A stretch of 64,000 nucleotides of DNA. It comes from Escherichia coli (lineage in GTDB: Bacteria; Pseudomonadota; Gammaproteobacteria; Enterobacterales; Enterobacteriaceae). The notes below the pieces were generated by a model, which saw only the letters and a list, made by a program, of their open reading frames with translations, had not been told where the DNA came from and searched no databases. Position 1 is the first letter of the stretch; each line of letters opens with the position of its first letter. Both the position numbers and the translations under genes were made by a program. This document shows, piece after piece, positions 1-64,000 of the stretch. The stretch is taken from assembly GCF_036507355.1 (NCBI RefSeq), contig NZ_AP027877.1, one strand, 5' to 3'.

Positions 1-1
1 G

Positions 2-193
<192 letters not shown>

Positions 194-589
194 CCCCTTC
201 TTATCGTGCCGGAATACATCCCATATTTCGGCACGCTCACCGGATGCGGCATCAGTGCATTATCCGGATAACAATATTCTCCTATCCAACTTTGGCACAT
301 CTATTGCTTTGTTATACAAGGCAAAGCTTTAACCAGCATCAGTACAACCCGGTTGCACCACAGCAATCCGCCGGTAGCACCAAAAGAGTGCATTTTAAGA
401 ATTTTGCTTCGGAATGGTGCGGTGCACTTCGCAAAAACAAACAATAAAACATCAATATCTTTACATTTAGCCAAACTAAATGTTACCTAACAGTCACAAC
501 ACTGCACAATAAAGTTGCAGACGATAACAACACAAACACTCACAACGGGTATCCATGCGTTCTTAACGCAGAAGATAAAGGAGTTGGAT

Positions 590-1498
590 ATGCAATTACG
601 TAAACCTGCCACAGCAATCCTAGCCCTTGCGCTTTCCGCAGGACTGGCACAGGCAGATGACGCCGCCCCGGCAGCGGGCAGTACGCTGGACAAAATCGCC
701 AAAAACGGCGTGATTGTCGTCGGTCACCGTGAATCTTCAGTACCTTTCTCTTATTACGACAATCAGCAAAAAGTGGTGGGTTATTCGCAGGATTACTCCA
801 ACGCCATTGTTGAAGCAGTGAAAAAGAAACTCAACAAACCGGACTTGCAGGTGAAATTGATTCCGATCACCTCACAAAACCGTATTCCTCTTCTGCAAAA
901 CGGCACTTTCGATTTTGAATGTGGTTCTACCACCAACAACGTCGAACGCCAAAAACAGGCGGCTTTCTCTGACACTATTTTCGTGGTCGGTACGCGCCTG
1001 TTGACCAAAAAGGGCGGCGATATCAAAGATTTTGCCGACCTGAAAGGCAAAGCCGTAGTCGTCACTTCCGGCACTACCTCTGAAGTTTTGCTCAACAAAC
1101 TGAATGAAGAGCAAAAAATGAATATGCGCATCATCAGCGCCAAAGATCACGGTGACTCTTTCCGTACCCTGGAAAGCGGTCGTGCCGTTGCCTTTATGAT
1201 GGATGATGCTCTGCTGGCCGGTGAACGTGCGAAAGCGAAGAAACCAGACAACTGGGATATCGTCGGCAAGCCGCAGTCTCAGGAAGCCTACGGTTGCATG
1301 TTGCGTAAAGACGATCCGCAGTTCAAAAAGCTGATGGATGACACTATCGCTCAGGTGCAGACCTCCGGCGAAGCGGAAAAATGGTTTGATAAATGGTTCA
1401 AAAATCCCATTCCGCCGAAAAACCTGAACATGAATTTCGAACTGTCAGACGAAATGAAAGCACTGTTCAAAGAACCGAATGACAAGGCACTGAACTAA
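590..1498 (+). CDS. gltI: glutamate/aspartate ABC transporter periplasmic binding protein
   Basis: ORF 515..1498; start refined to ATG at 590 preceded by AAGGAG; N-terminal signal peptide MQLRKPATAILALALSAGLAQA; 302 aa. Confidence 0.92.
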   Translation: MQLRKPATAILALALSAGLAQADDAAPAAGSTLDKIAKNGVIVVGHRESSVPFSYYDNQQKVVGYSQDYSNAIVEAVKKKLNKPDLQVKLIPITSQNRIPLLQNGTFDFECGSTTNNVERQKQAAFSDTIFVVGTRLLTKKGGDIKDFADLKGKAVVVTSGTTSEVLLNKLNEEQKMNMRIISAKDHGDSFRTLESGRAVAFMMDDALLAGERAKAKKPDNWDIVGKPQSQEAYGCMLRKDDPQFKKLMDDTIAQVQTSGEAEKWFDKWFKNPIPPKNLNMNFELSDEMKALFKEPNDKALN

Positions 1499-1620
1499 TT
1501 ACAAGAACCAGGGGCGGAAATTCTAGCCCTCTCGATTGTTACGTAGCACGGACAGACTATACGCCTGATGGTCGTTCCCCATCGGGCCTGAAAACCGCAA
1601 TACGCTGGGTAACAATCTTC

Positions 1621-1655
1621 GAGGGTAGCAGTTAACGCTGCTACCCTCTTTTTTC
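1621..1655 (+). terminator. GC-rich hairpin plus T-run between gltI and gltJ (terminator/attenuator)
   Basis: gagggtagcagttaacgctgctaccctc followed by ttttttc. Confidence 0.6.
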
Positions 1656-1667
1656 TGGAGTAGATTT

Positions 1668-2408
1668 ATGTCTATAGACTGGAACTGGGGTATTTTTTTA
1701 CAACAAGCCCCGTTCGGCAACACCACCTATCTTGGTTGGATCTGGAGTGGTTTTCAGGTGACGATCGCTTTGTCGATCTGCGCCTGGATTATCGCTTTCC
1801 TCGTCGGTTCATTTTTCGGCATTTTACGTACCGTTCCAAACCGTTTTCTATCCGGTCTGGGTACGTTGTATGTCGAACTGTTCCGCAACGTGCCGTTGAT
1901 TGTGCAATTCTTTACCTGGTATCTGGTGATCCCGGAGCTGCTGCCGGAGAAAATCGGCATGTGGTTTAAGGCCGAGCTGGATCCCAATATTCAGTTTTTC
2001 CTTTCATCCATGCTCTGCCTGGGGCTGTTTACTGCGGCTCGCGTTTGCGAACAGGTACGCGCCGCGATTCAGTCGCTGCCGCGCGGGCAAAAAAATGCCG
2101 CGCTGGCGATGGGGCTGACGCTGCCGCAGGCTTACCGCTATGTACTGTTGCCTAATGCTTATCGCGTTATCGTCCCGCCGATGACTTCCGAGATGATGAA
2201 CCTGGTGAAAAACTCCGCCATCGCCTCGACTATCGGTCTGGTGGATATGGCGGCGCAGGCGGGTAAATTGCTCGATTACTCGGCCCACGCCTGGGAGTCG
2301 TTTACCGCCATTACGCTAGCGTATGTGTTGATTAACGCTTTTATCATGCTGGTGATGACGCTGGTTGAACGTAAAGTTCGCCTGCCCGGCAACATGGGGG
2401 GCAAATAA
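1668..2408 (+). CDS. gltJ: glutamate/aspartate ABC transporter permease
   Basis: 246 aa ORF, multiple hydrophobic helices, immediately follows gltI. Confidence 0.92.
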
Positions 2409-3082
2409 TGTACGAGTTTGACTGGAGTTCTATTGTCCCTTCCCTGCCGTATCTGCTGGATGGGCTGGTGATCACCCTGAAAATCACCGTCACGGCAGTC
2501 GTGATTGGTATTTTGTGGGGCACCATGCTGGCGGTGATGCGCTTGTCCAGCTTTGCGCCCGTAGCGTGGTTTGCCAAAGCCTACGTTAACGTATTCCGCT
2601 CGATTCCTTTAGTTATGGTTTTGCTGTGGTTTTACCTGATCGTGCCGGGTTTTCTGCAAAACGTGCTGGGATTATCACCAAAAAATGATATCCGTTTAAT
2701 TTCGGCGATGGTGGCGTTTTCGATGTTTGAAGCGGCCTACTATTCAGAGATTATCCGTGCTGGTATTCAAAGTATTTCTCGTGGTCAGTCGAGCGCCGCG
2801 CTGGCGTTGGGAATGACTCACTGGCAGTCGATGAAACTGATTATTCTGCCGCAGGCGTTCCGCGCGATGGTGCCGCTGCTGCTTACTCAGGGCATCGTAC
2901 TGTTCCAGGATACCTCACTGGTGTATGTGTTATCTCTGGCCGATTTCTTCCGTACCGCCTCAACCATTGGTGAGCGTGATGGTACGCAGGTTGAGATGAT
3001 CCTGTTTGCCGGATTTGTTTATTTCGTTATTAGCCTTAGCGCGTCGTTGTTGGTCAGCTACTTGAAAAGAAGGACAGCATAA
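2408..3082 (+). CDS. gltK: glutamate/aspartate ABC transporter permease
   Basis: 224 aa ORF, start overlaps gltJ stop (ATGA-type coupling). Confidence 0.92.
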
Positions 3083-3807
3083 TGATTACCCTGAAAAATG
3101 TTTCAAAATGGTATGGTCACTTTCAGGTGCTGACCGACTGCTCAACCGAAGTGAAAAAAGGCGAAGTGGTGGTGGTTTGCGGCCCGTCTGGTTCCGGCAA
3201 ATCAACGCTGATTAAAACCGTCAACGGCCTCGAACCGGTGCAGCAAGGTGAAATCACCGTCGATGGTATCGTGGTTAACGACAAGAAAACCGATCTGGCA
3301 AAGCTGCGTTCCCGCGTCGGGATGGTATTCCAGCATTTCGAGCTGTTCCCTCATCTGTCGATTATCGAAAACCTGACCCTGGCGCAGGTGAAAGTGCTTA
3401 AACGCGATAAAGCACCCGCTCGTGAAAAAGCATTGAAATTGCTGGAGCGCGTGGGACTTTCCGCACATGCCAATAAATTTCCGGCACAGCTTTCCGGCGG
3501 TCAGCAGCAGCGTGTGGCGATCGCTCGCGCATTGTGTATGGATCCTATTGCCATGCTGTTCGACGAACCGACATCGGCGCTGGATCCGGAGATGATCAAC
3601 GAAGTGCTGGACGTAATGGTCGAACTGGCGAATGAAGGAATGACCATGATGGTGGTGACCCACGAAATGGGCTTTGCCCGTAAAGTGGCGAATCGGGTGA
3701 TCTTTATGGATGAGGGTAAAATTGTCGAAGACTCGCCGAAAGATGCGTTCTTCGATGATCCGAAATCGGACCGCGCAAAAGACTTCCTCGCGAAAATCCT
3801 GCATTAA
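3082..3807 (+). CDS. gltL: glutamate/aspartate ABC transporter ATP-binding protein
   Basis: 241 aa; Walker [13 protein letters not shown] signature LSGGQQQR, Walker [12 protein letters not shown]. Confidence 0.95.
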
Positions 3808-3924
3808 TCACTCTGGCGCGCATCCCCAAGTGCGCGCCATCTCACGCTTTATCGTTTCGCCCCTCGTATCTGTTACATCCTGGCGTTACCCTTGCCGCAA
3901 AGAAGCACACAACAAGGAGCAACA

Positions 3925-4860
3925 ATGGCACTGCCAATTCTGTTAGATTGCGACCCAGGTCATGATGACGCTATCGCAATAGTTCTCGCCCTCGCCTCAC
4001 CAGAGCTTGATGTCAAAGCAATTACGTCTTCCGCCGGAAACCAGACACCAGAAAAAACCTTACGCAATGTTCTGCGTATGCTGACCTTGCTTAATCGCAC
4101 CGATATTCCGGTAGCCGGCGGCGCAGTAAAACCGTTAATACGTGAGTTGATTATCGCGGACAATGTGCACGGCGAAAGCGGTCTCGACGGCCCGGCATTA
4201 CCGGAACCGGCGTTCGCACCGCAAAACTGTACGGCCGTAGAGCTAATGGCGAAAACGCTGCGTGAAAGTGCGGAACCTGTCACGATTGTGTCTACCGGAC
4301 CGCAAACTAACGTTGCCTTGCTGCTCAATAGCCATCCGGAACTGCATAGCAAAATTGCCCGTATCGTGATTATGGGTGGCGCTATGGGGCTGGGTAACTG
4401 GACGCCTGCGGCTGAATTTAATATTTACGTTGACCCGGAAGCGGCAGAAATTGTCTTCCAGTCAGGGATCCCGGTGGTGATGGCCGGTCTGGATGTTACT
4501 CACAAAGCACAAATCCACGTTGAAGACACTGAGCGTTTCCGCGCGATTGGCAACCCTGTTTCAACCATTGTTGCCGAACTGCTGGATTTCTTCCTCGAAT
4601 ATCATAAAGACGAAAAATGGGGCTTTGTCGGCGCACCGCTGCATGACCCATGCACCATCGCCTGGCTGTTGAAACCGGAGTTGTTTACCACTGTTGAGCG
4701 CTGGGTTGGCGTGGAAACACAAGGGAAATATACCCAGGGGATGACGGTTGTTGATTATTATTATCTGACTGGCAATAAACCGAATGCCACTGTAATGGTC
4801 GATGTTGATCGTCAGGGCTTTGTTGATTTACTGGCTGATCGTCTGAAATTTTACGCTTAA
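3925..4860 (+). CDS. rihA: pyrimidine-specific ribonucleoside hydrolase
   Basis: ORF 3892..4860; start refined to [16 protein letters not shown] (nucleoside hydrolase DxDxxxDD motif); 311 aa. Confidence 0.9.
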
Positions 4861-4943
4861 CACACGTCATTGATTAAGATCACCACGCGTTACCTGGGTG
4901 GTCTTAATCTGTTTATCTCTTTTTCTTTCAAGATATAAATGCA

Positions 4944-6614
4944 ATGGATAATGCAGAACTCGCCATTGGTATCGATCTCGGTACTACCAATAGTTTAATT
5001 GCCGTCTGGAAAGACGGTGCCGCGCAATTAATTCCAAATAAGTTCGGTGAATATTTAACACCATCCATAATTAGCATGGATGAAAATAATCATATTTTAG
5101 TCGGAAAACCGGCTGTATCACGGCGTACTTCGCATCCGGATAAAACGGCAGCGTTATTTAAACGTGCAATGGGCAGTAATACCAACTGGCGGTTAGGCAG
5201 CGACACATTTAACGCGCCAGAACTGTCCTCTTTGGTATTACGCTCATTAAAAGAAGATGCCGAAGAATTTCTGCAACGTCCGATTAAAGATGTGGTGATC
5301 TCTGTTCCGGCTTATTTCAGCGATGAACAACGCAAGCATACCCGTTTAGCAGCGGAGTTAGCCGGTTTAAATGCAGTTCGCCTGATTAATGAGCCAACGG
5401 CAGCTGCGATGGCGTATGGCCTACATACCCAACAAAATACCCGTTCGCTGGTGTTTGATCTCGGTGGCGGCACGTTTGACGTTACGGTGCTTGAGTACGC
5501 CACGCCGGTGATTGAAGTTCACGCCTCCGCTGGCGACAACTTCCTCGGTGGCGAAGATTTTACCCATATGCTGGTCGATGAGGTTTTAAAACGCGCGGAT
5601 GTCGCCAGGACCACGCTTAACGAGAGTGAACTGGCAGCCTTGTATGCCTGTGTGGAAGCGGCAAAATGTAGCAATCAATCGCTAATGCACATTCGCTGGC
5701 AGTACCAGGATGAAACGCGGGAATGCGAATTTTACGAGAACGAACTGGAAGATTTGTGGTTGCCGCTGCTCAATCGCTTGCGAGTGCCGATTGAACAGGC
5801 GTTGCGCGATGCGCGTCTGAAGCCGAGTCAAATCGACAGTCTGGTGCTGGTTGGCGGCGCGTCACAAATGCCGCTGGTGCAGCGAATCGCCGTGCGTCTG
5901 TTTGGCAAATTACCGTATCAAAGTTACGATCCGAGCACCATTGTCGCGCTGGGCGCAGCAATCCAGGCAGCCTGCCGCTTACGCAGTGAAGATATTGAAG
6001 AAGTGATCCTCACTGATATTTGCCCTTACTCGTTGGGCGTTGAGGTTAACCGTCAGGGCGTTTCCGGCATTTTCTCGCCGATTATTGAACGAAACACCAC
6101 TGTGCCCGTGTCGCGTGTAGAAACTTATTCAACCATGCACCCGGAACAGGATTCAATTACGGTTAACGTCTATCAGGGAGAAAACCACAAAGTTAAAAAC
6201 AACATTCTGGTGGAATCCTTCGATGTGCCGTTGAAGAAAACCGGGGCTTATCAGTCGATTGATATTCGCTTTAGTTATGATATCAACGGGTTGCTTGAAG
6301 TTGACGTGCTTCTGGAAGACGGCAGCGTTAAGTCCAGAGTGATTAACCACAGCCCGGTAACATTGAGCGCGCAGCAGATTGAAGAGAGTCGGACGCGGTT
6401 ATCCGCATTGAAAATTTATCCGCGCGATATGCTCATCAACCGCACCTTTAAGGCCAAACTGGAAGAGTTGTGGGCGCGGGCGCTGGGTGACGAGCGAGAA
6501 GAGATTGGCCGGGTGATCACCGATTTTGATTCGGCGTTGCAGTCAAACGATATGGCCCGCGTCGATGAGGTCAGGCGGCGGGCGAGCGATTATTTAGCCA
6601 TTGAGATCCCATAA
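4944..6614 (+). CDS. hscC: Hsp70-family chaperone HscC (Hsc62)
   Basis: 556 aa; Hsp70 motifs IDLGTTNS and DLGGGTFD; AT-rich 5' end. Confidence 0.92.
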   Translation: MDNAELAIGIDLGTTNSLIAVWKDGAAQLIPNKFGEYLTPSIISMDENNHILVGKPAVSRRTSHPDKTAALFKRAMGSNTNWRLGSDTFNAPELSSLVLRSLKEDAEEFLQRPIKDVVISVPAYFSDEQRKHTRLAAELAGLNAVRLINEPTAAAMAYGLHTQQNTRSLVFDLGGGTFDVTVLEYATPVIEVHASAGDNFLGGEDFTHMLVDEVLKRADVARTTLNESELAALYACVEAAKCSNQSLMHIRWQYQDETRECEFYENELEDLWLPLLNRLRVPIEQALRDARLKPSQIDSLVLVGGASQMPLVQRIAVRLFGKLPYQSYDPSTIVALGAAIQAACRLRSEDIEEVILTDICPYSLGVEVNRQGVSGIFSPIIERNTTVPVSRVETYSTMHPEQDSITVNVYQGENHKVKNNILVESFDVPLKKTGAYQSIDIRFSYDINGLLEVDVLLEDGSVKSRVINHSPVTLSAQQIEESRTRLSALKIYPRDMLINRTFKAKLEELWARALGDEREEIGRVITDFDSALQSNDMARVDEVRRRASDYLAIEIP

Positions 6615-6620
6615 ACACGG

Positions 6621-6660
6621 CTGCCGGATGCGGCGTAAACGCTGCATCTGGCATCGGCGC
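6621..6660. repeat. REP-like palindromic element between convergent hscC and djlC
   Basis: gccggatgcggcgtaaacgc...ctggcatcggcgc resembles the REP consensus core. Confidence 0.45.
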
Positions 6661-6673
6661 AAAAAACACATCG

Positions 6674-8125
6674 TCAACTAAACAACATCGCGATTTTGCC
6701 GAGAGCATAACCTATCACCAGCACCGTTAAGCTGATTTTGATAATGCTGGTAATGCTCTGTGGTTTTTCATCCTCATCATTTTTTTCTTCATGGTTTTCA
6801 GGTGTTGGCTCATCGACATCTTCATCCTCCGGCTCGAGTTTCACTTTCGTCAACAGCATCCGGGTGATAATGGCCTCTAATGGATGAGCATCTCCACCTT
6901 CCAGCCTTGTATTAAGACGGGCCAGCATCTCTTGTTTCGGAAACGCTTCAAGTACTACCTGTTCCGCTACCCGATACAAATCCAGTAACGGTGAATCTTG
7001 CTCTGTCTCGCTACCGACCCTCGATTTCCACCACGCCCATGCTTTGCGTTTGAAGAATAACGACTCAATAAACGATTGACCTAACGGCGATAGTTTTCCG
7101 CTATGTAAAATTTCCGCCCATAACAGACGCGTCCGGGCGCTCTCACCAGGAACATATTTCAACGGTTTACCTTGCGCATCTACCATGCTCCGTGCTTCGA
7201 TAACCATCACTAATAACGCGAAATAATCCGGGCAATGTTGTGCGCTCCACTGCAACAACAAATTATCGGCTTGTGTAGATGGGTAACTTCCCCAGTACGC
7301 GCAGAGATCGGCAAGCAGGCTTTCCCCCTCGCCGCAGTACAAACGTTGTGCACACTGGTAATACCGGGCATCTTCGCTTTCTGGTTCTTCCGTTTGCCAC
7401 TGTTGGGCAACAGGAATGAGTTCCGCCATACCTGTTTGCACCGAGCTGTACCAGCGCAACAGTTTGCGATGCAACTTCGCATCATCAGGAATTAACCACG
7501 GACCTGCCAACGCCAAAAACGCAGTGACATAGTCAGGATGGTAACGACAGCAACGTTCCAGCGCGAAGTAATACTCAACAGTCTGGTTCTGCAACGCAAT
7601 GGGATATTCCAGAAGGCTAAGGAAATCGAAACAATCACCAGCCTGAATGGCCTCAAGAAAAGCCTCCCTTTCTTCCTCATCCATTCCTACGCTGTCATTA
7701 AACGAATGCCAGTTCAAACGCTCTGCCAGCAAAGAAGCACAATTTAATGAAAGATATCGCGCTTCTATAGCGATTGCACACAGCGGCCAGCGTAATTGAT
7801 CGACATCCTCCATGTTCCAGGTATTTAATTGCTGAATAAATTTCTGCCAGGCGGAAGGCTGAAAACGATCACTTTCTGAATCCAGTAATGTCCTGAATGC
7901 ACGAAGTATTTCATGTTCAGCGGCGGCATCTTTTTCTTCATCATCTGCTTCCTCGACAGGATTTACCGCCAGTCGCAGCGCCTCTTCATAGGCCTGGCGT
8001 AATGCTTTAAACCCCTGCGGATCGGTTTCGGGATGACATAACGGTAAGCGAGCAAAATAAGCCTGGCGGATAATGTCTATTTGCGTCGTGCTTTCAATTT
8101 CGAGGATTTGCCAACATGTTTTCAT
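6674..8125 (-). CDS. djlC: J-domain co-chaperone of HscC with C-terminal membrane anchor
   Basis: 483 aa; N-terminal J-like region with [10 protein letters not shown]-terminal hydrophobic tail [18 protein letters not shown]; start overlaps ybeU stop by 4 bp. Confidence 0.88.
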
Positions 8126-8829
8126 AGGTCGCTCACATCCTTAAGCGTTACCGGGCATTCAGGCTGGACAGTTAATGGTTGCCAGGGAAGCGTGGCATAG
8201 AAACGATCGCTTCCCGCTGCTAGCTCTTCGAACATATGACTCCTGGCGCTATCGTATTTGTACAGGGTTAGCGCCTCGCGTAGCGAAGTGTTGTCTTCGC
8301 ACTGAGAAGATTGCCAGTAGAGACGCCCTAGTGAATAGGCAGAAAAATAGTGCATCCAGCTGTGATAGTAATGGTGAGCTCGTACATAGACGCGCGATTG
8401 CAGCCATAAACTCTCGTCTTCCGTCAGCCACTTGTTGAGCACACCAACCCGTGATAAAAAACCCATCCGCACATAATCCCAGGCTTTGATTCCCCCTTCC
8501 CCACAACACATAGCGGTTTGGGCAACGAACTGGGTATAAATCAACCCTCTCTCCGAGCCACCAGCAATTAATGCTTTCCACTCTTCAGGGGAAGAGCGAT
8601 GCCATGTCAGATATAAGCCAGCTAAATCATTGGCATGACCATCATCAGTCATCTGATAAATAGTCTGAATTAAATCATCACGATTATTTATTCCCCAGGA
8701 TGATGAGAGATCGAATTCTTTTATCCCGGTATACATTTTTGGCGAGTCATGCGCGGGTTTGCAACCCTGATTAAGTATTTCCATGGGCGCAGAAAGCGCA
8801 AAAAGAAGATATTGTTCTTCCTTATTCAT
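8122..8829 (-). CDS. ybeU: DUF1266-like protein, function unknown
   Basis: 235 aa; paralogue of ybeR with shared motif [20 protein letters not shown]. Confidence 0.85.
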
Positions 8830-8930
8830 TTGTTAATAATCCCTTAAGTGCATTAACTGACTACTTTTTTATTATTGATGAGTATAAACTTGACGCTTTC
8901 AAAATAAAAAGAAAATCGAAACATTCACAC

Positions 8931-9485
8931 ATGAATAAAAAATTAATGTATATATTCGCAATTTTTATAGTTGCAGCAATTACCTGTATTAGCCAACCCA
9001 AGAAAACGACGTTGCGTGATAAAGCCATGGTGAATTATGCCTTTGATTATTTAAGCTCACCGGGCAGTCTTCCATTCACCACGGCAGCCACGGAGCTTTC
9101 CGCGATTCATGGTCACTCAACGTCGCAATATCGCCTTGGAGAATTTTATCTTCATGGTAGCGACGGTAAACCACTGGATTATACACAGGCGAGATACTGG
9201 TATGAGCAATCAGCGGAACAGGAAAATCCACGCGCGCAAAGTAAACTGGGGTGGATCTACCTCAAAGGTCTGGGGGTCAAACCCGACACCCGTAAAGCAA
9301 TTCTCTGGTATAAGGAAGCAGCTGAACAAGGGTATGCTCATGCTCAATATACTTTAGGTTTGATCTACAGAAATGGCTCAGGTATTAATGTTAACCATTA
9401 TGAATCTCAAAAATGGTTAAAACTGGCCGCCAAACAACATTACAAAAATGCGGAAAGATTACTTGCCGGGCTTCCCGCACATTAA
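8931..9485 (+). CDS. ybeT: Sel1-repeat (TPR-like) protein with N-terminal hydrophobic segment
   Basis: 184 aa; N-terminal [21 protein letters not shown]; Sel1-like repeats (AQ..LG..Y..G.GV); AT-rich coding sequence. Confidence 0.85.
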
Positions 9486-9494
9486 CGTCGACTG

Positions 9495-10922
9495 TCACCC
9501 GAACAGATGGAGTATTTTCCCTATCAAACCAGCAAAGATAAAAATATAGAAAATAATTTTAATGATGCCCAGACAGCCTGGCCCACCATCGTCAACGGGC
9601 ATTGGCTGCGGTTGCGGCTCCGGTTCAACAGTTTGCTTCTCGGTAAAATTCGCCGCCTGAATTAATAATCGACGAATAATTAATGCTTCCAGTGGACAAC
9701 GATTTTCTGCATCAAGACGGCTTACGATCGGCATTAATGATTCTTCTGTTGGTTGGCTGGCCTGCACTAATTGTTTGGCAACTAAATATAATGGCCATAA
9801 GGGATGTTCTGTATCACGCGTGAGTGAGATCCGCGGCTTACGTCCTTTGTGCAAAACCATCTCGACCAGTGAACGCCCCAGAGCAGAGAGTTTTTCATCG
9901 CTGAGTATTTCGTATAAATGAAAACGCGTACGGGCGCTGTCGCCGGGGATATAAAGTAGCGGTTTTCCCTGATCGTTAACCAGTTCACGAGCTTCAATCA
10001 TCATCACCACTAACGGGTAATAATCGACCCGATGCTGACGGCACCATTGCAATATTAAAGCATCCGCCTGGGTGGAGGGATACTCGCGCCAGTAGTCACA
10101 AAGTTCTGCCAGCAAGCTTTCGCCTTCTCCACAATAGACGCGTTGTGCGTATTCATAATAACGCGCATCTTCATTATCAGGTTCAGCTTCCCGCCACGAC
10201 CGGGCGTAATCCAGGAGTTCGGGAATTCCCAGGCGACCTGCGCTATACCAGCGGAGTAAATTTCTGTGCAGTTTTGCATCATCGGGGATAATCACTGCGC
10301 GATGTTGCGCTAAATACAATGTCAGCCATTCTGGATGCGATGACCAAATCCGAGCGAACATTTGGTAAAAATCGATGGTGTCATTTTGCACGGCAACGGG
10401 CAGATGCAGGATGGTCTGGAAGTTAAAAACATTCCCCTTCGCAATGGCATATAAAAAGGATTCCAGTTCTTCTTCGTCTATTTCCCCGACGTTTTCTTCC
10501 TGCAACCACCGCAATCTTTCTGCTAATAACACCACGCACTCGAAGGATAAATGGGCAGTGTTCATGGCTATTGTGCACAGCGACCAGCGTAATTCATCAA
10601 TCTCTTCCATCGAGCAATAATTTAATTGCTGAATGAATCGCTGCCAGGCGGAGGGCAGAAAACGTTCGCTATCAGAGGCAAGTAACGCACGAAAGGCGAG
10701 CAGAATTTCATGTTCTGCTACCTCATATTCTTCTGGTTGCCAAACAGATTTAGCAGGCGACTGCGCAATCCGTAGCGCCTCCTCATACGCCTGACGAAGT
10801 TGTTTAAAACCCTGCGGATCGGTTTCTGGATGAAAGGACGGTAACAGCGCCAGATAAGCGCGGCGGATAATATCGACGTCAGTCGTTTCCTCTATGTTGA
10901 GGATCTTCCAGCAATTTTTCAT
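9495..10922 (-). CDS. djlB: J-domain protein with C-terminal membrane anchor, paralogue of djlC
   Basis: 475 aa; N-terminus [23 protein letters not shown]...[10 protein letters not shown]-terminal hydrophobic tail; start overlaps ybeR stop by 4 bp. Confidence 0.88.
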
Positions 10923-11626
10923 AGGTCGCTCATATCCTTAAGCGTTTCCGGGCATGTGGGGTAGTCAGCCAGTGGTTGCCAGGGTAAGGTCGCGTAATAT
11001 GCATCGTCACTGGCAAATAATTGATAAAACATATCATTGCCGGAATCGTCGTATTCTTTACGCGCTAAGAATTCACGTAATAAAGGCAGATTATCATCTT
11101 CGGGAGACTGCCAATATTGCCGACCAAAGGTATAACCGGCAAAGTATTGCCGCCAGTTACTATAATAACGTAGAGCCCGTAGATGAATACGCGACTGGAT
11201 CCATAGACTTTCTTCTTCACTCAACCAGTTATTAAGTACGCCCATTCGACTTAAAAAACCCATCCGGACATAATCCCATGCTTTAATTCCTCCCTCACCA
11301 CAGCATTCGGCTGTGCTGGCGACAAATTGCGCATAAGCCTGACCTTGCTCATTTAATTCAGCAAGATAGTCACGCCATTCACATGGAGAATAACGAAACC
11401 AGCGGTGATAAAACCCTGCCAACCGAGCGGCATGACCGTTATCGATCATTCGGTGAATTGTGCGCAGCAGGTCATCACGGTCATCAATTCCCCAGGAGGA
11501 AGAAAGGTCAAAAAAGCATGTACCTAAATACATTTTGGGGGATGAATGCGAAGGTAAACAGCATTCATTGCGTATTTCCATCGGAGTGGAAAGTGCAAAC
11601 AATATTTTTTGCGACTCCATGTCCAT
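10919..11626 (-). CDS. ybeR: DUF1266-like protein, function unknown, paralogue of ybeU
   Basis: 235 aa; same [20 protein letters not shown] motif as ybeU. Confidence 0.85.
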
Positions 11627-11783
11627 ATAATTTATCCTTAAACATTCATTTAATGAATGTAAACTACATTAGGAGGCTCATTTATTTATACTTTTCTGAC
11701 ACAACATAATACGCATAAAATAAGACTTACGCAAAAACGGAACACATAAAAATATAATATGTTTTATCTGCAACCATAAGGAA

Positions 11784-12767
11784 ATGATAATGATTTTTAC
11801 GTCAAGTTGCTGCGATAATTTGTCAATAGATGAGATTATCGAACGTGCTGAACAAGGCGATAGTGAGGCTCAATATATTGTTGGGTTTTATTATAATCGC
11901 GATAGCGCAATTGACTCTCCGGACGACGAAAAGGCCTTTTACTGGCTGAAGCTGGCCGCTGAGCAAGGTCATTGTGAAGCACAGTATTCCTTAGGGCAAA
12001 AGTATACCGAGGATAAAAGCCGTCATAAAGATAATGAGCAAGCCATCTTCTGGCTGAAAAAAGCTGCCCTACAAGGCCATACTTTCGCTTCCAACGCCCT
12101 TGGCTGGATACTGGATCGTGGAGAAGACCCCAACTATAAAGAAGCGGTTGCCTGGTATCAGATAGCCGCGGAGAGCGGAATGTCTTATGCGCAAAATAAT
12201 CTTGGGTGGATGTACAGAAATGGCAACGGAGTCGCACAAGACTATACGCTGGCATTTTTCTGGTACAAACAAGCTGCATTACAAGGCCATAGTGACGCGC
12301 AAAACAATCTGGCCGATCTTTATGAAGACGGAAAAGGCGTTGCTCAAAACGAGACACTCGCCGCATTCTGGTATTTGAAAAGCGCACAGCAGGGTAATCG
12401 GCATGCTCAGTTTCAAATTGCATGGGATTATAACGCTGGCGAAGGGGTGGACCAGGACTATAAGCAAGCGATGTACTGGTATCTGAAGGCTGCCGCTCAG
12501 GGGAGCGTCGGCGCTTACGTCAACATCGGTTATATGTATAAACACGGACAAGGCGTTGAGAAAGATTATCAGGCTGCCTTTGAATGGTTTACGAAAGCCG
12601 CTGAATGCAATGACGCCACTGCCTGGTATAACCTGGCCATTATGTATCACTACGGAGAAGGAAGACCTGTCGATCTCCGACAGGCTCTCGACCTGTATCG
12701 TAAAGTTCAGTCATCCGGAACCAGAGATGTCAGTCAGGAAATTCGTGAGACTGAAGATTTACTGTAG
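11784..12767 (+). CDS. ybeQ: Sel1-repeat (TPR-like) protein
   Basis: 327 aa; at least seven Sel1-like repeats (AQ..LG..Y..G.GV..D...A..W); Cys-rich N-terminus. Confidence 0.85.
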   Translation: MIMIFTSSCCDNLSIDEIIERAEQGDSEAQYIVGFYYNRDSAIDSPDDEKAFYWLKLAAEQGHCEAQYSLGQKYTEDKSRHKDNEQAIFWLKKAALQGHTFASNALGWILDRGEDPNYKEAVAWYQIAAESGMSYAQNNLGWMYRNGNGVAQDYTLAFFWYKQAALQGHSDAQNNLADLYEDGKGVAQNETLAAFWYLKSAQQGNRHAQFQIAWDYNAGEGVDQDYKQAMYWYLKAAAQGSVGAYVNIGYMYKHGQGVEKDYQAAFEWFTKAAECNDATAWYNLAIMYHYGEGRPVDLRQALDLYRKVQSSGTRDVSQEIRETEDLL

Positions 12768-12771
12768 AGAT

Positions 12772-12812
12772 AAAAACAAGGGCCGGGGAATTTCATTCGG
12801 CCCATATTCTCT
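12772..12812. terminator. hairpin between convergent ybeQ and ybeL
   Basis: gggccggggaatttcattcggccc stem-loop flanked by A/T runs. Confidence 0.4.
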
Positions 12813-12836
12813 TTATTGCTGTGCGAAATCAGACTA

Positions 12837-13319
12837 TTACGGCTCAAACGGGCGTCTCTGGAACTGGTCATGACCACATTTCGGGCATAGCGTCAGCACT
12901 TCCGGTGTGTAGATCGGGAGATGGAAGTGACATTTCTCGCAGACCAGATTTCCCAGCCCGACCACTTCTCCGCTGTGATAAACCCCATGATGATTGAGGT
13001 CCTGGAAAACTTCGCGCCATTCAAGCTGCGTTTTATCGGTGATGTCTGCCAGCTCCTGCCACAAGCTTTCTTTAATCACCCGCATAAAGACGCTGTCAGA
13101 TTCTTCTTTCAGGCTCTCTTCATAGCTCATGGCGAACTCTTCCAGGTCACGTCTGACAGCTCGCGTCAGCTCATCGACCTCGGTTCGCGTTAACTCCCCT
13201 GTTTTTATTACGCGCTCGCGCGCCTGTTCCACCAGTGCGTCGATATCACGTTCGCCATTGCGCAGGCGTTCGCTCAGTGACGCGACCAGTTCACGGTAAT
13301 ATTGAGCAACCTTGTTCAT
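12837..13319 (-). CDS. ybeL: DUF1451 zinc-ribbon protein
   Basis: 160 aa; C-terminal CxxC...CxxC (CEKCHF...CPKCGH). Confidence 0.85.
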   Translation of the reverse strand: MNKVAQYYRELVASLSERLRNGERDIDALVEQARERVIKTGELTRTEVDELTRAVRRDLEEFAMSYEESLKEESDSVFMRVIKESLWQELADITDKTQLEWREVFQDLNHHGVYHSGEVVGLGNLVCEKCHFHLPIYTPEVLTLCPKCGHDQFQRRPFEP

Positions 13320-13554
13320 CGTTTCATCTCCCGGGTCGTTAACTGACTATAATAATAGACGTTCTTTGTTCCTTGCTTTGCTAATACGCCCACAAACTCT
13401 GTAAATTAATGTATGAATAATCCGGGCATCATTTCAACGTCGAGTGCGCGAAAGGCTGTTTTGACGCGGACGTTTGGGCTATGCTATGCGGATCTGAAAA
13501 ACCACCTCTAACGCTACTTTTGTAGCCGTAATGAAAACAGGACCACTGGCTGCC

Positions 13555-16137
13555 ATGCAAGAGCAATACCGCCCGGAAGAGATAGAATCCAAAGTACAGC
13601 TTCATTGGGATGAGAAGCGCACATTTGAAGTAACCGAAGACGAGAGCAAAGAGAAGTATTACTGCCTGTCTATGCTTCCCTATCCTTCTGGTCGACTACA
13701 CATGGGCCACGTACGTAACTACACCATCGGTGACGTGATCGCCCGCTACCAGCGTATGCTGGGCAAAAACGTCCTGCAGCCGATCGGCTGGGACGCCTTT
13801 GGTCTGCCTGCGGAAGGCGCGGCGGTGAAAAACAACACCGCACCGGCACCGTGGACGTACGACAACATCGCGTATATGAAAAACCAGCTCAAAATGCTGG
13901 GCTTTGGTTATGACTGGAGCCGCGAGCTGGCAACCTGTACGCCGGAATACTACCGTTGGGAACAGAAATTCTTCACCGAGCTGTATAAAAAAGGCCTGGT
14001 ATATAAAAAGACTTCTGCGGTCAACTGGTGCCCGAACGACCAGACCGTACTAGCGAACGAACAAGTTATCGACGGCTGCTGCTGGCGCTGCGATACCAAA
14101 GTTGAACGTAAAGAGATCCCGCAGTGGTTTATCAAAATCACCGCTTACGCTGACGAGCTGCTCAACGATCTGGATAAACTGGATCACTGGCCAGACACCG
14201 TTAAAACCATGCAGCGTAACTGGATCGGTCGTTCCGAAGGCGTGGAGATCACCTTCAACGTTAACGACTATGACAACACGCTGACCGTTTACACTACCCG
14301 CCCGGACACCTTTATGGGTTGTACCTACCTGGCGGTAGCTGCGGGTCATCCGCTGGCGCAGAAAGCGGCGGAAAATAATCCTGAACTGGCGGCCTTTATT
14401 GACGAATGCCGTAACACCAAAGTTGCCGAAGCTGAAATGGCGACGATGGAGAAAAAAGGCGTCGATACTGGCTTTAAAGCGGTTCACCCATTAACGGGCG
14501 AAGAAATTCCCGTTTGGGCAGCAAACTTCGTATTGATGGAGTACGGCACGGGCGCAGTTATGGCGGTTCCGGGGCACGACCAGCGCGACTACGAGTTTGC
14601 CTCTAAATACGGCCTGAACATCAAACCGGTTATCCTGGCAGCTGACGGCTCTGAGCCAGATCTTTCTCAGCAAGCCCTGACTGAAAAAGGCGTGCTGTTC
14701 AACTCTGGCGAGTTCAACGGTCTTGACCATGAAGCGGCCTTCAACGCCATCGCCGATAAACTGACTGCGATGGGCGTTGGCGAGCGTAAAGTGAACTACC
14801 GCCTGCGCGACTGGGGTGTTTCTCGTCAGCGTTACTGGGGCGCGCCGATTCCGATGGTGACGCTGGAAGACGGTACCGTAATGCCGACCCCGGACGACCA
14901 GCTGCCGGTGATCCTGCCGGAAGATGTGGTGATGGACGGCATTACCAGCCCGATTAAAGCAGATCCGGAGTGGGCAAAAACTACCGTTAACGGTATGCCA
15001 GCGCTGCGTGAAACCGACACTTTCGACACCTTTATGGAGTCCTCCTGGTACTATGCGCGCTACACTTGCCCAGAGTACAAAGAAGGTATGCTGGATTCCG
15101 AAGCGGCTAACTACTGGCTGCCGGTGGATATCTACATTGGTGGTATTGAACACGCCATTATGCACCTGCTCTACTTCCGCTTCTTCCACAAACTGATGCG
15201 TGATGCAGGCATGGTGAACTCTGACGAACCAGCGAAACAGTTGCTGTGTCAGGGTATGGTGCTGGCAGATGCCTTCTACTATGTTGGCGAAAACGGCGAA
15301 CGTAACTGGGTTTCCCCGGTTGATGCTATCGTTGAACGTGACGAGAAAGGCCGTATCGTGAAAGCGAAAGATGCGGCAGGCCATGAACTGGTTTATACCG
15401 GCATGAGCAAAATGTCCAAGTCGAAGAACAACGGTATCGACCCGCAGGTGATGGTTGAACGTTACGGCGCGGACACCGTTCGTCTGTTTATGATGTTTGC
15501 TTCTCCGGCTGATATGACTCTCGAATGGCAGGAATCCGGCGTGGAAGGGGCTAACCGCTTCCTGAAACGTGTCTGGAAACTGGTTTACGAGCACACAGCA
15601 AAAGGTGATGTTGCGGCACTGAACGTTGATGCGCTGACTGAAGATCAGAAAGCGCTGCGTCGCGATGTGCATAAAACGATCGCTAAAGTGACCGATGATA
15701 TCGGCCGTCGTCAGACCTTCAACACCGCAATTGCGGCGATTATGGAGCTGATGAACAAACTGGCGAAAGCACCGACCGATGGCGAGCAGGATCGCGCTCT
15801 GATGCAGGAAGCACTGCTGGCCGTTGTCCGTATGCTTAACCCGTTCACCCCGCACATTTGCTTCACGCTGTGGCAGGAACTGAAAGGCGAAGGCGATATC
15901 GACAACGCGCCGTGGCCGGTTGCTGACGAAAAAGCGATGGTGGAAGACTCCACGCTGGTCGTGGTGCAGGTTAACGGTAAAGTCCGTGCCAAAATCACCG
16001 TTCCGGTGGACGCAACGGAAGAACAGGTTCGCGAACGTGCTGGCCAGGAACATCTGGTAGCAAAATATCTTGATGGCGTTACTGTACGTAAAGTGATTTA
16101 CGTACCAGGTAAACTCCTCAATCTGGTCGTTGGCTAA
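13555..16137 (+). CDS. leuS: leucyl-tRNA synthetase
   Basis: ORF 13531..16137; start refined to [11 protein letters not shown]; class I HMGH and KMSKS motifs; 860 aa. Confidence 0.95.
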
Positions 16138-16151
16138 GCGCGGGAGGAAGC

Positions 16152-16733
16152 GTGCGATATCTGGCAACATTGTTGTTATCTCTGGCGGTGTTAATCACCG
16201 CCGGATGTGGCTGGCATCTGCGTGATACCACGCAGGTTCCTTCCACTATGAAGGTCATGATCCTGGACTCAGGCGATCCGAACGGGCCGTTAAGCCGTGC
16301 GGTGCGTAACCAGTTACGTCTGAATGGTGTCGAGTTGCTTGATAAAGAAACCACGCGTAAGGACGTTCCATCCCTGCGTTTGGGTAAAGTGAGCATCGCG
16401 AAAGATACCGCATCGGTATTCCGTAACGGTCAAACAGCAGAGTATCAGATGATCATGACGGTGAATGCGACCGTGTTGATCCCCGGCCGTGATATCTACC
16501 CGATTAGCGCCAAAGTCTTCCGTTCGTTCTTTGATAACCCGCAAATGGCGTTAGCGAAAGATAACGAACAAGACATGATCGTAAAAGAGATGTACGACCG
16601 TGCTGCCGAACAGCTGATTCGTAAGCTGCCAAGCATCCGTGCTGCGGATATTCGTTCCGACGAAGAACAGACGTCGACCACAACGGATACTCCGGCAACG
16701 CCTGCACGCGTCTCCACCACGCTGGGTAACTGA
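16152..16733 (+). CDS. lptE: LPS assembly lipoprotein LptE
   Basis: 193 aa, GTG start; lipobox LITAGC. Confidence 0.9.
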
Positions 16734-17764
16734 TGATTCGGTTGTACCCGGAACAACTCCGCGCGCAGCTCAATGAAGGGCTGCGCGCGGCGTATCTTTT
16801 ACTTGGTAACGATCCTCTGTTATTGCAGGAAAGCCAGGACGCTGTTCGTCAGGTAGCTGCGGCACAAGGATTCGAAGAACACCACACTTTTTCCATTGAT
16901 CCCAACACTGACTGGAATGCGATCTTTTCGTTATGCCAGGCTATGAGTCTGTTTGCCAGTCGACAAACGCTATTGCTGTTGTTACCAGAAAACGGACCGA
17001 ATGCGGCGATCAATGAACAACTTCTCACACTCACCGGACTTCTGCATGACGACCTGCTGTTGATCGTCCGCGGTAATAAATTAAGCAAAGCGCAAGAAAA
17101 TGCCGCCTGGTTTACTGCTCTTGCGAATCGCAGCGTGCAGGTGACCTGTCAGACACCGGAGCAGGCTCAGCTTCCCCGCTGGGTTGCTGCGCGCGCAAAA
17201 CAGCTCAACTTAGAACTGGATGACGCTGCAAATCAGGTGCTCTGCTACTGTTATGAAGGTAACCTGCTGGCGCTGGCTCAGGCACTGGAGCGTTTATCGC
17301 TGCTCTGGCCAGACGGCAAACTGACATTACCGCGCGTTGAACAGGCGGTGAATGATGCCGCGCATTTCACCCCTTTTCATTGGGTTGATGCTTTGTTGAT
17401 GGGAAAAAGTAAGCGCGCGTTGCATATTCTTCAGCAACTGCGTCTGGAAGGCAGCGAGCCGGTTATTTTGTTGCGCACATTACAACGTGAACTGTTGTTA
17501 CTGGTTAACCTGAAACGCCAGTCTGCCCATACGCCACTGCGTGCGTTGTTTGATAAGCATCGGGTATGGCAGAACCGCCGGGGCATGATGGGCGAAGCGT
17601 TAAATCGCTTAAGTCAGCCGCAGTTACGTCAGGCCGTGCAACTCCTGACACGAACGGAACTCACCCTCAAACAAGATTACGGTCAGTCAGTGTGGGCAGA
17701 GCTGGAAGGGTTATCTCTTCTGTTGTGCCATAAACCCCTGGCGGACGTATTTATCGACGGTTGA
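16733..17764 (+). CDS. holA: DNA polymerase III delta subunit
   Basis: 343 aa; start overlaps lptE stop by 1 nt. Confidence 0.9.
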
Positions 17765-17765
17765 T

Positions 17766-18407
17766 ATGAAATCTTTACAGGCTCTGTTTGGCGGCACCTT
17801 TGATCCGGTGCACTATGGTCATCTAAAACCCGTGGAAACGCTGGCGAATTTGATTGGTCTGACGCGGGTCACAATAATCCCTAATAATGTTCCTCCGCAT
17901 CGTCCCCAGCCGGAAGCGAACAGCGTGCAGCGTAAACACATGCTTGAACTGGCGATTGCCGACAAGCCATTATTTACTCTTGATAAACGCGAGCTAAAGC
18001 GCAATGCCCCCTCTTACACTGCGCAAACACTGAAAGAGTGGCGGCAGGAACAAGGACCGGACGTGCCGCTGGCGTTTATTATTGGTCAGGATTCATTGCT
18101 GACCTTTCCGACCTGGTACGAATACGAAACGATACTCGACAATGCACATTTGATCGTCTGTCGGCGTCCAGGTTACCCACTTGAAATGGCGCAACCGCAA
18201 TACCAGCAATGGCTGGAAGATCATTTGACACATAACCCGGAAGATCTTCACCTTCAGCCTGCAGGTAAAATTTATCTGGCTGAAACGCCGTGGTTTAACA
18301 TCTCGGCGACCATCATCCGCGAACGTTTGCAAAACGGTGAATCGTGTGAGGATTTATTGCCGGAACCGGTATTGACTTACATTAACCAACAAGGCTTGTA
18401 TCGCTGA
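17766..18407 (+). CDS. nadD: nicotinate-mononucleotide adenylyltransferase
   Basis: 213 aa; [11 protein letters not shown] nucleotidyltransferase motif. Confidence 0.92.
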
Positions 18408-18430
18408 TACCTGTCGTTACGGAGGGCATG

Positions 18431-19042
18431 ATGCGACTGTGGTTAATTCGTCATGGCGAAACACAAGCGAATGTCGATGGTCTGTACAGCGGTCATGCGC
18501 CCACCCCCCTGACCGCACGCGGTATTGAGCAAGCGCAAAATCTGCATACACTGCTAGATGATGTTTCCTTTGACCTGGTTTTATGCAGTGAACTGGAACG
18601 GGCACAGCATACCGCGCGACTGGTTCTCAGTGACCGCCAGCTCCCCGTTCATATCATCCCTGAACTCAACGAAATGTTTTTTGGCGACTGGGAGATGCGA
18701 CATCATCGCGACCTCATGCAAGAAGATGCCGAAAACTATAGCGCGTGGTGCAATGACTGGCAGCATGCTATCCCCACGAACGGTGAAGGATTTCAGGCAT
18801 TTTCGCAACGTGTGGAACGCTTTATCGCAAGGCTTAGTGAATATCAGCACTATCAGAATATTTTAATCGTCAGCCATCAGGGCGTACTGAGTCTGTTAAT
18901 TGCTCGTTTAATTGGCATGCCTGCCGAGTCTATGTGGCATTTTCGCGTTGACCAGGGGTGTTGGAGCGCCATTGATATCAACCAAAAATTCGCGACGCTA
19001 CGCGTCCTCAATAGCCGTGCCATCGGGGTCGAGAATGCATGA
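18431..19042 (+). CDS. cobC: adenosylcobalamin/alpha-ribazole phosphatase (histidine phosphatase family)
   Basis: ORF 18428..19042; RHGE motif (LIRHGETQAN); 203 aa from second Met. Confidence 0.85.
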   Translation: MRLWLIRHGETQANVDGLYSGHAPTPLTARGIEQAQNLHTLLDDVSFDLVLCSELERAQHTARLVLSDRQLPVHIIPELNEMFFGDWEMRHHRDLMQEDAENYSAWCNDWQHAIPTNGEGFQAFSQRVERFIARLSEYQHYQNILIVSHQGVLSLLIARLIGMPAESMWHFRVDQGCWSAIDINQKFATLRVLNSRAIGVENA

Positions 19043-19283
19043 CTTTTCTGTTTTTTTACGGGTAAGCCGCAACGACCATTGACAGCCCCGGGCAGGCTGA
19101 TATTCTCCGCAGCCAGACTTTTTCCGCCAGACACGACTTTGTAGAAATTGTTTTACAAAAATGGCGATGCAATCTGCGGCGCGGGGTGGGATGATAGCCC
19201 ACTTTCGAAAGCCGATTCGGCGACAATTGTCCCGAAATCGCCTCTGGTTCAGGTATACTGACAGACCATTTTTATCTATTTGA

Positions 19284-19619
<336 letters not shown>

Positions 19620-19622
19620 TGC

Positions 19623-20090
19623 GTGAAGCTGCAACTTGTCGCCGTGGGAACGAAAATGCCGGACTGGGTACAAACCGGTTTTACCGAGTACCTGCGTCGT
19701 TTTCCAAAAGATATGCCCTTCGAGCTGATTGAAATTCCGGCCGGAAAACGCGGCAAGAATGCGGACATCAAGCGCATACTCGACAAAGAGGGTGAGCAGA
19801 TGTTGGCGGCCGCAGGCAAAAACCGCATTGTCACCCTCGATATTCCAGGCAAGCCCTGGGATACGCCGCAGTTAGCCGCTGAGCTGGAACGCTGGAAGCT
19901 GGATGGTCGCGACGTCAGTCTACTGATTGGCGGGCCTGAAGGGTTGTCGCCTGCCTGTAAAGCGGCGGCTGAGCAGAGCTGGTCGCTGTCGGCGCTTACC
20001 CTCCCCCATCCGCTGGTTCGCGTGCTGGTCGCAGAGAGTCTGTACCGGGCGTGGAGCATCACCACCAACCATCCTTATCACCGTGAGTGA
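19623..20090 (+). CDS. rlmH: 23S rRNA (pseudouridine1915-N3)-methyltransferase
   Basis: 155 aa ORF, GTG start 3 nt after rsfS stop. Confidence 0.88.
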
Positions 20091-20120
20091 TAAGGGAGCT
20101 TTGAGTAGAAAACGCAGCGG

Positions 20121-22022
20121 ATGAAACTACAGAACTCTTTTCGCGACTATACGGCAGAGTCCGCGCTGTTTGTGCGCCGGGCGCTGGTCGCCTTTTTGGG
20201 GATTTTGCTGCTGACCGGCGTGCTTATCGCCAACCTGTATAATCTGCAAATTGTTCGCTTTACCGATTACCAGACCCGCTCTAATGAAAACCGCATTAAG
20301 CTGGTGCCTATCGCGCCCAGCCGCGGCATTATCTACGACCGTAATGGTATCCCTCTGGCTCTCAACCGCACTATCTACCAGATAGAAATGATGCCGGAGA
20401 AAGTCGATAACGTGCAGCAAACGCTGGACGCTTTGCGCAGCGTGGTTGATCTGACCGATGACGATATTGCTGCATTCCGAAAAGAGCGCGCACGTTCACA
20501 CCGTTTCACCTCCATTCCGGTGAAAACTAACCTGACCGAAGTACAAGTAGCTCGCTTTGCCGTCAATCAGTACCGTTTTCCGGGCGTCGAAGTTAAAGGC
20601 TATAAACGTCGTTACTATCCTTACGGTTCGGCGTTGACCCACGTCATCGGCTATGTGTCGAAAATCAACGATAAAGACGTCGAACGCCTGAATAATGACG
20701 GCAAACTGGCCAACTATGCGGCAACGCATGATATCGGTAAGCTGGGCATTGAGCGTTACTATGAAGACGTGCTGCATGGTCAGACCGGTTATGAAGAGGT
20801 TGAAGTTAACAACCGTGGGCGTGTTATCCGCCAGTTAAAAGAAGTACCACCGCAAGCCGGACACGATATTTACCTGACGCTGGATCTCAAACTCCAGCAA
20901 TATATTGAAACGCTGCTGGCGGGTAGCCGCGCAGCTGTGGTAGTCACCGATCCGCGTACAGGTGGGGTGCTGGCGCTGGTTTCCACGCCTAGTTATGACC
21001 CAAACCTGTTTGTTGACGGTATCTCCAGCAAAGATTATTCCGCCTTGCTGAACGACCCGAATACACCGCTGGTGAACCGCGCCACACAGGGGGTTTATCC
21101 TCCCGCGTCTACAGTTAAACCCTATGTGGCGGTTTCGGCATTGAGCGCCGGGGTGATCACGCGCAATACGACGCTGTTTGACCCAGGCTGGTGGCAACTG
21201 CCAGGTTCGGAAAAACGTTATCGTGACTGGAAAAAATGGGGCCACGGGCGTCTGAATGTCACAAGATCGCTGGAAGAATCTGCGGATACCTTCTTCTATC
21301 AGGTGGCCTACGATATGGGGATCGATCGCCTCTCCGAATGGATGGGTAAATTCGGTTATGGTCATTACACCGGTATCGACCTGGCGGAAGAACGTTCCGG
21401 CAACATGCCTACCCGCGAATGGAAACAGAAACGCTTTAAAAAACCGTGGTATCAGGGTGACACCATTCCGGTTGGTATCGGTCAGGGTTACTGGACAGCG
21501 ACCCCAATCCAGATGAGTAAGGCACTGATGATCCTGATTAATGACGGTATCGTGAAGGTTCCGCATTTGCTGATGAGCACCGCCGAAGACGGCAAACAGG
21601 TGCCATGGGTACAACCGCATGAACCGCCCGTCGGCGATATTCATTCCGGTTACTGGGAGCTGGCGAAAGACGGTATGTACGGTGTTGCTAACCGCCCTAA
21701 CGGTACGGCGCATAAATACTTTGCCAGCGCACCGTACAAAATTGCGGCGAAATCTGGTACCGCTCAGGTCTTCGGTCTGAAAGCGAACGAAACCTATAAT
21801 GCGCACAAAATTGCCGAGCGTTTACGTGACCACAAACTGATGACCGCCTTTGCGCCTTACAACAATCCGCAAGTGGCTGTCGCCATGATTCTGGAGAACG
21901 GCGGCGCGGGTCCGGCGGTTGGTACGCTGATGCGCCAGATCCTCGACCACATTATGCTGGGTGATAACAACACCGATCTGCCTGCGGAAAATCCAGCGGT
22001 TGCCGCAGCGGAGGACCATTAA
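20121..22022 (+). CDS. mrdA: penicillin-binding protein 2 (elongasome transpeptidase)
   Basis: 633 aa; N-terminal TM segment; transpeptidase motifs STVK and KSG. Confidence 0.95.
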
Positions 22023-22024
22023 TC

Positions 22025-23137
22025 ATGACGGATAATCCGAATAAAAAAACATTCTGGGATAAAGTCCATCTCGATCCCACAATGCTGCTGATCTTACTGG
22101 CATTGCTGGTTTACAGCGCCCTGGTTATCTGGAGCGCCAGCGGTCAGGATATTGGCATGATGGAGCGTAAAATAGGCCAAATCGCGATGGGTCTGGTCAT
22201 CATGGTGGTGATGGCGCAAATTCCTCCACGCGTTTATGAAGGCTGGGCCCCCTATCTCTATATCATCTGTATTATTTTGCTGGTGGCGGTAGATGCTTTC
22301 GGTGCCATCTCTAAAGGCGCTCAACGCTGGCTGGACCTCGGTATTGTTCGTTTTCAGCCGTCGGAAATTGCCAAAATAGCCGTACCACTGATGGTTGCGC
22401 GCTTTATCAACCGCGACGTTTGCCCGCCATCGTTGAAGAACACTGGCATCGCTCTGGTGCTGATATTTATGCCCACGCTGCTGGTGGCTGCACAGCCTGA
22501 CCTGGGAACATCAATCCTCGTTGCGCTTTCCGGTCTGTTTGTACTGTTCCTCTCTGGCCTTAGCTGGCGTCTGATTGGCGTCGCAGTAGTGCTGGTGGCG
22601 GCGTTCATTCCGATTCTGTGGTTCTTCCTGATGCATGATTACCAGCGCCAGCGCGTAATGATGCTCCTGGACCCGGAATCAGACCCACTCGGCGCGGGCT
22701 ATCACATTATTCAGTCTAAAATTGCTATTGGCTCCGGCGGATTACGCGGCAAAGGCTGGCTGCACGGCACTCAGTCACAGCTTGAATTTCTCCCCGAACG
22801 CCATACTGACTTTATCTTCGCGGTACTGGCGGAAGAGCTGGGATTAGTGGGCATTCTGATTCTGCTCGCTCTCTACATTCTGCTGATCATGCGCGGGCTG
22901 TGGATAGCCGCCAGAGCGCAAACCACCTTTGGTCGCGTCATGGCTGGTGGCTTAATGCTGATATTATTCGTTTATGTCTTCGTAAATATTGGTATGGTAA
23001 GCGGTATTCTGCCGGTTGTAGGGGTTCCGCTCCCACTGGTCAGTTATGGAGGATCGGCGCTAATTGTGCTGATGGCTGGGTTCGGGATTGTAATGTCAAT
23101 CCACACCCACAGGAAAATGTTGTCGAAAAGCGTGTAA
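22025..23137 (+). CDS. mrdB: SEDS-family peptidoglycan glycosyltransferase RodA
   Basis: 370 aa polytopic membrane protein directly after mrdA. Confidence 0.95.
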
Positions 23138-23147
23138 GAGGTGCGCA

Positions 23148-24236
23148 ATGCGTAAGCAGTGGCTCGGGATCTGCATCGCGGCAGGAATGCTCGCGGCATG
23201 TACAAGCGATGATGGTCAGCAACAGACGGTAAGTGTACCGCAGCCTGCGGTATGTAACGGCCCCATAGTTGAAATTAGCGGGGCGGACCCGCGTTTCGAA
23301 CCACTGAACGCGACGGCAAATCAGGATTACCAGCGCGACGGTAAAAGCTACAAAATCGTGCAGGATCCGTCTCGATTTAGCCAGGCGGGACTGGCGGCAA
23401 TCTATGATGCCGAACCCGGCAGTAACCTGACGGCCTCTGGCGAAGCTTTCGATCCGACACAGCTGACGGCGGCCCATCCAACGCTTCCGATCCCCAGCTA
23501 CGCCAGAATCACTAACCTGGCTAACGGGCGCATGATCGTGGTGCGCATTAATGATCGCGGTCCTTACGGCAACGACCGCGTTATTTCGCTTTCTCGCGCA
23601 GCAGCTGACCGTCTTAACACGTCAAACAACACCAAAGTTCGTATCGATCCGATTATTGTCGCCCAGGATGGTTCGCTTTCTGGTCCTGGTATGGCTTGTA
23701 CCACAGTCGCCAAACAGACTTACGCCCTGCCTGCACCTCCCGATTTAAGCGGCGGCGCAGGAACAAGTTCAGTGTCAGGCCCGCAGGGTGACATTCTTCC
23801 GGTCAGTAATTCGACGCTAAAAAGCGAAGATCCGACCGGCGCGCCGGTAACCAGCAGCGGTTTCCTCGGCGCACCAACGACCTTAGCGCCAGGTGTACTG
23901 GAAGGCAGCGAACCGACGCCTGCTCCACAGCCCGTTGTTACAGCTCCGTCGACAACGCCTGCAACCTCGCCTGCAATGGTGACACCGCAAGCAGCCTCGC
24001 AAAGCGCCAGCGGCAACTTTATGGTGCAGGTCGGGGCCGTTAGCGATCAGGCTCGTGCGCAACAGTACCAACAGCAACTGGGACAGAAGTTCGGCGTCCC
24101 CGGTCGCGTAACTCAAAATGGCGCAGTCTGGCGGATCCAGCTTGGCCCATTCGCCAGCAAAGCCGAAGCCAGTACCTTGCAGCAACGTTTGCAAACCGAA
24201 GCCCAATTACAGTCATTTATTACCACCGCGCAGTAG
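23148..24236 (+). CDS. rlpA: septal ring lytic transglycosylase RlpA (lipoprotein with SPOR domain)
   Basis: 362 aa; lipobox LAAC; Pro/Ala/Thr-rich linker; C-terminal SPOR-like region. Confidence 0.92.
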   Translation: MRKQWLGICIAAGMLAACTSDDGQQQTVSVPQPAVCNGPIVEISGADPRFEPLNATANQDYQRDGKSYKIVQDPSRFSQAGLAAIYDAEPGSNLTASGEAFDPTQLTAAHPTLPIPSYARITNLANGRMIVVRINDRGPYGNDRVISLSRAAADRLNTSNNTKVRIDPIIVAQDGSLSGPGMACTTVAKQTYALPAPPDLSGGAGTSSVSGPQGDILPVSNSTLKSEDPTGAPVTSSGFLGAPTTLAPGVLEGSEPTPAPQPVVTAPSTTPATSPAMVTPQAASQSASGNFMVQVGAVSDQARAQQYQQQLGQKFGVPGRVTQNGAVWRIQLGPFASKAEASTLQQRLQTEAQLQSFITTAQ

Positions 24237-24375
24237 CGTAAAGCAGGCATCTGATGTGTCAATTTCTGTAAATGACGTTAACAAAGTCACGCGGAAAGTC
24301 AGATGCCTGCCGGTAGTGCATTTGCTATAGTAGGGCACTTTTTTTAATTCCATCACGGATGTCGTAGTTCAGACC

Positions 24376-25587
24376 ATGAATACCATTTTTTCCGCTCGTA
24401 TCATGAAGCGCCTGGCGCTCACCACGGCTCTTTGCACAGCCTTTATCTCTGCTGCACATGCCGATGACCTGAATATCAAAACTATGATCCCGGGTGTACC
24501 GCAGATCGACGCGGAGTCCTACATCCTGATTGACTATAACTCCGGCAAAGTGCTCGCCGAACAGAACGCAGATGTCCGCCGCGATCCTGCCAGCCTGACC
24601 AAAATGATGACCAGTTACGTTATCGGCCAGGCAATGAAAGCCGGTAAATTTAAAGAAACTGATTTAGTCACTATCGGCAACGACGCATGGGCCACCGGTA
24701 ACCCGGTGTTTAAAGGTTCTTCGCTGATGTTCCTCAAACCGGGCATGCAGGTTCCGGTTTCTCAGCTGATCCGCGGTATTAACCTGCAATCGGGTAACGA
24801 TGCTTGTGTCGCCATGGCCGATTTTGCCGCTGGTAGCCAGGACGCTTTTGTTGGCTTGATGAACAGCTACGTTAACGCCCTGGGCCTGAAAAATACCCAC
24901 TTCCAGACGGTACATGGTCTGGATGCTGATGGTCAGTACAGCTCCGCGCGCGATATGGCGCTGATCGGCCAGGCATTGATCCGTGACGTACCGAATGAAT
25001 ACTCGATCTATAAAGAAAAAGAATTTACGTTTAACGGTATTCGCCAGCTGAACCGTAACGGCCTGTTATGGGATAACAGCCTGAATGTCGACGGCATCAA
25101 AACCGGACACACTGACAAAGCAGGTTACAACCTTGTTGCTTCTGCGACTGAAGGCCAGATGCGCTTGATCTCTGCGGTGATGGGCGGACGTACTTTTAAA
25201 GGCCGTGAAGCCGAAAGTAAAAAACTGCTAACCTGGGGCTTCCGTTTCTTCGAAACCGTTAACCCACTGAAAGTAGGTAAAGAGTTCGCCTCTGAACCGG
25301 TTTGGTTTGGTGATTCTGATCGCGCTTCGTTAGGGGTTGATAAAGACGTGTACCTGACCATTCCGCGTGGTCGCATGAAAGATCTGAAAGCCAGCTATGT
25401 GCTGAACAGCAGTGAATTGCATGCGCCGCTGCAAAAGAATCAGGTCGTAGGAACTATCAACTTCCAGCTTGATGGCAAAACAATCGAACAACGCCCGCTG
25501 GTTGTGTTGCAAGAAATCCCGGAAGGTAACTTCTTCGGCAAAATCATTGATTACATTAAATTAATGTTCCATCACTGGTTTGGTTAA
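24376..25587 (+). CDS. dacA: D-alanyl-D-alanine carboxypeptidase PBP5
   Basis: 403 aa; signal peptide; SLTK and KTG motifs. Confidence 0.95.
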
Positions 25588-25640
25588 AAATCGAACACTT
25601 GAAAGTGTAATTTCCGTCCCCATATACTAAGCATCAGTAA

Positions 25641-25675
25641 AAAACTCCCGCCTTCTGGCGGGAGTTGCTATTTAA
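25641..25675 (+). terminator. hairpin downstream of dacA
   Basis: aaaaactcccgccttctggcgggagttgctattt. Confidence 0.45.
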
Positions 25676-25696
25676 TTACGTTACGCCGGAGCTGAC

Positions 25697-25960
25697 ATGA
25701 AAACCAAACTTAACGAACTGCTTGAATTCCCTACTCCTTTTACTTACAAAGTTATGGGGCAGGCGTTACCTGAGCTGGTTGATCAGGTGGTTGAAGTGGT
25801 ACAGCGCCATGCGCCAGGTGACTACACCCCAACGGTAAAACCAAGCAGCAAAGGCAACTACCACTCGGTATCTATCACTATCAACGCCACTCATATCGAG
25901 CAGGTTGAAACACTGTATGAAGAACTGGGCAAAATCGATATTGTCCGCATGGTTCTGTAA
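25697..25960 (+). CDS. ybeD: UPF0250/DUF493 protein
   Basis: 87 aa ORF in conserved position upstream of lipB. Confidence 0.85.
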
Positions 25961-26060
25961 CTCGCTTCTCCGTTACCCGGCCCCTGGTCGGGTAACTCCC
26001 CTCTCCTCGCTGTGATATACTTTTCCCCCACTTTTACTCATTCTCCACGGAGATGCCGTT

Positions 26061-26702
26061 TTGTATCAGGATAAAATTCTTGTCCGCCAGCTCGGTCTTC
26101 AGCCTTACGAGCCAATCTCCCAAGCTATGCATGAATTCACCGATACCCGCGATGATAGTACCCTTGATGAAATCTGGCTGGTCGAGCACTATCCGGTATT
26201 CACCCAAGGGCAAGCAGGAAAAGCGGAGCACATTTTAATGCCGGGTGATATTCCGGTGATTCAGAGCGATCGCGGTGGGCAGGTGACTTATCACGGGCCG
26301 GGGCAACAGGTGATGTATGTATTGCTTAACCTGAAACGCCGTAAACTCGGTGTGCGTGAACTGGTGACCTTGCTTGAGCAAACAGTGGTGAATACCCTGG
26401 CTGAACTGGGTATAGAAGCGCATCCTCGGGCTGACGCGCCAGGTGTCTATGTTGGGGAAAAGAAAATTTGCTCACTGGGTTTACGTATTCGACGCGGTTG
26501 TTCATTCCACGGTCTGGCATTAAACGTCAATATGGATCTTTCACCATTTTTACGTATTAATCCTTGTGGGTATGCCGGAATGGAAATGGCTAAAATATCA
26601 CAATGGAAACCCGAAGCGACGACTAATAATATTGCACCACGTTTACTGGAAAATATTTTAGCGCTACTAAACAATCCTGACTTCGAATATATTACCGCTT
26701 AA
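26061..26702 (+). CDS. lipB: octanoyltransferase (lipoate-protein ligase B)
   Basis: 213 aa ORF with TTG start. Confidence 0.9.
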
Positions 26703-27114
26703 TTTCATACCTCAATGGCCCAATTTACACTGGGTCATTACTCATAACACCTGCTAATGCTTTACATCTCCTTCGCGTTTGTATATTTTCTTTATCACTT
26801 GCAGAAATGCGATGCTACGCCTTGCTCCGTAACTCACCCCATTGATTAACTTATTGAAATAGTTGATTATGATGAGCAAAAGCGTTCCGTTCCAATTAGA
26901 CATAAGATTATTGTAATTTTTTTAAATATTATTTTTCCATGAATAAAATTGGAGTAAGTGCGTGGATAGTAATAATTAAATTGAATCCTGTTTAAGCAGA
27001 AAATCGTCAGAAGGTAAACCACAAATATTTACAACCTTACGAAATATTGATCTTAATCTTCTGACTATTTTTGAAGCTGTATATGTACATAAAGGGATCG
27101 TTAATGCAGCGAAA

Positions 27115-27915
27115 GTGCTTAATCTGACCCCCTCGGCAATCAGTCAGTCTATTCAGAAACTGCGCGTTATATTCCCTGACCCATTGTTTATTCGCAAAGG
27201 CCAAGGTGTCACTCCTACCGCATTTGCGATGCATCTACATGAGTATATCAGTCAGGGCCTTGAGTCCATTCTTGGCGCGCTGGATATCGAAGGAAGCTAT
27301 GATAAGCAACGAACGATAACTATTGCGACCACCCCCTCGGTCGGAGCCCTGGTCCTTCCTGTCATTTATCGGGCGATTAAAACTCACTATCCGCAGCTTT
27401 TACTGCGCAACCCGCCCATCAGCGACGCGGAAAACCAACTCAGTCAGTTTCAAACCGATCTCATCATCGATAACATGTTTTGCACCAATCGTACGGTGCA
27501 ACATCATGTTCTGTTCACCGACAATATGGTGTTAATTTGCCGCGAGGGAAATCCACTACTCTCTTTAGAAGATGACAGAGAGACTATCGACAACGCTGCA
27601 CATGTACTCCTGTTACCGGAAGGACAAAATTTCAGCGTTCTGCGGCAGAGAATTCAAGAGATGTTTCCGGACCGGCAGATCAGCTTCACCAGCTACAACA
27701 TTTTGACAATCGCTGCACTGGTTGCCAACAGTGACATGTTAGCGATTATTCCCAGCCGTTTTTATAACCTGTTTAGCCGTTGCTGGCCGCTGGAAAAACT
27801 GCCTTTTCCGTCCTTAAATGAGGAGCAAATAGATTTCTCTATCCACTACAACAAATTCAGCCTGCGTGATCCCATCCTGCACGGAGTAATAGATGTTATC
27901 CGTAATGCATTTTGA
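27115..27915 (+). CDS. ybeF: LysR-family transcriptional regulator; N-terminus uncertain (HTH-coding sequence continues in frame upstream to an in-frame TAA at 26977..26979)
   Basis: ORF 27115..27915 (266 aa, GTG start); upstream in-frame sequence encodes the LysR HTH region ...TTLRNIDLNLLTIFEAVYVHKGIVNAAK. Confidence 0.6.
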   Translation: MLNLTPSAISQSIQKLRVIFPDPLFIRKGQGVTPTAFAMHLHEYISQGLESILGALDIEGSYDKQRTITIATTPSVGALVLPVIYRAIKTHYPQLLLRNPPISDAENQLSQFQTDLIIDNMFCTNRTVQHHVLFTDNMVLICREGNPLLSLEDDRETIDNAAHVLLLPEGQNFSVLRQRIQEMFPDRQISFTSYNILTIAALVANSDMLAIIPSRFYNLFSRCWPLEKLPFPSLNEEQIDFSIHYNKFSLRDPILHGVIDVIRNAF

Positions 27916-28123
27916 AAAAGTATTGTTACAGCCAGATCACAGCGCAGAACGATAAAATGGCACAATCCAACAACAATTTTACATTTTCGCGACCGCTTTG
28001 GCTGCTTTCAGGTCCGTTTCAATGATATACTGCCAGTCGTTAATTCAAAAATAGTTGATAATTACAACAATCTATTGAATTGAAACGCTTTCCTTCGTAA
28101 TTCGCAACTGGAACACGCACGCT

Positions 28124-29089
28124 ATGAGTAAACCCATTGTGATGGAACGCGGTGTTAAATACCGCGATGCCGATAAGATGGCCCTTATCCCGGTTAAAAA
28201 CGTGGCAACAGAGCGCGAAGCCCTGCTGCGCAAGCCGGAATGGATGAAAATCAAGCTTCCAGCGGACTCTACACGTATCCAGGGCATCAAAGCCGCAATG
28301 CGCAAAAATGGCCTGCATTCTGTCTGCGAGGAAGCCTCCTGCCCTAACCTGGCGGAATGCTTCAACCACGGCACAGCAACGTTTATGATCCTCGGCGCTA
28401 TTTGTACCCGCCGTTGTCCGTTCTGTGACGTTGCCCACGGTCGCCCGGTAGCTCCTGATGCCAATGAACCAGTGAAACTGGCGCAGACCATTGCCGATAT
28501 GGCGCTGCGTTATGTGGTTATCACCTCCGTTGACCGTGATGACCTGCGCGATGGCGGTGCCCAGCACTTTGCGGATTGCATTACTGCCATTCGGGAAAAA
28601 AGCCCGCAAATCAAAATTGAAACTCTGGTGCCGGATTTCCGCGGTCGTATGGATCGTGCTCTGGATATTCTGACTGCAACGCCACCAGATGTGTTCAACC
28701 ATAACCTGGAAAACGTACCGCGTATTTACCGTCAGGTACGGCCTGGTGCAGATTACAACTGGTCGCTGAAGCTGCTGGAACGCTTTAAAGAAGCACATCC
28801 GGAAATCCCGACCAAGTCTGGTCTGATGGTGGGACTGGGTGAAACCAATGAAGAAATTATTGAGGTAATGCGCGACCTGCGCCGTCATGGTGTGACGATG
28901 TTAACGCTGGGGCAATATTTGCAGCCAAGCCGCCATCACCTGCCGGTTCAACGTTACGTTAGCCCGGATGAGTTCGACGAAATGAAAGCCGAAGCGCTGG
29001 CGATGGGCTTTACCCATGCTGCATGCGGTCCGTTTGTCCGCTCTTCTTACCACGCCGATTTGCAGGCGAAAGGGATGGAAGTTAAGTAA
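28124..29089 (+). CDS. lipA: lipoyl synthase
   Basis: 321 aa; radical-SAM CxxxCxxC (CTRRCPFC) plus N-terminal Cys cluster. Confidence 0.95.
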
Positions 29090-29120
29090 TCCTGTAATAA
29101 TTACTTACATCTGTCTGATA

Positions 29121-29149
29121 AAAAACCCGCTTTTTGAAGCGGGTTTTTT
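29121..29149. terminator. bidirectional rho-independent terminator between convergent lipA and tatE
   Basis: aaaaacccgctttttgaagcgggtttttt: stem-loop with A-run and T-run on either side. Confidence 0.75.
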
Positions 29150-29189
29150 GTATCGAACAAGATATTGAGGGAGCGTCCTGCTCGCCACG

Positions 29190-29393
29190 TCACTCTTTAT
29201 GAGAGAGCTTTTCAGCCTGAAGATCAACGTCTGCGCCTTTTTTCGCCGCAGCATCGTCATCATTCATCGCCTTCTTGAACCCTTTAATGGCCGCTCCAAG
29301 GTCTCCGCCCAGCGTACGTAACTTCTTAGTCCCAAACAGCAGAACGACCAGCGCCGCAACTACCAGCAGTTTGGTAATACTAATCTCACCCAT
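29190..29393 (-). CDS. tatE: twin-arginine translocase subunit TatE
   Basis: 67 aa; N-terminal TM helix [25 protein letters not shown] typical of TatA/E. Confidence 0.9.
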
Positions 29394-29521
29394 AGATACC
29401 TTCTTGACATATAACCGGCAACAGAACGCGCCTTAAAAACCAGAGAATATTAACGGTCATTCGACGCGCGCACACAATAGCAATCTGTAACAAGGTGAAT
29501 CAAGCGCCGAGTAAAAAAACA

Positions 29522-30316
29522 TCATAATAATTGCGGCGGCGCAAAGCGACGGTTGTTTAAGACGGGCAGTTGCGCGCGCACCTGACGCACACGTTCGGGC
29601 GTCACTTCCGCCATAATGAGTGCAGGCATTTCTGACGCTGCCGCAATGGTGACGCCAAAGGGATCTATAATCCGGCTTTGCCCGATATTTTTGTTCCCGC
29701 ACTCCCCCGCCGCCACCATATAACAGGTGGTATCCAGCGCACGAGCGGCAAGCAACGTTGACCAGTGATGCTCTTTGAGCGGCCCGCGAACCCAGGCGGC
29801 AGGAAGTGCCAGGATTTCAGCTCCCTGTAATGCCTGTGCCAGCGCCAGCTCTGGAAAGCGTAAGTCATAACAGGTCATCAGACCGACCTTCATCCCTTCC
29901 ACCTCCAGTAACGGAGCGATTTCATTACCAGCATCAACACGGCGTGATTCCTGAATGGCAAATGCATCATAGAGATGCAGTTTGGCATAACGGGCGACAA
30001 TGTTTCCTGCCTGTAGCGCCACCAGCATATTCCATGCGCGCCCCGGCGTTGAAGGAACATGAATCGTCAGAATTGTCGTCATCATGTTACGTTTACTTTC
30101 TCGCCGTAAACGTCCGAGGAATTCGCCTTCCAGCAGCTGTGCTGATTTAACCGATAGATCTGCATCATGATCATCGCGTGCCAGCAATGCTTCCGGCAGG
30201 ACAAACAGCGATACGTCGTTTTCCGCCGCCTGCGCCATCAACGAGGCACAAATCTCAGCGTTCTTTTCCCACACAGATGTAACAGCAAACTGTCCTGCAG
30301 CAACCAGCATTGCCAC
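29522..30316 (-). CDS. ybeM: C-N hydrolase (nitrilase superfamily) protein, apparently intact
   Basis: 264 aa uninterrupted ORF; catalytic Cys context [12 protein letters not shown]. Confidence 0.75.
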
Positions 30317-30402
30317 CTCCTGTCAGAGTCGTAAAATTCGCCAACGACGATTATTCGGCGTTACACTTATCACTCATACAAATCAAATAGCAGGATTTTG
30401 CA

Positions 30403-30786
30403 GTGTTACAACTTCTTTTAGCAGTTTTTATTGGCGGTGGTACGGGAAGCGTGGCGAGATGGCTGTTAAGTATGCGATTTAACCCGCTGCATCAGGCGAT
30501 TCCGTTGGGGACGCTGGCTGCAAATCTGATTGGGGCATTCATCATAGGAATGGGATTCGCCTGGTTCAGCAGGATGACAAACATTGATCCCGTGTGGAAA
30601 GTATTAATCACCACCGGATTTTGTGGCGGTCTTACAACCTTCTCAACATTTTCGGCAGAAGTGGTGTTTTTGTTACAAGAGGGCCGCTTTGGCTGGGCGT
30701 TACTGAACGTTTTCGTCAACCTTCTGGGGTCTTTTGCCATGACCGCACTGGCTTTCTGGCTGTTTTCGGCCTCAACCGCACACTAA
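30403..30786 (+). CDS. crcB: fluoride ion channel CrcB/FluC
   Basis: 127 aa, four hydrophobic helices. Confidence 0.9.
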
Positions 30787-30792
30787 AGACCA

Positions 30793-30821
30793 AAAAAAAC
30801 CCGCTGATTAAGCGGGTTTTG
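30793..30821. terminator. bidirectional rho-independent terminator between convergent crcB and cspE
   Basis: aaaaaaaacccgctgattaagcgggttttg. Confidence 0.75.
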
Positions 30822-30839
30822 AATTCTTGCTGACGTATC

Positions 30840-31049
30840 TTACAGAGCGATTACGTTTGCAGCAGAAGGGCCTTTGGCACCGTTAGTGATTTCGAACTCT
30901 ACGCGCTGACCTTCAGCAAGAGTTTTAAAACCATTAGTCTGGATTGCAGAGAAGTGTACGAACACGTCTTTGCTGCCGTCTTCCGGAGTAATGAAACCGA
31001 ATCCTTTGGACTCATTAAACCACTTAACGTTACCTTTAATCTTAGACAT
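30840..31049 (-). CDS. cspE: cold-shock-domain protein CspE
   Basis: ORF 30840..31133 trimmed to [20 protein letters not shown] (RNP1 motif); 69 aa. Confidence 0.92.
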
Positions 31050-31223
31050 CAAAATTACCTTTACATGAAAAATAGACACAAATGCTGTGTCGGTTACCAG
31101 TACACCAATTGTGGTACGCTTTGTCCAGTGCAACTTTACTAAAAAGTGATAAAAGTCGCGTTATTTTTGATGTTAATTATTTTACTCATTGATTTTAAAG
31201 AATTTACTAAAACTTCATTTGTC

Positions 31224-31714
31224 TCAAAACTGAAAGCGCATCCAGGCAAAGTACACATTACCATTGTTGTAGGTACCCGGAATATAGGTCATCTGAAAAG
31301 TCACTGGACCATAACCCACGGAGGCCAATGGCAGTAGAACCGGGAGAGGGATGTTATTCCAGTTATCACGTGCCGTTACGCCAGCGGTGAATCCCAGACC
31401 TAAATGAAAAGTTTCATCCGCCAGCGGTCGCCAGGTACTTTCCCATCCGTATCCGGCAATCGGTTCCCATTTGTTCCACGAGTCCTTAAATGCCATGGCA
31501 TACAGGCCATGCCAGTTTCCTTTTTCATCCCAACGCGACAGGCCAAAACCGCCACCCCACGGTCGCTCGTTATAGCGATCGGTTTTTTCTTTGTCGTAAG
31601 CGAAACGTGCATGCCAGGTGATGGCAGGAATATATAAATCATAATGTTCAGGCTGTTGCCAGGTTTGTGCAATATTTTCTCTAAACGTTGTCATCCACTC
31701 ATCTGCGTTAGCAA
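31224..31714 (-). pseudogene. pagP: lipid A palmitoyltransferase PagP, 5'-truncated: signal-peptide codons and promoter replaced by IS1
   Basis: Reading frame continues upstream of the ORF-track Met as ...[15 protein letters not shown] and runs straight into the IS1 terminus at 31715; first ~24 codons absent. Confidence 0.85.
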
Positions 31715-31729
31715 GGTAATGACTCCAAC

Positions 31730-32233
31730 TTATTGATAGTGTTTTATGTTCAGATAATGCCCGATGACTTTGTCATGCAGCTCCACCGATTTTGAGAACG
31801 ACAGCGACTTCCGTCCCAGTCGTGCCAGGTGCTGCCTCAGATTCAGGTTATGCCGCTCAATTCGCTGCGTATATCGCTTGCTGATTACGTGCAGCTTTCC
31901 CTTCAGGCGGGATTCATACAGCGGCCAGCCATCCGTCATCCATATCACCACGTCAAAGGGTGACAGCAGGCTCATAAGACGCCCCAGCGTCGCCATCGTG
32001 CGTTCACCGAATACGTGCGCAACAACCGTCTTCCGGAGCCTGTCATACGCGTAAAACAGCCAGCGCTGGCGCGATTTAGCCCCGACATAGCCCCACTGTT
32101 CGTCCATTTCCGCGCAGACGATGACGTCACTGCCCGGCTGTATGCGCGAGGTTACCGACTGCGGCCTGAGTTTTTTAAGTGACGTAAAATCGTGTTGAGG
32201 CCAACGCCCATAATGCGGGCTGTTGCCCGGCAT
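31730..32233 (-). CDS. insB: IS1 transposase InsB frame (InsAB' made by -1 frameshift)
   Basis: 167 aa ORF recognised as IS1 InsB. Confidence 0.9.
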
Positions 32234-32427
32234 CCAACGCCATTCATGGCCATATCAATGATTTTCTGGTGCGTACCGGGTTGAGAAGCGGTGTAAGTGA
32301 ACTGCAGTTGCCATGTTTTACGGCAGTGAGAGCAGAGATAGCGCTGATGTCCGGCGGTGCTTTTGCCGTTACGCACCACCCCGTCAGTAGCTGAACAGGA
32401 GGGACAGCTGATAGAAACAGAAGCCAC
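32152..32427 (-). CDS. insA: IS1 InsA transposition inhibitor/repressor
   Basis: 91 aa; [43 protein letters not shown] zinc-finger N-terminus. Confidence 0.92.
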
Positions 32428-32482
32428 TGGAGCACCTCAAAAACACCATCATACACTAAATCAGTAAGTTGGCAGCATCACC

Positions 32483-33848
32483 CCTTATTGGGGTTGTGGT
32501 TATTGTGGGTGTAGCTCGCTACATCATTAAAGGGTATTCCGCCACTGGCGTGTTATTTGTCGGTGGCCTGTTATTGCTGATTATCAGTGCCATTATGGGG
32601 CACAAAGTGTTACCGTCCAGCCAGGCTTCAACAGGCTACAGCGCCACGGATATTGTTGAATACGTTAAAATATTGCTAATGAGCCGCGGCGGCGACCTCG
32701 GCATGATGATTATGATGCTGTGTGGCTTTGCCGCTTACATGACCCATATCGGCGCGAATGATATGGTGGTCAAGCTGGCGTCAAAACCATTGCAGTATAT
32801 TAACTCCCCCTACCTGCTGATGATTGCCGCCTATTTTGTTGCCTGTCTGATGTCACTGGCCGTCTCTTCCGCAACCGGTCTGGGTGTTTTGCTGATGGCA
32901 ACCCTGTTTCCGGTGATGGTAAACGTTGGTATCAGTCGTGGGGCAGCAGCTGCCATTTGTGCCTCCCCGGCGGCGATTATTCTCGCACCGACTTCAGGGG
33001 ATGTGGTGCTGGCGGCGCAAGCTTCCGAAATGTCGCTGATTGACTTCGCCTTCAAAACGACGCTGCCTATCTCAATTGCTGCAATTATCGGCATGGCGAT
33101 CGCCCACTTCTTCTGGCAACGTTATCTGGATAAAAAAGAGCACATATCTCATGAAATGTTAGATGTCAGTGAAATAACCACCACTGCCCCTGCGTTTTAT
33201 GCCATTTTGCCGTTCACGCCGATCATCGGGGTGCTGATTTTTGACGGCAAATGGGGTCCGCAATTACACATCATCACTATTCTGGTGATTTGTATGCTGA
33301 TTGCCTCCATTCTGGAGTTCCTCCGCAGCTTTAATACCCAGAAAGTTTTCTCTGGTCTGGAAGTGGCTTATCGCGGGATGGCAGATGCATTTGCAAACGT
33401 GGTGATGCTGCTGGTTGCCGCTGGGGTATTCGCTCAGGGGCTTAGCACCATCGGCTTTATTCAAAGTCTGATTTCTATCGCTACCTCGTTTGGTTCGGCG
33501 AGTATCATCCTGATGCTGGTATTGGTGATTCTGACAATGCTGGCGGCAGTCACGACCGGTTCAGGCAATGCGCCGTTTTATGCGTTTGTTGAGATGATCC
33601 CGAAACTGGCGCACTCTTCCGGCATTAACCCGGCGTATTTGACTATCCCGATGCTGCAGGCGTCAAACCTGGGTCGTACCCTATCACCCGTTTCTGGCGT
33701 AGTCGTTGCGGTTGCCGGGATGGCGAAAATCTCACCATTTGAAGTCGTAAAACGCACCTCGGTGCCGGTGCTTGTTGGTTTGGTGATTGTTATCGTTGCT
33801 ACAGAGCTGATGGTGCCAGGAACGGCAGCAGCGGTCACAGGCAAGTAA
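32483..33848 (+). CDS. dcuC: anaerobic C4-dicarboxylate transporter DcuC, 5' end and promoter replaced by IS1 (possible fusion start inside IS1 end)
   Basis: ORF track 32469..33848 begins with TTG inside the IS1 terminal repeat; DcuC-like sequence from ...LIGVVVIVGVARYIIKGY onward. Confidence 0.7.
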
Positions 33849-33888
33849 ATAGTAATGCCGGAGGCAAGTTTCCTCCGGCTTTATCATG

Positions 33889-34569
33889 TCACCCACTGTG
33901 GTATATGCGTTGCGGTCTGCCAACTTTGCCGTGAACAATTTCAGCAATAATCAGATGGCGGCTGGCGCAATATTCAAGATAACGCCTGGCAGTGGTGCGG
34001 CTGATGGTCAGTGCCTGCGCCACTGTTTCTGCCGTATGTTGCACACCCGGCTCTTTGAACAGTTTTCGCACCGCGTTTAGCGTCAAAGGGTCAATGCCGG
34101 TCGGCAGTTCGTCTTTGGGTTCACCGCGAGCATAGGCATTAAACATCTCATCAATTTGCTTCTGGCTGGCGCTATCAATACTTTCCAGCATATGTTTACG
34201 CTGGCGGAAACGGGTTAGCGTTTGCCCCAGCCGTTCATAGGCAATTGGCTTAATGAGATAATCAAATACACCACAACGTACGGCTTCAGACACCGTTTCC
34301 ATATCGCTGGCTGCAGTGGTAAACACCACGTCGCCGGGATAATGCGCCTGCACCAGTTCATGCAGTAAATTAATCCCTCTACCGTCAGGAAGATAGTTAT
34401 CGAGCAAGATTAGCCCCGGCTTAAAACGCTCGATCATCATTCGGGCCTGCGCCAGGTTTCCCGCCAGTAATATCTGACTGAATCCGGGAATGTGACGAAT
34501 ATATTCCGCATGCATCTCTGCCAGCGGCGTTTCGTCCTCAACGATCAATAGGGTTAATGGAGCTGTCAT
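33889..34569 (-). CDS. dpiA: two-component response regulator DpiA (CitB)
   Basis: 226 aa; receiver domain LTLLIVEDE; C-terminal HTH. Confidence 0.9.
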   Translation of the reverse strand: MTAPLTLLIVEDETPLAEMHAEYIRHIPGFSQILLAGNLAQARMMIERFKPGLILLDNYLPDGRGINLLHELVQAHYPGDVVFTTAASDMETVSEAVRCGVFDYLIKPIAYERLGQTLTRFRQRKHMLESIDSASQKQIDEMFNAYARGEPKDELPTGIDPLTLNAVRKLFKEPGVQHTAETVAQALTISRTTARRYLEYCASRHLIIAEIVHGKVGRPQRIYHSG

Positions 34570-36196
34570 TAGGTTTCACTTTCGGAATATAGATTGAAAA
34601 TAAGGTACCGCAGGGATCATTATCTTCGAGAGTGATAACACCACCGCAGCGCGTTACGTAGCTGGCAATCAAGTACAACCCAATGCCATGTTCACCGGGC
34701 TCGTCAGCACGCGTACTGACCCCCTGCTCAAATATTTTGTCTCGTAGAGACTCTGGAACGCCGCAGCCCTGATCGGCGACTTCAATCACCACATCATCGC
34801 CTTCATCGCTGAGGAATAATTCAACGATCTTGTTTCCTTCATCGCTACGCAGGCTGGCTTCGAAGGCGTTATCAAGTAAATTTCCCACAATGGCGGCAAA
34901 CTCGGTGCTATCCAGTCCTGGCGGCAGTTGCGAAAGCTGGCTACCGGGGACGATGATCATTTTTAGCCCCAGTTCGCGGGCGCGCTGCACTTTACCAAAA
35001 AGCAGCCCCGCCACCTGGCGATCGGCAAACGCCTCGCGCAGGCTGTCAATAAGCTGTTGCTGGGCCTGAGACTCCCCCTGCACCATCGCCAGCACGCGAT
35101 CATACTCTTTCATCTGCAACAGACCATTGAGCGTCGACATCCAATTGAGATGCTCGTGTCGCAATGTACGAAGGCTCTCGACGTATTGTTTTATTTGCGT
35201 CAGTTGCGCATTGAGGGTGGAAATTTCGTCTTTACTACGAAAGCTGATAATGGCCCCCAGCAAATCATCACCTGAACGAATAGCTTCCCGATTGGCAATA
35301 ACGCTCAGACCGTTAAAGTTAGCCACCACATCCTGACGTTTTTCATCAATCTGTTCGGTAAAGAAATCGGCGGGCCTGACCACTTCAGCAATGGGTTTAC
35401 CCAACCATTGCCGTCCGGGGGAACTCAGCCCCAGCATCTTTCTTGCGTTACGATTGATGGCGGTAATGTAACCGTGCGGATCCACCGCAATCAGCCCTTC
35501 ATAAACCGAACTAAACAGCGCCTCTTGCTGACGGACCACGCGTGCGATTTGCTTTGGCTCCATGCCCATCATCTGCCGACGGATATGCGCGGCCAGGAAC
35601 CACGACAGCAACATCAGAATCCCTAACAGCACGACAAACACACCTGCCATCGGTAATAAAAACTCAGCCCGCCAGCTATCGATTTTACTCACCAGGTAGC
35701 CAATCGACACCACGCCGATGACTTTTCCATCGTCATCAAAGATTGGCGTTTTGGCGCGCATCGCCATACCCATTGACCCTTTCCCGGTAATGAAGTAGCT
35801 CTCCCCTTTCTCCAGCGCGCCCTGTTTGGTGAACTGCATAGGATAACCAATTTTCTCCGGATTAGGATGGTAAAGGCGGATCGAGTGCCGGTCGCCAATC
35901 ACCACATAATCAAAATCGGTATCTCTTTGTAATTTGTTAGCGATGGTCGCCAGCCGTTTGTAGTCACGCGTTTTCACCGTAGAGATGACACTGTCATTGG
36001 AGGCAATAATTTTCGCCTGATTCATTGCCATGTCGCGTACATGAAGCGTTAAATAGTCCTCAAAACTGGCCGTAAAATATTGCGCCAGGGCTGCAATGAC
36101 AAATATTGAGAACACCAGAATCAGCAAAAAGATACGCAGCGGAAATGCCAGTCTTTGGAAAAATGCAAACTGTTTATTCTCGTTAAGCTGCAACAT
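34538..36196 (-). CDS. dpiB: sensor histidine kinase DpiB (CitA)
   Basis: ORF 34538..36256 trimmed to MLQLNENKQFAFF; two TM helices, periplasmic domain, H-box and ATPase motifs; 552 aa. Confidence 0.88.
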   Translation of the reverse strand: MLQLNENKQFAFFQRLAFPLRIFLLILVFSIFVIAALAQYFTASFEDYLTLHVRDMAMNQAKIIASNDSVISTVKTRDYKRLATIANKLQRDTDFDYVVIGDRHSIRLYHPNPEKIGYPMQFTKQGALEKGESYFITGKGSMGMAMRAKTPIFDDDGKVIGVVSIGYLVSKIDSWRAEFLLPMAGVFVVLLGILMLLSWFLAAHIRRQMMGMEPKQIARVVRQQEALFSSVYEGLIAVDPHGYITAINRNARKMLGLSSPGRQWLGKPIAEVVRPADFFTEQIDEKRQDVVANFNGLSVIANREAIRSGDDLLGAIISFRSKDEISTLNAQLTQIKQYVESLRTLRHEHLNWMSTLNGLLQMKEYDRVLAMVQGESQAQQQLIDSLREAFADRQVAGLLFGKVQRARELGLKMIIVPGSQLSQLPPGLDSTEFAAIVGNLLDNAFEASLRSDEGNKIVELFLSDEGDDVVIEVADQGCGVPESLRDKIFEQGVSTRADEPGEHGIGLYLIASYVTRCGGVITLEDNDPCGTLFSIYIPKVKPNDSSINPIDR

Positions 36197-36575
36197 TGTT
36201 TTCCTTGCGGGTTGTCCCGAGCCTCTTTGACGGATGTAATTAAAATGTTGAATCAAAATACATAGATATTAATTATAATCGTGGCAAATTTTATTCATTA
36301 AATCAATTAAATCACTTAAACCTGCGGGTCATTTCGTAATTACATTAATTAAAAAACTTAAAACCATTAAATAAATAAAAAACCACTAACTCTATGTGAA
36401 ATAAATCAAAATTTCACGCCAAAATACTCCTTAGGATGTATAGCGAAAGGAGAAAAAGATATACCTCGATCACCCCCCTTTCTCCCAAGTGAAAATAAAA
36501 GGTTATCAGTTTGCAACATTGAACAACATTCGTTGCAAATCGATAACAACATGCACCTTCAGGATACTATTTATT
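36197..36575. promoter_or_regulatory. AT-rich divergent dpiB/citC control region with short direct repeats
   Basis: taaatcaattaaatcacttaaacc and repeated ttaaa/taaat units between divergent starts. Confidence 0.4.
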
Positions 36576-37634
36576 ATGTTCGGCAATGATATTTTCACCC
36601 GCGTAAAACGTTCAGAAAATAAAAAAATGGCGGAAATCGCCCAATTCCTGCATGAAAATGATTTGAGCGTTGACACCACAGTCGAAGTATTTATTACCGT
36701 AACCCGCGATGAAAAGCTTATCGCGTGCGGTGGAATTGCCGGAAATATTATTAAATGCGTTGCTATCAGTGAATCCGTTCGCGGTGAAGGACTGGCGCTG
36801 ACATTAGCCACTGAACTGATAAACCTCGCCTATGAGCGGCACAGCACGCATCTGTTTATTTATACCAAAACCGAATACGAGGCGCTGTTCCGCCAGTGCG
36901 GTTTTTCCACGTTGACCAGCGTACCAGGCGTGATGGTGCTGATGGAAAACAGCGCCACGCGATTGAAACGCTATGCCGAATCGCTGAAAAAATTTCGTCA
37001 TCCAGGGAACAAGATTGGCTGCATTGTGATGAACGCCAATCCCTTTACGAAGGGTCACCGTTATCTGATTCAACAGGCTGCGGCACAGTGCGACTGGTTG
37101 CATCTGTTTTTAGTCAAAGAAGATTCTTCACGCTTCCCCTATGAAGACCGGCTGGATCTGGTGTTAAAAGGCACCGCCGATATTCCACGCCTGACTGTGC
37201 ATCGCGGCTCCGAATACATCATCTCCCGCGCTACGTTCCCTTGCTACTTCATTAAAGAACAGAGCGTCATTAACCATTGTTACACCGAAATTGATTTGAA
37301 GATTTTCCGTCAGTACCTCGCTCCCGCGCTGGGTGTAACTCACCGCTTTGTCGGTACTGAACCCTTTTGTCGCGTTACCGCCCAGTACAACCAGGATATG
37401 CGCTACTGGCTGGAAACGCCGACTATCTCCGCACCGCCCATCGAACTGGTTGAAATTGAGCGGCTGCGTTACCAGGAGATGCCGATATCCGCTTCCCGGG
37501 TACGTCAACTGCTGGCGAAAAACGATCTCACGGCTATCGCGCCGCTGGTCCCTGCAGTCACGCTGCATTATTTGCAGAACCTGCTTGAGCACTCCCGCCA
37601 GGACGCGGCAGCTCGTCAAAAGACCCCCGCATGA
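36576..37634 (+). CDS. citC: [citrate (pro-3S)-lyase] ligase
   Basis: ORF 36489..37634 trimmed to ATG at 36576 (MFGNDIFTRVK); 352 aa. Confidence 0.9.
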   Translation: MFGNDIFTRVKRSENKKMAEIAQFLHENDLSVDTTVEVFITVTRDEKLIACGGIAGNIIKCVAISESVRGEGLALTLATELINLAYERHSTHLFIYTKTEYEALFRQCGFSTLTSVPGVMVLMENSATRLKRYAESLKKFRHPGNKIGCIVMNANPFTKGHRYLIQQAAAQCDWLHLFLVKEDSSRFPYEDRLDLVLKGTADIPRLTVHRGSEYIISRATFPCYFIKEQSVINHCYTEIDLKIFRQYLAPALGVTHRFVGTEPFCRVTAQYNQDMRYWLETPTISAPPIELVEIERLRYQEMPISASRVRQLLAKNDLTAIAPLVPAVTLHYLQNLLEHSRQDAAARQKTPA

Positions 37635-37648
37635 GAAACAGGTGAAAA

Positions 37649-37945
37649 ATGAAAATAAACCAGCCCGCCGTTGCAGGCACCCTTGAGTCTGGGGATGTGA
37701 TGATACGCATCGCCCCACTCGATACGCAGGATATCGACCTGCAAATCAATAGCAGCGTTGAGAAACAGTTTGGCGATGCAATTCGCACCACCATTCTGGA
37801 CGTTCTCGCCCGCTACAACGTGCGCGGCGTACAGCTGAATGTCGATGACAAAGGCGCACTGGACTGCATTTTACGTGCACGACTGGAAGCCCTGCTGGCA
37901 CGCGCCAGCGGTATCCCGGCTCTGCCATGGGAGGATTGCCAATGA
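37649..37945 (+). CDS. citD: citrate lyase acyl carrier protein (gamma subunit)
   Basis: 98 aa [26 protein letters not shown]. Confidence 0.9.
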
Positions 37946-38850
37946 TTTCCGCTTCGCTGCAACAACGTAAAACTCGCACCCGCCGCAGCATGTTGTTTGT
38001 GCCTGGTGCCAATGCCGCGATGGTCAGCAACTCCTTCATCTACCCGGCTGATGCCCTGATGTTTGACCTCGAAGACTCCGTGGCATTACGTGAAAAAGAC
38101 ACCGCCCGCCGCATGGTTTATCACGCGCTGCAACATCCGCTGTATCGTGATATTGAAACCATTGTGCGTGTCAACGCGCTGGATTCCGAATGGGGTGTTA
38201 ACGACCTTGAAGCCGTCGTTCGCGGTGGTGCGGACGTTGTGCGTCTGCCGAAAACCGATACCGCTCAGGATGTTCTGGATATTGAAAAAGAGATCCTGCG
38301 TATCGAAAAAGCCTGTGGTCGTGAACCCGGCAGCACCGGCCTGCTGGCAGCGATTGAATCTCCGCTGGGCATTACCCGCGCAGTGGAAATCGCTCACGCT
38401 TCCGAGCGTTTGATCGGTATCGCCCTCGGTGCAGAAGACTATGTGCGCAACCTGCGTACAGAACGCTCCCCGGAAGGAACTGAACTGCTGTTCGCACGCT
38501 GTTCCATTTTGCAGGCCGCGCGCTCTGCGGGTATTCAGGCGTTCGATACCGTCTATTCCGACGCTAACAACGAAGCCGGATTCCTGCAAGAAGCCGCCCA
38601 CATCAAACAGCTGGGCTTTGACGGCAAATCGCTGATCAACCCGCGTCAGATTGATCTGCTGCACAACCTCTACGCACCGACCCAGAAAGAAGTGGATCAC
38701 GCCCGCCGCGTCGTAGAAGCCGCTGAAGCCGCCGCTCGCGAAGGCCTCGGCGTGGTTTCCCTGAACGGCAAGATGGTGGACGGTCCGGTTATCGATCGCG
38801 CCCGTCTGGTGCTCTCCCGTGCAGAACTTTCCGGCATCCGCGAAGAATAA
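37942..38850 (+). CDS. citE: citrate lyase beta subunit (citryl-ACP lyase)
   Basis: ORF 37927..38850 trimmed to [10 protein letters not shown]; 302 aa; overlaps citD stop. Confidence 0.9.
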
Positions 38851-38860
38851 GGCAATCAAA

Positions 38861-40393
38861 ATGACGCAGAAAATTGAACAATCTCAACGACAAGAACGGG
38901 TAGCGGCCTGGAATCGTCGCGCTGAATGCGATCTTGCCGCTTTCCAGAACTCGCCAAAGCAAACCTACCAGGCTGAAAAAGCGCGCGATCGCAAACTGTG
39001 CGCCAACCTGGAAGAAGCGATTCGTCGCTCTGGTTTACAGGACGGCATGACGGTTTCCTTCCATCACGCTTTCCGTGGCGGTGACCTGACCGTCAATATG
39101 GTGATGGACGTCATCGCGAAGATGGGCTTTAAAAACCTGACCCTGGCGTCCAGCTCCCTGAGTGATTGCCATGCGCCGCTGGTAGAACACATTCGCCAGG
39201 GCGTGGTTACCCGCATTTATACCTCCGGCCTGCGTGGTCCACTGGCGGAAGAGATCTCCCGTGGTCTGCTGGCAGAACCGGTGCAGATCCACTCTCACGG
39301 CGGTCGTGTGCATCTGGTACAGAGCGGCGAACTGAATATCGACGTGGCTTTCCTCGGCGTCCCGTCCTGTGATGAATTCGGTAATGCCAACGGCTACACC
39401 GGTAAAGCCTGCTGCGGCTCCCTCGGCTATGCAATGGTTGATGCCGACAACGCAAAACAGGTCGTGATGCTTACCGAAGAACTGCTGCCTTATCCGCATA
39501 ATCCGGCAAGCATTGAACAAGATCAGGTTGATCTGATCGTCAAAGTTGATCGCGTTGGCGATGCTGCAAAAATCGGCGCTGGTGCGACCCGTATGACCAC
39601 TAACCCGCGCGAACTGCTTATTGCCCGTAGCGCTGCGGATGTGATTGTCAACTCTGGCTACTTCAAAGAAGGTTTCTCTATGCAAACCGGTACCGGTGGC
39701 GCATCGCTGGCGGTAACCCGTTTCCTGGAAGACAAAATGCGTAGCCGCGATATTCGCGCCGACTTCGCCCTCGGCGGTATTACCGCGACGATGGTTGATC
39801 TGCACGAAAAAGGTCTAATCCGCAAACTGCTGGATGTGCAGAGCTTTGACAGCCACGCTGCGCAATCGCTGGCCCGTAACCCCAATCACATCGAAATCAG
39901 CGCCAACCAGTACGCTAACTGGGGTTCGAAAGGTGCATCAGTTGATCGTCTCGACGTGGTGGTACTGAGCGCGCTGGAAATTGACACCCAGTTCAACGTT
40001 AACGTGCTGACCGGCTCTGACGGCGTACTGCGTGGTGCTTCCGGTGGTCACTGCGATACCGCGATTGCCTCTGCGCTTTCCATCATCGTCGCGCCGCTGG
40101 TACGCGGTCGTATTCCGACTCTGGTGGATAACGTGCTGACCTGCATCACCCCAGGCTCCAGTGTCGATATTCTGGTCACAGACCACGGTATCGCAGTTAA
40201 CCCGGCACGTCCGGAACTGGCAGAACGTCTGCAGGAAGCGGGCATTAAAGTGGTTTCCATTGAGTGGCTGCGCGAACGCGCGCGTCTGCTGACCGGTGAA
40301 CCACAGCCGATTGAATTCACCGACCGCGTCGTTGCCGTTGTGCGTTACCGCGATGGCTCGGTGATCGATGTTGTGCATCAGGTGAAGGAATAA
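38861..40393 (+). CDS. citF: citrate lyase alpha subunit (citrate CoA-transferase)
   Basis: ORF 38819..40393 trimmed to MTQKIEQSQRQ; 510 aa. Confidence 0.9.
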   Translation: MTQKIEQSQRQERVAAWNRRAECDLAAFQNSPKQTYQAEKARDRKLCANLEEAIRRSGLQDGMTVSFHHAFRGGDLTVNMVMDVIAKMGFKNLTLASSSLSDCHAPLVEHIRQGVVTRIYTSGLRGPLAEEISRGLLAEPVQIHSHGGRVHLVQSGELNIDVAFLGVPSCDEFGNANGYTGKACCGSLGYAMVDADNAKQVVMLTEELLPYPHNPASIEQDQVDLIVKVDRVGDAAKIGAGATRMTTNPRELLIARSAADVIVNSGYFKEGFSMQTGTGGASLAVTRFLEDKMRSRDIRADFALGGITATMVDLHEKGLIRKLLDVQSFDSHAAQSLARNPNHIEISANQYANWGSKGASVDRLDVVVLSALEIDTQFNVNVLTGSDGVLRGASGGHCDTAIASALSIIVAPLVRGRIPTLVDNVLTCITPGSSVDILVTDHGIAVNPARPELAERLQEAGIKVVSIEWLRERARLLTGEPQPIEFTDRVVAVVRYRDGSVIDVVHQVKE

Positions 40394-40396
40394 GCC

Positions 40397-41801
<1,405 letters not shown>

Positions 41802-41851
41802 TTATTTAAGCACTTGATAAATTTTGAAATATTAATTTTCGGAGAACCCGT

Positions 41852-43315
41852 ATGTCTTTAGCAAAAGATAATATATGGAAACTATTGGCCCCACTGGTGG
41901 TGATGGGCGTCATGTTCCTTATCCCTGTCCCCGACGGTATGCCGCCGCAGGCATGGCATTACTTCGCTGTGTTTGTGGCAATGATTGTCGGCATGATCCT
42001 CGAGCCAATTCCGGCAACAGCGATCAGTTTTATTGCGGTTACTATTTGCGTTATTGGCAGTAATTACCTGCTCTTTGATGCCAAAGAATTAGCTGACCCA
42101 GCGTTTAATGCGCAAAAACAGGCGCTGAAATGGGGTCTGGCTGGTTTTGCCAGCACCACGGTATGGCTGGTATTTGGCGCATTTATTTTTGCATTAGGGT
42201 ATGAAGTTTCCGGGTTAGGTCGTCGCATTGCCCTTTTCCTGGTGAAATTCATGGGCAAACGCACGCTGACGTTGGGTTATGCGATTGTCATTATCGACAT
42301 TCTGCTGGCACCGTTTACACCGTCCAACACCGCGCGTACCGGGGGTACGGTTTTTCCGGTCATTAAAAACCTGCCGCCGTTGTTTAAATCATTCCCGAAC
42401 GATCCGTCCGCGCGTCGTATTGGCGGCTATTTGATGTGGATGATGGTCATTAGTACCAGTCTGAGTTCGTCCATGTTTGTCACCGGTGCGGCACCAAACG
42501 TGCTGGGTCTGGAGTTCGTCAGCAAAATTGCCGGTATCCAGATTAGCTGGTTGCAGTGGTTCCTCTGCTTCCTGCCGGTTGGGGTTATCTTGCTTATCAT
42601 TGCGCCGTGGCTTTCCTACGTGCTGTACAAACCGGAAATCACACACAGTGAAGAAGTGGCAACCTGGGCGGGTGATGAACTGAAAACCATGGGTGCGCTG
42701 ACACGCAGAGAGTGGACACTGATTGGCCTTGTATTGCTCAGCTTAGGTTTGTGGGTATTTGGCAGTGAAGTCATTAATGCTACTGCGGTTGGTCTGCTGG
42801 CAGTTTCGCTAATGCTGGCCCTGCACGTTGTGCCGTGGAAAGACATTACCCGCTATAACAGCGCATGGAACACGCTGGTCAACCTGGCAACTCTGGTTGT
42901 GATGGCTAACGGCCTGACTCGTTCTGGTTTTATTGACTGGTTCGCCGGTACCATGAGTACGCACCTGGAAGGATTCTCACCAAACGCAACGGTGATTGTA
43001 CTGGTTCTGGTGTTCTACTTTGCACACTACCTGTTTGCCAGCCTGTCTGCGCACACCGCAACCATGCTGCCGGTTATTCTGGCCGTCGGTAAAGGTATTC
43101 CGGGCGTACCAATGGAACAACTGTGTATCCTGCTGGTGCTGTCTATCGGTATCATGGGCTGTCTGACGCCGTATGCAACCGGTCCTGGGGTGATTATTTA
43201 CGGCTGTGGCTATGTGAAATCAAAAGATTACTGGCGTCTTGGCGCAATCTTCGGGGTGATTTACATCTCTATGTTGCTGTTGGTTGGCTGGCCGATTCTC
43301 GCCATGTGGAACTAA
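41852..43315 (+). CDS. citT: citrate:succinate antiporter (DASS family)
   Basis: 487 aa polytopic membrane protein. Confidence 0.9.
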   Translation: MSLAKDNIWKLLAPLVVMGVMFLIPVPDGMPPQAWHYFAVFVAMIVGMILEPIPATAISFIAVTICVIGSNYLLFDAKELADPAFNAQKQALKWGLAGFASTTVWLVFGAFIFALGYEVSGLGRRIALFLVKFMGKRTLTLGYAIVIIDILLAPFTPSNTARTGGTVFPVIKNLPPLFKSFPNDPSARRIGGYLMWMMVISTSLSSSMFVTGAAPNVLGLEFVSKIAGIQISWLQWFLCFLPVGVILLIIAPWLSYVLYKPEITHSEEVATWAGDELKTMGALTRREWTLIGLVLLSLGLWVFGSEVINATAVGLLAVSLMLALHVVPWKDITRYNSAWNTLVNLATLVVMANGLTRSGFIDWFAGTMSTHLEGFSPNATVIVLVLVFYFAHYLFASLSAHTATMLPVILAVGKGIPGVPMEQLCILLVLSIGIMGCLTPYATGPGVIIYGCGYVKSKDYWRLGAIFGVIYISMLLLVGWPILAMWN

Positions 43316-43344
43316 TACGTTCGCCAAACGCTGAATAAATCATC

Positions 43345-43381
43345 ACGCCCGCCAGGTAAGCCCACCTGGCGGGCTTTTTTA
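43345..43381 (+). terminator. rho-independent terminator after citT
   Basis: cgcccgccaggtaagcccacctggcgggc followed by tttttt. Confidence 0.75.
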
Positions 43382-43428
43382 TGATTTAATAGATAGTATT
43401 CAGTGTATGTATGAGTTCCACACCCATT

Positions 43429-44235
43429 ATGAAAGCATTCTGGCGTAACGCCGCGTTGCTCGCGGTTTCTCTGCTTCCCTTCTCTTCTGCCAACGCCGTA
43501 GCGTTGCAGGCAAAACAGTATGGCGATTTTGATCGCTATGTCCTGGCCCTCTCCTGGCAAACCGGATTTTGCCAGAGTCAACACGATCGAAATCGTAACG
43601 AACGAGATGAATGTCGCCTGCAAACCGAAACGACCAACAAAGCTGATTTTCTGACCGTACATGGTCTGTGGCCAGGATTGCCTAAATCGGTCGCTGCCCG
43701 TGGTGTTGATGAACGCCGCTGGATGCGCTTCGGTTGCGCTACTCGCCCAATCCCGAATCTACCAGAAGCGCGCGCCAGCCGGATGTGTTCATCGCCGGAA
43801 ACCGGATTATCACTGGAAACGGCCGCTAAACTAAGTGAAGTCATGCCAGGAGCTGGCGGACGTTCCTGCCTGGAACGCTACGAATATGCCAAACACGGTG
43901 CCTGCTTTGGTTTTGATCCGGACGCATACTTCGGTACGATGGTACGCCTGAATCAAGAAATTAAAGAGAGCGAAGCCGGAAAATTCCTTGCGGATAATTA
44001 CGGTAAAACAGTGAGCCGCCGTGACTTTGACGCCGCCTTTGCCAAAAGCTGGGGAAAAGAGAACGTGAAAGCAGTTAAGCTAACGTGCCAGGGTAACCCT
44101 GCGTATTTGACTGAAATGCAGATCTCGATCAAAGCTGACGCCATCAACGCTCCGCTTTCTGCCAACTCATTCTTGCCACAACCACACCCAGGCAACTGTG
44201 GCAAAACCTTTGTGATTGATAAAGCGGGTTATTAA
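43429..44235 (+). CDS. rna: periplasmic ribonuclease I (RNase T2 family)
   Basis: ORF 43411..44235 trimmed to MKAFWRNAALLAVSLLPFSSANA signal peptide; 268 aa. Confidence 0.9.
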   Translation: MKAFWRNAALLAVSLLPFSSANAVALQAKQYGDFDRYVLALSWQTGFCQSQHDRNRNERDECRLQTETTNKADFLTVHGLWPGLPKSVAARGVDERRWMRFGCATRPIPNLPEARASRMCSSPETGLSLETAAKLSEVMPGAGGRSCLERYEYAKHGACFGFDPDAYFGTMVRLNQEIKESEAGKFLADNYGKTVSRRDFDAAFAKSWGKENVKAVKLTCQGNPAYLTEMQISIKADAINAPLSANSFLPQPHPGNCGKTFVIDKAGY

Positions 44236-44383
44236 TCATCTGATTTACAAAACACGCTAATTTGTCTTCCATAAACCAAGGCGATTAAGATTTATACATA
44301 ATGCGCTGCATTGAGGAATTCCCTGAATGTGACGCAAATCACTTCAAAGAGTGAGCAACAGTCAGTATCATCATGTGAGTTAA

Positions 44384-44417
44384 ACCCTCGCCGCCTGACG
44401 GTGAGGGTTTTCTTTTG
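44384..44417 (+). terminator. hairpin in rna-rnk intergenic region
   Basis: aaccctcgccgcctgacggtgagggttttcttttg. Confidence 0.4.
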
Positions 44418-44464
44418 GGTATGTTTATCTGCGACACTCGCAGTACCGACGACATGGAGTAAAA

Positions 44465-44875
44465 ATGTCCAGACCAACTATCATCATTAACGACCTGGAT
44501 GCCGAACGCATCGATATTCTGCTGGAGCAACCCGCCTATGCTGGTTTGCCAATCGCCGACGCGTTAAACGCAGAGTTGGATCGCGCCCAAATGTGTTCGC
44601 CAGAAGAGATGCCACACGACGTGGTGACAATGAACAGCCGGGTTAAATTCCGCAATCTTAGCGATGGCGAAGTGCGTGTGCGCACGTTGGTGTATCCGGC
44701 AAAAATGACCGATAGCAATACTCAGCTTTCCGTTATGGCTCCGGTAGGTGCCGCACTGCTGGGGCTGCGCGTTGGCGATTCCATTCACTGGGAACTTCCG
44801 GGCGGCGTTGCAACCCACCTTGAAGTGCTGGAACTCGAATACCAGCCAGAAGCTGCTGGCGACTATCTGCTTTAA
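44465..44875 (+). CDS. rnk: regulator of nucleoside diphosphate kinase (GreA/GreB-like)
   Basis: 136 aa [23 protein letters not shown]. Confidence 0.88.
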
Positions 44876-45012
44876 TCCCATCTGCACAAGCGATAACTCG
44901 CTTTGCCCAGAGGATGCACTCGCATCCTCTTTACGCAAAATCAGCAATTTTTCCTGGTTCTCACTGTTCACTTTTGCTGCAAAATTATTCCGTTTCGTTT
45001 GTGGGAATAACC

Positions 45013-45102
45013 ATGGCAGAAGCATTTTACATCCTGATAGGATTTCTGATTATGGCGGCGATTATCGTCATGGCTGTCCTTTACCTCGAAAACCACTCCT
45101 GA
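45013..45102 (+). CDS. candidate 29-aa hydrophobic small protein (MAEAFYILIGFLIMAAIIVMAVLYLENHS)
   Basis: Internal ATG of ORF 44914..45102 preceded by gggaataacc; single predicted TM helix; unverified. Confidence 0.3.
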   Translation: MAEAFYILIGFLIMAAIIVMAVLYLENHS

Positions 45103-45105
45103 CGA

Positions 45106-46344
45106 TCATATTGTTCCCCCCGGCATCGCATTCACCAGACCTGAAACCGCCTTCTGCGCCGCCTCTGCGCTTTGTGCACCGGGTACCAGAATCACCTTAC
45201 GGCACTCCTCTTCACGTTTTTCGAAAATCTCATATCCCCGGGCGGCCTCTTCAAACGGCATATAGTGGGTAACAATTTCTTCTGGTTTCAGTAATCCTTT
45301 CTCAATTAACGGTAATAATTCTCCCAGCCATGCGTGAACGTGGGTCTGTCCCATTTTAAACGTCAACCCTTTATCAAAGGCGTCGCCAAACAGGAAACCG
45401 TGAATAAATCCAGCGTAGACGCCCGGTACGCTAACAATGCCGCCACGCCTGACCGCCGCAATACACTGACGCAACGCTTTACCGCTGCTGCCCTCCAGTT
45501 TCAGGTTAGTCAGCACCGTTTCCGTGGTGCTGCCTTTCGCTTCAAAACCGACGGCGTCTATTACTGCATCCACGCCCCGGTGACCTGCCGTTTGTTCAAT
45601 AATTGACTGTGCCGGATCGCTATCTTCATCGAAATTAATCGGGATCGCGCCGTAGCGGTCAGCGGCGAAACGCAAGCGGTAGGGATGATGATCAACAACA
45701 AAAATCTGTTCCGCACCGAGCAACCGTGCACAGGCGATTGTCAACAATCCCACAGGACCAGCACCATAGACAGCAACGCTTGAACTTTGTTGGATCTGCG
45801 CATTTTTTGCTGCCTGCCATGCCGTTGGCAGAATATCAGAAAGGAAAAGGGCTTTATCATCTGAAAGCAAAGGCGGTACTTTAAACGGCCCCACATTCCC
45901 TTTAGGGACGCGGACATATTCCGCCTGCCCACCAGGAACGCCACCATACAGGTGACTATAACCAAACAATGCCGCGGGAGCTGGTATCTGTTTTTTATTG
46001 AGCGCAGCGCCTTTACCCGCATTGGTATTTTCGCAGGCGGCATATTACTGCATTCGACAGAAAAAACAGTCGCCACAAGCAATGACAAACGGAATTACCA
46101 CCCGGTCGCCTTTTTGCAAATTTTTTACGTCCTTTCCGGTTTCAACTACTTCCCCCATAAATTCATGACCAAAAATATCGCCATGTTTAACCTGGGGTAT
46201 TTTGCCTCGATAAAGATGGAGGTCAGAGCCACAGATCGCCGTTGCCGTAATACGCAGAATAATATCATCTGCCTGTTCAACGCCCGGATCGGGAACATTT
46301 TCTACCTGAACGTTATATGGGCCGTGATAAGTCAATGCTTTCAT
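45106..46344 (-). pseudogene. ybdR: Zn-dependent alcohol dehydrogenase-like oxidoreductase interrupted by an in-frame TAA at codon 100
   Basis: N-terminal ORF 46045..46344 (99 aa, ends ...[10 protein letters not shown]) and C-terminal ORF 45106..45969 are in the same frame; region between them translates without further stops ([32 protein letters not shown]); total 1239 bp. Confidence 0.8.
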
Positions 46345-46564
46345 GCAACCTCCAGAGACAGTTCAAAAAAGAGTCAGTCTTTAAGGGTAGCAATCACAGC
46401 GGGAAAACGGGCGGTACCACAGGTTTTGGGAGAATTCCTGGTGTTCAGTGAGAATATATTCATCACAGAAACAGTTCGTAAGGAAAAAGAACCAGACAAA
46501 TATCAGGGATAAATATTATAATCATGGCGAATGATTTGTTCATGATTAACAGGGAGAAAGGGTT

Positions 46565-46993
46565 ATGTATAAGACAATCATTATGCCAGTTGATGTATTT
46601 GAAATGGAATTGAGCGACAAAGCTGTTCGCCACGCTGAATTCCTCGCCCAGGATGACGGAGTTATTCATCTACTTCACGTACTACCCGGGTCAGCCAGCC
46701 TGAGCCTGCACCGTTTTGCCGCTGATGTGCGTCGTTTTGAAGAGCATCTGCAACATGAAGCAGAAGAACGTCTGCAAACGATGGTCAGCCACTTCACCAT
46801 CGATCCTTCCCGCATTAAACAACATGTCCGTTTTGGTAGCGTGCGGGATGAAGTCAATGAGTTGGCAGAAGAACTGGGGGCTGATGTTGTAGTTATTGGT
46901 TCTCGCAACCCATCGATTTCGACCCATCTGTTAGGTTCTAACGCCTCGAGCGTGATCCGCCACGCCAATCTGCCTGTACTGGTCGTTCGCTAA
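46565..46993 (+). CDS. uspG: universal stress protein G
   Basis: 142 aa ORF; Usp-family C-terminal region VVIGSRNP...LGSNASSV. Confidence 0.9.
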
Positions 46994-47010
46994 CAGATAA
47001 AAGTATTTAT

Positions 47011-47046
47011 GCCGCCCTGCCTGGAACATCCCGGCAGGGCTTTTTA
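47011..47046 (+). terminator. rho-independent terminator after uspG
   Basis: gccctgcctggaacatcccggcagggc followed by ttttt. Confidence 0.65.
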
Positions 47047-47049
47047 ATG

Positions 47050-47084
47050 CCATAAAAAAGCCGCCAGGTTTGACCCCGGCGGCT
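47050..47084 (-). terminator. terminator after ahpF (minus strand)
   Basis: aaaaaagccgccaggtttgaccccggcggct: stem-loop with U-run on the minus strand. Confidence 0.55.
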
Positions 47085-47113
47085 AAGCAATTGCAGGTGA
47101 ATCTTACTTCTTC

Positions 47114-48679
47114 TTATGCAGTTTTGGTGCGAATCAGGTAGTCAAAAGCACTCAGAGAGGCTTTGGCACCTTCGCCAGTGGCGATGATGATCTGCTTGTA
47201 CGGAACCGTCGTACAGTCACCCGCTGCGAACACGCCTTTCACGTTGGTTTCGCATTTCGCATCAATGATAATCTCGCCCATGCGGTTACGTTCGACTGCG
47301 CCTTCCAGCCAGTTGGTGTTCGGCAGCAGACCAATCTGGACGAAAATACCGGCCAGTTCGATGTTGTGAATATCGCCGCTGACACGATCTCGATATTCCA
47401 GACCAACGACTTTGCTGCCGTCGCCTTTCACTTCCGTGGTTTGCGCATTCAGAATAATGTCGACGTTTTTCAGGCTGCGCAGTTTGTCCTGCAGCACCTG
47501 GTCGGCTTTCATTTCTGGCGCAAATTCCAGCAGAGTTACGTGCTCAACGATACCCGCCAGGTCGATTGCCGCTTCCACGCCGGAGTTACCGCCGCCGATA
47601 ACCGCTACGCGTTTGCCTTTAAACAGCGGGCCGTCGCAGTGCGGGCAGTAGGTCACGCCTTTGGTGCGATACTGATCTTCGCCCGGAACGTTCATGTTGC
47701 GCCATTTTGCACCGGTCGCCACGATAATGCTGCGTGCTTTCAGTACCGCGCCAGAAGCTGTTTCAATCTGGTGCAGACCACCTTCAACCGCTGCCGGGAT
47801 TAGTTTGGTGGCGCTCTGGCTGTCGATCACATCAACGTCGTATTCATCAACGTGAACTTTCAGCGCACCTGCCAGTTTCTGGCCTTCGGTCTTCGGTACA
47901 GAAATGTAGTTTTCGATATCAACGGTATCGAGGATCTGACCACCAAAACGTTCGCCCATCAGACCGGTACGGATGCCTTTACGTGCGGAGTAAATTGCTG
48001 CCGCTGCACCCGCCGGGCCGGAACCAACGATTAATACGTCATAAGCATCACGCTTGTTCAGCTCTTCTGCCGCACGTTTTTCCGCGCCAGTATCAATTTT
48101 GGCAACGATTTCAGTCAACGTCATGCGGCCCTGACCAAACTCTTTCCCGTTTACGAACACTGCCGGAACGCCCATCACGTTGCGATCGGTGATTTCGTTC
48201 TGGAAGGTGCCGCCGTCAATTGCAGTATGCTTGATGCGCGGGTTGAGTACGCTCATCAGGTTCAGCGCCTGCACCACGTCCGGGCAGTTGTGGCAAGAGA
48301 GCGAGTAATAGGTTTCGAATTCAAAATCACCGTCAATATGGCGAATCTGCTCCAGCAGAGACTGCGCTTCTTTCGACGGATGACCACCGGTCCACAGCAA
48401 CGCCAGTACCAGCGAGGTGAACTCGTGGCCCAGCGGGGAGCCTGCAAAACGTGGCCCCTGGTTGGAACCTGGGTTGGTGATCAGGAAAGACGGCTTACGC
48501 ACCGGCAAGCTGTTATCTTCTTTAAAGGTGACTTTGTCTGACAGTTCTGCGATTTCAGCCAACAGTTCCTTGATTTCTGCCGATTTAGCGCTGTCATCCA
48601 GCGTGGCAATTAACTCAACAGGCTTGGTCAATTTCTCAAGGTAAGCCTTGAGTTGAGTTTTCATATTTGTGTCGAGCAT
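47114..48679 (-). CDS. ahpF: alkyl hydroperoxide reductase subunit F
   Basis: ORF 47114..48709 trimmed to [13 protein letters not shown]; two CxxC redox centres (CHNC, CPHC); FAD/NAD Rossmann motifs; 521 aa. Confidence 0.95.
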
Positions 48680-48756
48680 GTTTATCTCCTGGGCTTTAAA
48701 CATCATCATGCAAGCGGCCTCTGCGGCTACCTGGATGCAGCTTGCATCATGGTGCG

Positions 48757-48788
48757 GGGAAGAAAATCGGGTGCCGCAGCACCCGATT
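48757..48788 (-). terminator. hairpin between ahpC and ahpF (partial terminator/attenuator)
   Basis: aatcgggtgccgcagcacccgatt palindrome followed on the minus strand by a U-run. Confidence 0.5.
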
Positions 48789-48807
48789 AATTACGCGATT
48801 GCGGAAC

Positions 48808-49371
48808 TTAGATTTTACCAACCAGGTCCAGAGACGGAGCCAGAGTTGCTTCACCTTCTTTCCATTTAGCCGGGCAAACTTCACCTGGGTGAGAAGCTAC
48901 GTACTGTGCTGCTTTGATTTTACGCAGCAGGTCAGACGCGTCACGGCCAATGCCTTCAGCGGTAACTTCGATTGCCTGGATGATACCCTGCGGGTCAACA
49001 ACGAAGGTCGCACGGTCAGCCAGACCTTCATCTTCACGCATGTTGTCGAAGTTACGGGTCAGGGCGCCAGTCGGGTCGCCGATCATCGCATATTTGATTT
49101 TAGCGATGGTTTCAGAGCTGCTGTGCCATGCTTTGTGGGTGAAGTGAGTATCGGTAGATACTGCGTATACGTCTACGCCCAGTTTCTGCAGTTCTTCGTA
49201 GTGGTCAGCAACGTCACCCAGTTCGGTCGGGCATACGAAAGTAAAGTCAGCCGGGTAGAAGAAGAAGACGCTCCAGCGGCCTTCGGTATCTTTTTCGGTG
49301 ATTTCGATGAATTCGCCGTTTTTGAATGCCTGGTTTTTAAAAGGTTTAATTTTGGTGTTAATCAAGGACAT
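48808..49371 (-). CDS. ahpC: alkyl hydroperoxide reductase subunit C (peroxiredoxin)
   Basis: 187 aa; peroxidatic Cys context FTFVCPTE. Confidence 0.95.
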
Positions 49372-49742
49372 CTATACTTCCTCCGTGTTTTCGATGAGAT
49401 GTAAGGTAACCAATTTTTGCCGATTCGGCTAATGCGTTTCCATTATCAAATCGATAAGTTTTACCTTACAACCTTCGTAAGACAACTTTGTGAACTTTGC
49501 ACCGCCAGCGGCGATAAAAAGTAAAATGGCCCCCTTTCCAGGTGACCGTGTAATCTGAACTACCCTTTGGTATCTTCAGCGCCTGCCTGCAGGCAGAGGT
49601 GTTGCCCTTACAAATGCAACAACGACATGGATTACAACACCCTCATAAACAAAGGGCAATCACCTGATCTAAGCTCTTACCTATGACAGTGATAGGTTAT
49701 GCCTTTTACTCGACTTTTGCACTGACTGAAAAGGACAAATTA

Positions 49743-50489
49743 ATGTTAAAAAAGATACTTTTACTGGCTCTGCTTCCTGCAATCGCCTTCGCAGAGGAAC
49801 TTCCTGCTCCAGTAAAAGCGATTGAAAAACAGGGTATTACGATCATCAAAACGTTCGATGCCCCCGGAGGAATGAAAGGTTATCTCGGAAAGTATCAGGA
49901 TATGGGCGTCACCATCTACCTGACTCCAGATGGTAAGCACGCTATCTCTGGTTACATGTACAACGAGAAAGGTGAAAACCTGAGTAACACACTTATCGAA
50001 AAAGAAATTTACGCACCAGCCGGACGCGAAATGTGGCAACGGATGGAACAATCCCACTGGCTCCTCGACGGTAAAAAAGACGCGCCGGTCATTGTCTACG
50101 TCTTCGCCGATCCGTTCTGCCCATATTGTAAACAGTTCTGGCAGCAGGCGCGCCCGTGGGTAGATTCTGGCAAAGTACAGTTGAGAACATTGTTGGTTGG
50201 GGTTATCAAACCAGAAAGTCCGGCGACAGCCGCGGCAATTCTTGCCTCCAAAGATCCCGCAAAAACCTGGCAAGAATATGAAGCCTCTGGTGGCAAGCTT
50301 AAGCTAAACGTGCCTGCAAACGTAAGTACAGAGCAAATGAAAGTGTTAAGCGACAACGAGAAACTCATGGACGATCTGGGGGCAAATGTCACTCCGGCTA
50401 TCTATTACATGAGTAAGGAAAATACGCTGCAACAGGCCGTGGGGTTGCCCGATCAGAAAACGCTTAATATCATTATGGGAAATAAATAA
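49743..50489 (+). CDS. dsbG: periplasmic disulfide isomerase/reductase DsbG
   Basis: ORF 49683..50489 trimmed to [17 protein letters not shown] signal peptide; thioredoxin-like CPYC; 248 aa. Confidence 0.9.
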
Positions 50490-50697
50490 AAGGTAATTCA
50501 TGGATGGTTGAACTATATCCCTGCTTTTCAACCATCCTAAAAAAGCATGAATTGCTCGCTCTGCCCTAAGTGGCTGTGCTATTTTAGAAAAACTTAATCC
50601 TGAGTTAAGCAAAAAAACATAATCAATAAAAATATATACGCAAAAAACATTGATTAAGTGAATATATCATGGAAGAAAAATATAACCGGAGTAGTGT

Positions 50698-51600
50698 ATG
50701 ACCAATCTCTACGACTTGAAAAAGTTCGACTTAAATCTTCTTGTCATATTTGAGTGTATTTACCAGCATTTAAGCATTAGCAAAGCTGCTGAATCACTAT
50801 ATATCACCCCATCAGCCGTGAGCCAGTCGTTACAACGCTTACGTGCGCAATTTAATGACCCTTTATTCATTCGCTCAGGAAAAGGTATCGCGCCGACGAC
50901 AACAGGGTTAAATCTGCATCACCATCTTGAGAAAAATCTCAGAGGCCTTGAACAAACAATTAATATAGTCAATAAGTCCGAACTAAAGAAAAACTTTATT
51001 ATTCACGGCCCTCAGCTCATTTCTTGCTCTAATAATAGTATGCTGATCCGCTGCCTACGGCAAGATTCCTCTGTCGAGATTGAGTGCCATGATATCCTCA
51101 TGTCAGCAGAGAATGCTGAAGAACTGTTGGTTCACCGCAAAGCCGATCTGGTGATCACCCAAATGCCAGTGATCAGCCGTTCCGTCATTTGCATGCCATT
51201 GCATACGATTCGCAATACTCTAATTTGTAGTAATAGGCATCCACGAATTACTGACAATAGCACTTATGAACAAATTATGGCAGAAGAGTTCACCCAATTA
51301 ATATCTAAATCAGCAGGGGTTGATGATATTCAAATGGAAATAGACGAGAGATTTATGAATCGCAAAATTTCATTTCGTGGTTCCTCTTTGCTGACAATCA
51401 TTAATAGCATTGCAGTTACAGATTTACTGGGAATAGTCCCCTATGAACTTTATAACTCCCACCGTGACTTTCTTAATTTAAAAGAGATAAAACTAGAACA
51501 TCCGTTACCTTCAATAAAGCTTTACATTTCCTATAATAAATCTTCTTTAAACAATCTGGTGTTCTCCCGATTTATTGACCGTCTAAATGAGTGTTTTTGA
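50698..51600 (+). CDS. ybdO: LysR-family transcriptional regulator
   Basis: 300 aa; N-terminal HTH; AT-rich gene and upstream region. Confidence 0.85.
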   Translation: MTNLYDLKKFDLNLLVIFECIYQHLSISKAAESLYITPSAVSQSLQRLRAQFNDPLFIRSGKGIAPTTTGLNLHHHLEKNLRGLEQTINIVNKSELKKNFIIHGPQLISCSNNSMLIRCLRQDSSVEIECHDILMSAENAEELLVHRKADLVITQMPVISRSVICMPLHTIRNTLICSNRHPRITDNSTYEQIMAEEFTQLISKSAGVDDIQMEIDERFMNRKISFRGSSLLTIINSIAVTDLLGIVPYELYNSHRDFLNLKEIKLEHPLPSIKLYISYNKSSLNNLVFSRFIDRLNECF

Positions 51601-51746
51601 TATATAACTTCAGACAGCTACTATAACTTTCACCTATTTATTCACAGCGCGAATGAAAAATAAAACACTCTGCTTTTCAGTGTTTACTTTATAATTAACA
51701 GTCTTATCTCACTGATCACCCTGTAACGTTCAGAGAGCGTCTTCAG

Positions 51747-52967
51747 ATGTCTATTTATAAAATTCCTCTTCCGCTCAATATTCTGGAAGCTGCACGAGAG
51801 CGTATTACCTGGACACTCAACACCCTACCCCGCGTTTGTGTCTCATTTTCTGGCGGCAAAGACTCTGGTTTAATGCTGCATCTGACAGCCGAACTTGCCC
51901 GACAAATGGGCAAAAAAATCTGCGTTTTGTTTATCGACTGGGAGGCGCAATTCTCTTGCACCATTAACTATGTTCAGTCCCTGCGCGAGTTGTACACCGA
52001 TGTCATCGAAGAGTTTTACTGGGTTGCGCTCCCGCTTACGACGCAAAATTCCCTTTCACAATACCAACCCGAATGGCAGTGCTGGGAACCTGATGTCGAA
52101 TGGGTGCGTCAGCCCCCGCAAGATGCGATAACCGATCCTGACTTTTTCTGCTTTTACCAGCCAGGCATGACCTTCGAACAATTTGTACGTGAGTTTGCCG
52201 AATGGTTTTCACAAAAACGTCCGGCGGCGATGATGATCGGCATCCGTGCGGATGAGTCCTACAACCGTTTTGTCGCCATCGCCAGTTTAAATAAACAACG
52301 TTTTGCCGACGATAAACCCTGGACTACGGCCGCACCAGGCGGTCATAGCTGGTACATTTACCCCATTTACGACTGGAAAGTGGCTGATATCTGGACCTGG
52401 TATGCAAATCATCAAAGTCTCTGCAACCCACTGTATAACCTAATGTATCAGGCAGGCGTTCCTCTGCGTCATATGCGAATTTGCGAACCTTTTGGCCCGG
52501 AGCAACGACAAGGATTATGGCTCTATCACGTTATCGAACCGGATCGCTGGGCTGCTATGTGCGCACGAGTCAGCGGGGTAAAAAGTGGCGGCATTTACGC
52601 CGGACATGACAATCATTTCTATGGGCATCGGAAAATCCTCAAGCCAGAACATTTAGACTGGCAAGAATATGCATTATTGCTGCTCAATAGCATGCCAGAA
52701 AAAACAGCTGAGCATTACCGCAATAAAATCGCCATTTATTTGCACTGGTATCAGAAAAAAGGCATCGAGGTTCCACAAACCCAGCAAGGGGACATTGGCG
52801 CGAAAGATATCCCTTCCTGGCGGCGGATATGCAAAGTTTTACTCAATAACGATTACTGGTGTCGGGCATTATCATTTAGTCCTACGAAAGCGAAGAACTA
52901 TCAGCGTTATAACGAACGGATAAAAGGAAAACGTCAGGAATGGGGGATACTATGCAACAACGATTAA
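51747..52967 (+). CDS. ybdN: PAPS-reductase-like PP-loop ATP pyrophosphatase family protein
   Basis: 406 aa; PP-loop motif SFSGGKDS near N-terminus. Confidence 0.85.
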   Translation: MSIYKIPLPLNILEAARERITWTLNTLPRVCVSFSGGKDSGLMLHLTAELARQMGKKICVLFIDWEAQFSCTINYVQSLRELYTDVIEEFYWVALPLTTQNSLSQYQPEWQCWEPDVEWVRQPPQDAITDPDFFCFYQPGMTFEQFVREFAEWFSQKRPAAMMIGIRADESYNRFVAIASLNKQRFADDKPWTTAAPGGHSWYIYPIYDWKVADIWTWYANHQSLCNPLYNLMYQAGVPLRHMRICEPFGPEQRQGLWLYHVIEPDRWAAMCARVSGVKSGGIYAGHDNHFYGHRKILKPEHLDWQEYALLLLNSMPEKTAEHYRNKIAIYLHWYQKKGIEVPQTQQGDIGAKDIPSWRRICKVLLNNDYWCRALSFSPTKAKNYQRYNERIKGKRQEWGILCNND

Positions 52968-53569
52968 CGCAGGATTTAACGCAATTTCTCGCCAGCTTGC
53001 CGGAAGATGATCGCATCAACGCGATTAATGAAATCCGCATGGCGATCCATCAGGTTAGCCCCTTTCGTGAAGAGCCAGTGGATTGCGTTCTGTGGGTTAA
53101 AAACAGCCAACTTATGCCTAATGATTACAACCCAAACAACGTGGCACCACCCGAAAAAAAACTGCTGAAAAAATCCATTGAAATAGATGGTTTTACCCAA
53201 CCCATTGTGGTCACGCATACGGATAAAAATGCCCTGGAAATCGTGGATGGTTTTCACCGCCATGAAATTGGTAAAGGCTCATCATTATTACAATTACGCT
53301 TAAAAGGTTATTTGCCGGTGACCTGTCTGGAAGGTACGCGTAATCAACGCATCGCCGCGACTATTCGTCATAATCGCGCTCGTGGACGCCATCAAATCAC
53401 CGCCATGTCGGAAATCGTCCGTGAACTTAGCCAGTTGGGATGGGACGATAATAAAATTGGCAAAGAGCTGGGAATGGACAGCGACGAAGTGCTGCGCCTG
53501 AAGCAAATTAACGGCCTGCAAGAGTTGTTTGCCGACCGTCAATATTCCCGCGCCTGGACGGTTAAATAG
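52940..53569 (+). CDS. ybdM: ParB/sulfiredoxin-like domain protein
   Basis: 209 aa; DGFHRH motif; overlaps ybdN 3' end by 28 nt. Confidence 0.8.
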   Translation: MGDTMQQRLTQDLTQFLASLPEDDRINAINEIRMAIHQVSPFREEPVDCVLWVKNSQLMPNDYNPNNVAPPEKKLLKKSIEIDGFTQPIVVTHTDKNALEIVDGFHRHEIGKGSSLLQLRLKGYLPVTCLEGTRNQRIAATIRHNRARGRHQITAMSEIVRELSQLGWDDNKIGKELGMDSDEVLRLKQINGLQELFADRQYSRAWTVK

Positions 53570-54730
53570 CTAAAGCTGGCGCAGGCGTTCAGCTGCTGCC
53601 AGCAACGTCGATTCCTTCTTGGCAAAACAGAGACGAATCAGTTTATGAGGGAAGGGATCGGCGCAAAACACCGATAGCGGAATCGCCGCTACGCCGTGCT
53701 CCTGCGTCAGCCACTGGCAAAACTCAACATCATCCAGGGTAGATACGGCGCTGTAATCCACCAGCAAAAAGTATGTACCTTCACACGGTAAAATCTCCAG
53801 CCGGCTTTCATTTAAAGCATTCACCAGAATATCGCGCTTCTGGCGATAAAAGTCCGGTAACGCAAGATAATGCTCAGGTTCTGCACATAGCATATCAGCA
53901 AGCGCCAGCTGTGCCGGGGTATTCACCGAAAAGGTCAGATACTGATGTACCTTGCGAATTTCGGCACTGATGGGCGCTGGCGCAACGCAATAACCCACTT
54001 TCCAGCCGGTCATATGATAGGTCTTGCCAAACGATGACACCGCCACTGCCCGCTCACGCAGCTGCGGATGTGCCAGCACGCTGGCATGGCCCTGCTGTGA
54101 AAAGTTGATGTGCTCGTAGACTTCATCGCTAATGACAAAAATCTCGTGCCCGGCAATCGCCTGCCACAAAGCGGCGAAATCAGCCTGCTGCCAGACAGTA
54201 GCGCTGGGGTTATGCGGTGTGTTGAGGATCACCAGTCGGGTACGATCGCTTAACAAAGCGGCAAACTCCTGCCAGTCCACGCGAAAATACGGCGGTTGCA
54301 GCGCAATACGTTTCACTATCCCCCCAGAAAGCACGATGGCAGGGGCGTAACTGTCATAGCTGGGATCAAAACAAATCACTTCGTCGCCATTGCGCACCAA
54401 TGCGGTTATCGCTGCGTATAACGCCTCCGTCGCCCCTGCCGTCACGGTGATATCGCTGTCGGCATCCGGTTGATAGCCATACAGACGTTCCGTTTTCTGA
54501 GCAATCGCCTCGCGCAATGCCTGCACGCCGGTCATGGGCGCGTATTGGTTTGCCCCCTGGGCAACGTGGTACGCCAGCCGCTCCTGTAAATAGCGCGGAC
54601 CATCAAAATCAGGAAAGCCTTGCGAAAGGTTAATCGCCTGGTGTTGCTGCGCCAGCGCGCTCATCTGGGTGAAAATAGTGGTGCCAAGTTGTGGAAGTTT
54701 GCTTTGTGGAATCAGAGGGTTATTTGTCAT
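53570..54730 (-). CDS. ybdL: PLP-dependent aminotransferase (methionine-oxo-acid transaminase)
   Basis: 386 aa; aminotransferase class I fold with SFGKT lysine motif. Confidence 0.9.
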   Translation of the reverse strand: MTNNPLIPQSKLPQLGTTIFTQMSALAQQHQAINLSQGFPDFDGPRYLQERLAYHVAQGANQYAPMTGVQALREAIAQKTERLYGYQPDADSDITVTAGATEALYAAITALVRNGDEVICFDPSYDSYAPAIVLSGGIVKRIALQPPYFRVDWQEFAALLSDRTRLVILNTPHNPSATVWQQADFAALWQAIAGHEIFVISDEVYEHINFSQQGHASVLAHPQLRERAVAVSSFGKTYHMTGWKVGYCVAPAPISAEIRKVHQYLTFSVNTPAQLALADMLCAEPEHYLALPDFYRQKRDILVNALNESRLEILPCEGTYFLLVDYSAVSTLDDVEFCQWLTQEHGVAAIPLSVFCADPFPHKLIRLCFAKKESTLLAAAERLRQL

Positions 54731-54838
54731 TTTTATTGTGCCTGACGAAGTTGTGTGTTGAAGGCACTATAACACGATGCTAGTATTTGGCAATCAAGAC
54801 GTTTAGATGTCTAAATAAAACAACAAGGACAACACAAC

Positions 54839-55927
54839 ATGCCTCACAATCCTATCCGCGTGGTCGTCGGCCCGGCTAACTACTTTTCACATCCAGGAAG
54901 TTTCAATCACCTGCACGATTTTTTCACTGATGAACAACTTTCTCGCGCGGTGTGGATCTACGGCGAACGCGCCATTGCTGCGGCGCAAACCAAACTTCCG
55001 CCAGCGTTTGGACTTCCAGGGGCAAAGCATATTTTGTTTCGTGGTCATTGCAGCGAAAGCGATGTACAGCAACTGGCGGCTGAGTCCGATGACGATCGCA
55101 GCGTGGTGATTGGCGTCGGCGGCGGCGCACTACTCGACACCGCGAAAGCCCTCGCCCGCCGTCTCGGTCTGCCATTTGTTGCCGCTCCAACGATCGCCGC
55201 CACCTGCGCCGCCTGGACACCGCTCTCCGTCTGGTATAACGATGCCGGACAGGCGCTGCATTATGAGATTTTCGACGACGCCAATTTTATGGTGCTGGTG
55301 GAACCAGAGATTATCCTCAATGCGCCGCAACAATATCTGCTGGCGGGGATCGGTGACACGCTGGCGAAATGGTATGAAGCGGTGGTGCTGGCTCCGCAAC
55401 CAGAAACGTTGCCGCTAACCGTGCGACTGGGGATCAATAATGCGCAGGCCATTCGCGACGTCTTGTTAAACAGTAGCGAACAGGCGCTGAGCGATCAGCA
55501 AAATCAACAGTTAACGCAATCATTTTGCGATGTGGTGGATGCTATTATTGCTGGTGGTGGGATGGTCGGTGGTCTGGGCGATCGTTTTACGCGTGTGGCG
55601 GCGGCTCATGCCGTGCATAACGGTCTGACCGTGCTGCCGCAAACCGAGAAGTTTCTTCACGGCACCAAAGTCGCCTACGGAATTCTGGTGCAAAGCGCCT
55701 TGCTGGGTCAGGATGATGTTCTGGCGCAATTAACTGGAGCGTATCAGCGTTTTCATCTGCCGACTACGCTGGCGGAGCTGGAAGTGGATATCAATAATCA
55801 GGCGGAGATCGACAAAGTGATTGCCCACACCTTGCGCCCGGTGGAGTCCATTCATTACCTGCCAGTCACGCTGACACCAGATACGTTGCGTGCAGCGTTC
55901 GAAAAAGTGGAATCGTTTAAAGCCTGA
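54839..55927 (+). CDS. ybdH: iron-containing alcohol/hydroxycarboxylate dehydrogenase (glycerol dehydrogenase-like)
   Basis: 362 aa; GVGGGALLDTAKA nucleotide-binding motif. Confidence 0.88.
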   Translation: MPHNPIRVVVGPANYFSHPGSFNHLHDFFTDEQLSRAVWIYGERAIAAAQTKLPPAFGLPGAKHILFRGHCSESDVQQLAAESDDDRSVVIGVGGGALLDTAKALARRLGLPFVAAPTIAATCAAWTPLSVWYNDAGQALHYEIFDDANFMVLVEPEIILNAPQQYLLAGIGDTLAKWYEAVVLAPQPETLPLTVRLGINNAQAIRDVLLNSSEQALSDQQNQQLTQSFCDVVDAIIAGGGMVGGLGDRFTRVAAAHAVHNGLTVLPQTEKFLHGTKVAYGILVQSALLGQDDVLAQLTGAYQRFHLPTTLAELEVDINNQAEIDKVIAHTLRPVESIHYLPVTLTPDTLRAAFEKVESFKA

Positions 55928-55936
55928 CGTGCAAAT

Positions 55937-56134
55937 TTAGCAGCAGCGCGCGCCGCCTTTTCCACCGTAGCGCGCGTCCTGCCGCTCACGGAAAAACTCT
56001 TCGTAGGTCATCGGCGTTTGATCGGGATGGTTAACCCGCATATGTTCGACATAGTTGTCGTAATCAGGCATACCAATCATCAGTTTCGCCGCCTGACCTA
56101 AATATTTTCCGGCTTTTGCCAGTGAATCAAACAT
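55937..56134 (-). CDS. ybdD: DUF466 small protein downstream of cstA
   Basis: 65 aa [33 protein letters not shown]. Confidence 0.85.
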
Positions 56135-56286
56135 CAATACCTCCGGTAAACAGGTTGCTGAGAGAGTGCATTAATAGCTATCAACGCGCTCGGTCAGTCC
56201 CCTCGCCCCATCGAGGAGAGGGTTAGGGTGAGGGGGAACCCTCGGCACTATGCCAACATTCGCCAACATCCCCCCTCACTCTGACT

Positions 56287-58392
56287 TTAGTGCGCGCCTT
56301 TCGCCTGCGCTACGATCTCCTCAACATTTTCCGGCATCGGCTCATACGGCGTTTCTTTCGCCGTTGGCTTCGGCTCTTTCAATGCCGCAAGTGCCGTCTT
56401 AATCGAGAACAGTGCCAGAACCACCACGACCACCATAAAGAAGATGGTTAACCCGGCATCCAGACGGTTGTTGAACACCAGTTGCGCCAGCTGTGACTCA
56501 GTATACTGCGACGGAATATTGCCGCTGTCGATCATTGCCTGGAACTTGTTAGCAATGGCCAGGAAGCCGACTTTCGCATCCGGGCTAAACGCTTTCTGCC
56601 AGCCAGCGGTCAGGGTACAAATCAGCAGCCAGGCCGTTGGTACCAGCGCCACCCAGGCGTAACGTTGACGTTTCATTTTGAACAGCACCACGGCACAGAG
56701 CATCAGCGCCATCCCTGCCAGCATCTGGTTGGCAATACCAAACAGCGGCCACAGAGTGTTAATACCGCCCAGCGGATCGACCACACCCTGATGGAGGAAG
56801 TAGCCCCACGCCAGTACGCACAGCGCCGTTGCCAGCAGGTTAGCAGGCAGTGAATCGGTCCGCTTCAGGCCAGGAGACACCACGCCCAGCAGATCCTGCA
56901 ACATAAAGCGCGCAGCACGCGTACCCGCATCTACCGCCGTCAGAATAAACAGAGCTTCAAACAGAATGGCGAAGTGATACCAGAACGCTACATCCATCAT
57001 ACCACCCAGCGCACCGTGCAGGATGTAAGCCATCCCCACCGCCAACGTCGGCGCACCGCCCGCACGGGAAATGATCGACTGTTCACCCACTTCGCTGGCA
57101 ATCTGGTTGAGCGTATCTGGTGTAATGCTAAAGCCCCAGCTACTCACCACCTGCGCGGCAGAAGCGACCACATCCGCCGTCCCTGCCGGAGCCAGCACCG
57201 CCATTGGGCTGTTCATGGCAAAGTAAACGCCCGGATCGATGATACAGGCGGAAACCAGCGCCATAATCGCCACGAAGGATTCCATTAACATTCCACCGTA
57301 GCCGATAAAGCACGCCTGCCCTTCGTTCGCCAGCATCTTCGGCGTGGTGCCGGAAGAGATCAGCGCATGGAAGCCAGACACCGCACCACAGGCGATGGTG
57401 ATAAACAGGAACGGGAACAGGTTACCGGTCCATACCGGGCCAGTGCCATCGACAAATTTGGTCAGCGCAGGCATGGTCAGCGTCGGACGCATAATCAAAA
57501 TGCCTACCGCCAGACCGACGATAGTCCCGATTTTCAGGAAGGTAGAGAGGTAGTCACGCGGGGCCAGCAGTAACCACACCGGCAGCACCGCCGCCACAAA
57601 ACCGTAGCCCACCAGCATCCAGGTCAGCTGCACGCCGGTAAAGTCAAAGTACGGTGCCCAGGTCGGGCTTTCTGCCACCCAGCCGCCAGAGATAATGGCA
57701 AAAATCAGGAACACCAGGCCAATCACTGACACTTCGCCAATACGCCCCGGACGCAGATAGCGCAGGTAGATCCCCATAAACAGCGCCAGCGGAATGGTGA
57801 ACGCAACGGTATACGTTCCCCACGGGCTATGAGTCAGGGCTTTCACCACGATCATCGCCAGCACAGCAAGGATAATGACCATGATCATAAAGCAGGCCAC
57901 CAGCGCGATCACCCCGGCGGTTGGCCCCATCTCTTCTTTGACCAGCTCACCCAGCGAGCGACCGTCACGGCGCGTAGAAACAAACAGCACCATGAAATCC
58001 TGCACCGCACCGGCGAGAACCACCCCGGCGAGCAGCCAGATCATCCCCGGCAGGTAGCCCATTTGTGCTGCCAGCACCGGCCCCACCAGCGGCCCTGCTC
58101 CGGCAATGGCCGCAAAATGGTGACCGAACAGCACTTTCTTGTCCGTCGGCACATAGTCCAGCCCGTCGTTATGCCGCACCGCTGGCGTCATACGCGTCGG
58201 GTCAACCGCCAGCACATTTTTGGCGATATACAGACCATAAAAACGGTAAGCGATCAGATAGATACAGACCGACGCCACCACAATCCACAGTGCGTTGATC
58301 TGTTCCCCACGATTTAAAGCAATGTATCCCAGAGCAAATGCTCCCATTACAGAGAGCACTGTCCAGACGAGGTATTTCCCTGATTTGTTCAT
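56287..58392 (-). CDS. cstA: carbon starvation protein A (peptide/pyruvate transporter family)
   Basis: 701 aa polytopic membrane protein. Confidence 0.92.
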   Translation of the reverse strand: MNKSGKYLVWTVLSVMGAFALGYIALNRGEQINALWIVVASVCIYLIAYRFYGLYIAKNVLAVDPTRMTPAVRHNDGLDYVPTDKKVLFGHHFAAIAGAGPLVGPVLAAQMGYLPGMIWLLAGVVLAGAVQDFMVLFVSTRRDGRSLGELVKEEMGPTAGVIALVACFMIMVIILAVLAMIVVKALTHSPWGTYTVAFTIPLALFMGIYLRYLRPGRIGEVSVIGLVFLIFAIISGGWVAESPTWAPYFDFTGVQLTWMLVGYGFVAAVLPVWLLLAPRDYLSTFLKIGTIVGLAVGILIMRPTLTMPALTKFVDGTGPVWTGNLFPFLFITIACGAVSGFHALISSGTTPKMLANEGQACFIGYGGMLMESFVAIMALVSACIIDPGVYFAMNSPMAVLAPAGTADVVASAAQVVSSWGFSITPDTLNQIASEVGEQSIISRAGGAPTLAVGMAYILHGALGGMMDVAFWYHFAILFEALFILTAVDAGTRAARFMLQDLLGVVSPGLKRTDSLPANLLATALCVLAWGYFLHQGVVDPLGGINTLWPLFGIANQMLAGMALMLCAVVLFKMKRQRYAWVALVPTAWLLICTLTAGWQKAFSPDAKVGFLAIANKFQAMIDSGNIPSQYTESQLAQLVFNNRLDAGLTIFFMVVVVVLALFSIKTALAALKEPKPTAKETPYEPMPENVEEIVAQAKGAH

Positions 58393-58572
58393 AGTTGTTA
58401 TCCGTGTGCGTGTCCATAGAGATGTTACATTTTGTTTCTATAACATCTTTGCGCAATTTAACAACACAGCAACCATGTAAATCGGAGTTGAAACCAATAT
58501 TTAACTTAACAATGTTAACTCGATCACTCCGTTAACCGAGTTTTCCTGCAATCTCATATAATTCTGTCGGGT

Positions 58573-59734
<1,162 letters not shown>

Positions 59735-59735
<1 letters not shown>

Positions 59736-60592
59736 TATTTCACCTCGCGGAAGAGTAGCTTCCACCAGGCGTCGATGGTCGGGTTTTTCGCCAGCATGAC
59801 AAAGTCGATATCACCATGCACTTTGCGCCAGCGCGCCGCCAGCGCCATCATGCGCACCGAATCCAGACCGTAGTCGATCAGGTTGTCGTCATCGAACGGT
59901 TCATCGGACTCGTCCAGCAACGGCAGGATCACCTCACGCAGCGCCGCTTTGCTGGCGGGGATAGGTGCTGGCAGTAATTCTTCGGTCATCACCACCCGGC
60001 CAGAACGTCCGGCCACATATTTCAGCGACATCAAATGCTCGTCACGGCTGAAATCGGCCAGCGCATCCGCCACCATAAACGGTTTAATATCGCGCATAAA
60101 TGCGTCGGTTGCGGTGGTCATACAGCCAATGTGGGCATATACCCCTGTAATAATCAGCTGGTTACGTCCACTCTCTTTGAGCATTTGCTCCAGCGGAGAA
60201 CGATGAAACGCGCTGTAGCGCCACTTCACCAGCACCGTGTCGTCGGCATCTGGCGTCAGGCGATCCACCACCTTTTGCTGTTCCGGCGAGCGGGTCAGGC
60301 CCGGCCCCCACATATCATTCAACAGCGCCCGATCTTCATCGCTCTGCTCTTTCGGCTGGGCGGTGTAATAAACCGGGATATTGTGCTGTTTGCAGTAGTC
60401 GCGCAGCGCAGCAATATTCGCGATCACCTGCTCCATCATCGGGCAGTTCTCGCCCCAGAAGCTGACAAAATAGTCCTGCATATCATGGATTAACAACGCG
60501 GCACGTTGCGGTTCAAAGGCCCAGTCAACTTTATTCTGCGGAATATCGTGAGACTCCGGCAGTGCGTAAGCCTGTAATTTTGGAATAGCCAT
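59735..60592 (-). CDS. entB: isochorismatase / aryl carrier protein
   Basis: 285 aa; isochorismatase N-domain plus C-terminal carrier domain with LGLDSV. Confidence 0.92.
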
Positions 60593-60605
60593 CGTGTTCT
60601 CTCCT

Positions 60606-62216
60606 TCAGGCTGATGCGCGTGACGCCAGCCACTGACGTAATTGTTTTTTATCGACTTTCCCGACCGCCGTCAGCGGAAGTGAATCCACACACTCCACGC
60701 GATCCGGTAATTTAAATTCGGCAATACCCTGTTCACGCAGGAAACGACGCACCTGCACCGCGCGCAGCGGCTCTTTTACCACCAGATAAGCACAGCTTTT
60801 TTCGCCCATCAGCTCATCTTCCATGCTCACCAGTGCGGCATAGATCACCGCCGGATGGCGCAGCAGCAGGTTTTCGATCTCTTCGGCAGCGATCTTCTCG
60901 CCGCCACGGTTGATCTGATCTTTCTCGCGCCCCTGCACGGTGATGTAACCCTCTGGATCAATAGAGATCAGATCGCCGGAACAGTAAAAACCGTTGGCAT
61001 CAAAGGCGCTGGCATTGTGCTGCGGACTTTTGTAATAACCGCGGAAGGTGTACGGCCCGCGCGTCATCAGGCGTCCAACTTCCCCTTGCGGCAGTGGATT
61101 TCCTTCGGCATCGGCAACCCATACTTCATCGTCCGGACACATTGGGTAACCCTGGGTATGGATAATTTTCTCCGCGCTATCATCAAGTCGGGTGTAGTTC
61201 ACCAGCCCTTCCGCCATGCCAAACACCTGCTGCAATTGGCAGCCAATCTCAGCGGGAATACGCGCCGCAAGCGTGGCAGAAAGACGTGCGCCGCCGACCT
61301 GTAACAGTTTTAGCGAGGCAAGCTGCGCCCGGCTTTCGCCTTCAGCCAGCGCCTGCAACCACAGGCTGACTGCCGGCGGCACCAGCGCGGTAACGTTAAC
61401 CTGATGTTTTGCAATCAACGGGAAGCAAAGCGTGGCGCTGGGATCGGCCGCCAGAACAACCGTTCCTCCGGCAAGAAAGACGCCCAGCGATCCCGGCGAA
61501 CTCATGGCGTAGTTATGAGCCGCCGGGATCGCGCACAGGTAGCGCGTCTGTTGTGTGAACTGACAAATCTCGACGCTACGACGCACGCTGTAGTAGTAGT
61601 CGTTATGAGTGCGCGGGATCAGTTTCGGTGTGCCGGTGGTGCCGCCGGAAAGCTGGAAATAGGCCACTTCATCAGCAGGTGACGGCGTGGCAGTAAAATC
61701 CTCAGCCGGATGGTTAATCGCATCCTGCAAGTTATGCTCACCGCTGTCGTTGAGCAGATGCACCACGCGAATGGAGGAATGTTCTGTGACGAAAGTATTG
61801 AGGAAATCATCCCCGCTAAACAGCGCATGTTGGCGATCGGCAATCAGTAACGCCGGTTCAATCTGGCTGGCATAGGCGTTCAGTTCACTACGCTGATGGC
61901 TGAACAGCGCCAGCACTGGCGCAACGCCCAGTTTCAGCAGCGCGAAAAAGGTAATGTAAAGTTCAGCGACGTTACCCAGTTGTACCAGCGCGGTTTCACC
62001 AGGTTTAATGCCCTGACGGCGCAAACTACACGCGAGGTTATCCGCCGCCTGATTCAGCTCCCGATAACTCAACTGCCGCTCGCCGTCGATAACCGCGATG
62101 CTATCGCTCGCGGCGTGGCGGGTCAGAATGTCAGTCAGTGGCAAATCCTGCCAGTAGCCTTTTTCCCGATAGCGACGGGCAAACTCTTCCGGCCAGCGGG
62201 TAAATGGAATGCTCAT
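60606..62216 (-). CDS. entE: 2,3-dihydroxybenzoate-AMP ligase
   Basis: 536 aa adenylation enzyme. Confidence 0.92.
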
Positions 62217-62225
62217 CCTCGCTCC

Positions 62226-63401
62226 TTAATGCAATCCAAAAACGTTCAACATGGTAGAAAGTTTGACGCCGGTTTCGCGCCACTCACCCAACGGTGACGA
62301 CGCAGGTACAATCCCCGCTCCGGCAAACAGACGCACCTGATTTTCCCGCAGCTTCGCGCAGCGGATGGTCACCACCCATTCGCCGTTACCTTCGCTGTCA
62401 CACCAACCCACAATGCCGCCAAACAGTTCGCGGTCGAACGGCTCCAGTTCAGCAATAACCTGGGTCGCGGCCTGATGCGGGAAACCGCTCAGCGCGGGGG
62501 TCGGATGCAGCAGACAGGCCAGAGTCAGTGCGTTTTCTTGCGAATTCGCTTTACCTTCAAAGGGAGTTGCGAGATGCCACAGCGTCGGCGTGGTAATCAA
62601 TTGTGGAGAGGAGGGAACGTGTAACTCACTACTGCGTTCGCGCAGTACCTCTTTCATCGCCTGAGTCACCAGTTCATGTTCATGGCGATCTTTTTCTGAC
62701 GCCAGCAGACGATTACCCGCTTCGCGATCGAGCACTTCATCCGGCTGACGACGCGCGGAACCGGCTAACGGAATGGAGCTAAAACGCTCGCCGTCTTTAC
62801 GTAGCAGCAGTTCCGGGCTGGCCCCCAGCAGAACGCCACCATCTGCCAACGGCACATGGAAGTTGTAACTTACCGGGTTTTGCGCAATCAACCGTTCCAG
62901 CAATACGCCACTATCAATGGCGGCGTCAGTGGTGATATCAATCAACCGTGACAACACCACTTTGTCGACCTGCGGCGTGGCGGTAAGTGCGGCGGCGCGG
63001 GCAACCATCTGTTCAAACGTGGTTTGTTGCGGAATTGCCTGGCGTTCCACCACATTCAGCGACTGGCTGCGGGTGAAACGGCGTGCGGAAGCTTGTTTTT
63101 CCTGACGGGAGAACGACTGCCAGGATTCGGGAATATACAGCGACGAAGGCTGACGTGGATCGAAGGGAATCGCCCCGACCATCACCGGATTTTTGATGCC
63201 CTGCGCTTTGGCATCGGCAAACAGCGCGGCGAGTTTTTGCTGGAAGGGACTGTCGGGCGAATCCCCGTTCACAGCCGGTTCATCGAAGCGGGCGAAACAT
63301 CCTGACGTCGTAAAACTGCGGTACGGCGACATAAAGAAAAAGCGATTGGGCGCAAGTGTTGCCATGGTCTGCTGTACTTCCTCAGCCAGTGACGTATCCA
63401 T
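62226..63401 (-). CDS. entC: isochorismate synthase
   Basis: ORF 62226..63413 trimmed to [16 protein letters not shown]; 391 aa. Confidence 0.92.
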
Positions 63402-63430
63402 ATCATCCTCCACAAAATGATAAAGGCTTT

Positions 63431-63449
63431 AATAATGATTATCATTTAT
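63431..63449. promoter_or_regulatory. Fur box in entC/fepB divergent promoter region
   Basis: aataatgattatcatttat matches the iron-box consensus GATAATGATAATCATTATC. Confidence 0.75.
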
Positions 63450-63589
63450 ATTTTCGGTCGCTAACCTAAAAGCAAACGCGCACTATGTCAACTCTTGAGG
63501 TAACGCAATCTGCAACTCGGGGTTGCATCTGGTTGTGGTTACAATGAAAATGAGAAGCATTAACTTCATTAATAACAGGAAGCTGATTT

Positions 63590-64000
63590 GTGAGACTCGC
63601 CCCGCTCTACCGCAACGCCCTTCTATTAACAGGACTTTTGCTTTCAGGAATATCCGCAGTTCAGGCCGCCGACTGGCCGCGTCAGATTACTGACAGCCGT
63701 GGCACTCATACCCTGGAAAGCCAGCCGCAGCGTATTGTTTCCACCAGCGTCACCCTGACCGGCTCACTGCTGGCGATTGATGCTCCGGTGATCGCCAGCG
63801 GCGCGACCACGCCGAATAACCGCGTCGCGGATGACCAGGGCTTTTTACGCCAGTGGAGCAAGGTGGCGAAAGAACGCAAACTGCAACGGCTCTATATCGG
63901 CGAACCGAGCGCCGAAGCCGTTGCCGCGCAAATGCCGGATCTGATTTTAATTAGCGCAACCGGCGGGGATTCGGCGCTGGCGCTGTATGATCAGCTTTCC
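63590..64000 (+). CDS. fepB: ferric enterobactin periplasmic binding protein, 5' part (runs off window end)
   Basis: GTG start; translation [34 protein letters not shown]...; below the ORF-track length cutoff or truncated, so read directly from sequence. Confidence 0.8.

Follow-up and report, generated by a model that had tools for sequence, protein, structure and literature searches.

The genes considered here have their closest described relatives in IbrA and IbrB, a protein pair that is reported to activate prophage eib genes in trans (Sandt et al. 2002, as cited in later work); this transcriptional effect is the sole activity reported for the family. A comparable composition is found in DndB/DndC (also SspD, and BrxP of type 4 BREX), where a PAPS-reductase-like PP-loop ATP pyrophosphatase goes together with a ParB/sulfiredoxin (Srx)-like protein carrying a DGxHR motif, DNA being the presumed target. 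The PAPS-reductase-like PP-loop clade includes CysD, FMN adenylyltransferase, APS/PAPS reductases and DndC, the last with conserved cysteines that hold an Fe-S cluster or serve in the transfer of sulfur. A ParB-like NTPase or DNA-targeting domain is likewise combined with a DNA-modifying enzyme in DpdA/DpdB (7-deazaguanine DNA modification) and in phage ParB-methyltransferase fusions, where the catalytic partner is a transglycosylase or a methyltransferase, whereas in the pair described below it is a PP-loop enzyme. Finally, ParB, Noc, KorB and VirB are CTP-dependent DNA clamps or regulators.

The window, that is, the whole analysed stretch of 64,000 nucleotides of Escherichia coli DNA (contig NZ_AP027877.1), contains ybdO(citR)-ybdN-ybdM, a known E. 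coli operon in which ybdNM is a silenced core-chromosome member of the IbrA/IbrB family: both domain architectures are present, and the two genes are adjacent, co-oriented and overlapping (Table 1). Identity to the proteins of Escherichia phage PhiR5_2 amounts to 56.6% for YbdN with IbrA and 57% for YbdM with IbrB, and the two pairs agree in domain architecture, in the order and overlap of the genes and in their conserved motifs. Unlike the accessory ibrAB, ybdNM is a core, syntenic locus with a LysR repressor of its own, and, whereas eib genes are the reported target of IbrAB, no eib-type target is known for YbdNM. An earlier note on this DNA had pointed to the three open reading frames, the SGGKDS and DGFHRH motifs, the 28-nt overlap of ybdN and ybdM and the AT-rich ybdO, all of which are present in the window. 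The pair had already been recognised: it belongs to the IbrA/IbrB family, the RefSeq name of YbdM is "IbrB-like domain-containing protein" and YbdO is a published repressor of ybdNM, CitR. The module thus has a name and has been studied in part. A 2022 paper calls YbdM "completely uncharacterized".

Table 1. Features of the ybdO-ybdN-ybdM locus (positions in the window)
Feature	Position	Strand	Remarks
ybdO (citR) upstream regulatory region, AT-rich	50490..50697	+	GC 0.36-0.38
ybdO = citR, LysR-type repressor of ybdNM	50698..51600	+	300 aa; NCBIfam equivalog CitR
ybdO-ybdN spacer, 146 nt, presumed ybdNM promoter region	51601..51746	+	
ybdN, IbrA-family PP-loop enzyme, 406 aa	51747..52967	+	Pfam, PHROG 2302, AF2 model
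YbdN N-terminal PAPS-reductase-like domain, aa 30-234	51834..52448	+	
YbdN PP-loop S35-G-G-K-D-S40 (SGGKDS)	51849-51866	+	ORF translation
YbdN C-terminal DUF3440 helical domain, aa 237-383	52455..52895	+	Pfam 5e-23; model all-helical
ybdN/ybdM overlap, 28 nt (16 nt from alternative ATG at 52952)	52940..52967	+	
ybdM, IbrB-family ParB/Srx-like protein, 209 aa	52940..53569	+	Pfam ParB_N, PHROG 2159, Foldseek
YbdM DGFHRH motif, D103-H108	53246..53263	+	position of ParB GERR box / sulfiredoxin GCHR motif
YbdM RHNRARGxH motif, aa 143-151	53366..53392	+	residue conservation
YbdM C-terminal helical (HTH-like) region, aa 153-197, LGMDxDExLRLKQ motif	53396..53530	+	

The locus is flanked by dsbG, ahpCF, ybdL, hcxA and cstA, and its GC content drops to 0.34-0.43 across 50250-52000, as compared to about 0.50-0.58 in the flanks. 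The longer ybdN/ybdM overlap assumes that ybdM starts at its first ATG; the second in-frame ATG agrees with the 205-aa homologues of Citrobacter and with the 16-nt overlap of the ibrAB paralogues. The genes overlap under either start, and the coupled expression proposed earlier is supported; the same 28-nt/16-nt overlap recurs at every syntenic enterobacterial locus, while other loci frequently show overlaps of 4-29 nt. An Rfam scan of 49300-54900 gave no match inside ybdO-ybdN-ybdM, the sole match being STnc70, between ahpC and dsbG. The promoter and terminator scan returned matches at or below the number expected by chance, including a weak sigma-70-like match at 51597-51624 that is no better than chance. 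The ybdO-ybdN spacer contains an imperfect inverted repeat (51652-51696), but a search of this spacer for an operator or parS yielded no conserved palindrome, the spacer being unconserved between genera or between two E. coli alleles.

YbdO scores 458.7 bits against the NCBIfam equivalog NF047710 (CitR), above the cut-off of 400, and has been published as CitR, the repressor of ybdNM, with a ChIP-exo peak upstream of citR and with ybdN and ybdM up by 5.5 and 2.5 log2 units, respectively, upon citR deletion (PMC9068703). ybdO itself is transcribed from a start site 107 bp upstream of its start codon and is repressed by H-NS, with H-NS-dependent elements upstream and downstream, the locus itself being H-NS-bound (PMC4720273). 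Between the two E. coli alleles, ybdO shows dS=1.97 with a dN/dS of 0.035, and the region upstream of it (50490-50697) is among the most divergent stretches. The published citR-deletion RNA-seq also shows induction of the whole CysB regulon, a possible hint at a substrate that is a small sulfur compound or nucleotide. Apart from flagellar and CysB-regulon genes, ten genes are up-regulated, and eight of these (ybdN, ybdM, ahpC, citC, citE, citF, pagP and lptE) fall in the interval b0601-b0641 surrounding ybdNM; at cit, the published study detected no CitR ChIP peak.

The assignment of YbdN to the PAPS-reductase/PP-loop enzymes and of YbdM to the ParB/Srx-like proteins, as put forward in the earlier note, is borne out by significant Pfam, profile and Foldseek matches. 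YbdN matches PAPS_reduct (PF01507, E=1e-13) and DUF3440 (PF11922, E=5e-23) of Pfam as well as PHROG 2302 (E=1e-76), and its AF2 model has a pLDDT of 90.3. None of the solved structures compared aligns with the DUF3440 domain, and a sequence search of solved structures found no close relative of YbdN or YbdM; the enzymes structurally nearest to YbdN have small-molecule substrates (sulfate, FMN, PAPS) and do not act on nucleic acids. Among 163 YbdN homologues, the SGGKDS loop, D64, E66, R167, E170, S171, R174, D209 and D214 are invariant or nearly so, and R244, W268, R274 and D369 of DUF3440 are invariant. The same set holds no invariant cysteine that would form an Fe-S or persulfide signature, the patterns being variable. 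Given these near-invariant catalytic residues and the low dN/dS between E. coli alleles (0.04 for ybdN and 0.10 for ybdM), YbdN is likely to be an active enzyme. It is distinct from DndC in carrying DUF3440 and in having no conserved Fe-S/persulfide cysteines, and from CysD, FMN adenylyltransferase and CysH in its length of 406 aa, the extra conserved helical domain and the obligatory ParB-like partner. YbdN stays below every curated NCBIfam threshold tested (DndC, CysH, PAPS_reductase). In particular, it reaches 22.2 bits against the DndC model TIGR03183, with a cut-off of 290.4, and is not a DndC by this model. The analogy to DndB/DndC-type pairs is reasonable; there, DndB acts as a negative regulator, unlike IbrB, which is a constant adjacent partner.

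YbdM gives a Pfam ParB_N match at E=2e-4 from the single sequence, a match to Noc at E=4e-7 with the family profile and one to PHROG 2159 at E=2e-68, but only 15.9 bits against TIGR00180 (parB_part; cut-off 58.45). A further match is to the ParB portion found in DNA methyltransferases of phages (PHROG 498 at 1e-10; MTase_II of PADLOC). The AF2 model of YbdM (pLDDT 85.5; helices 153-165, 170-177 and 181-197) is matched by Foldseek to the N-domain plus HTH of ParB, Noc and KorB, with E values of 5e-8 to 4e-7 over 135-175 aligned columns; CDP/CTP-bound ParB, Noc and KorB are among these matches. Srx and SbnI, too, turn up in the fold searches. Across 49 homologues, 31 residues are invariant, including those of DGxHR and RHNRARGxH: D103, G104 and R107 of the DGFHRH motif (H106 being conserved in at least 90%), then R143, H144, N145, R146, A147, R148, G149 and H151, and, in the C-terminal region, G178, M179, D182, E183 and Q189. 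The DGFHRH motif aligns to the GERR of Noc, with the Arg of the GERR box kept, and, judging by the order of the secondary structure elements in the model, RHNRARGxH may be the equivalent of the ParB "ENxxR" box, with an Asn/Arg pair at that position. In contrast to ParB, Noc and KorB, DGFHRH replaces GERRxRA, with Phe where the catalytic Glu stands, the predicted model has no C-terminal dimerisation domain, the chain ending at residue 209, just past the last HTH helix, and there is neither a ParA partner nor an identified parS. The Foldseek match to nucleotide-bound ParB, Noc and KorB and the 31 invariant residues suggest that YbdM binds DNA and, probably, an NTP.

The IbrB gene adjoins that for IbrA in every genome locus for which the sequence is available, one contig ending too early, and in 71 of the 76 viral contigs (93%); nine genome loci that seemed to lack IbrB under greedy ORF calling turned out, by six-frame HMM search, to be artefacts, bar that one short-ended contig. 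Phage records include 224 with IbrA and 225 with IbrB, virulent phages among them, with an identical host breakdown, and the distance matrices of IbrA and IbrB correlate with a Mantel r of 0.67 over 139 loci. This constant adjacency, together with the matching phage counts, the correlated distances and the overlapping stop and start codons, indicates that the pair acts as a unit. The 80 viral loci yielded no IbrA-IbrB fusion protein, and the extensions of the long representatives P0243, P0298, P0310, P0372 and P0355 are unrelated or of low complexity. Neither the domain searches nor the neighbourhood analysis revealed an assignment to unrelated families or a lack of co-conservation, either of which would have spoken against the earlier reading.

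In E. coli, ybdNM is present in 5422 of the 5426 complete genomes, and the ybdO-ybdN-ybdM locus is syntenic across Enterobacteriaceae. Hence, the suggestion of horizontal acquisition stands in an ancient sense only and not as a recent event. Accessory ibrAB copies, up to four per genome, occur in 1930 of the 5426 genomes, in IS-rich islands and, in some cases, on plasmids and in prophages. The family reaches many gut Bacteroidota and Firmicutes, one Asgard archaeal virus and several hundred phages (about 0.4% of those sequenced), with IbrB 41-57% identical across phyla. At a Bacteroides, a Listeria and a Dorea locus, PHROG annotation of the neighbours gave no clear prophage context.

In viral genomes the recurrent neighbours of ibrAB are helicases, an exonuclease, NinG/Rap, DnaB, DnaD/O, a DNA methyltransferase and TerL. 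The pair often lies directly before the terminase genes, and actinophages and Bacillus phages share a layout of ParB-like protein, PAPS reductase, IbrB, methyltransferase and terminase. An SF2/SNF2 helicase is located within three genes of ibrAB in 34 of 150 loci (about 23%); in E. coli, both a helicase and a methyltransferase are absent from the locus. This phage gene context strengthens the notion that the pair may modify nucleic acids. A 136-aa protein recurs upstream in 16 Bacteroidota loci, with a non-significant GNAT match and no PHROG match.

The biochemical role of the pair probably concerns DNA. We propose, at what we consider even chances, that ybdNM with its own repressor is a DNA-directed, ATP-dependent IbrAB two-protein unit of phage origin that is kept switched off in E. 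coli. In this scenario ybdN and ybdM would be translationally coupled and inherited as a unit; YbdM would bind DNA, and probably an NTP, and place YbdN on the DNA, whereupon YbdN would use ATP, yielding AMP and PPi, to adenylylate a DNA-associated target, which would thereby be modified or activated. The visible result would be changed gene expression, as reported for IbrAB and the prophage eib genes. The YbdN-YbdM complex, DNA as its target and the adenylylation chemistry are the parts of this mechanism that we infer. The phage copies would belong to a DNA-metabolism gene set, often with an SNF2-type helicase, a DNA methyltransferase or extra ParB-like proteins, and the E. coli copy would be anciently domesticated and held off by CitR (YbdO) and H-NS. 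Going further, IbrA/IbrB, with or without the SNF2 helicase, may tentatively be seen as an undescribed ATP-dependent epigenetic DNA-modifying system that is based neither on methylation nor on phosphorothioation; this would explain both the "activation" of prophage genes by IbrAB and the lack of a CitR site for most effects of citR deletion, but we hold it to be doubtful. Against a DNA-modification reading stand the purely transcriptional nature of the activity reported for the family, the induction of the CysB regulon upon citR deletion, the small share of loci with a helicase, the absence of both helicase and methyltransferase in E. coli, the lack of a fusion protein, the several bacterial loci without clear prophage context, and the action of the structural relatives of YbdN on small molecules.

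A distinct but rather unlikely alternative involves no chemical modification of DNA: YbdM/IbrB could be an NTP-switched DNA clamp that, like VirB or KorB, co-activates transcription non-covalently, being loaded near its own locus and sliding to displace H-NS, with YbdN supplying, sensing or recycling the nucleotide ligand. The YbdM fold, with ParB, Noc and KorB, all CTP-dependent clamps, as its nearest matches, HTH included, would fit such a function, as would the H-NS-bound state of the ybdNM locus, gene activation as the only reported family phenotype, and the clustering around ybdNM of the genes up-regulated upon citR deletion in the absence of a CitR peak at cit. This clustering could also stem from local amplification in the mutant, where ahpC and lptE are up by only 1.2 log2 units, or from a direct action of CitR, and the clamp is at odds with DGFHRH in place of the GERRxRA box and with a model that shows no dimerisation domain; it also leaves unexplained both the ever-present PP-loop enzyme with its fully invariant catalytic residues and the grouping with helicases and methyltransferases in phages. 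Quite improbable, in our view, is a target other than DNA, with YbdN adenylylating a tRNA or rRNA base (cf. TilS, TtuA, ThiI), a protein terminus (cf. the QueC-like Cap9) or a phosphorylated or sulfated metabolite, and with YbdM as its partner being an ATP-dependent kinase of the sulfiredoxin or serine-kinase type and not a DNA-binding protein. The resemblance of DGxHR to the sulfiredoxin/SbnI/SerK kinase branch, with Srx and SbnI among the fold matches, and the rise of the CysB regulon when ybdN is derepressed are consistent with it; the conserved HTH-like C-terminal half of YbdM and the ParB-type fold match point to DNA, as does the genomic company of DNA helicases, methyltransferases, recombination genes and terminase, and Pfam detected no tRNA- or RNA-binding domain in YbdN or YbdM.

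The earlier note had called the module defence-like, and an anti-phage role of the Dnd, Ssp or type 4 BREX kind, with the pair either marking host DNA, so that unmarked invaders fall to a partner nuclease, or acting as an abortive-infection module, could build on the PP-loop plus ParB/Srx logic shared with DndC/DndB and on the IS-rich islands that harbour the accessory copies. With PADLOC-DB v2, though, the ybdNM proteins yield only weak partial matches of 16-22 bits to DndC (21.8 bits, 2e-5), BrxP (1e-4) and MTase_II, and the scores are far under the family thresholds (with the NCBIfam DndC model, 22 bits against about 290). The E. coli locus has no dndA/iscS, dndD, dndE, cysteine desulfurase or restriction partner nearby, no cysteine is conserved family-wide, and the locus is a normally silenced, syntenic part of the core genome amid housekeeping neighbours. 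Moreover, the relatives are mostly phage-borne; carriage by about 224 phage genomes, virulent ones included, is easier to reconcile with a role that serves phages than with one directed against them. We consider defence very improbable and find no support for the label. No homology to DpdA was seen. Least credible of all is an auxiliary CysH, a true PAPS reductase of sulfur assimilation: the RefSeq product name (PAPS reductase), the PAPS_reduct match, the fold match to CysH and the co-induction of the cys regulon upon citR deletion agree with it, but YbdN reaches 34-35 bits against the NCBIfam CysH and PAPS_reductase models, with cut-offs of 154-254, its SGGKDS is the canonical ATP-type loop of CysD, FMN adenylyltransferase and DndC, C246 (MRICEPFG), the candidate for the conserved C-terminal catalytic cysteine of CysH, is a cysteine in just 95 of the 163 homologues (58%), and neither an obligatory ParB-like partner nor DUF3440 has a role in sulfate reduction.

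In E. coli K-12, ybdN and ybdM count among the genes of unknown function despite the very strong conservation of their family. The comparative picture, namely an obligatory pair, residues of the PP-loop and the ParB pocket that do not vary, the absence of conserved cysteines, and SNF2 helicase, methyltransferase and terminase as recurrent neighbours, limits the search to a reaction that is directed at DNA and consumes ATP, and points to residues for mutation. Should the pair be neither a new DNA modification nor an anti-silencing switch, ybdNM would be an ordinary, correctly annotated gene pair of unknown function. If the doubtful epigenetic system were real, derepressed YbdNM would rewrite both local (cit, ahpC, pagP) and global (CysB regulon, flagella) expression. 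A new DNA modification or a new type of anti-silencing switch would, in either case, matter for the conflict between phages and their hosts, for the activation of prophage genes in pathogenic E. coli and for how the CitR/YbdO phenotypes (capsule, motility, citrate) are read.

The region that harbors ybdO, ybdN and ybdM is ordinary E. coli chromosome, with the gene order pagP, cspE, dcuC, dpiBA, citCDEFXGT, rna, rnk, ybdR, uspG, ahpFC, dsbG, ybdO, ybdN, ybdM, followed by ybdL, hcxA (ybdH), ybdD, cstA and the ent/fep cluster. The three open reading frames lie exactly where the earlier note had placed them, and its other readings of the sequence, namely, the PP-loop motif of YbdN (S35-GGKD-S40), the ParB/Srx-type motif of YbdM (D103-GFHR-H108), the overlap of the two genes and the low GC content at ybdO (0.34-0.43 over the gene and its flanks vs 0.50-0.58 in the surroundings), were likewise borne out. 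The overlap amounts to 28 nt when counted from the first ATG of ybdM; an alternative in-frame ATG at 52952 would shorten it to 16 nt, in agreement with the 205-aa homologues of Citrobacter and with the ibrAB paralogues, where the overlap is 16 nt. The conservation of the two ATGs is uninformative as to the start used, since both sit within ybdN codons. The same stretch contains an Rfam match to the STnc70 sRNA (45.3 bits, gathering score 40, E=6e-7) and a longest dsbG frame that exceeds the 248-aa RefSeq form (equivalent start, 49743), a difference that is ordinary start-codon ambiguity.

Features in and next to the ybdO-ybdN-ybdM segment (window positions)
Feature	Position	Strand	Description
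STnc70	49516-49609	-	sRNA match, ahpC-dsbG intergenic
dsbG	49683-50489		longest ORF, 268 aa
ybdO	50698-51600	+	ORF, 300 aa
ybdN	51747-52967	+	ORF, 406 aa
ybdM	52940-53569	+	ORF, 209 aa

It is nearly certain that YbdN and YbdM belong to the IbrA/IbrB family: they match PHROG 2302 (1e-76) and PHROG 2159 (2e-68), respectively, the RefSeq label of YbdM is "IbrB-like", and the pair of E. coli phage PhiR5_2 is 56.6% identical to YbdN and 57% to YbdM. Tblastn searches of phage genomes recovered relatives of YbdN in 224 records and of YbdM in 225, with an identical host breakdown (Flavobacterium 90, Mycobacterium 60, Streptococcus 21, Arthrobacter 12, Bacillus 8, and others). A six-frame HMM search covered 80 loci of bacterial and archaeal genomes, sampled at one genome per species, and 6 GenBank phage loci; IbrB adjoins IbrA everywhere except at one locus, where the contig ends 40 nt past ybdN. 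The usual place of IbrB is directly downstream of IbrA, frequently with an overlap; the order is more variable in viral contigs than in genomes, and IbrB lies at most 4 genes from IbrA, on the same strand, in 71 of the 76 IMG/VR contigs that have room on the relevant side. The co-conservation of the pair is very strong, with loci in Proteobacteria, Bacteroidota, Firmicutes, Verrucomicrobiota, Campylobacterota and one Heimdallarchaeon. Since the pairwise distances of IbrA correlate with those of IbrB (Mantel r=0.67 for 139 loci, reached in 0 of 999 permutations), IbrA and IbrB travel together, IbrB being the better-conserved partner (mean distance 0.45 vs 0.56; 41-57% identity to YbdM across phyla). 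No IbrA-IbrB fusion was found among 80 viral loci. In short, ybdN and ybdM are co-translated and co-inherited.

Of 5426 complete E. coli genomes, 5422 carry the 3-kb segment, and 5321 cover at least 80% of its length; the synteny ahpF, (dsbG), ybdO, ybdN, ybdM, ybdL extends to Citrobacter, Enterobacter, Kluyvera, Pseudocitrobacter and Superficieibacter. The syntenic homologues are 73-84% identical to the window in YbdN and 62-78% in YbdM but only 49-59% in YbdO; in 2 of 10 syntenic enterobacterial loci ybdO is absent or degraded, and ybdNM is still kept. The low dN/dS values between E. coli alleles (0.04 for ybdN, 0.10 for ybdM) indicate purifying selection on both genes. Core presence, synteny and purifying selection together imply that the enterobacterial chromosome has kept the module since ancient times; hence, the earlier suggestion of a possibly horizontally acquired, candidate defence-like module does not hold in the sense of a mobile defence island. 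Signs of occasional decay are seen nonetheless: in Escherichia albertii NBRC 107761, ybdM is apparently split, Shigella frequently has truncated forms of 163-167 aa, and IS1 is inserted in ybdO of some E. coli strains (loci L009:1154-1309, L016 and L019, proteins P0144 and P0191, genome-search matches H8 and H11). Comparison of window 50500-51900 (ybdO and both spacers) with locus L007:3000-4400 revealed two deeply diverged ybdO alleles, with a saturated dS of 1.97, dN/dS of 0.035 and 88% amino acid identity, whereas for the neighboring genes dS is only 0.02-0.25. The 80-90% identity band comprises 1773 complete genomes, about a third; K-12 is of the window type. Accessory ibrAB paralogues, ~83-84% identical to PhiR5_2 ibrAB at the nucleotide level, occur in 1930 of the 5426 genomes in up to 4 copies, 66 of them on plasmids, at sites within IS-rich islands, as in Nissle 1917 and in O157:H7, in the latter beside perC and an AAA-domain gene (example loci L095:8953-10805 and L096:8978-10833).

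The pair combines a PP-loop enzyme, the catalytic residues of which are all conserved, with a ParB/Srx-plus-HTH protein. In YbdN, Pfam recognizes PAPS_reduct at aa 30-234 (E=1e-13) and DUF3440 at aa 237-383 (E=5e-23); the AlphaFold model built from 50 diverse homologues is confident (pLDDT 90.3), and its all-helical DUF3440 half has no match among solved structures. Across 163 IbrA homologues, SGGKDS, D64, E66, R167, E170, S171, R174, D209, D214, R244, W268, R274 and D369 are invariant or nearly so, a pattern of residues that speaks for an active enzyme transferring the alpha-phosphate of ATP. Cysteine patterns vary among the same homologues (C372 in 93%, C246 in 58%) and no cysteine is invariant, which argues against Fe-S or persulfide sulfur transfer common to the whole family. 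YbdM, as a single query, matches Pfam ParB_N weakly (E=2e-4), and its family profile finds Noc at E=4e-7; its model (pLDDT 85.5) aligns in 135-175 columns, spanning the N-domain and the HTH, with the CDP/CTP-bound structures of ParB, Noc and KorB (lowest E, 5e-8); sulfiredoxin and SbnI are remoter structural matches. IbrB has 31 invariant columns, including N61, N64, P65, N66, E72, D103, G104 and R107, the stretch R143-H-N-R-A-R-G149, H151, the C-terminal GMDxDE, and Q189. The DGFHR motif aligns with the GERR box of Noc and, to judge by the order of secondary-structure elements, RHNRAR would be the counterpart of the ParB "ENxxR" box. The pocket looks intact yet unlike those of the CTPase clamps: its motif is nearer to the DGxHR/GCHR branch (DndB, sulfiredoxin, SbnI), and YbdM is also similar to the ParB portion of ParB-methyltransferase proteins from phages (PHROG 498; PADLOC MTase_II).

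Phages keep the pair among DNA-metabolism genes, and its neighbors are DNA-acting. Outside Enterobacteriaceae, the commonest of these is an SNF2-family helicase (Pfam SNF2-rel_dom, Helicase_C, ResIII; PHROG 62 and 16), which is the gene just upstream of ibrA in 17 genome or phage loci and, by clustering, is a neighbor in 18 + 6 viral loci; overall, 34 of 150 loci have an SF2/SNF2 helicase no more than 3 genes away. Other repeated viral neighbors are the terminase large subunit, exonuclease, DnaB-like helicase, NinG/Rap, DNA methyltransferase and DnaD/O-like initiators, and some bacterial loci carry no clear prophage signature. In Streptococcus, Lactobacillus and Clostridium phages, SNF2 helicase, IbrA and IbrB stand between lysis and early genes. 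Mycobacterium phage Kamiyu has ParB-like (gp1), PAPS-reductase-like (gp4), IbrB (gp5) and terminase (gp6) genes; Arthrobacter phage Laroye has ParB-like, PAPS reductase, IbrB, methyltransferase, TerS and TerL; Bacillus phage 055SW001 has ParB-like, PAPS reductase, methyltransferase and IbrB at the genome end; and Microcystis phage Mwe-JY13 has two ParB/Srx genes, IbrA and recombination genes. In such actinobacteriophage, Bacillus and Microcystis modules, the terminase genes are immediately preceded by 1-2 extra ParB-like genes, in many cases together with a small methyltransferase, so that the phage module is larger than the two genes of E. coli (loci L091:73-2720, L092:226-6106, L093:2220-5510 and L006:3906-6191). 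Separately, in 16 Bacteroidota loci (L041:9569-9997 and 15 others), a conserved protein of ~136 aa directly upstream of ibrA occupies the slot held elsewhere by the SNF2 helicase; searches of Pfam and PHROG gave it no significant match, the sole one being a non-significant GNAT.

The E. coli copy is kept repressed by CitR and H-NS. YbdO is the NCBIfam equivalog CitR (458.7 bits, cut-off 400), which binds DNA upstream of its own gene, citR, and represses ybdNM, with ybdN rising by 5.5 log2 and ybdM by 2.5 log2 upon citR deletion (PMC9068703); ybdO itself is repressed by H-NS, and its promoter and coding region are diversified between E. coli lineages (PMC4720273; PMC9141747). The YbdM protein, termed "completely uncharacterized", is up 29-fold in cells with a CTX-M-15 plasmid (PMC8764527), and IbrAB of ECOR-9 enhances prophage eib expression, as a citing paper relates (Sandt 2002). 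The literature found reports no biochemical activity of the pair.

The reading we favor is a DNA-directed, ATP-dependent mechanism, although we are, on balance, slightly more doubtful than confident of it. YbdN and YbdM would form a complex in which YbdM would target DNA, and may bind an NTP, and YbdN would spend ATP on adenylylating a DNA-associated acceptor. The nearest clade of YbdN (CysD, FMNAT) moves AMP onto phosphate or sulfate oxyanions, and remoter PP-loop enzymes (TilS, ThiI) adenylate base carbonyls. The helicase, where present, would serve for translocation or strand opening, and the known read-out would be altered gene expression.

The strongest rival is a non-covalent anti-silencer of the VirB/KorB kind, which the fold fits. 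Apart from flagellar and CysB-regulon genes, Table 1 of the citR-deletion study lists 10 up-regulated genes, 8 of which cluster in b0601-b0641 around ybdNM (ybdN, ybdM, ahpC, citC, citE, citF, pagP and lptE; window 31315-53569), and the study reports no CitR ChIP peak at cit (PMC9068703). This regional pattern could reflect YbdM acting in cis, but regional amplification or direct CitR control could yield it as well. The same table shows the whole CysB regulon (cysDNC, cysJIH, cysAUW, tcyP, yeeE) up 2-3 log2 (PMC9068703), which may hint that YbdN, when derepressed, perturbs a sulfur or nucleotide pool (sulfur, PAPS or cysteine); this leaves some probability to a rival in which the substrate would be RNA, a protein or a small molecule. 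YbdN falls below every curated family cut-off, with 34-35 bits against the NCBI CysH/PAPS reductase models (cut-offs 154-254) and 22 bits against DndC (cut-off 290). The readings as a true PAPS reductase and as a Dnd- or BREX-like defence pair were both rejected, the former also for want of a conserved C-terminal catalytic cysteine, the latter also because dndA/iscS, dndD and dndE are not linked to the pair and PADLOC gave only weak partial matches (DndC, BrxP and MTase_II, 16-22 bits). By these scores, the RefSeq name "phosphoadenosine phosphosulfate reductase" for ybdN denotes a domain rather than a function.

The ybdNM genes are already known, their domain-level annotation is correct, and publications exist for both the regulator and the family name. 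What the analysis adds is quantitative, namely, the near-absolute IbrA-IbrB pairing, the invariant residue set and the lack of conserved cysteines, along with the helicase/methyltransferase/terminase context and the contrast between core ybdNM and accessory ibrAB. That ybdO has diversified under H-NS was described before (PMC4720273); its sharp two-allele structure and the boundaries thereof may merit a closer look. The RefSeq name of ybdN will probably misdirect metabolic reconstructions as well as "auxiliary metabolic gene" calls in phages.

Follow-up and report, generated by a model that had tools for sequence, protein, structure and literature searches.

The ybdM-ybdL junction and its neighbours

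The window analysed in this study is a stretch of 64,000 nucleotides of Escherichia coli DNA (contig NZ_AP027877.1), and its subject is the point where ybdM and ybdL meet at their 3' ends. Locally, dsbG, citR, ybdN and ybdM lie on one strand and ybdL lies on the other, followed by hcxA, ybdD and cstA. ybdM is the final gene of the ybdNM operon, and its start is overlapped over 28 nt by the end of ybdN, whose product carries the Pfam domains PAPS_reduct and DUF3440. The features of the locus are collected in Table 1.

Table 1. Features at and around the ybdM-ybdL junction, in coordinates of the window (a point in the strand column marks a feature without a strand)
Feature	Position	Strand	Basis or remark
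citR (ybdO), LysR-type repressor of ybdNM	50698..51600	+	ORF, K-12 annotation, PMC9068703
ybdN CDS, PAPS reductase + DUF3440, first gene of ybdNM	51747..52967	+	ORF, K-12 annotation, Pfam
ybdM CDS, 209 aa, ParB-like/IbrB-like protein	52940..53569	+	ORF, RefSeq annotation; ends ...AWTVK
C-rich, G-poor stretch, candidate Rho loading zone	53410..53529	-	40-160 nt past ybdL stop, antisense to ybdM
U-rich tail UUUAGCUAUUU, candidate weak intrinsic terminator for ybdL	53564..53574	-	relaxed hairpin-plus-tail scan
ybdM stop codon TAG	53567..53569	+	read directly in sequence
ybdL stop codon TAG (cta on + strand)	53570..53572	-	sequence and ORF list
ybdL CDS, 386 aa, methionine aminotransferase (methionine-oxo-acid transaminase)	53570..54730	-	ORF, annotation; ends ...RLRQL
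Imperfect inverted repeat GCTGGCGCAG..CTGCTGCCAGC in last 10 ybdL codons	53575..53603	.	RNA hairpin on either strand
C-rich, G-poor stretch, candidate Rho loading zone	53670..53870	+	100-300 nt past ybdM stop, antisense to ybdL
Promoter-like site upstream of ybdL, TTGCCA-16-TATAGT, extended TG	54766..54793	-	10/12 consensus matches
Tandem MetJ-box-like AGACGTTTAGATGTCT beside ybdL promoter-like site	54797..54812	.	2 mismatches to two met boxes

Read directly, the plus strand at 53560-53579 consists of ggttaaaTAG followed without a break by CTAaagctgg. Both stop codons are TAG and thus form a 6-bp palindrome, TAGCTA (53567-53572), with 0 bases in between. The same arrangement is found in the RefSeq annotation of K-12 MG1655, where ybdL occupies 633586..634746 and ybdM 634747..635376 (gap 0), and the RefSeq annotation of strain 33F4 also has a ybdL/ybdM gap of 0. 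The preliminary description of this DNA had stated that the two stops abut with zero intergenic space, and the sequence, the open reading frames and the K-12 and 33F4 annotations agree with it. These are two genuine coding genes on opposite strands, with their 3' ends facing and a spacer of at most 0 nt. A 1.9-kb query over the junction found matches in 5420 of 5426 complete E. coli genomes at 90-99% identity, and the genes annotated under those matches were ybdN (PAPS reductase), ybdM (IbrB-like/ParB-like) and ybdL (methionine-oxo-acid transaminase). When a 101-nt probe centred on the junction was used, 5314 of the 5426 genomes were matched over at least 80% of the probe length, and the 13 full-length matches among those listed span exactly 101 nt, ungapped.

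The abutment would be only apparent if one of the two stops were not a true protein end, a concern raised by the fact that YbdM is little characterised and that its ParB_N match lies below the Pfam cutoff (24.9 vs 26.3 bits). However, a stop codon is set by the sequence, and mis-calling is possible for starts only. The Pfam domain Aminotran_1_2 covers residues 32-383 of the 386 residues of YbdL (E 2.6e-58), and the end position of YbdL is unchanged in species without ybdM. The YbdM C-terminus, ...WT[VI]K, is kept in 44 of 44 species loci with ybdM, and both reading frames are full length with conserved C-termini across these 44 species. According to literature cited in PMC11481890, YbdL has a solved structure and an assigned function, and ybdM rises together with ybdN when citR is deleted (PMC9068703). 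An annotation artefact is thus extremely improbable and was rejected on the cross-species conservation of both frames and their C-termini; judged from sequence conservation, both stop codons are the native ends of YbdL and YbdM. As a separate observation, PADLOC returned weak domain-level matches only, for YbdN (DndC, BrxP) and for YbdM.

Constancy and frequency of the zero gap

The species survey used one genome per species and was scanned with YbdL, which gave 80 loci. ybdM was the convergent neighbour downstream of ybdL in 44 of the 80, and the stop-to-stop gap was 0 in 42 of these 44, the other two being Citrobacter loci (L015 and L037) with a gap of 13 nt. These two natural inserts suggest that extra sequence can be tolerated between the stops. 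The gap of 0 was found in Escherichia, Citrobacter, Enterobacter, Kluyvera and Klebsiella, and likewise in Raoultella, Lelliottia, Pseudocitrobacter, Superficieibacter and Huaxiibacter. Loci that keep the zero gap have YbdM identities down to ~60%, and the ybdM-bearing loci use six ybdL/ybdM stop-codon combinations, with TGA never used by ybdM. The neighbouring convergent pair ybdD-hcxA served as an internal control, and across these loci its gap varies between 8 and 859 nt. Because the control pair varies this much, selection, and not a lack of mutational opportunity, could also account for why the zero gap is kept so strictly. This cross-genus constancy is one of two mildly new points of this study.

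Where ybdM is absent, ybdL has other neighbours. In Kosakonia, Pluralibacter and others it faces dsbG at 4, 29 or 30 nt, and in Atlantibacter and others it faces a citR-like gene at 2-14 nt, the full range of gaps to such a gene being 2-214 nt. In still other loci, as in Mangrovibacter, ybdL faces unrelated genes behind canonical hairpin/T-tract terminators. The GC content is 0.37-0.41 for citR, 0.44-0.50 for ybdNM and 0.53-0.56 for ybdL. By this GC contrast, together with the neighbours found where ybdM is absent, the junction is the edge of a low-GC citR-ybdNM block that is variably present in the Enterobacteriaceae. The zero gap is reproducible and ancient, yet it is not rare.

The frequency of such junctions was estimated from three 50-kb stretches of the K-12 annotation (150 kb), which contain 24 convergent CDS pairs. 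Two of the 24 have a gap of 0 (ycaM-ycaN and ydhK-sodC), three overlap by 4 nt (amiD-ybjS, ybjD-ybjX and purR-punR) and one has a gap of 3 nt (yadE-panD). Lillo and Krakauer listed 58 convergent overlaps in E. coli, and intrinsic terminators were predicted, inside the partner gene, for only 20% of the genes in those overlaps (PMC2174442). The ybdM-ybdL junction is an ordinary and already known kind of arrangement.

Transcript overlap and candidate termination signals

The missing spacer leaves neither mRNA room for a 3' untranslated region or an intergenic terminator, and any run past a stop codon is antisense to the partner gene. The pair has already been reported by ExcludonFinder (NAR 2025), in which ybdL-ybdM is among 165 convergent overlaps of MG1655; the list holds overlaps present in at least 50% of 58 MG1655 RNA-seq samples, and an overlap is called when coverage past the CDS end stays above 50% of the gene mean (PMC12288877). 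Because the spacer is zero, ybdL-ybdM would pass this threshold almost automatically. The pair ybdD-hcxA in the same window is also an ExcludonFinder entry (PMC12288877). Overlap is common among E. coli convergent operons in general, with 276 of 370 (75%) overlapping by a mean of 286 nt (PMC4161252). The earlier proposal that the convergent transcripts must overlap at their 3' ends is therefore sound, as such overlap is close to unavoidable with a zero spacer, and it had already been published (PMC12288877).

A standard terminator scan found no terminator at the junction, since only 4 U occur in the first 8 tail positions where 5 T of 8 are required. The inverted repeat in the last ybdL codons does form a stable GC-rich hairpin of the kind expected of an intrinsic terminator (53575-53603), with fold energies of -15.8 kcal/mol on the ybdL RNA and -17.2 kcal/mol on the ybdM read-through RNA. 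In its 71-nt context the stability is no better than that of shuffled sequences (z -0.18 and -0.31). On the ybdL RNA the hairpin is followed directly by UUUAGCUAUUU, which consists of the ybdL stop codon and the complement of the ybdM stop and final Lys codon. Of the 11 positions in this tail, 7 are U; a relaxed hairpin-plus-tail scan reports the site, and the standard one misses it. The relaxed scan returned only 19 sites on both strands of the window (128 kb), about half of them within ~100 nt downstream of a called open reading frame, and at 19 sites per 128 kb the chance of a hit at most 10 nt from a given stop is ~0.3%.

Comparison between species gives a mixed picture of this motif. The hairpin arises from the conserved LAAAERL codons of ybdL, and hairpin plus tail are present in all six Escherichia loci. 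By a fixed-position count, the hairpin geometry is found in 18 of 44 loci with ybdM and in 9 of 36 without it. The mean hairpin energy is -12.3 kcal/mol with ybdM and -10.9 kcal/mol without (p = 0.04, ignoring phylogeny), a comparison that is marginal and confounded by phylogeny and GC content. Because the fold is no better than shuffles and the species comparison is marginal, a selected terminator is not claimed.

The two C-rich stretches in Table 1 have 24-27 C vs 12-14 G per 80 nt at 53410..53529 on the minus strand, and 20-27 C vs 12-17 G per 80 nt at 53670..53870 on the plus strand. By base composition, both would be compatible with Rho loading on untranslated RNA. Another terminator-like site, inside ybdL (53674-53692, minus strand), was set aside as chance level, with 4 such sites found vs 7.1 expected. 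Rfam at a permissive threshold over 51500-56300 returned no family at the junction, only a spurious miRNA match far away. A search of the supplements of SMRT-Cappable-seq (PMC7815308), the Term-seq study of Adams et al. (PMC6131387) and TERMITe (PMC12207403) found no entries for ybdL or ybdM, and in the first two none for ybdN. Expression of ybdL and ybdM may have been too weak for their ends to appear in these supplements.

Regulation, interference and the preferred explanation

The two sides of the junction have separate regulatory inputs. CitR represses ybdNM, and citR itself has been described as H-NS-regulated (PMC9068703). On the other side, AGACGTTTAGATGTCT beside the promoter-like site of ybdL is the sole tandem met-box match in the window, with 0.13 expected by chance, and PMC11481890 refers to a MetJ site predicted for this cluster. 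According to PMC5493296, genomic SELEX for a minor sigma factor gave a peak at 633930 (old K-12 numbering), which lies ~40 bp from the junction. A sigma-28 lead was dropped, as the best match within 53200-54000 scores 11/16, which is background (128 such matches in the window).

The preliminary description had further suggested that the overlap could give mutual antisense interference, and published data sets bear on this indirectly. In wild-type total RNA, ybdL has 11.2 RPM sense and 1.9 RPM antisense, and ybdM has 9.4 RPM sense and 4.0 RPM antisense (Huang et al., PMC7373196). Both genes are weakly expressed in LB, at ~4-11 RPM sense (PMC7373196), and antisense reads on ybdM amount to 26-48% of sense (PMC7373196 Table S1c). 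Neither ybdL nor ybdM sense RNA rises in the RNase III mutants rnc-14 and rnc-38 (PMC7373196 Tables S1b and S1c). p19-captured dsRNA amounts to 4-9.6 RPM for ybdL and 0.85-6.9 RPM for ybdM, vs 270-600 RPM for hcxA (PMC7373196), and the portion of Table S3 of that study covered here lists no duplex between hcxA and citR (old K-12 coordinates 632139-636639). It should be noted that p19 captures 3' overlaps poorly, so the low dsRNA signal is weak negative evidence. Deletion of citR raises ybdN by 5.5 and ybdM by 2.5 log2 units, with base means of 36 and 20 (PMC9068703), and a search for ybdL in the text and tables of that paper, including its differentially expressed genes, found no mention of it. 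For Salmonella, PMC11481890 reports changes of ybdL and ybdM that go the same way. With weak expression, low dsRNA, no rise in rnc mutants and ybdL unreported upon ybdNM derepression, mutual interference is unsupported by these indirect data, all of which come from laboratory conditions with ybdNM repressed.

The same data can be weighed against a stronger form of this idea, a functional convergent excludon in which colliding polymerases, RNase III cutting of the duplex, or both would make ybdL and ybdNM mutually exclusive, so that methionine-salvage transamination under MetJ (ybdL) is opposed to the ybdNM module under CitR. The zero spacer forces the overlap, the pair is on a published excludon list (PMC12288877), the two sides have separate regulators (CitR acting on ybdNM, and for ybdL the MetJ-box-like sequence beside its promoter), antisense reads on ybdM reach 26-48% of sense (PMC7373196), and adjacency and zero gap are kept across more than 10 genera. 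However, entry on that list is near-automatic at zero spacer, and a zero gap can be expected to stay conserved even if selection does not act on it. Derepression of ybdNM in the citR deletion left ybdL outside the reported differentially expressed genes (PMC9068703), neither mRNA goes up in rnc mutants, p19 dsRNA stays at or below 9.6 RPM (PMC7373196), and the two genes change in the same direction in Salmonella (PMC11481890). An excludon of this kind is unlikely.

A second alternative, which is compatible with the main explanation, is that the hairpin at the end of ybdL and the U-rich complement of the ybdM Lys and stop codons form a selected terminator shared by both genes and embedded in their coding sequence. 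The ybdL mRNA would then end 2-6 nt past its stop and the overlap would be kept to a few tens of nucleotides, while the same stem-loop would act as a collision-type bidirectional terminator for ybdM. The fold energies on both strands, the ~0.3% chance of a relaxed site (19 in 128 kb) this near a stop and the presence of the motif in six of six Escherichia loci all speak for it. Where convergent genes terminate by collision at a set position, stem-loops are required (bioRxiv 10.1101/2022.10.23.513370), and intrinsic terminators have been predicted inside the partner for 20% of convergently overlapping genes (PMC2174442). Against it, the site failed the standard scan for want of U (4 among the first 8 tail positions), shuffling its 71-nt context costs no stability, the stem comes from LAAAERL codons and is present without ybdM too (9/36 vs 18/44), a ribosome finishing ybdL would cover it, and the ybdL 3' end was not found in the Term-seq supplements searched. 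This alternative is unlikely, though less so than the excludon. That the last codons of the two genes may jointly form a weak ybdL terminator is the other mildly new point of this study. A further step, also unlikely, is that the zero gap itself would be a selected dual-coded element, with ybdL codons providing the stem and the ybdM Lys and stop codons on the other strand providing the U-tract. If it were true, the C-terminal coding sequence of each gene would be the termination signal of the other, and the strict zero gap over more than 10 genera (vs 8-859 nt for ybdD-hcxA) would reflect that constraint.

The explanation preferred here, and quite probably the correct one, is that this is an ordinary, fully compacted convergent junction with no dedicated regulatory device. 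In some Enterobacteriaceae a low-GC citR-ybdNM block separates ybdL from dsbG, and the end of ybdM would have been squeezed against ybdL until the stops touched, which is the smallest state with both proteins intact. Such a state would preserve itself, since every deletion costs a stop codon and an insertion is harmless only when it falls exactly between the two. The zero gap could thus have persisted while the stop codons turned over, without any need of selection. As there is no intergenic DNA, both transcripts must end inside the opposite gene, and if both are produced, they carry complementary 3' ends. Some ybdL transcripts may stop at the weak hairpin in the last codons, followed by UUUAGCUAUUU across the junction, and the remainder would run untranslated into antisense ybdM, where Rho would stop them. 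ybdNM transcripts would enter antisense ybdL and be ended by Rho or by collision. Given the CitR repression of ybdNM and the weak expression of ybdL and ybdM alike, the overlap would usually have little or no effect on expression.

The significance of the junction is small, as the K-12 reference annotation already shows the arrangement and a genome-wide map of convergent overlaps lists the pair. What this study adds is context, namely the constancy of the zero gap (invariant over the E. coli genomes covered, and kept in 42 of 44 other enterobacterial species despite changing stop codons), its position at the border of a present-or-absent low-GC citR-ybdNM block and the frequency of zero gaps in K-12. 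Nothing suggests a new mechanism, and ybdL-ybdM could be a clean, weakly expressed model for the ending of transcripts where there is no spacer.

Comparison with known systems places the pair among similar junctions. In ycaM-ycaN, ydhK-sodC, amiD-ybjS, ybjD-ybjX and purR-punR, as in ybdL-ybdM, the 3' ends face each other and an intergenic terminator has no room, the gaps in this group being 0 or -4 nt, and the five K-12 pairs just named are all in the ExcludonFinder list. No structural difference from them was found, and the TAGCTA of ybdL-ybdM is replaced by five other combinations in other species. The relatives without ybdM have the same YbdL C-terminus and stop position but can carry intergenic terminators after ybdL, such as the A-tract, GC hairpin and T-tract ~20-60 nt after the ybdL stop in Mangrovibacter or the GC hairpin in the 30-nt spacer between ybdL and dsbG in Kosakonia, whereas the ybdM-bearing species have no spacer. 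With the convergent excludons of PMC12288877 the pair shares an entry in the same MG1655 map, but these are defined by mutually exclusive expression through interference or RNase III, and the indirect data for ybdL-ybdM point the other way. The junction also resembles the overlapping bidirectional terminators of Ju et al. (2019), as described in bioRxiv 10.1101/2022.10.23.513370, in having a stem-loop at the convergence and one side without a canonical terminator. However, those terminators are described as placed between genes, whereas the predicted ybdL-ybdM stem-loop lies inside the ybdL coding sequence, and the low expression of ybdL and ybdM predicts that collision termination between them would be inefficient (bioRxiv 10.1101/2022.10.23.513370).

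Variants of the ybdL 3' junction in relatives

Among the 44 loci of the YbdL scan (one genome per species) in which ybdM lies beside ybdL, the only exceptions to a zero gap between the two stop codons were two Citrobacter species (L015 and L037), in which an insert of 13 nt with the sequence tgacgtgatttcg or tgacgcgatttcg was found exactly between the ybdL and ybdM stops. ybdNM was absent from Enterobacter sp. 10-1, Klebsiella indica and Raoultella terrigena. When the ybdL-citR spacers of 150-214 nt in these three loci (L029, L050 and L066) were compared with the ybdM 3' end of relatives, they matched it in register at ~70-75% identity, the match starting 16-18 nt past the ybdL stop, though with low alignment scores. 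The spacer looks like a remnant from a deletion of ybdNM.

Coordinates of features at and around the ybdL-ybdM junction (positions in the window unless a locus is named)
Feature	Position	Strand	Location or remark
YbdN + YbdM coding region	51747-53566		
Weak sigma-70-like site, TAGCCA-18-TAAAAT	53428-53457	+	9/12 matches; inside ybdM 3' end, directed into ybdL
Tandem met-box-like sequence	54797-54812		ybdL-hcxA divergent promoter region, beside ybdL -35 element
hcxA	54839..55927	+	
ybdD	55937..56137	-	
ybdL-citR interval without ybdNM	L029 5162-5311		
ybdL-citR interval without ybdNM	L050 5162-5375		
ybdL-citR interval without ybdNM	L066 5162-5310		
13-nt insert between ybdL and ybdM stops	L015 5162-5174		Citrobacter
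13-nt insert between ybdL and ybdM stops	L037 5162-5174		Citrobacter

Composition and coding content of the citR-ybdNM block

The GC content of citR and its flanks (window 50300-51900) was 0.32-0.41 versus 0.53-0.59 in ybdL and hcxA. This is consistent with the reported regulation of citR by H-NS (PMC9068703), and also with citR-ybdNM being a block that is present or absent between ybdL and dsbG. In searches against PADLOC, YbdN gave weak matches to PAPS-reductase-type DndC (E 2e-5) and BrxP (E 1e-4), and YbdM, which RefSeq names IbrB-like, showed weak similarity to a ParB-like methyltransferase model, in the N-terminal portion of that model.

ybdN and ybdM overlap on the same strand by 28 nt (window 52940-52967), identically in the K-12 annotation, and a start at the second in-frame ATG of ybdM, 4 codons downstream, would overlap ybdN too. 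The stops of ybdL and ybdM are both amber, each with C as the next base. Past the ybdL TAG the frame stays open for 89 codons, antisense through ybdM (window 53300-53569, - strand), and past the ybdM TAG for 35 codons (window 53570-53677, + strand); therefore, amber-suppressor strains would be expected to produce longer YbdL and YbdM.

Candidate regulatory signals near ybdL

The sequence AGACGTTTAGATGTCT was the single match of the tandem met-box kind in the window, where the expected number was 0.13, and this candidate met-box site agrees with the co-regulation with met genes that has been reported (PMC11481890). The promoter scan that includes the sigma-70-like site was at chance level overall, with 6 sites seen versus 8.2 expected. 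Additionally, genomic SELEX placed a binding peak of minor-sigma RNA polymerase inside ybdL at old K-12 coordinate 633930 (PMC5493296), which corresponds to about window 53609, ~40 bp from the ybdL-ybdM junction; no sigma-28 consensus match above background was found near this peak.

The neighbouring convergent pair ybdD-hcxA

A second tight convergent junction, hcxA/ybdD, lies 2.4 kb from that of ybdL-ybdM and has a gap of 9 nt (window 55928-55936). Across other genera, the gap of this pair ranged from 8 to 859 nt in the species loci compared. The ExcludonFinder list of overlapping convergent transcripts in MG1655 also contains ybdD-hcxA (PMC12288877). In the p19-captured double-stranded RNA data of PMC7373196 (Table S3), this pair, in contrast to ybdL-ybdM, has a strong duplex of 5182 reads, located within hcxA at ~50 nt from its 3' end.

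Follow-up and report, generated by a model that had tools for sequence, protein, structure and literature searches.

The spacer between cstA and ybdD in Escherichia coli contains several mutually complementary G/C-rich arms. Do these arms form a regulatory signal that serves the two genes, or do they belong to a repeat element that happens to lie between them? An earlier note, made from the letters of the sequence, left both readings standing: a terminator/attenuator that separates cstA from ybdD expression, or a small dispersed repeat family. The DNA analyzed is a 64-kb stretch of an E. coli genome, here termed the window, and positions refer to it unless stated otherwise. The multi-hairpin structure is very probably a slightly decayed copy of the known enterobacterial BoxC repeat, present as a passenger and not as an operon-specific regulator.

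The cstA–ybdD spacer

Features of the locus and of related loci are shown in Table 1. In K-12, the alignment gives an orthologous spacer of 182 bp. A 501-bp segment around the locus (positions 55900–56400) is matched at 99% identity or more in only three of 5426 E. coli genomes, most of the others being at 95%–99%; thus the window comes from an uncommon E. coli lineage at the cstA–ybdD locus.

The arms described in the earlier note are present as quoted, i.e. GAGGGTT (positions 56218–56224) with AACCCTC (positions 56237–56243), and GGGTGAGGGGG (positions 56226–56236) with CCCCCTCAC (positions 56271–56279). A further pair consists of CCCCTCGCCC at positions 56199–56208 and GGGTGAGGGG at positions 56226–56235. 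A repeat search displays the three pairs of arms as inverted pairs I2 (15 nt, 87%), I3 (16 nt, 75%) and I4 (10 nt, 90%).

RNA folding, which the note had proposed as a check, shows the spacer to be more stable than shuffled sequence, with z about -3 to -4. The 152 nt of the mRNA-sense strand give -64.8 kcal/mol (z = -3.16 relative to shuffles), and the + strand gives -58.6 kcal/mol (z = -3.74). DNA structure was predicted by nearest-neighbour hairpin folding; the 100-nt core has a z of about -2.1 on either strand.

Table 1. Positions of the cstA–ybdD element and its parts, alleles of the locus, the rna–rnk hairpin, and DUF559 loci that carry BoxC-like elements (L numbers denote retrieved stretches).
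Feature	Position	Strand	Basis or remark
cstA–ybdD intergenic spacer	56135–56286		152 bp; open reading frame list and matching E. coli genome annotation
ybdD	55937–56134	-	Spacer ends exactly at the gene
cstA	56287–58392	-	Other border of the spacer
ybdD start codon (56132–56134) and GGAGG Shine-Dalgarno (56140–56144)	56132–56144	-	Alignment with annotated K-12 ybdD
Imperfect palindrome including the BoxC left flank	56158–56197		Inverted pair I1; repeat search and allele alignments
Extended BoxC element: left flank (..GCGCTCGGTCAGT), three-block core, start of right spacer	56184–56254	+	nhmmer
Left flank ..GCGCTCGGTCAGT	56186–56198	+	Line-up of K-12 copies
Block 1 CCCCTCGCCCC, 'A mm' type (G in pyrimidine block)	56199–56209	+	Table 1 of PMC4666352
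Block 2 GAGGAGAGGG, canonical GGGGAGAGGG	56213–56222	+	Allele alignment
Block 3 GGGTGAGGGGG, after type-A loop TTA (56223–56225)	56226–56236	+	Line-up of K-12 copies
Family spacer AACCCTCGGCACTATGCCAACAT.., beginning AAC..GCAC..	56237–56269	+	Comparison with K-12 doublets
10-nt tandem duplication GCCAACATTC/GCCAACATCC, inside the BoxC spacer	56252–56271	+	Repeat search and allele alignment
Stub CCCCCCTCAC, first block only of a second, inverted copy	56270–56279	+	Folds pair the stub with 56226–56236
Allele of ETEC4069 and SCU-301			Intact core
Allele of the window			Core with G-to-A change in block 2
Allele of K-12			Block 3 mutated and REP unit inserted
Allele of E302			Core lost from block 1 through most of block 2, loop 1 included
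Allele of Nord1			REP unit adjoining a remnant
Intrinsic-terminator-like hairpin 3′ of rna	44382–44420	+	12-bp stem 44382–44410, 5-nt loop, then TTTTCTTTT
K-12 ycjD–fabI with BoxC-like elements	L002 4150–4761		Retrieved stretch
Other DUF559 loci with BoxC-like elements	L045 6969–7451; L064 1393–1779; L136–L149; L150–L165; L180–L187

Relationship of the element to the BoxC repeat

Holder et al. (2015; PMC4666352) equate the BoxC repeat of the 1990s with the PIT (potential intrastrand triplex) element of Maher's group and with the TMECO triplex motif, and tabulate 23 K-12 TMECO copies with exactly the three-block core described here. Kaplan et al. (2016; PMC5100583) treat the same sequences as HPG1/HPG2 G-quadruplex-hairpin motifs. 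Entry no. 19 of the HPG1 table in the latter paper gives, in successive columns, cstA >>> 51, 632058, - and 108 >>> ybdD. Thus the orthologous K-12 copy is already published, and the cstA–ybdD element is already known, down to the locus. The K-12 copy at this locus is not among the 23 TMECOs of Holder et al. (PMC4666352), and its block 3 is mutated (GGGTGAGAGGG). The K-12 annotation displays no repeat feature at the cstA–ybdD locus.

The BoxC core is defined as CCCTC[G/T]CCC(C), a loop, GGG(G)AGAGGG, TTA or CCG, and GGGTGAGGG(G). Positions 56199–56236 of the window read CCCCTCGCCCC-ATC-GAGGAGAGGG-TTA-GGGTGAGGGGG, which differs from the core in Table 1 of PMC4666352 by one substitution, in block 2. 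An nhmmer profile was made from 13 other K-12 copies, with the cstA–ybdD locus left out; it matches window positions 56184–56254 over profile positions 2–72 with E = 6.8e-17 (56.6 bits). With the 91-nt element as query, blastn gives matches in 5416 of 5426 complete E. coli genomes, at 1–31 places per genome (median 17). The suggestion of a small dispersed repeat family was thus right, as shown by the profile match, the copy number and the published K-12 orthologue (PMC5100583). All K-12 copies that were fetched are intergenic, and the window copy, between cstA and ybdD, is likewise.

In K-12 the core GTCCCCTCGCCCC-N3-G(G/A)GGAGAGGGTTAGGGTGAGGGG has a nearly identical counterpart upstream of fabI. 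A location downstream of fabI/envM was also considered; BoxC is absent there, the K-12 copy being upstream of fabI. No further BoxC copies were found in the 64-kb window with up to three mismatches allowed. An Rfam search of positions 55500–57000 with E up to 10 yielded only sub-threshold eukaryotic chance matches, e.g. mir-423 (26 bits, with a threshold of 71).

Structure of the copy

The family core consists of three mutually complementary G/C blocks, CCCCTCGCCCC, GGGGAGAGGG and GGGTGAGGGG. Either block 2 or block 3 can serve as pairing partner of block 1, and the stub CCCCCCTCAC can pair with block 3; the helices block 1–block 2/block 3 and block 3–stub are those of the predicted folds. The three complementary blocks, together with a conserved spacer and the inverted stub, account for the multi-hairpin appearance of the locus and for every arm that had been quoted.

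When the K-12 copies are lined up side by side, the unit that they share extends beyond the 36-nt core. At five K-12 loci the core is followed by a spacer and then by a second copy, of type B, which is inverted. The window spacer (positions 56237–56269) is homologous to the spacer that parts the inverted copies in the K-12 fepB–entC, ygfF–gcvP and alx–sstT doublets, and the window spacer plus CCCCCCTCAC line up with the spacer plus inverted type-B copy of these doublets. The stub is 7 nt from the cstA stop codon and the remainder of the inverted copy is missing. Since only the first block of the inverted type-B copy is left, the cstA–ybdD locus represents a truncated BoxC doublet.

The G-rich strand of BoxC is the + strand of the window, which is the template strand for cstA/ybdD; thus the cstA/ybdD mRNA carries the C-rich version.

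A second BoxC locus differs between the window and K-12. Gap-tolerant pairwise alignment of the fepB–entC spacer shows that the window, at positions 63562/63563, is without the 186-bp BoxC doublet of K-12 (TMECO nos. 7 and 8). The K-12 insert has TAA at both ends and the window has a single TAA. The TAA pair could be a 3-bp target duplication, or it could be due to chance.

Variation and decay at the locus

The G-to-A change at position 56214 is specific to the window allele, and the allele alignment shows that it removes the first G3 tract of block 2. Canonical G-quadruplex motifs were searched for with a regular expression of four G3 tracts and loops of 1–7 nt, as the HPG1 definition requires. 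None is found in the whole 64-kb window, and the same expression detects the motif in the K-12, ETEC4069 and SCU-301 alleles. The DNA fold of the window allele is -19.1 kcal/mol versus -23.1 kcal/mol for the intact allele.

The cstA–ybdD region is covered over at least 80% of its length in 4230 of 5419 E. coli genomes, the remainder covering about 65%. About 78% of E. coli genomes keep the BoxC core at this locus and about 22% are without it. The core-less allele displays a degenerate remnant and no clean empty site. In E302, the one core-less genome examined, cstA and ybdD are in place. The 10-nt unit GCCAACATTC is found once in ETEC4069, twice in the window and in K-12, and three times in SCU-301.

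A REP (PU) unit of 29 nt is inserted at about positions 56168/56169 in K-12 and Nord1, within the palindrome to the left of BoxC. This insertion is absent from the window and from many other strains, and a REP/BIME PU consensus such as GCCGGATGCGGCGTGAACGCCTTATCCGGCCTAC is absent from the window spacer.

The copy is thus evolutionarily unstable at this locus, the strains differing in point mutations within the blocks, in whether the core is kept, in REP insertion and in having one to three copies of the 10-nt unit. The disabling changes differ between lineages, which looks like relaxed constraint, and on this ground the copy is read as a passenger.

The same variation bears on the proposal that the element is a functional DNA switch, whose hairpin, triplex or G-quadruplex modulates transcription, replication or recombination at cstA–ybdD. 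Triplex formation in vitro (PMC4666352) and G-quadruplex/hairpin switching by CD (PMC5100583) have been described, and Kaplan et al. argue for a regulatory structural switch in the family (PMC5100583). The CD/NMR data on triplex or G-quadruplex, however, refer to the consensus sequence (PMC4666352, PMC5100583), and in the window the first G3 tract is mutated and the canonical G-quadruplex motif is gone. TM loci are reportedly more variable between strains (PMC4666352) and the cstA–ybdD locus is variable too, but the disabling mutations differ from allele to allele. In addition, an in vivo DMS footprint gave no support for a stable triplex, and the sequence behaved as a duplex when double-stranded (PMC4666352). 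A DNA switch at this locus is therefore considered improbable, and the preferred reading is still that of a decayed repeat.

Regulator of cstA/ybdD or passenger

A scan of positions 55900–56500 reveals no terminator-like consensus on either strand and no promoter-like consensus, and no U run follows any of the hairpins of the cstA–ybdD element. These two results leave a terminator/attenuator role without support. An earlier study found no promoter or terminator activity in the PIT/BoxC family, as related by Holder et al. (PMC4666352). With the family reportedly inactive as promoter or terminator and about 22% of genomes core-less at the site, the terminator/attenuator half of the original suggestion is not sustained.

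Both cstA and ybdD are needed for pyruvate uptake (PMC5847655). Because the spacer has no such signals and both genes serve this one process, the two are probably co-transcribed. The element would be transcribed as the C-rich strand inside this probable co-transcript, where stable hairpins may form and where terminator features are absent; from the sequence, neither 3′ ends nor processing would be expected at the element.

A broader form of the regulatory proposal is that the element is a structured RNA, i.e. a terminator, attenuator or processing/stability element, which sets the ybdD:cstA expression ratio. It is in keeping with the stable mRNA-sense fold (-64.8 kcal/mol, z = -3.16), with the intercistronic location between two genes that cooperate in pyruvate uptake (PMC5847655), and with the retention of the element in most E. 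coli genomes. However, no hairpin has a U-tract and the consensus scan gives no terminator-like site; promoter and terminator activity of PIT/BoxC is reported absent (PMC4666352); members of the family occur in both orientations and among genes of every arrangement; and the core is lacking from about 22% of genomes at the site, with no match to an Rfam family. There is little likelihood, then, that a structured RNA sets the ratio of the two gene products. The strong mRNA-sense fold could nevertheless have an effect on mRNA decay or on ybdD translation.

The BoxC copy appears to be a DNA-level dispersed repeat that was not built as a regulator for the cstA–ybdD operon. It is most likely a passenger, whose influence on mRNA structure would be modest at most. 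As a decaying and dispensable copy, it should not be annotated as a cstA–ybdD regulator.

The hairpin between rna and rnk

The earlier note also pointed to a similar hairpin between rna and rnk and suggested that it is related to the cstA–ybdD element. The hairpin is real: CCCTCGCC (positions 44385–44392) and GGTGAGGG (positions 44400–44407) lie within a 12-bp stem. It is situated between the rna stop (position 44235) and the rnk start (position 44465), 147 nt after the former and 55 nt before the latter. The fold gives -21.3 kcal/mol (z = -4.57), and the pattern CCCTCGCC-N3-12-GGTGAGGG occurs in none of 100 shuffles of the window. The G/C-rich stem is followed by TCTTTTGGGT on the same strand as rna, and the site is identical in K-12. 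Judged by its sequence features, the rna–rnk hairpin is an ordinary rho-independent terminator.

One may consider that the hairpin (positions 44382–44410) is a derived BoxC copy that has lost block 2 but shares the ancestry of the cstA–ybdD element. Both 8-mers match blocks 1 and 3 exactly, the G-T position included; apart from the cstA–ybdD element itself, nothing in the 64-kb window scores higher with the BoxC profile, and the hairpin is one of only three pyrimidine/purine (Y/R) hairpins detected there. The profile match is nevertheless not significant (2.7 bits, E = 4.7), the flanks are dissimilar to those of BoxC, and the site, unchanged in K-12, fits an ordinary rho-independent terminator in every feature. 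Kinship is thus statistically unsupported, and common ancestry with BoxC is unlikely. Because of the non-significant E-value and the dissimilar flanks, the rna–rnk hairpin is not filed as BoxC.

BoxC-like elements in other bacteria

BoxC-type elements have been found in more than 260 genomes, with no link to transposons, phages or plasmids (PMC4666352). An exact scan with AGAGGGTTAGGGTGAGGG, using one genome per species, yielded at least 120 stretches, often with many copies per genome. Among the matches listed are Pseudomonas, Boseaceae, Bradyrhizobium, Polaromonas, Deltaproteobacteria, Verrucomicrobia, Elusimicrobia and others. In Pseudomonas sp. dw_612 the resemblance of the copies to those of E. 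coli extends to the left flank, CTCGGTCAGTCCCCTCGCCCC.

In Pseudomonas the 40-nt core is found at one end of longer, genome-specific repeats (stretches L065–L097 in Pseudomonas sp. dw_612, and also L099–L122). One example is TTTCAGGTCGATGTAGCTC.AAGAACACCTCGGTCAG plus the core; an example from a second Pseudomonas genome is GTGCCGGCTGACGC..TGGTTTCATCCTGCACCGAACGGT plus the core. Some Pseudomonas copies adjoin TGTAGGAGC(G/A)AGCTTGCTCGCGAA, which is REP-like in appearance. From their sequences, the longer Pseudomonas repeats look like MITE-like families formed around the core.

DUF559 (YcjD-family) genes beside the repeats

In Enterobacteriaceae and in many other bacteria, DUF559 genes have BoxC-like elements on both sides or are joined to one at the 3′ end. 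One example is present in K-12, where the fabI-adjacent copy lies a short way downstream of ycjD, which is a Vsr-like gene of the DUF559 family (PF04480). The ycjD open reading frame runs into a collapsed type-B repeat, where it ends in ...RRSPSP and a stop codon. Relative to its Enterobacter counterpart, this K-12 repeat is short of 12 nt, which were lost from between two direct CCCTC repeats. The collapsed repeat is followed by a duplicated piece of the ycjD 3′ end, which translates to ENMETVLENIRQGLNR, and then by a degenerate type-A repeat (L002 4290–4420).

A tblastn search with YcjD against 120 repeat-centered loci detected only three DUF559 genes, all within 60 nt of the repeat. Thus most repeat copies are gene-less. 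The first of the three genes comes from an AT-rich rumen genome and lies between perfect inverted repeats of 53 nt, in which the motif is included; the second is directly downstream of the motif. In the third, the repeat and DUF559 form a module in frame in priA, just before the Walker A motif. This module is from the uncultured bacterium O72_L2 bin.42 (L033, around positions 3465–3855) and reads ..KITPHPNPLPQGERK..DUF559..GKTILLHGVTASGKTE. Its position is intein-like; nothing resembling a splicing domain was seen.

TM-centered sampling being uninformative, sampling was then centered on DUF559 genes. Among the best 120 YcjD homologues, the protein stops exactly at ...PSP in 70, and enterobacterial members typically have ...LPSPRPSP before the stop. 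The type-B repeat, when read on its C strand, encodes this ending and places the stop codon in loop 1. In Enterobacter, Klebsiella and Phytobacter a type-B repeat comes after the DUF559 gene, then a spacer of about 35–170 nt and then a type-A repeat. The neighboring genes differ by genus, which indicates that the DUF559 gene has moved.

Homologues without the TM-encoded tail also carry the elements: three of three from gut contigs of 34% GC have three-block elements on both sides. In IMG/VR, all 16 bona fide DUF559 loci (13 independent ones after removal of near-duplicates) have three-block elements adjoining the gene. No TM-like flanks were found at nine distant phage DUF559-like homologues (E-values 5e-6 to 1e-4); thus the association holds for bona fide DUF559 and not for every Vsr-like phage nuclease. 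The block sequences of the flanking elements are lineage-specific, e.g. CCTCCCC/GGGGAGG/GGGTGGGGG and CCCCCC/GGGGGG/GGGGGG, and they co-vary with the lineage of the DUF559 gene.

The density of pyrimidine/purine hairpins was determined with a relaxed Y/R hairpin detector, as a perfect 7-bp detector misses the 'mm' type. Within 150 nt of 19 independent DUF559 genes there are 5.09 hairpins per kb, compared with 0.32 per kb over the remainder of these loci (binomial p = 6e-20), and 16 of the 19 genes are positive.

Possible partnership of BoxC and DUF559

DUF559 is a very large family. It is annotated as 'unknown function' in Pfam and NCBIfam, and 3HRL, the nearest structure that has been solved, bears only the name 'endonuclease-like protein'. 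To our knowledge, BoxC/PIT/TMECO has no known origin, partner protein or spreading mechanism.

We tentatively propose that the BoxC/TM repeats may be the cognate repeats of DUF559 nuclease genes, in the manner of REP/REPIN with RAYT, and not structural motifs that stand free of any gene, a reading that falls somewhat short of even probability. Doublets and singlets that have no gene, the cstA–ybdD copy among them, would then be non-autonomous derivatives or targets. The coupling is proposed because of the ...PSPRPSP-stop endings, the inverted TM-like repeats at DUF559 genes elsewhere and the in-frame TM plus DUF559 module in priA. The DUF559 protein would recognize, cut or mobilize the repeats, or home into them. 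If true, the partnership would explain why a near-identical 40-nt element is present in many copies across phyla, and it would give DUF559 a function. It also provides a testable hypothesis, namely binding or cutting of the folded repeat by YcjD. No paper linking DUF559/ycjD to BoxC/TMECO was found in the searchable literature, which covers few subscription-journal papers; as a lead, the link may be new. The cstA–ybdD finding itself changes very little, and the DUF559 association is the part worth following.

Comparison with known systems

The element in the window has in common with BoxC/PIT/TMECO/HPG1 the type A core, the TTA loop, the 'mm' variant with a G in block 1, the conserved flanks, the intergenic location and the dispersed, multi-copy occurrence. 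It differs in the G-to-A change in block 2 and in its inverted doublet partner, which is a 10-nt stub. With intrinsic terminators the cstA–ybdD element shares stable hairpins, but it is without the U-tract and falls outside this class. The rna–rnk hairpin, with a G/C-rich 12-bp stem, a 5-nt loop and a U-tract, shares these characters with rho-independent terminators.

BoxC resembles REP/BIME and REPIN-RAYT in that all are short, structured, intergenic and dispersed palindromic repeats, often present as inverted doublets; the REP/BIME sequences, however, are unrelated to BoxC. By analogy with REPIN-RAYT, a single-copy nuclease gene, here DUF559, is found beside its repeats, and it is flanked by the repeat associated with it. 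RAYT is a tyrosine/HUH transposase of the IS200/IS605 type. DUF559, in contrast to this transposase, is a putative nuclease with a Vsr-like PD-(D/E)XK fold.
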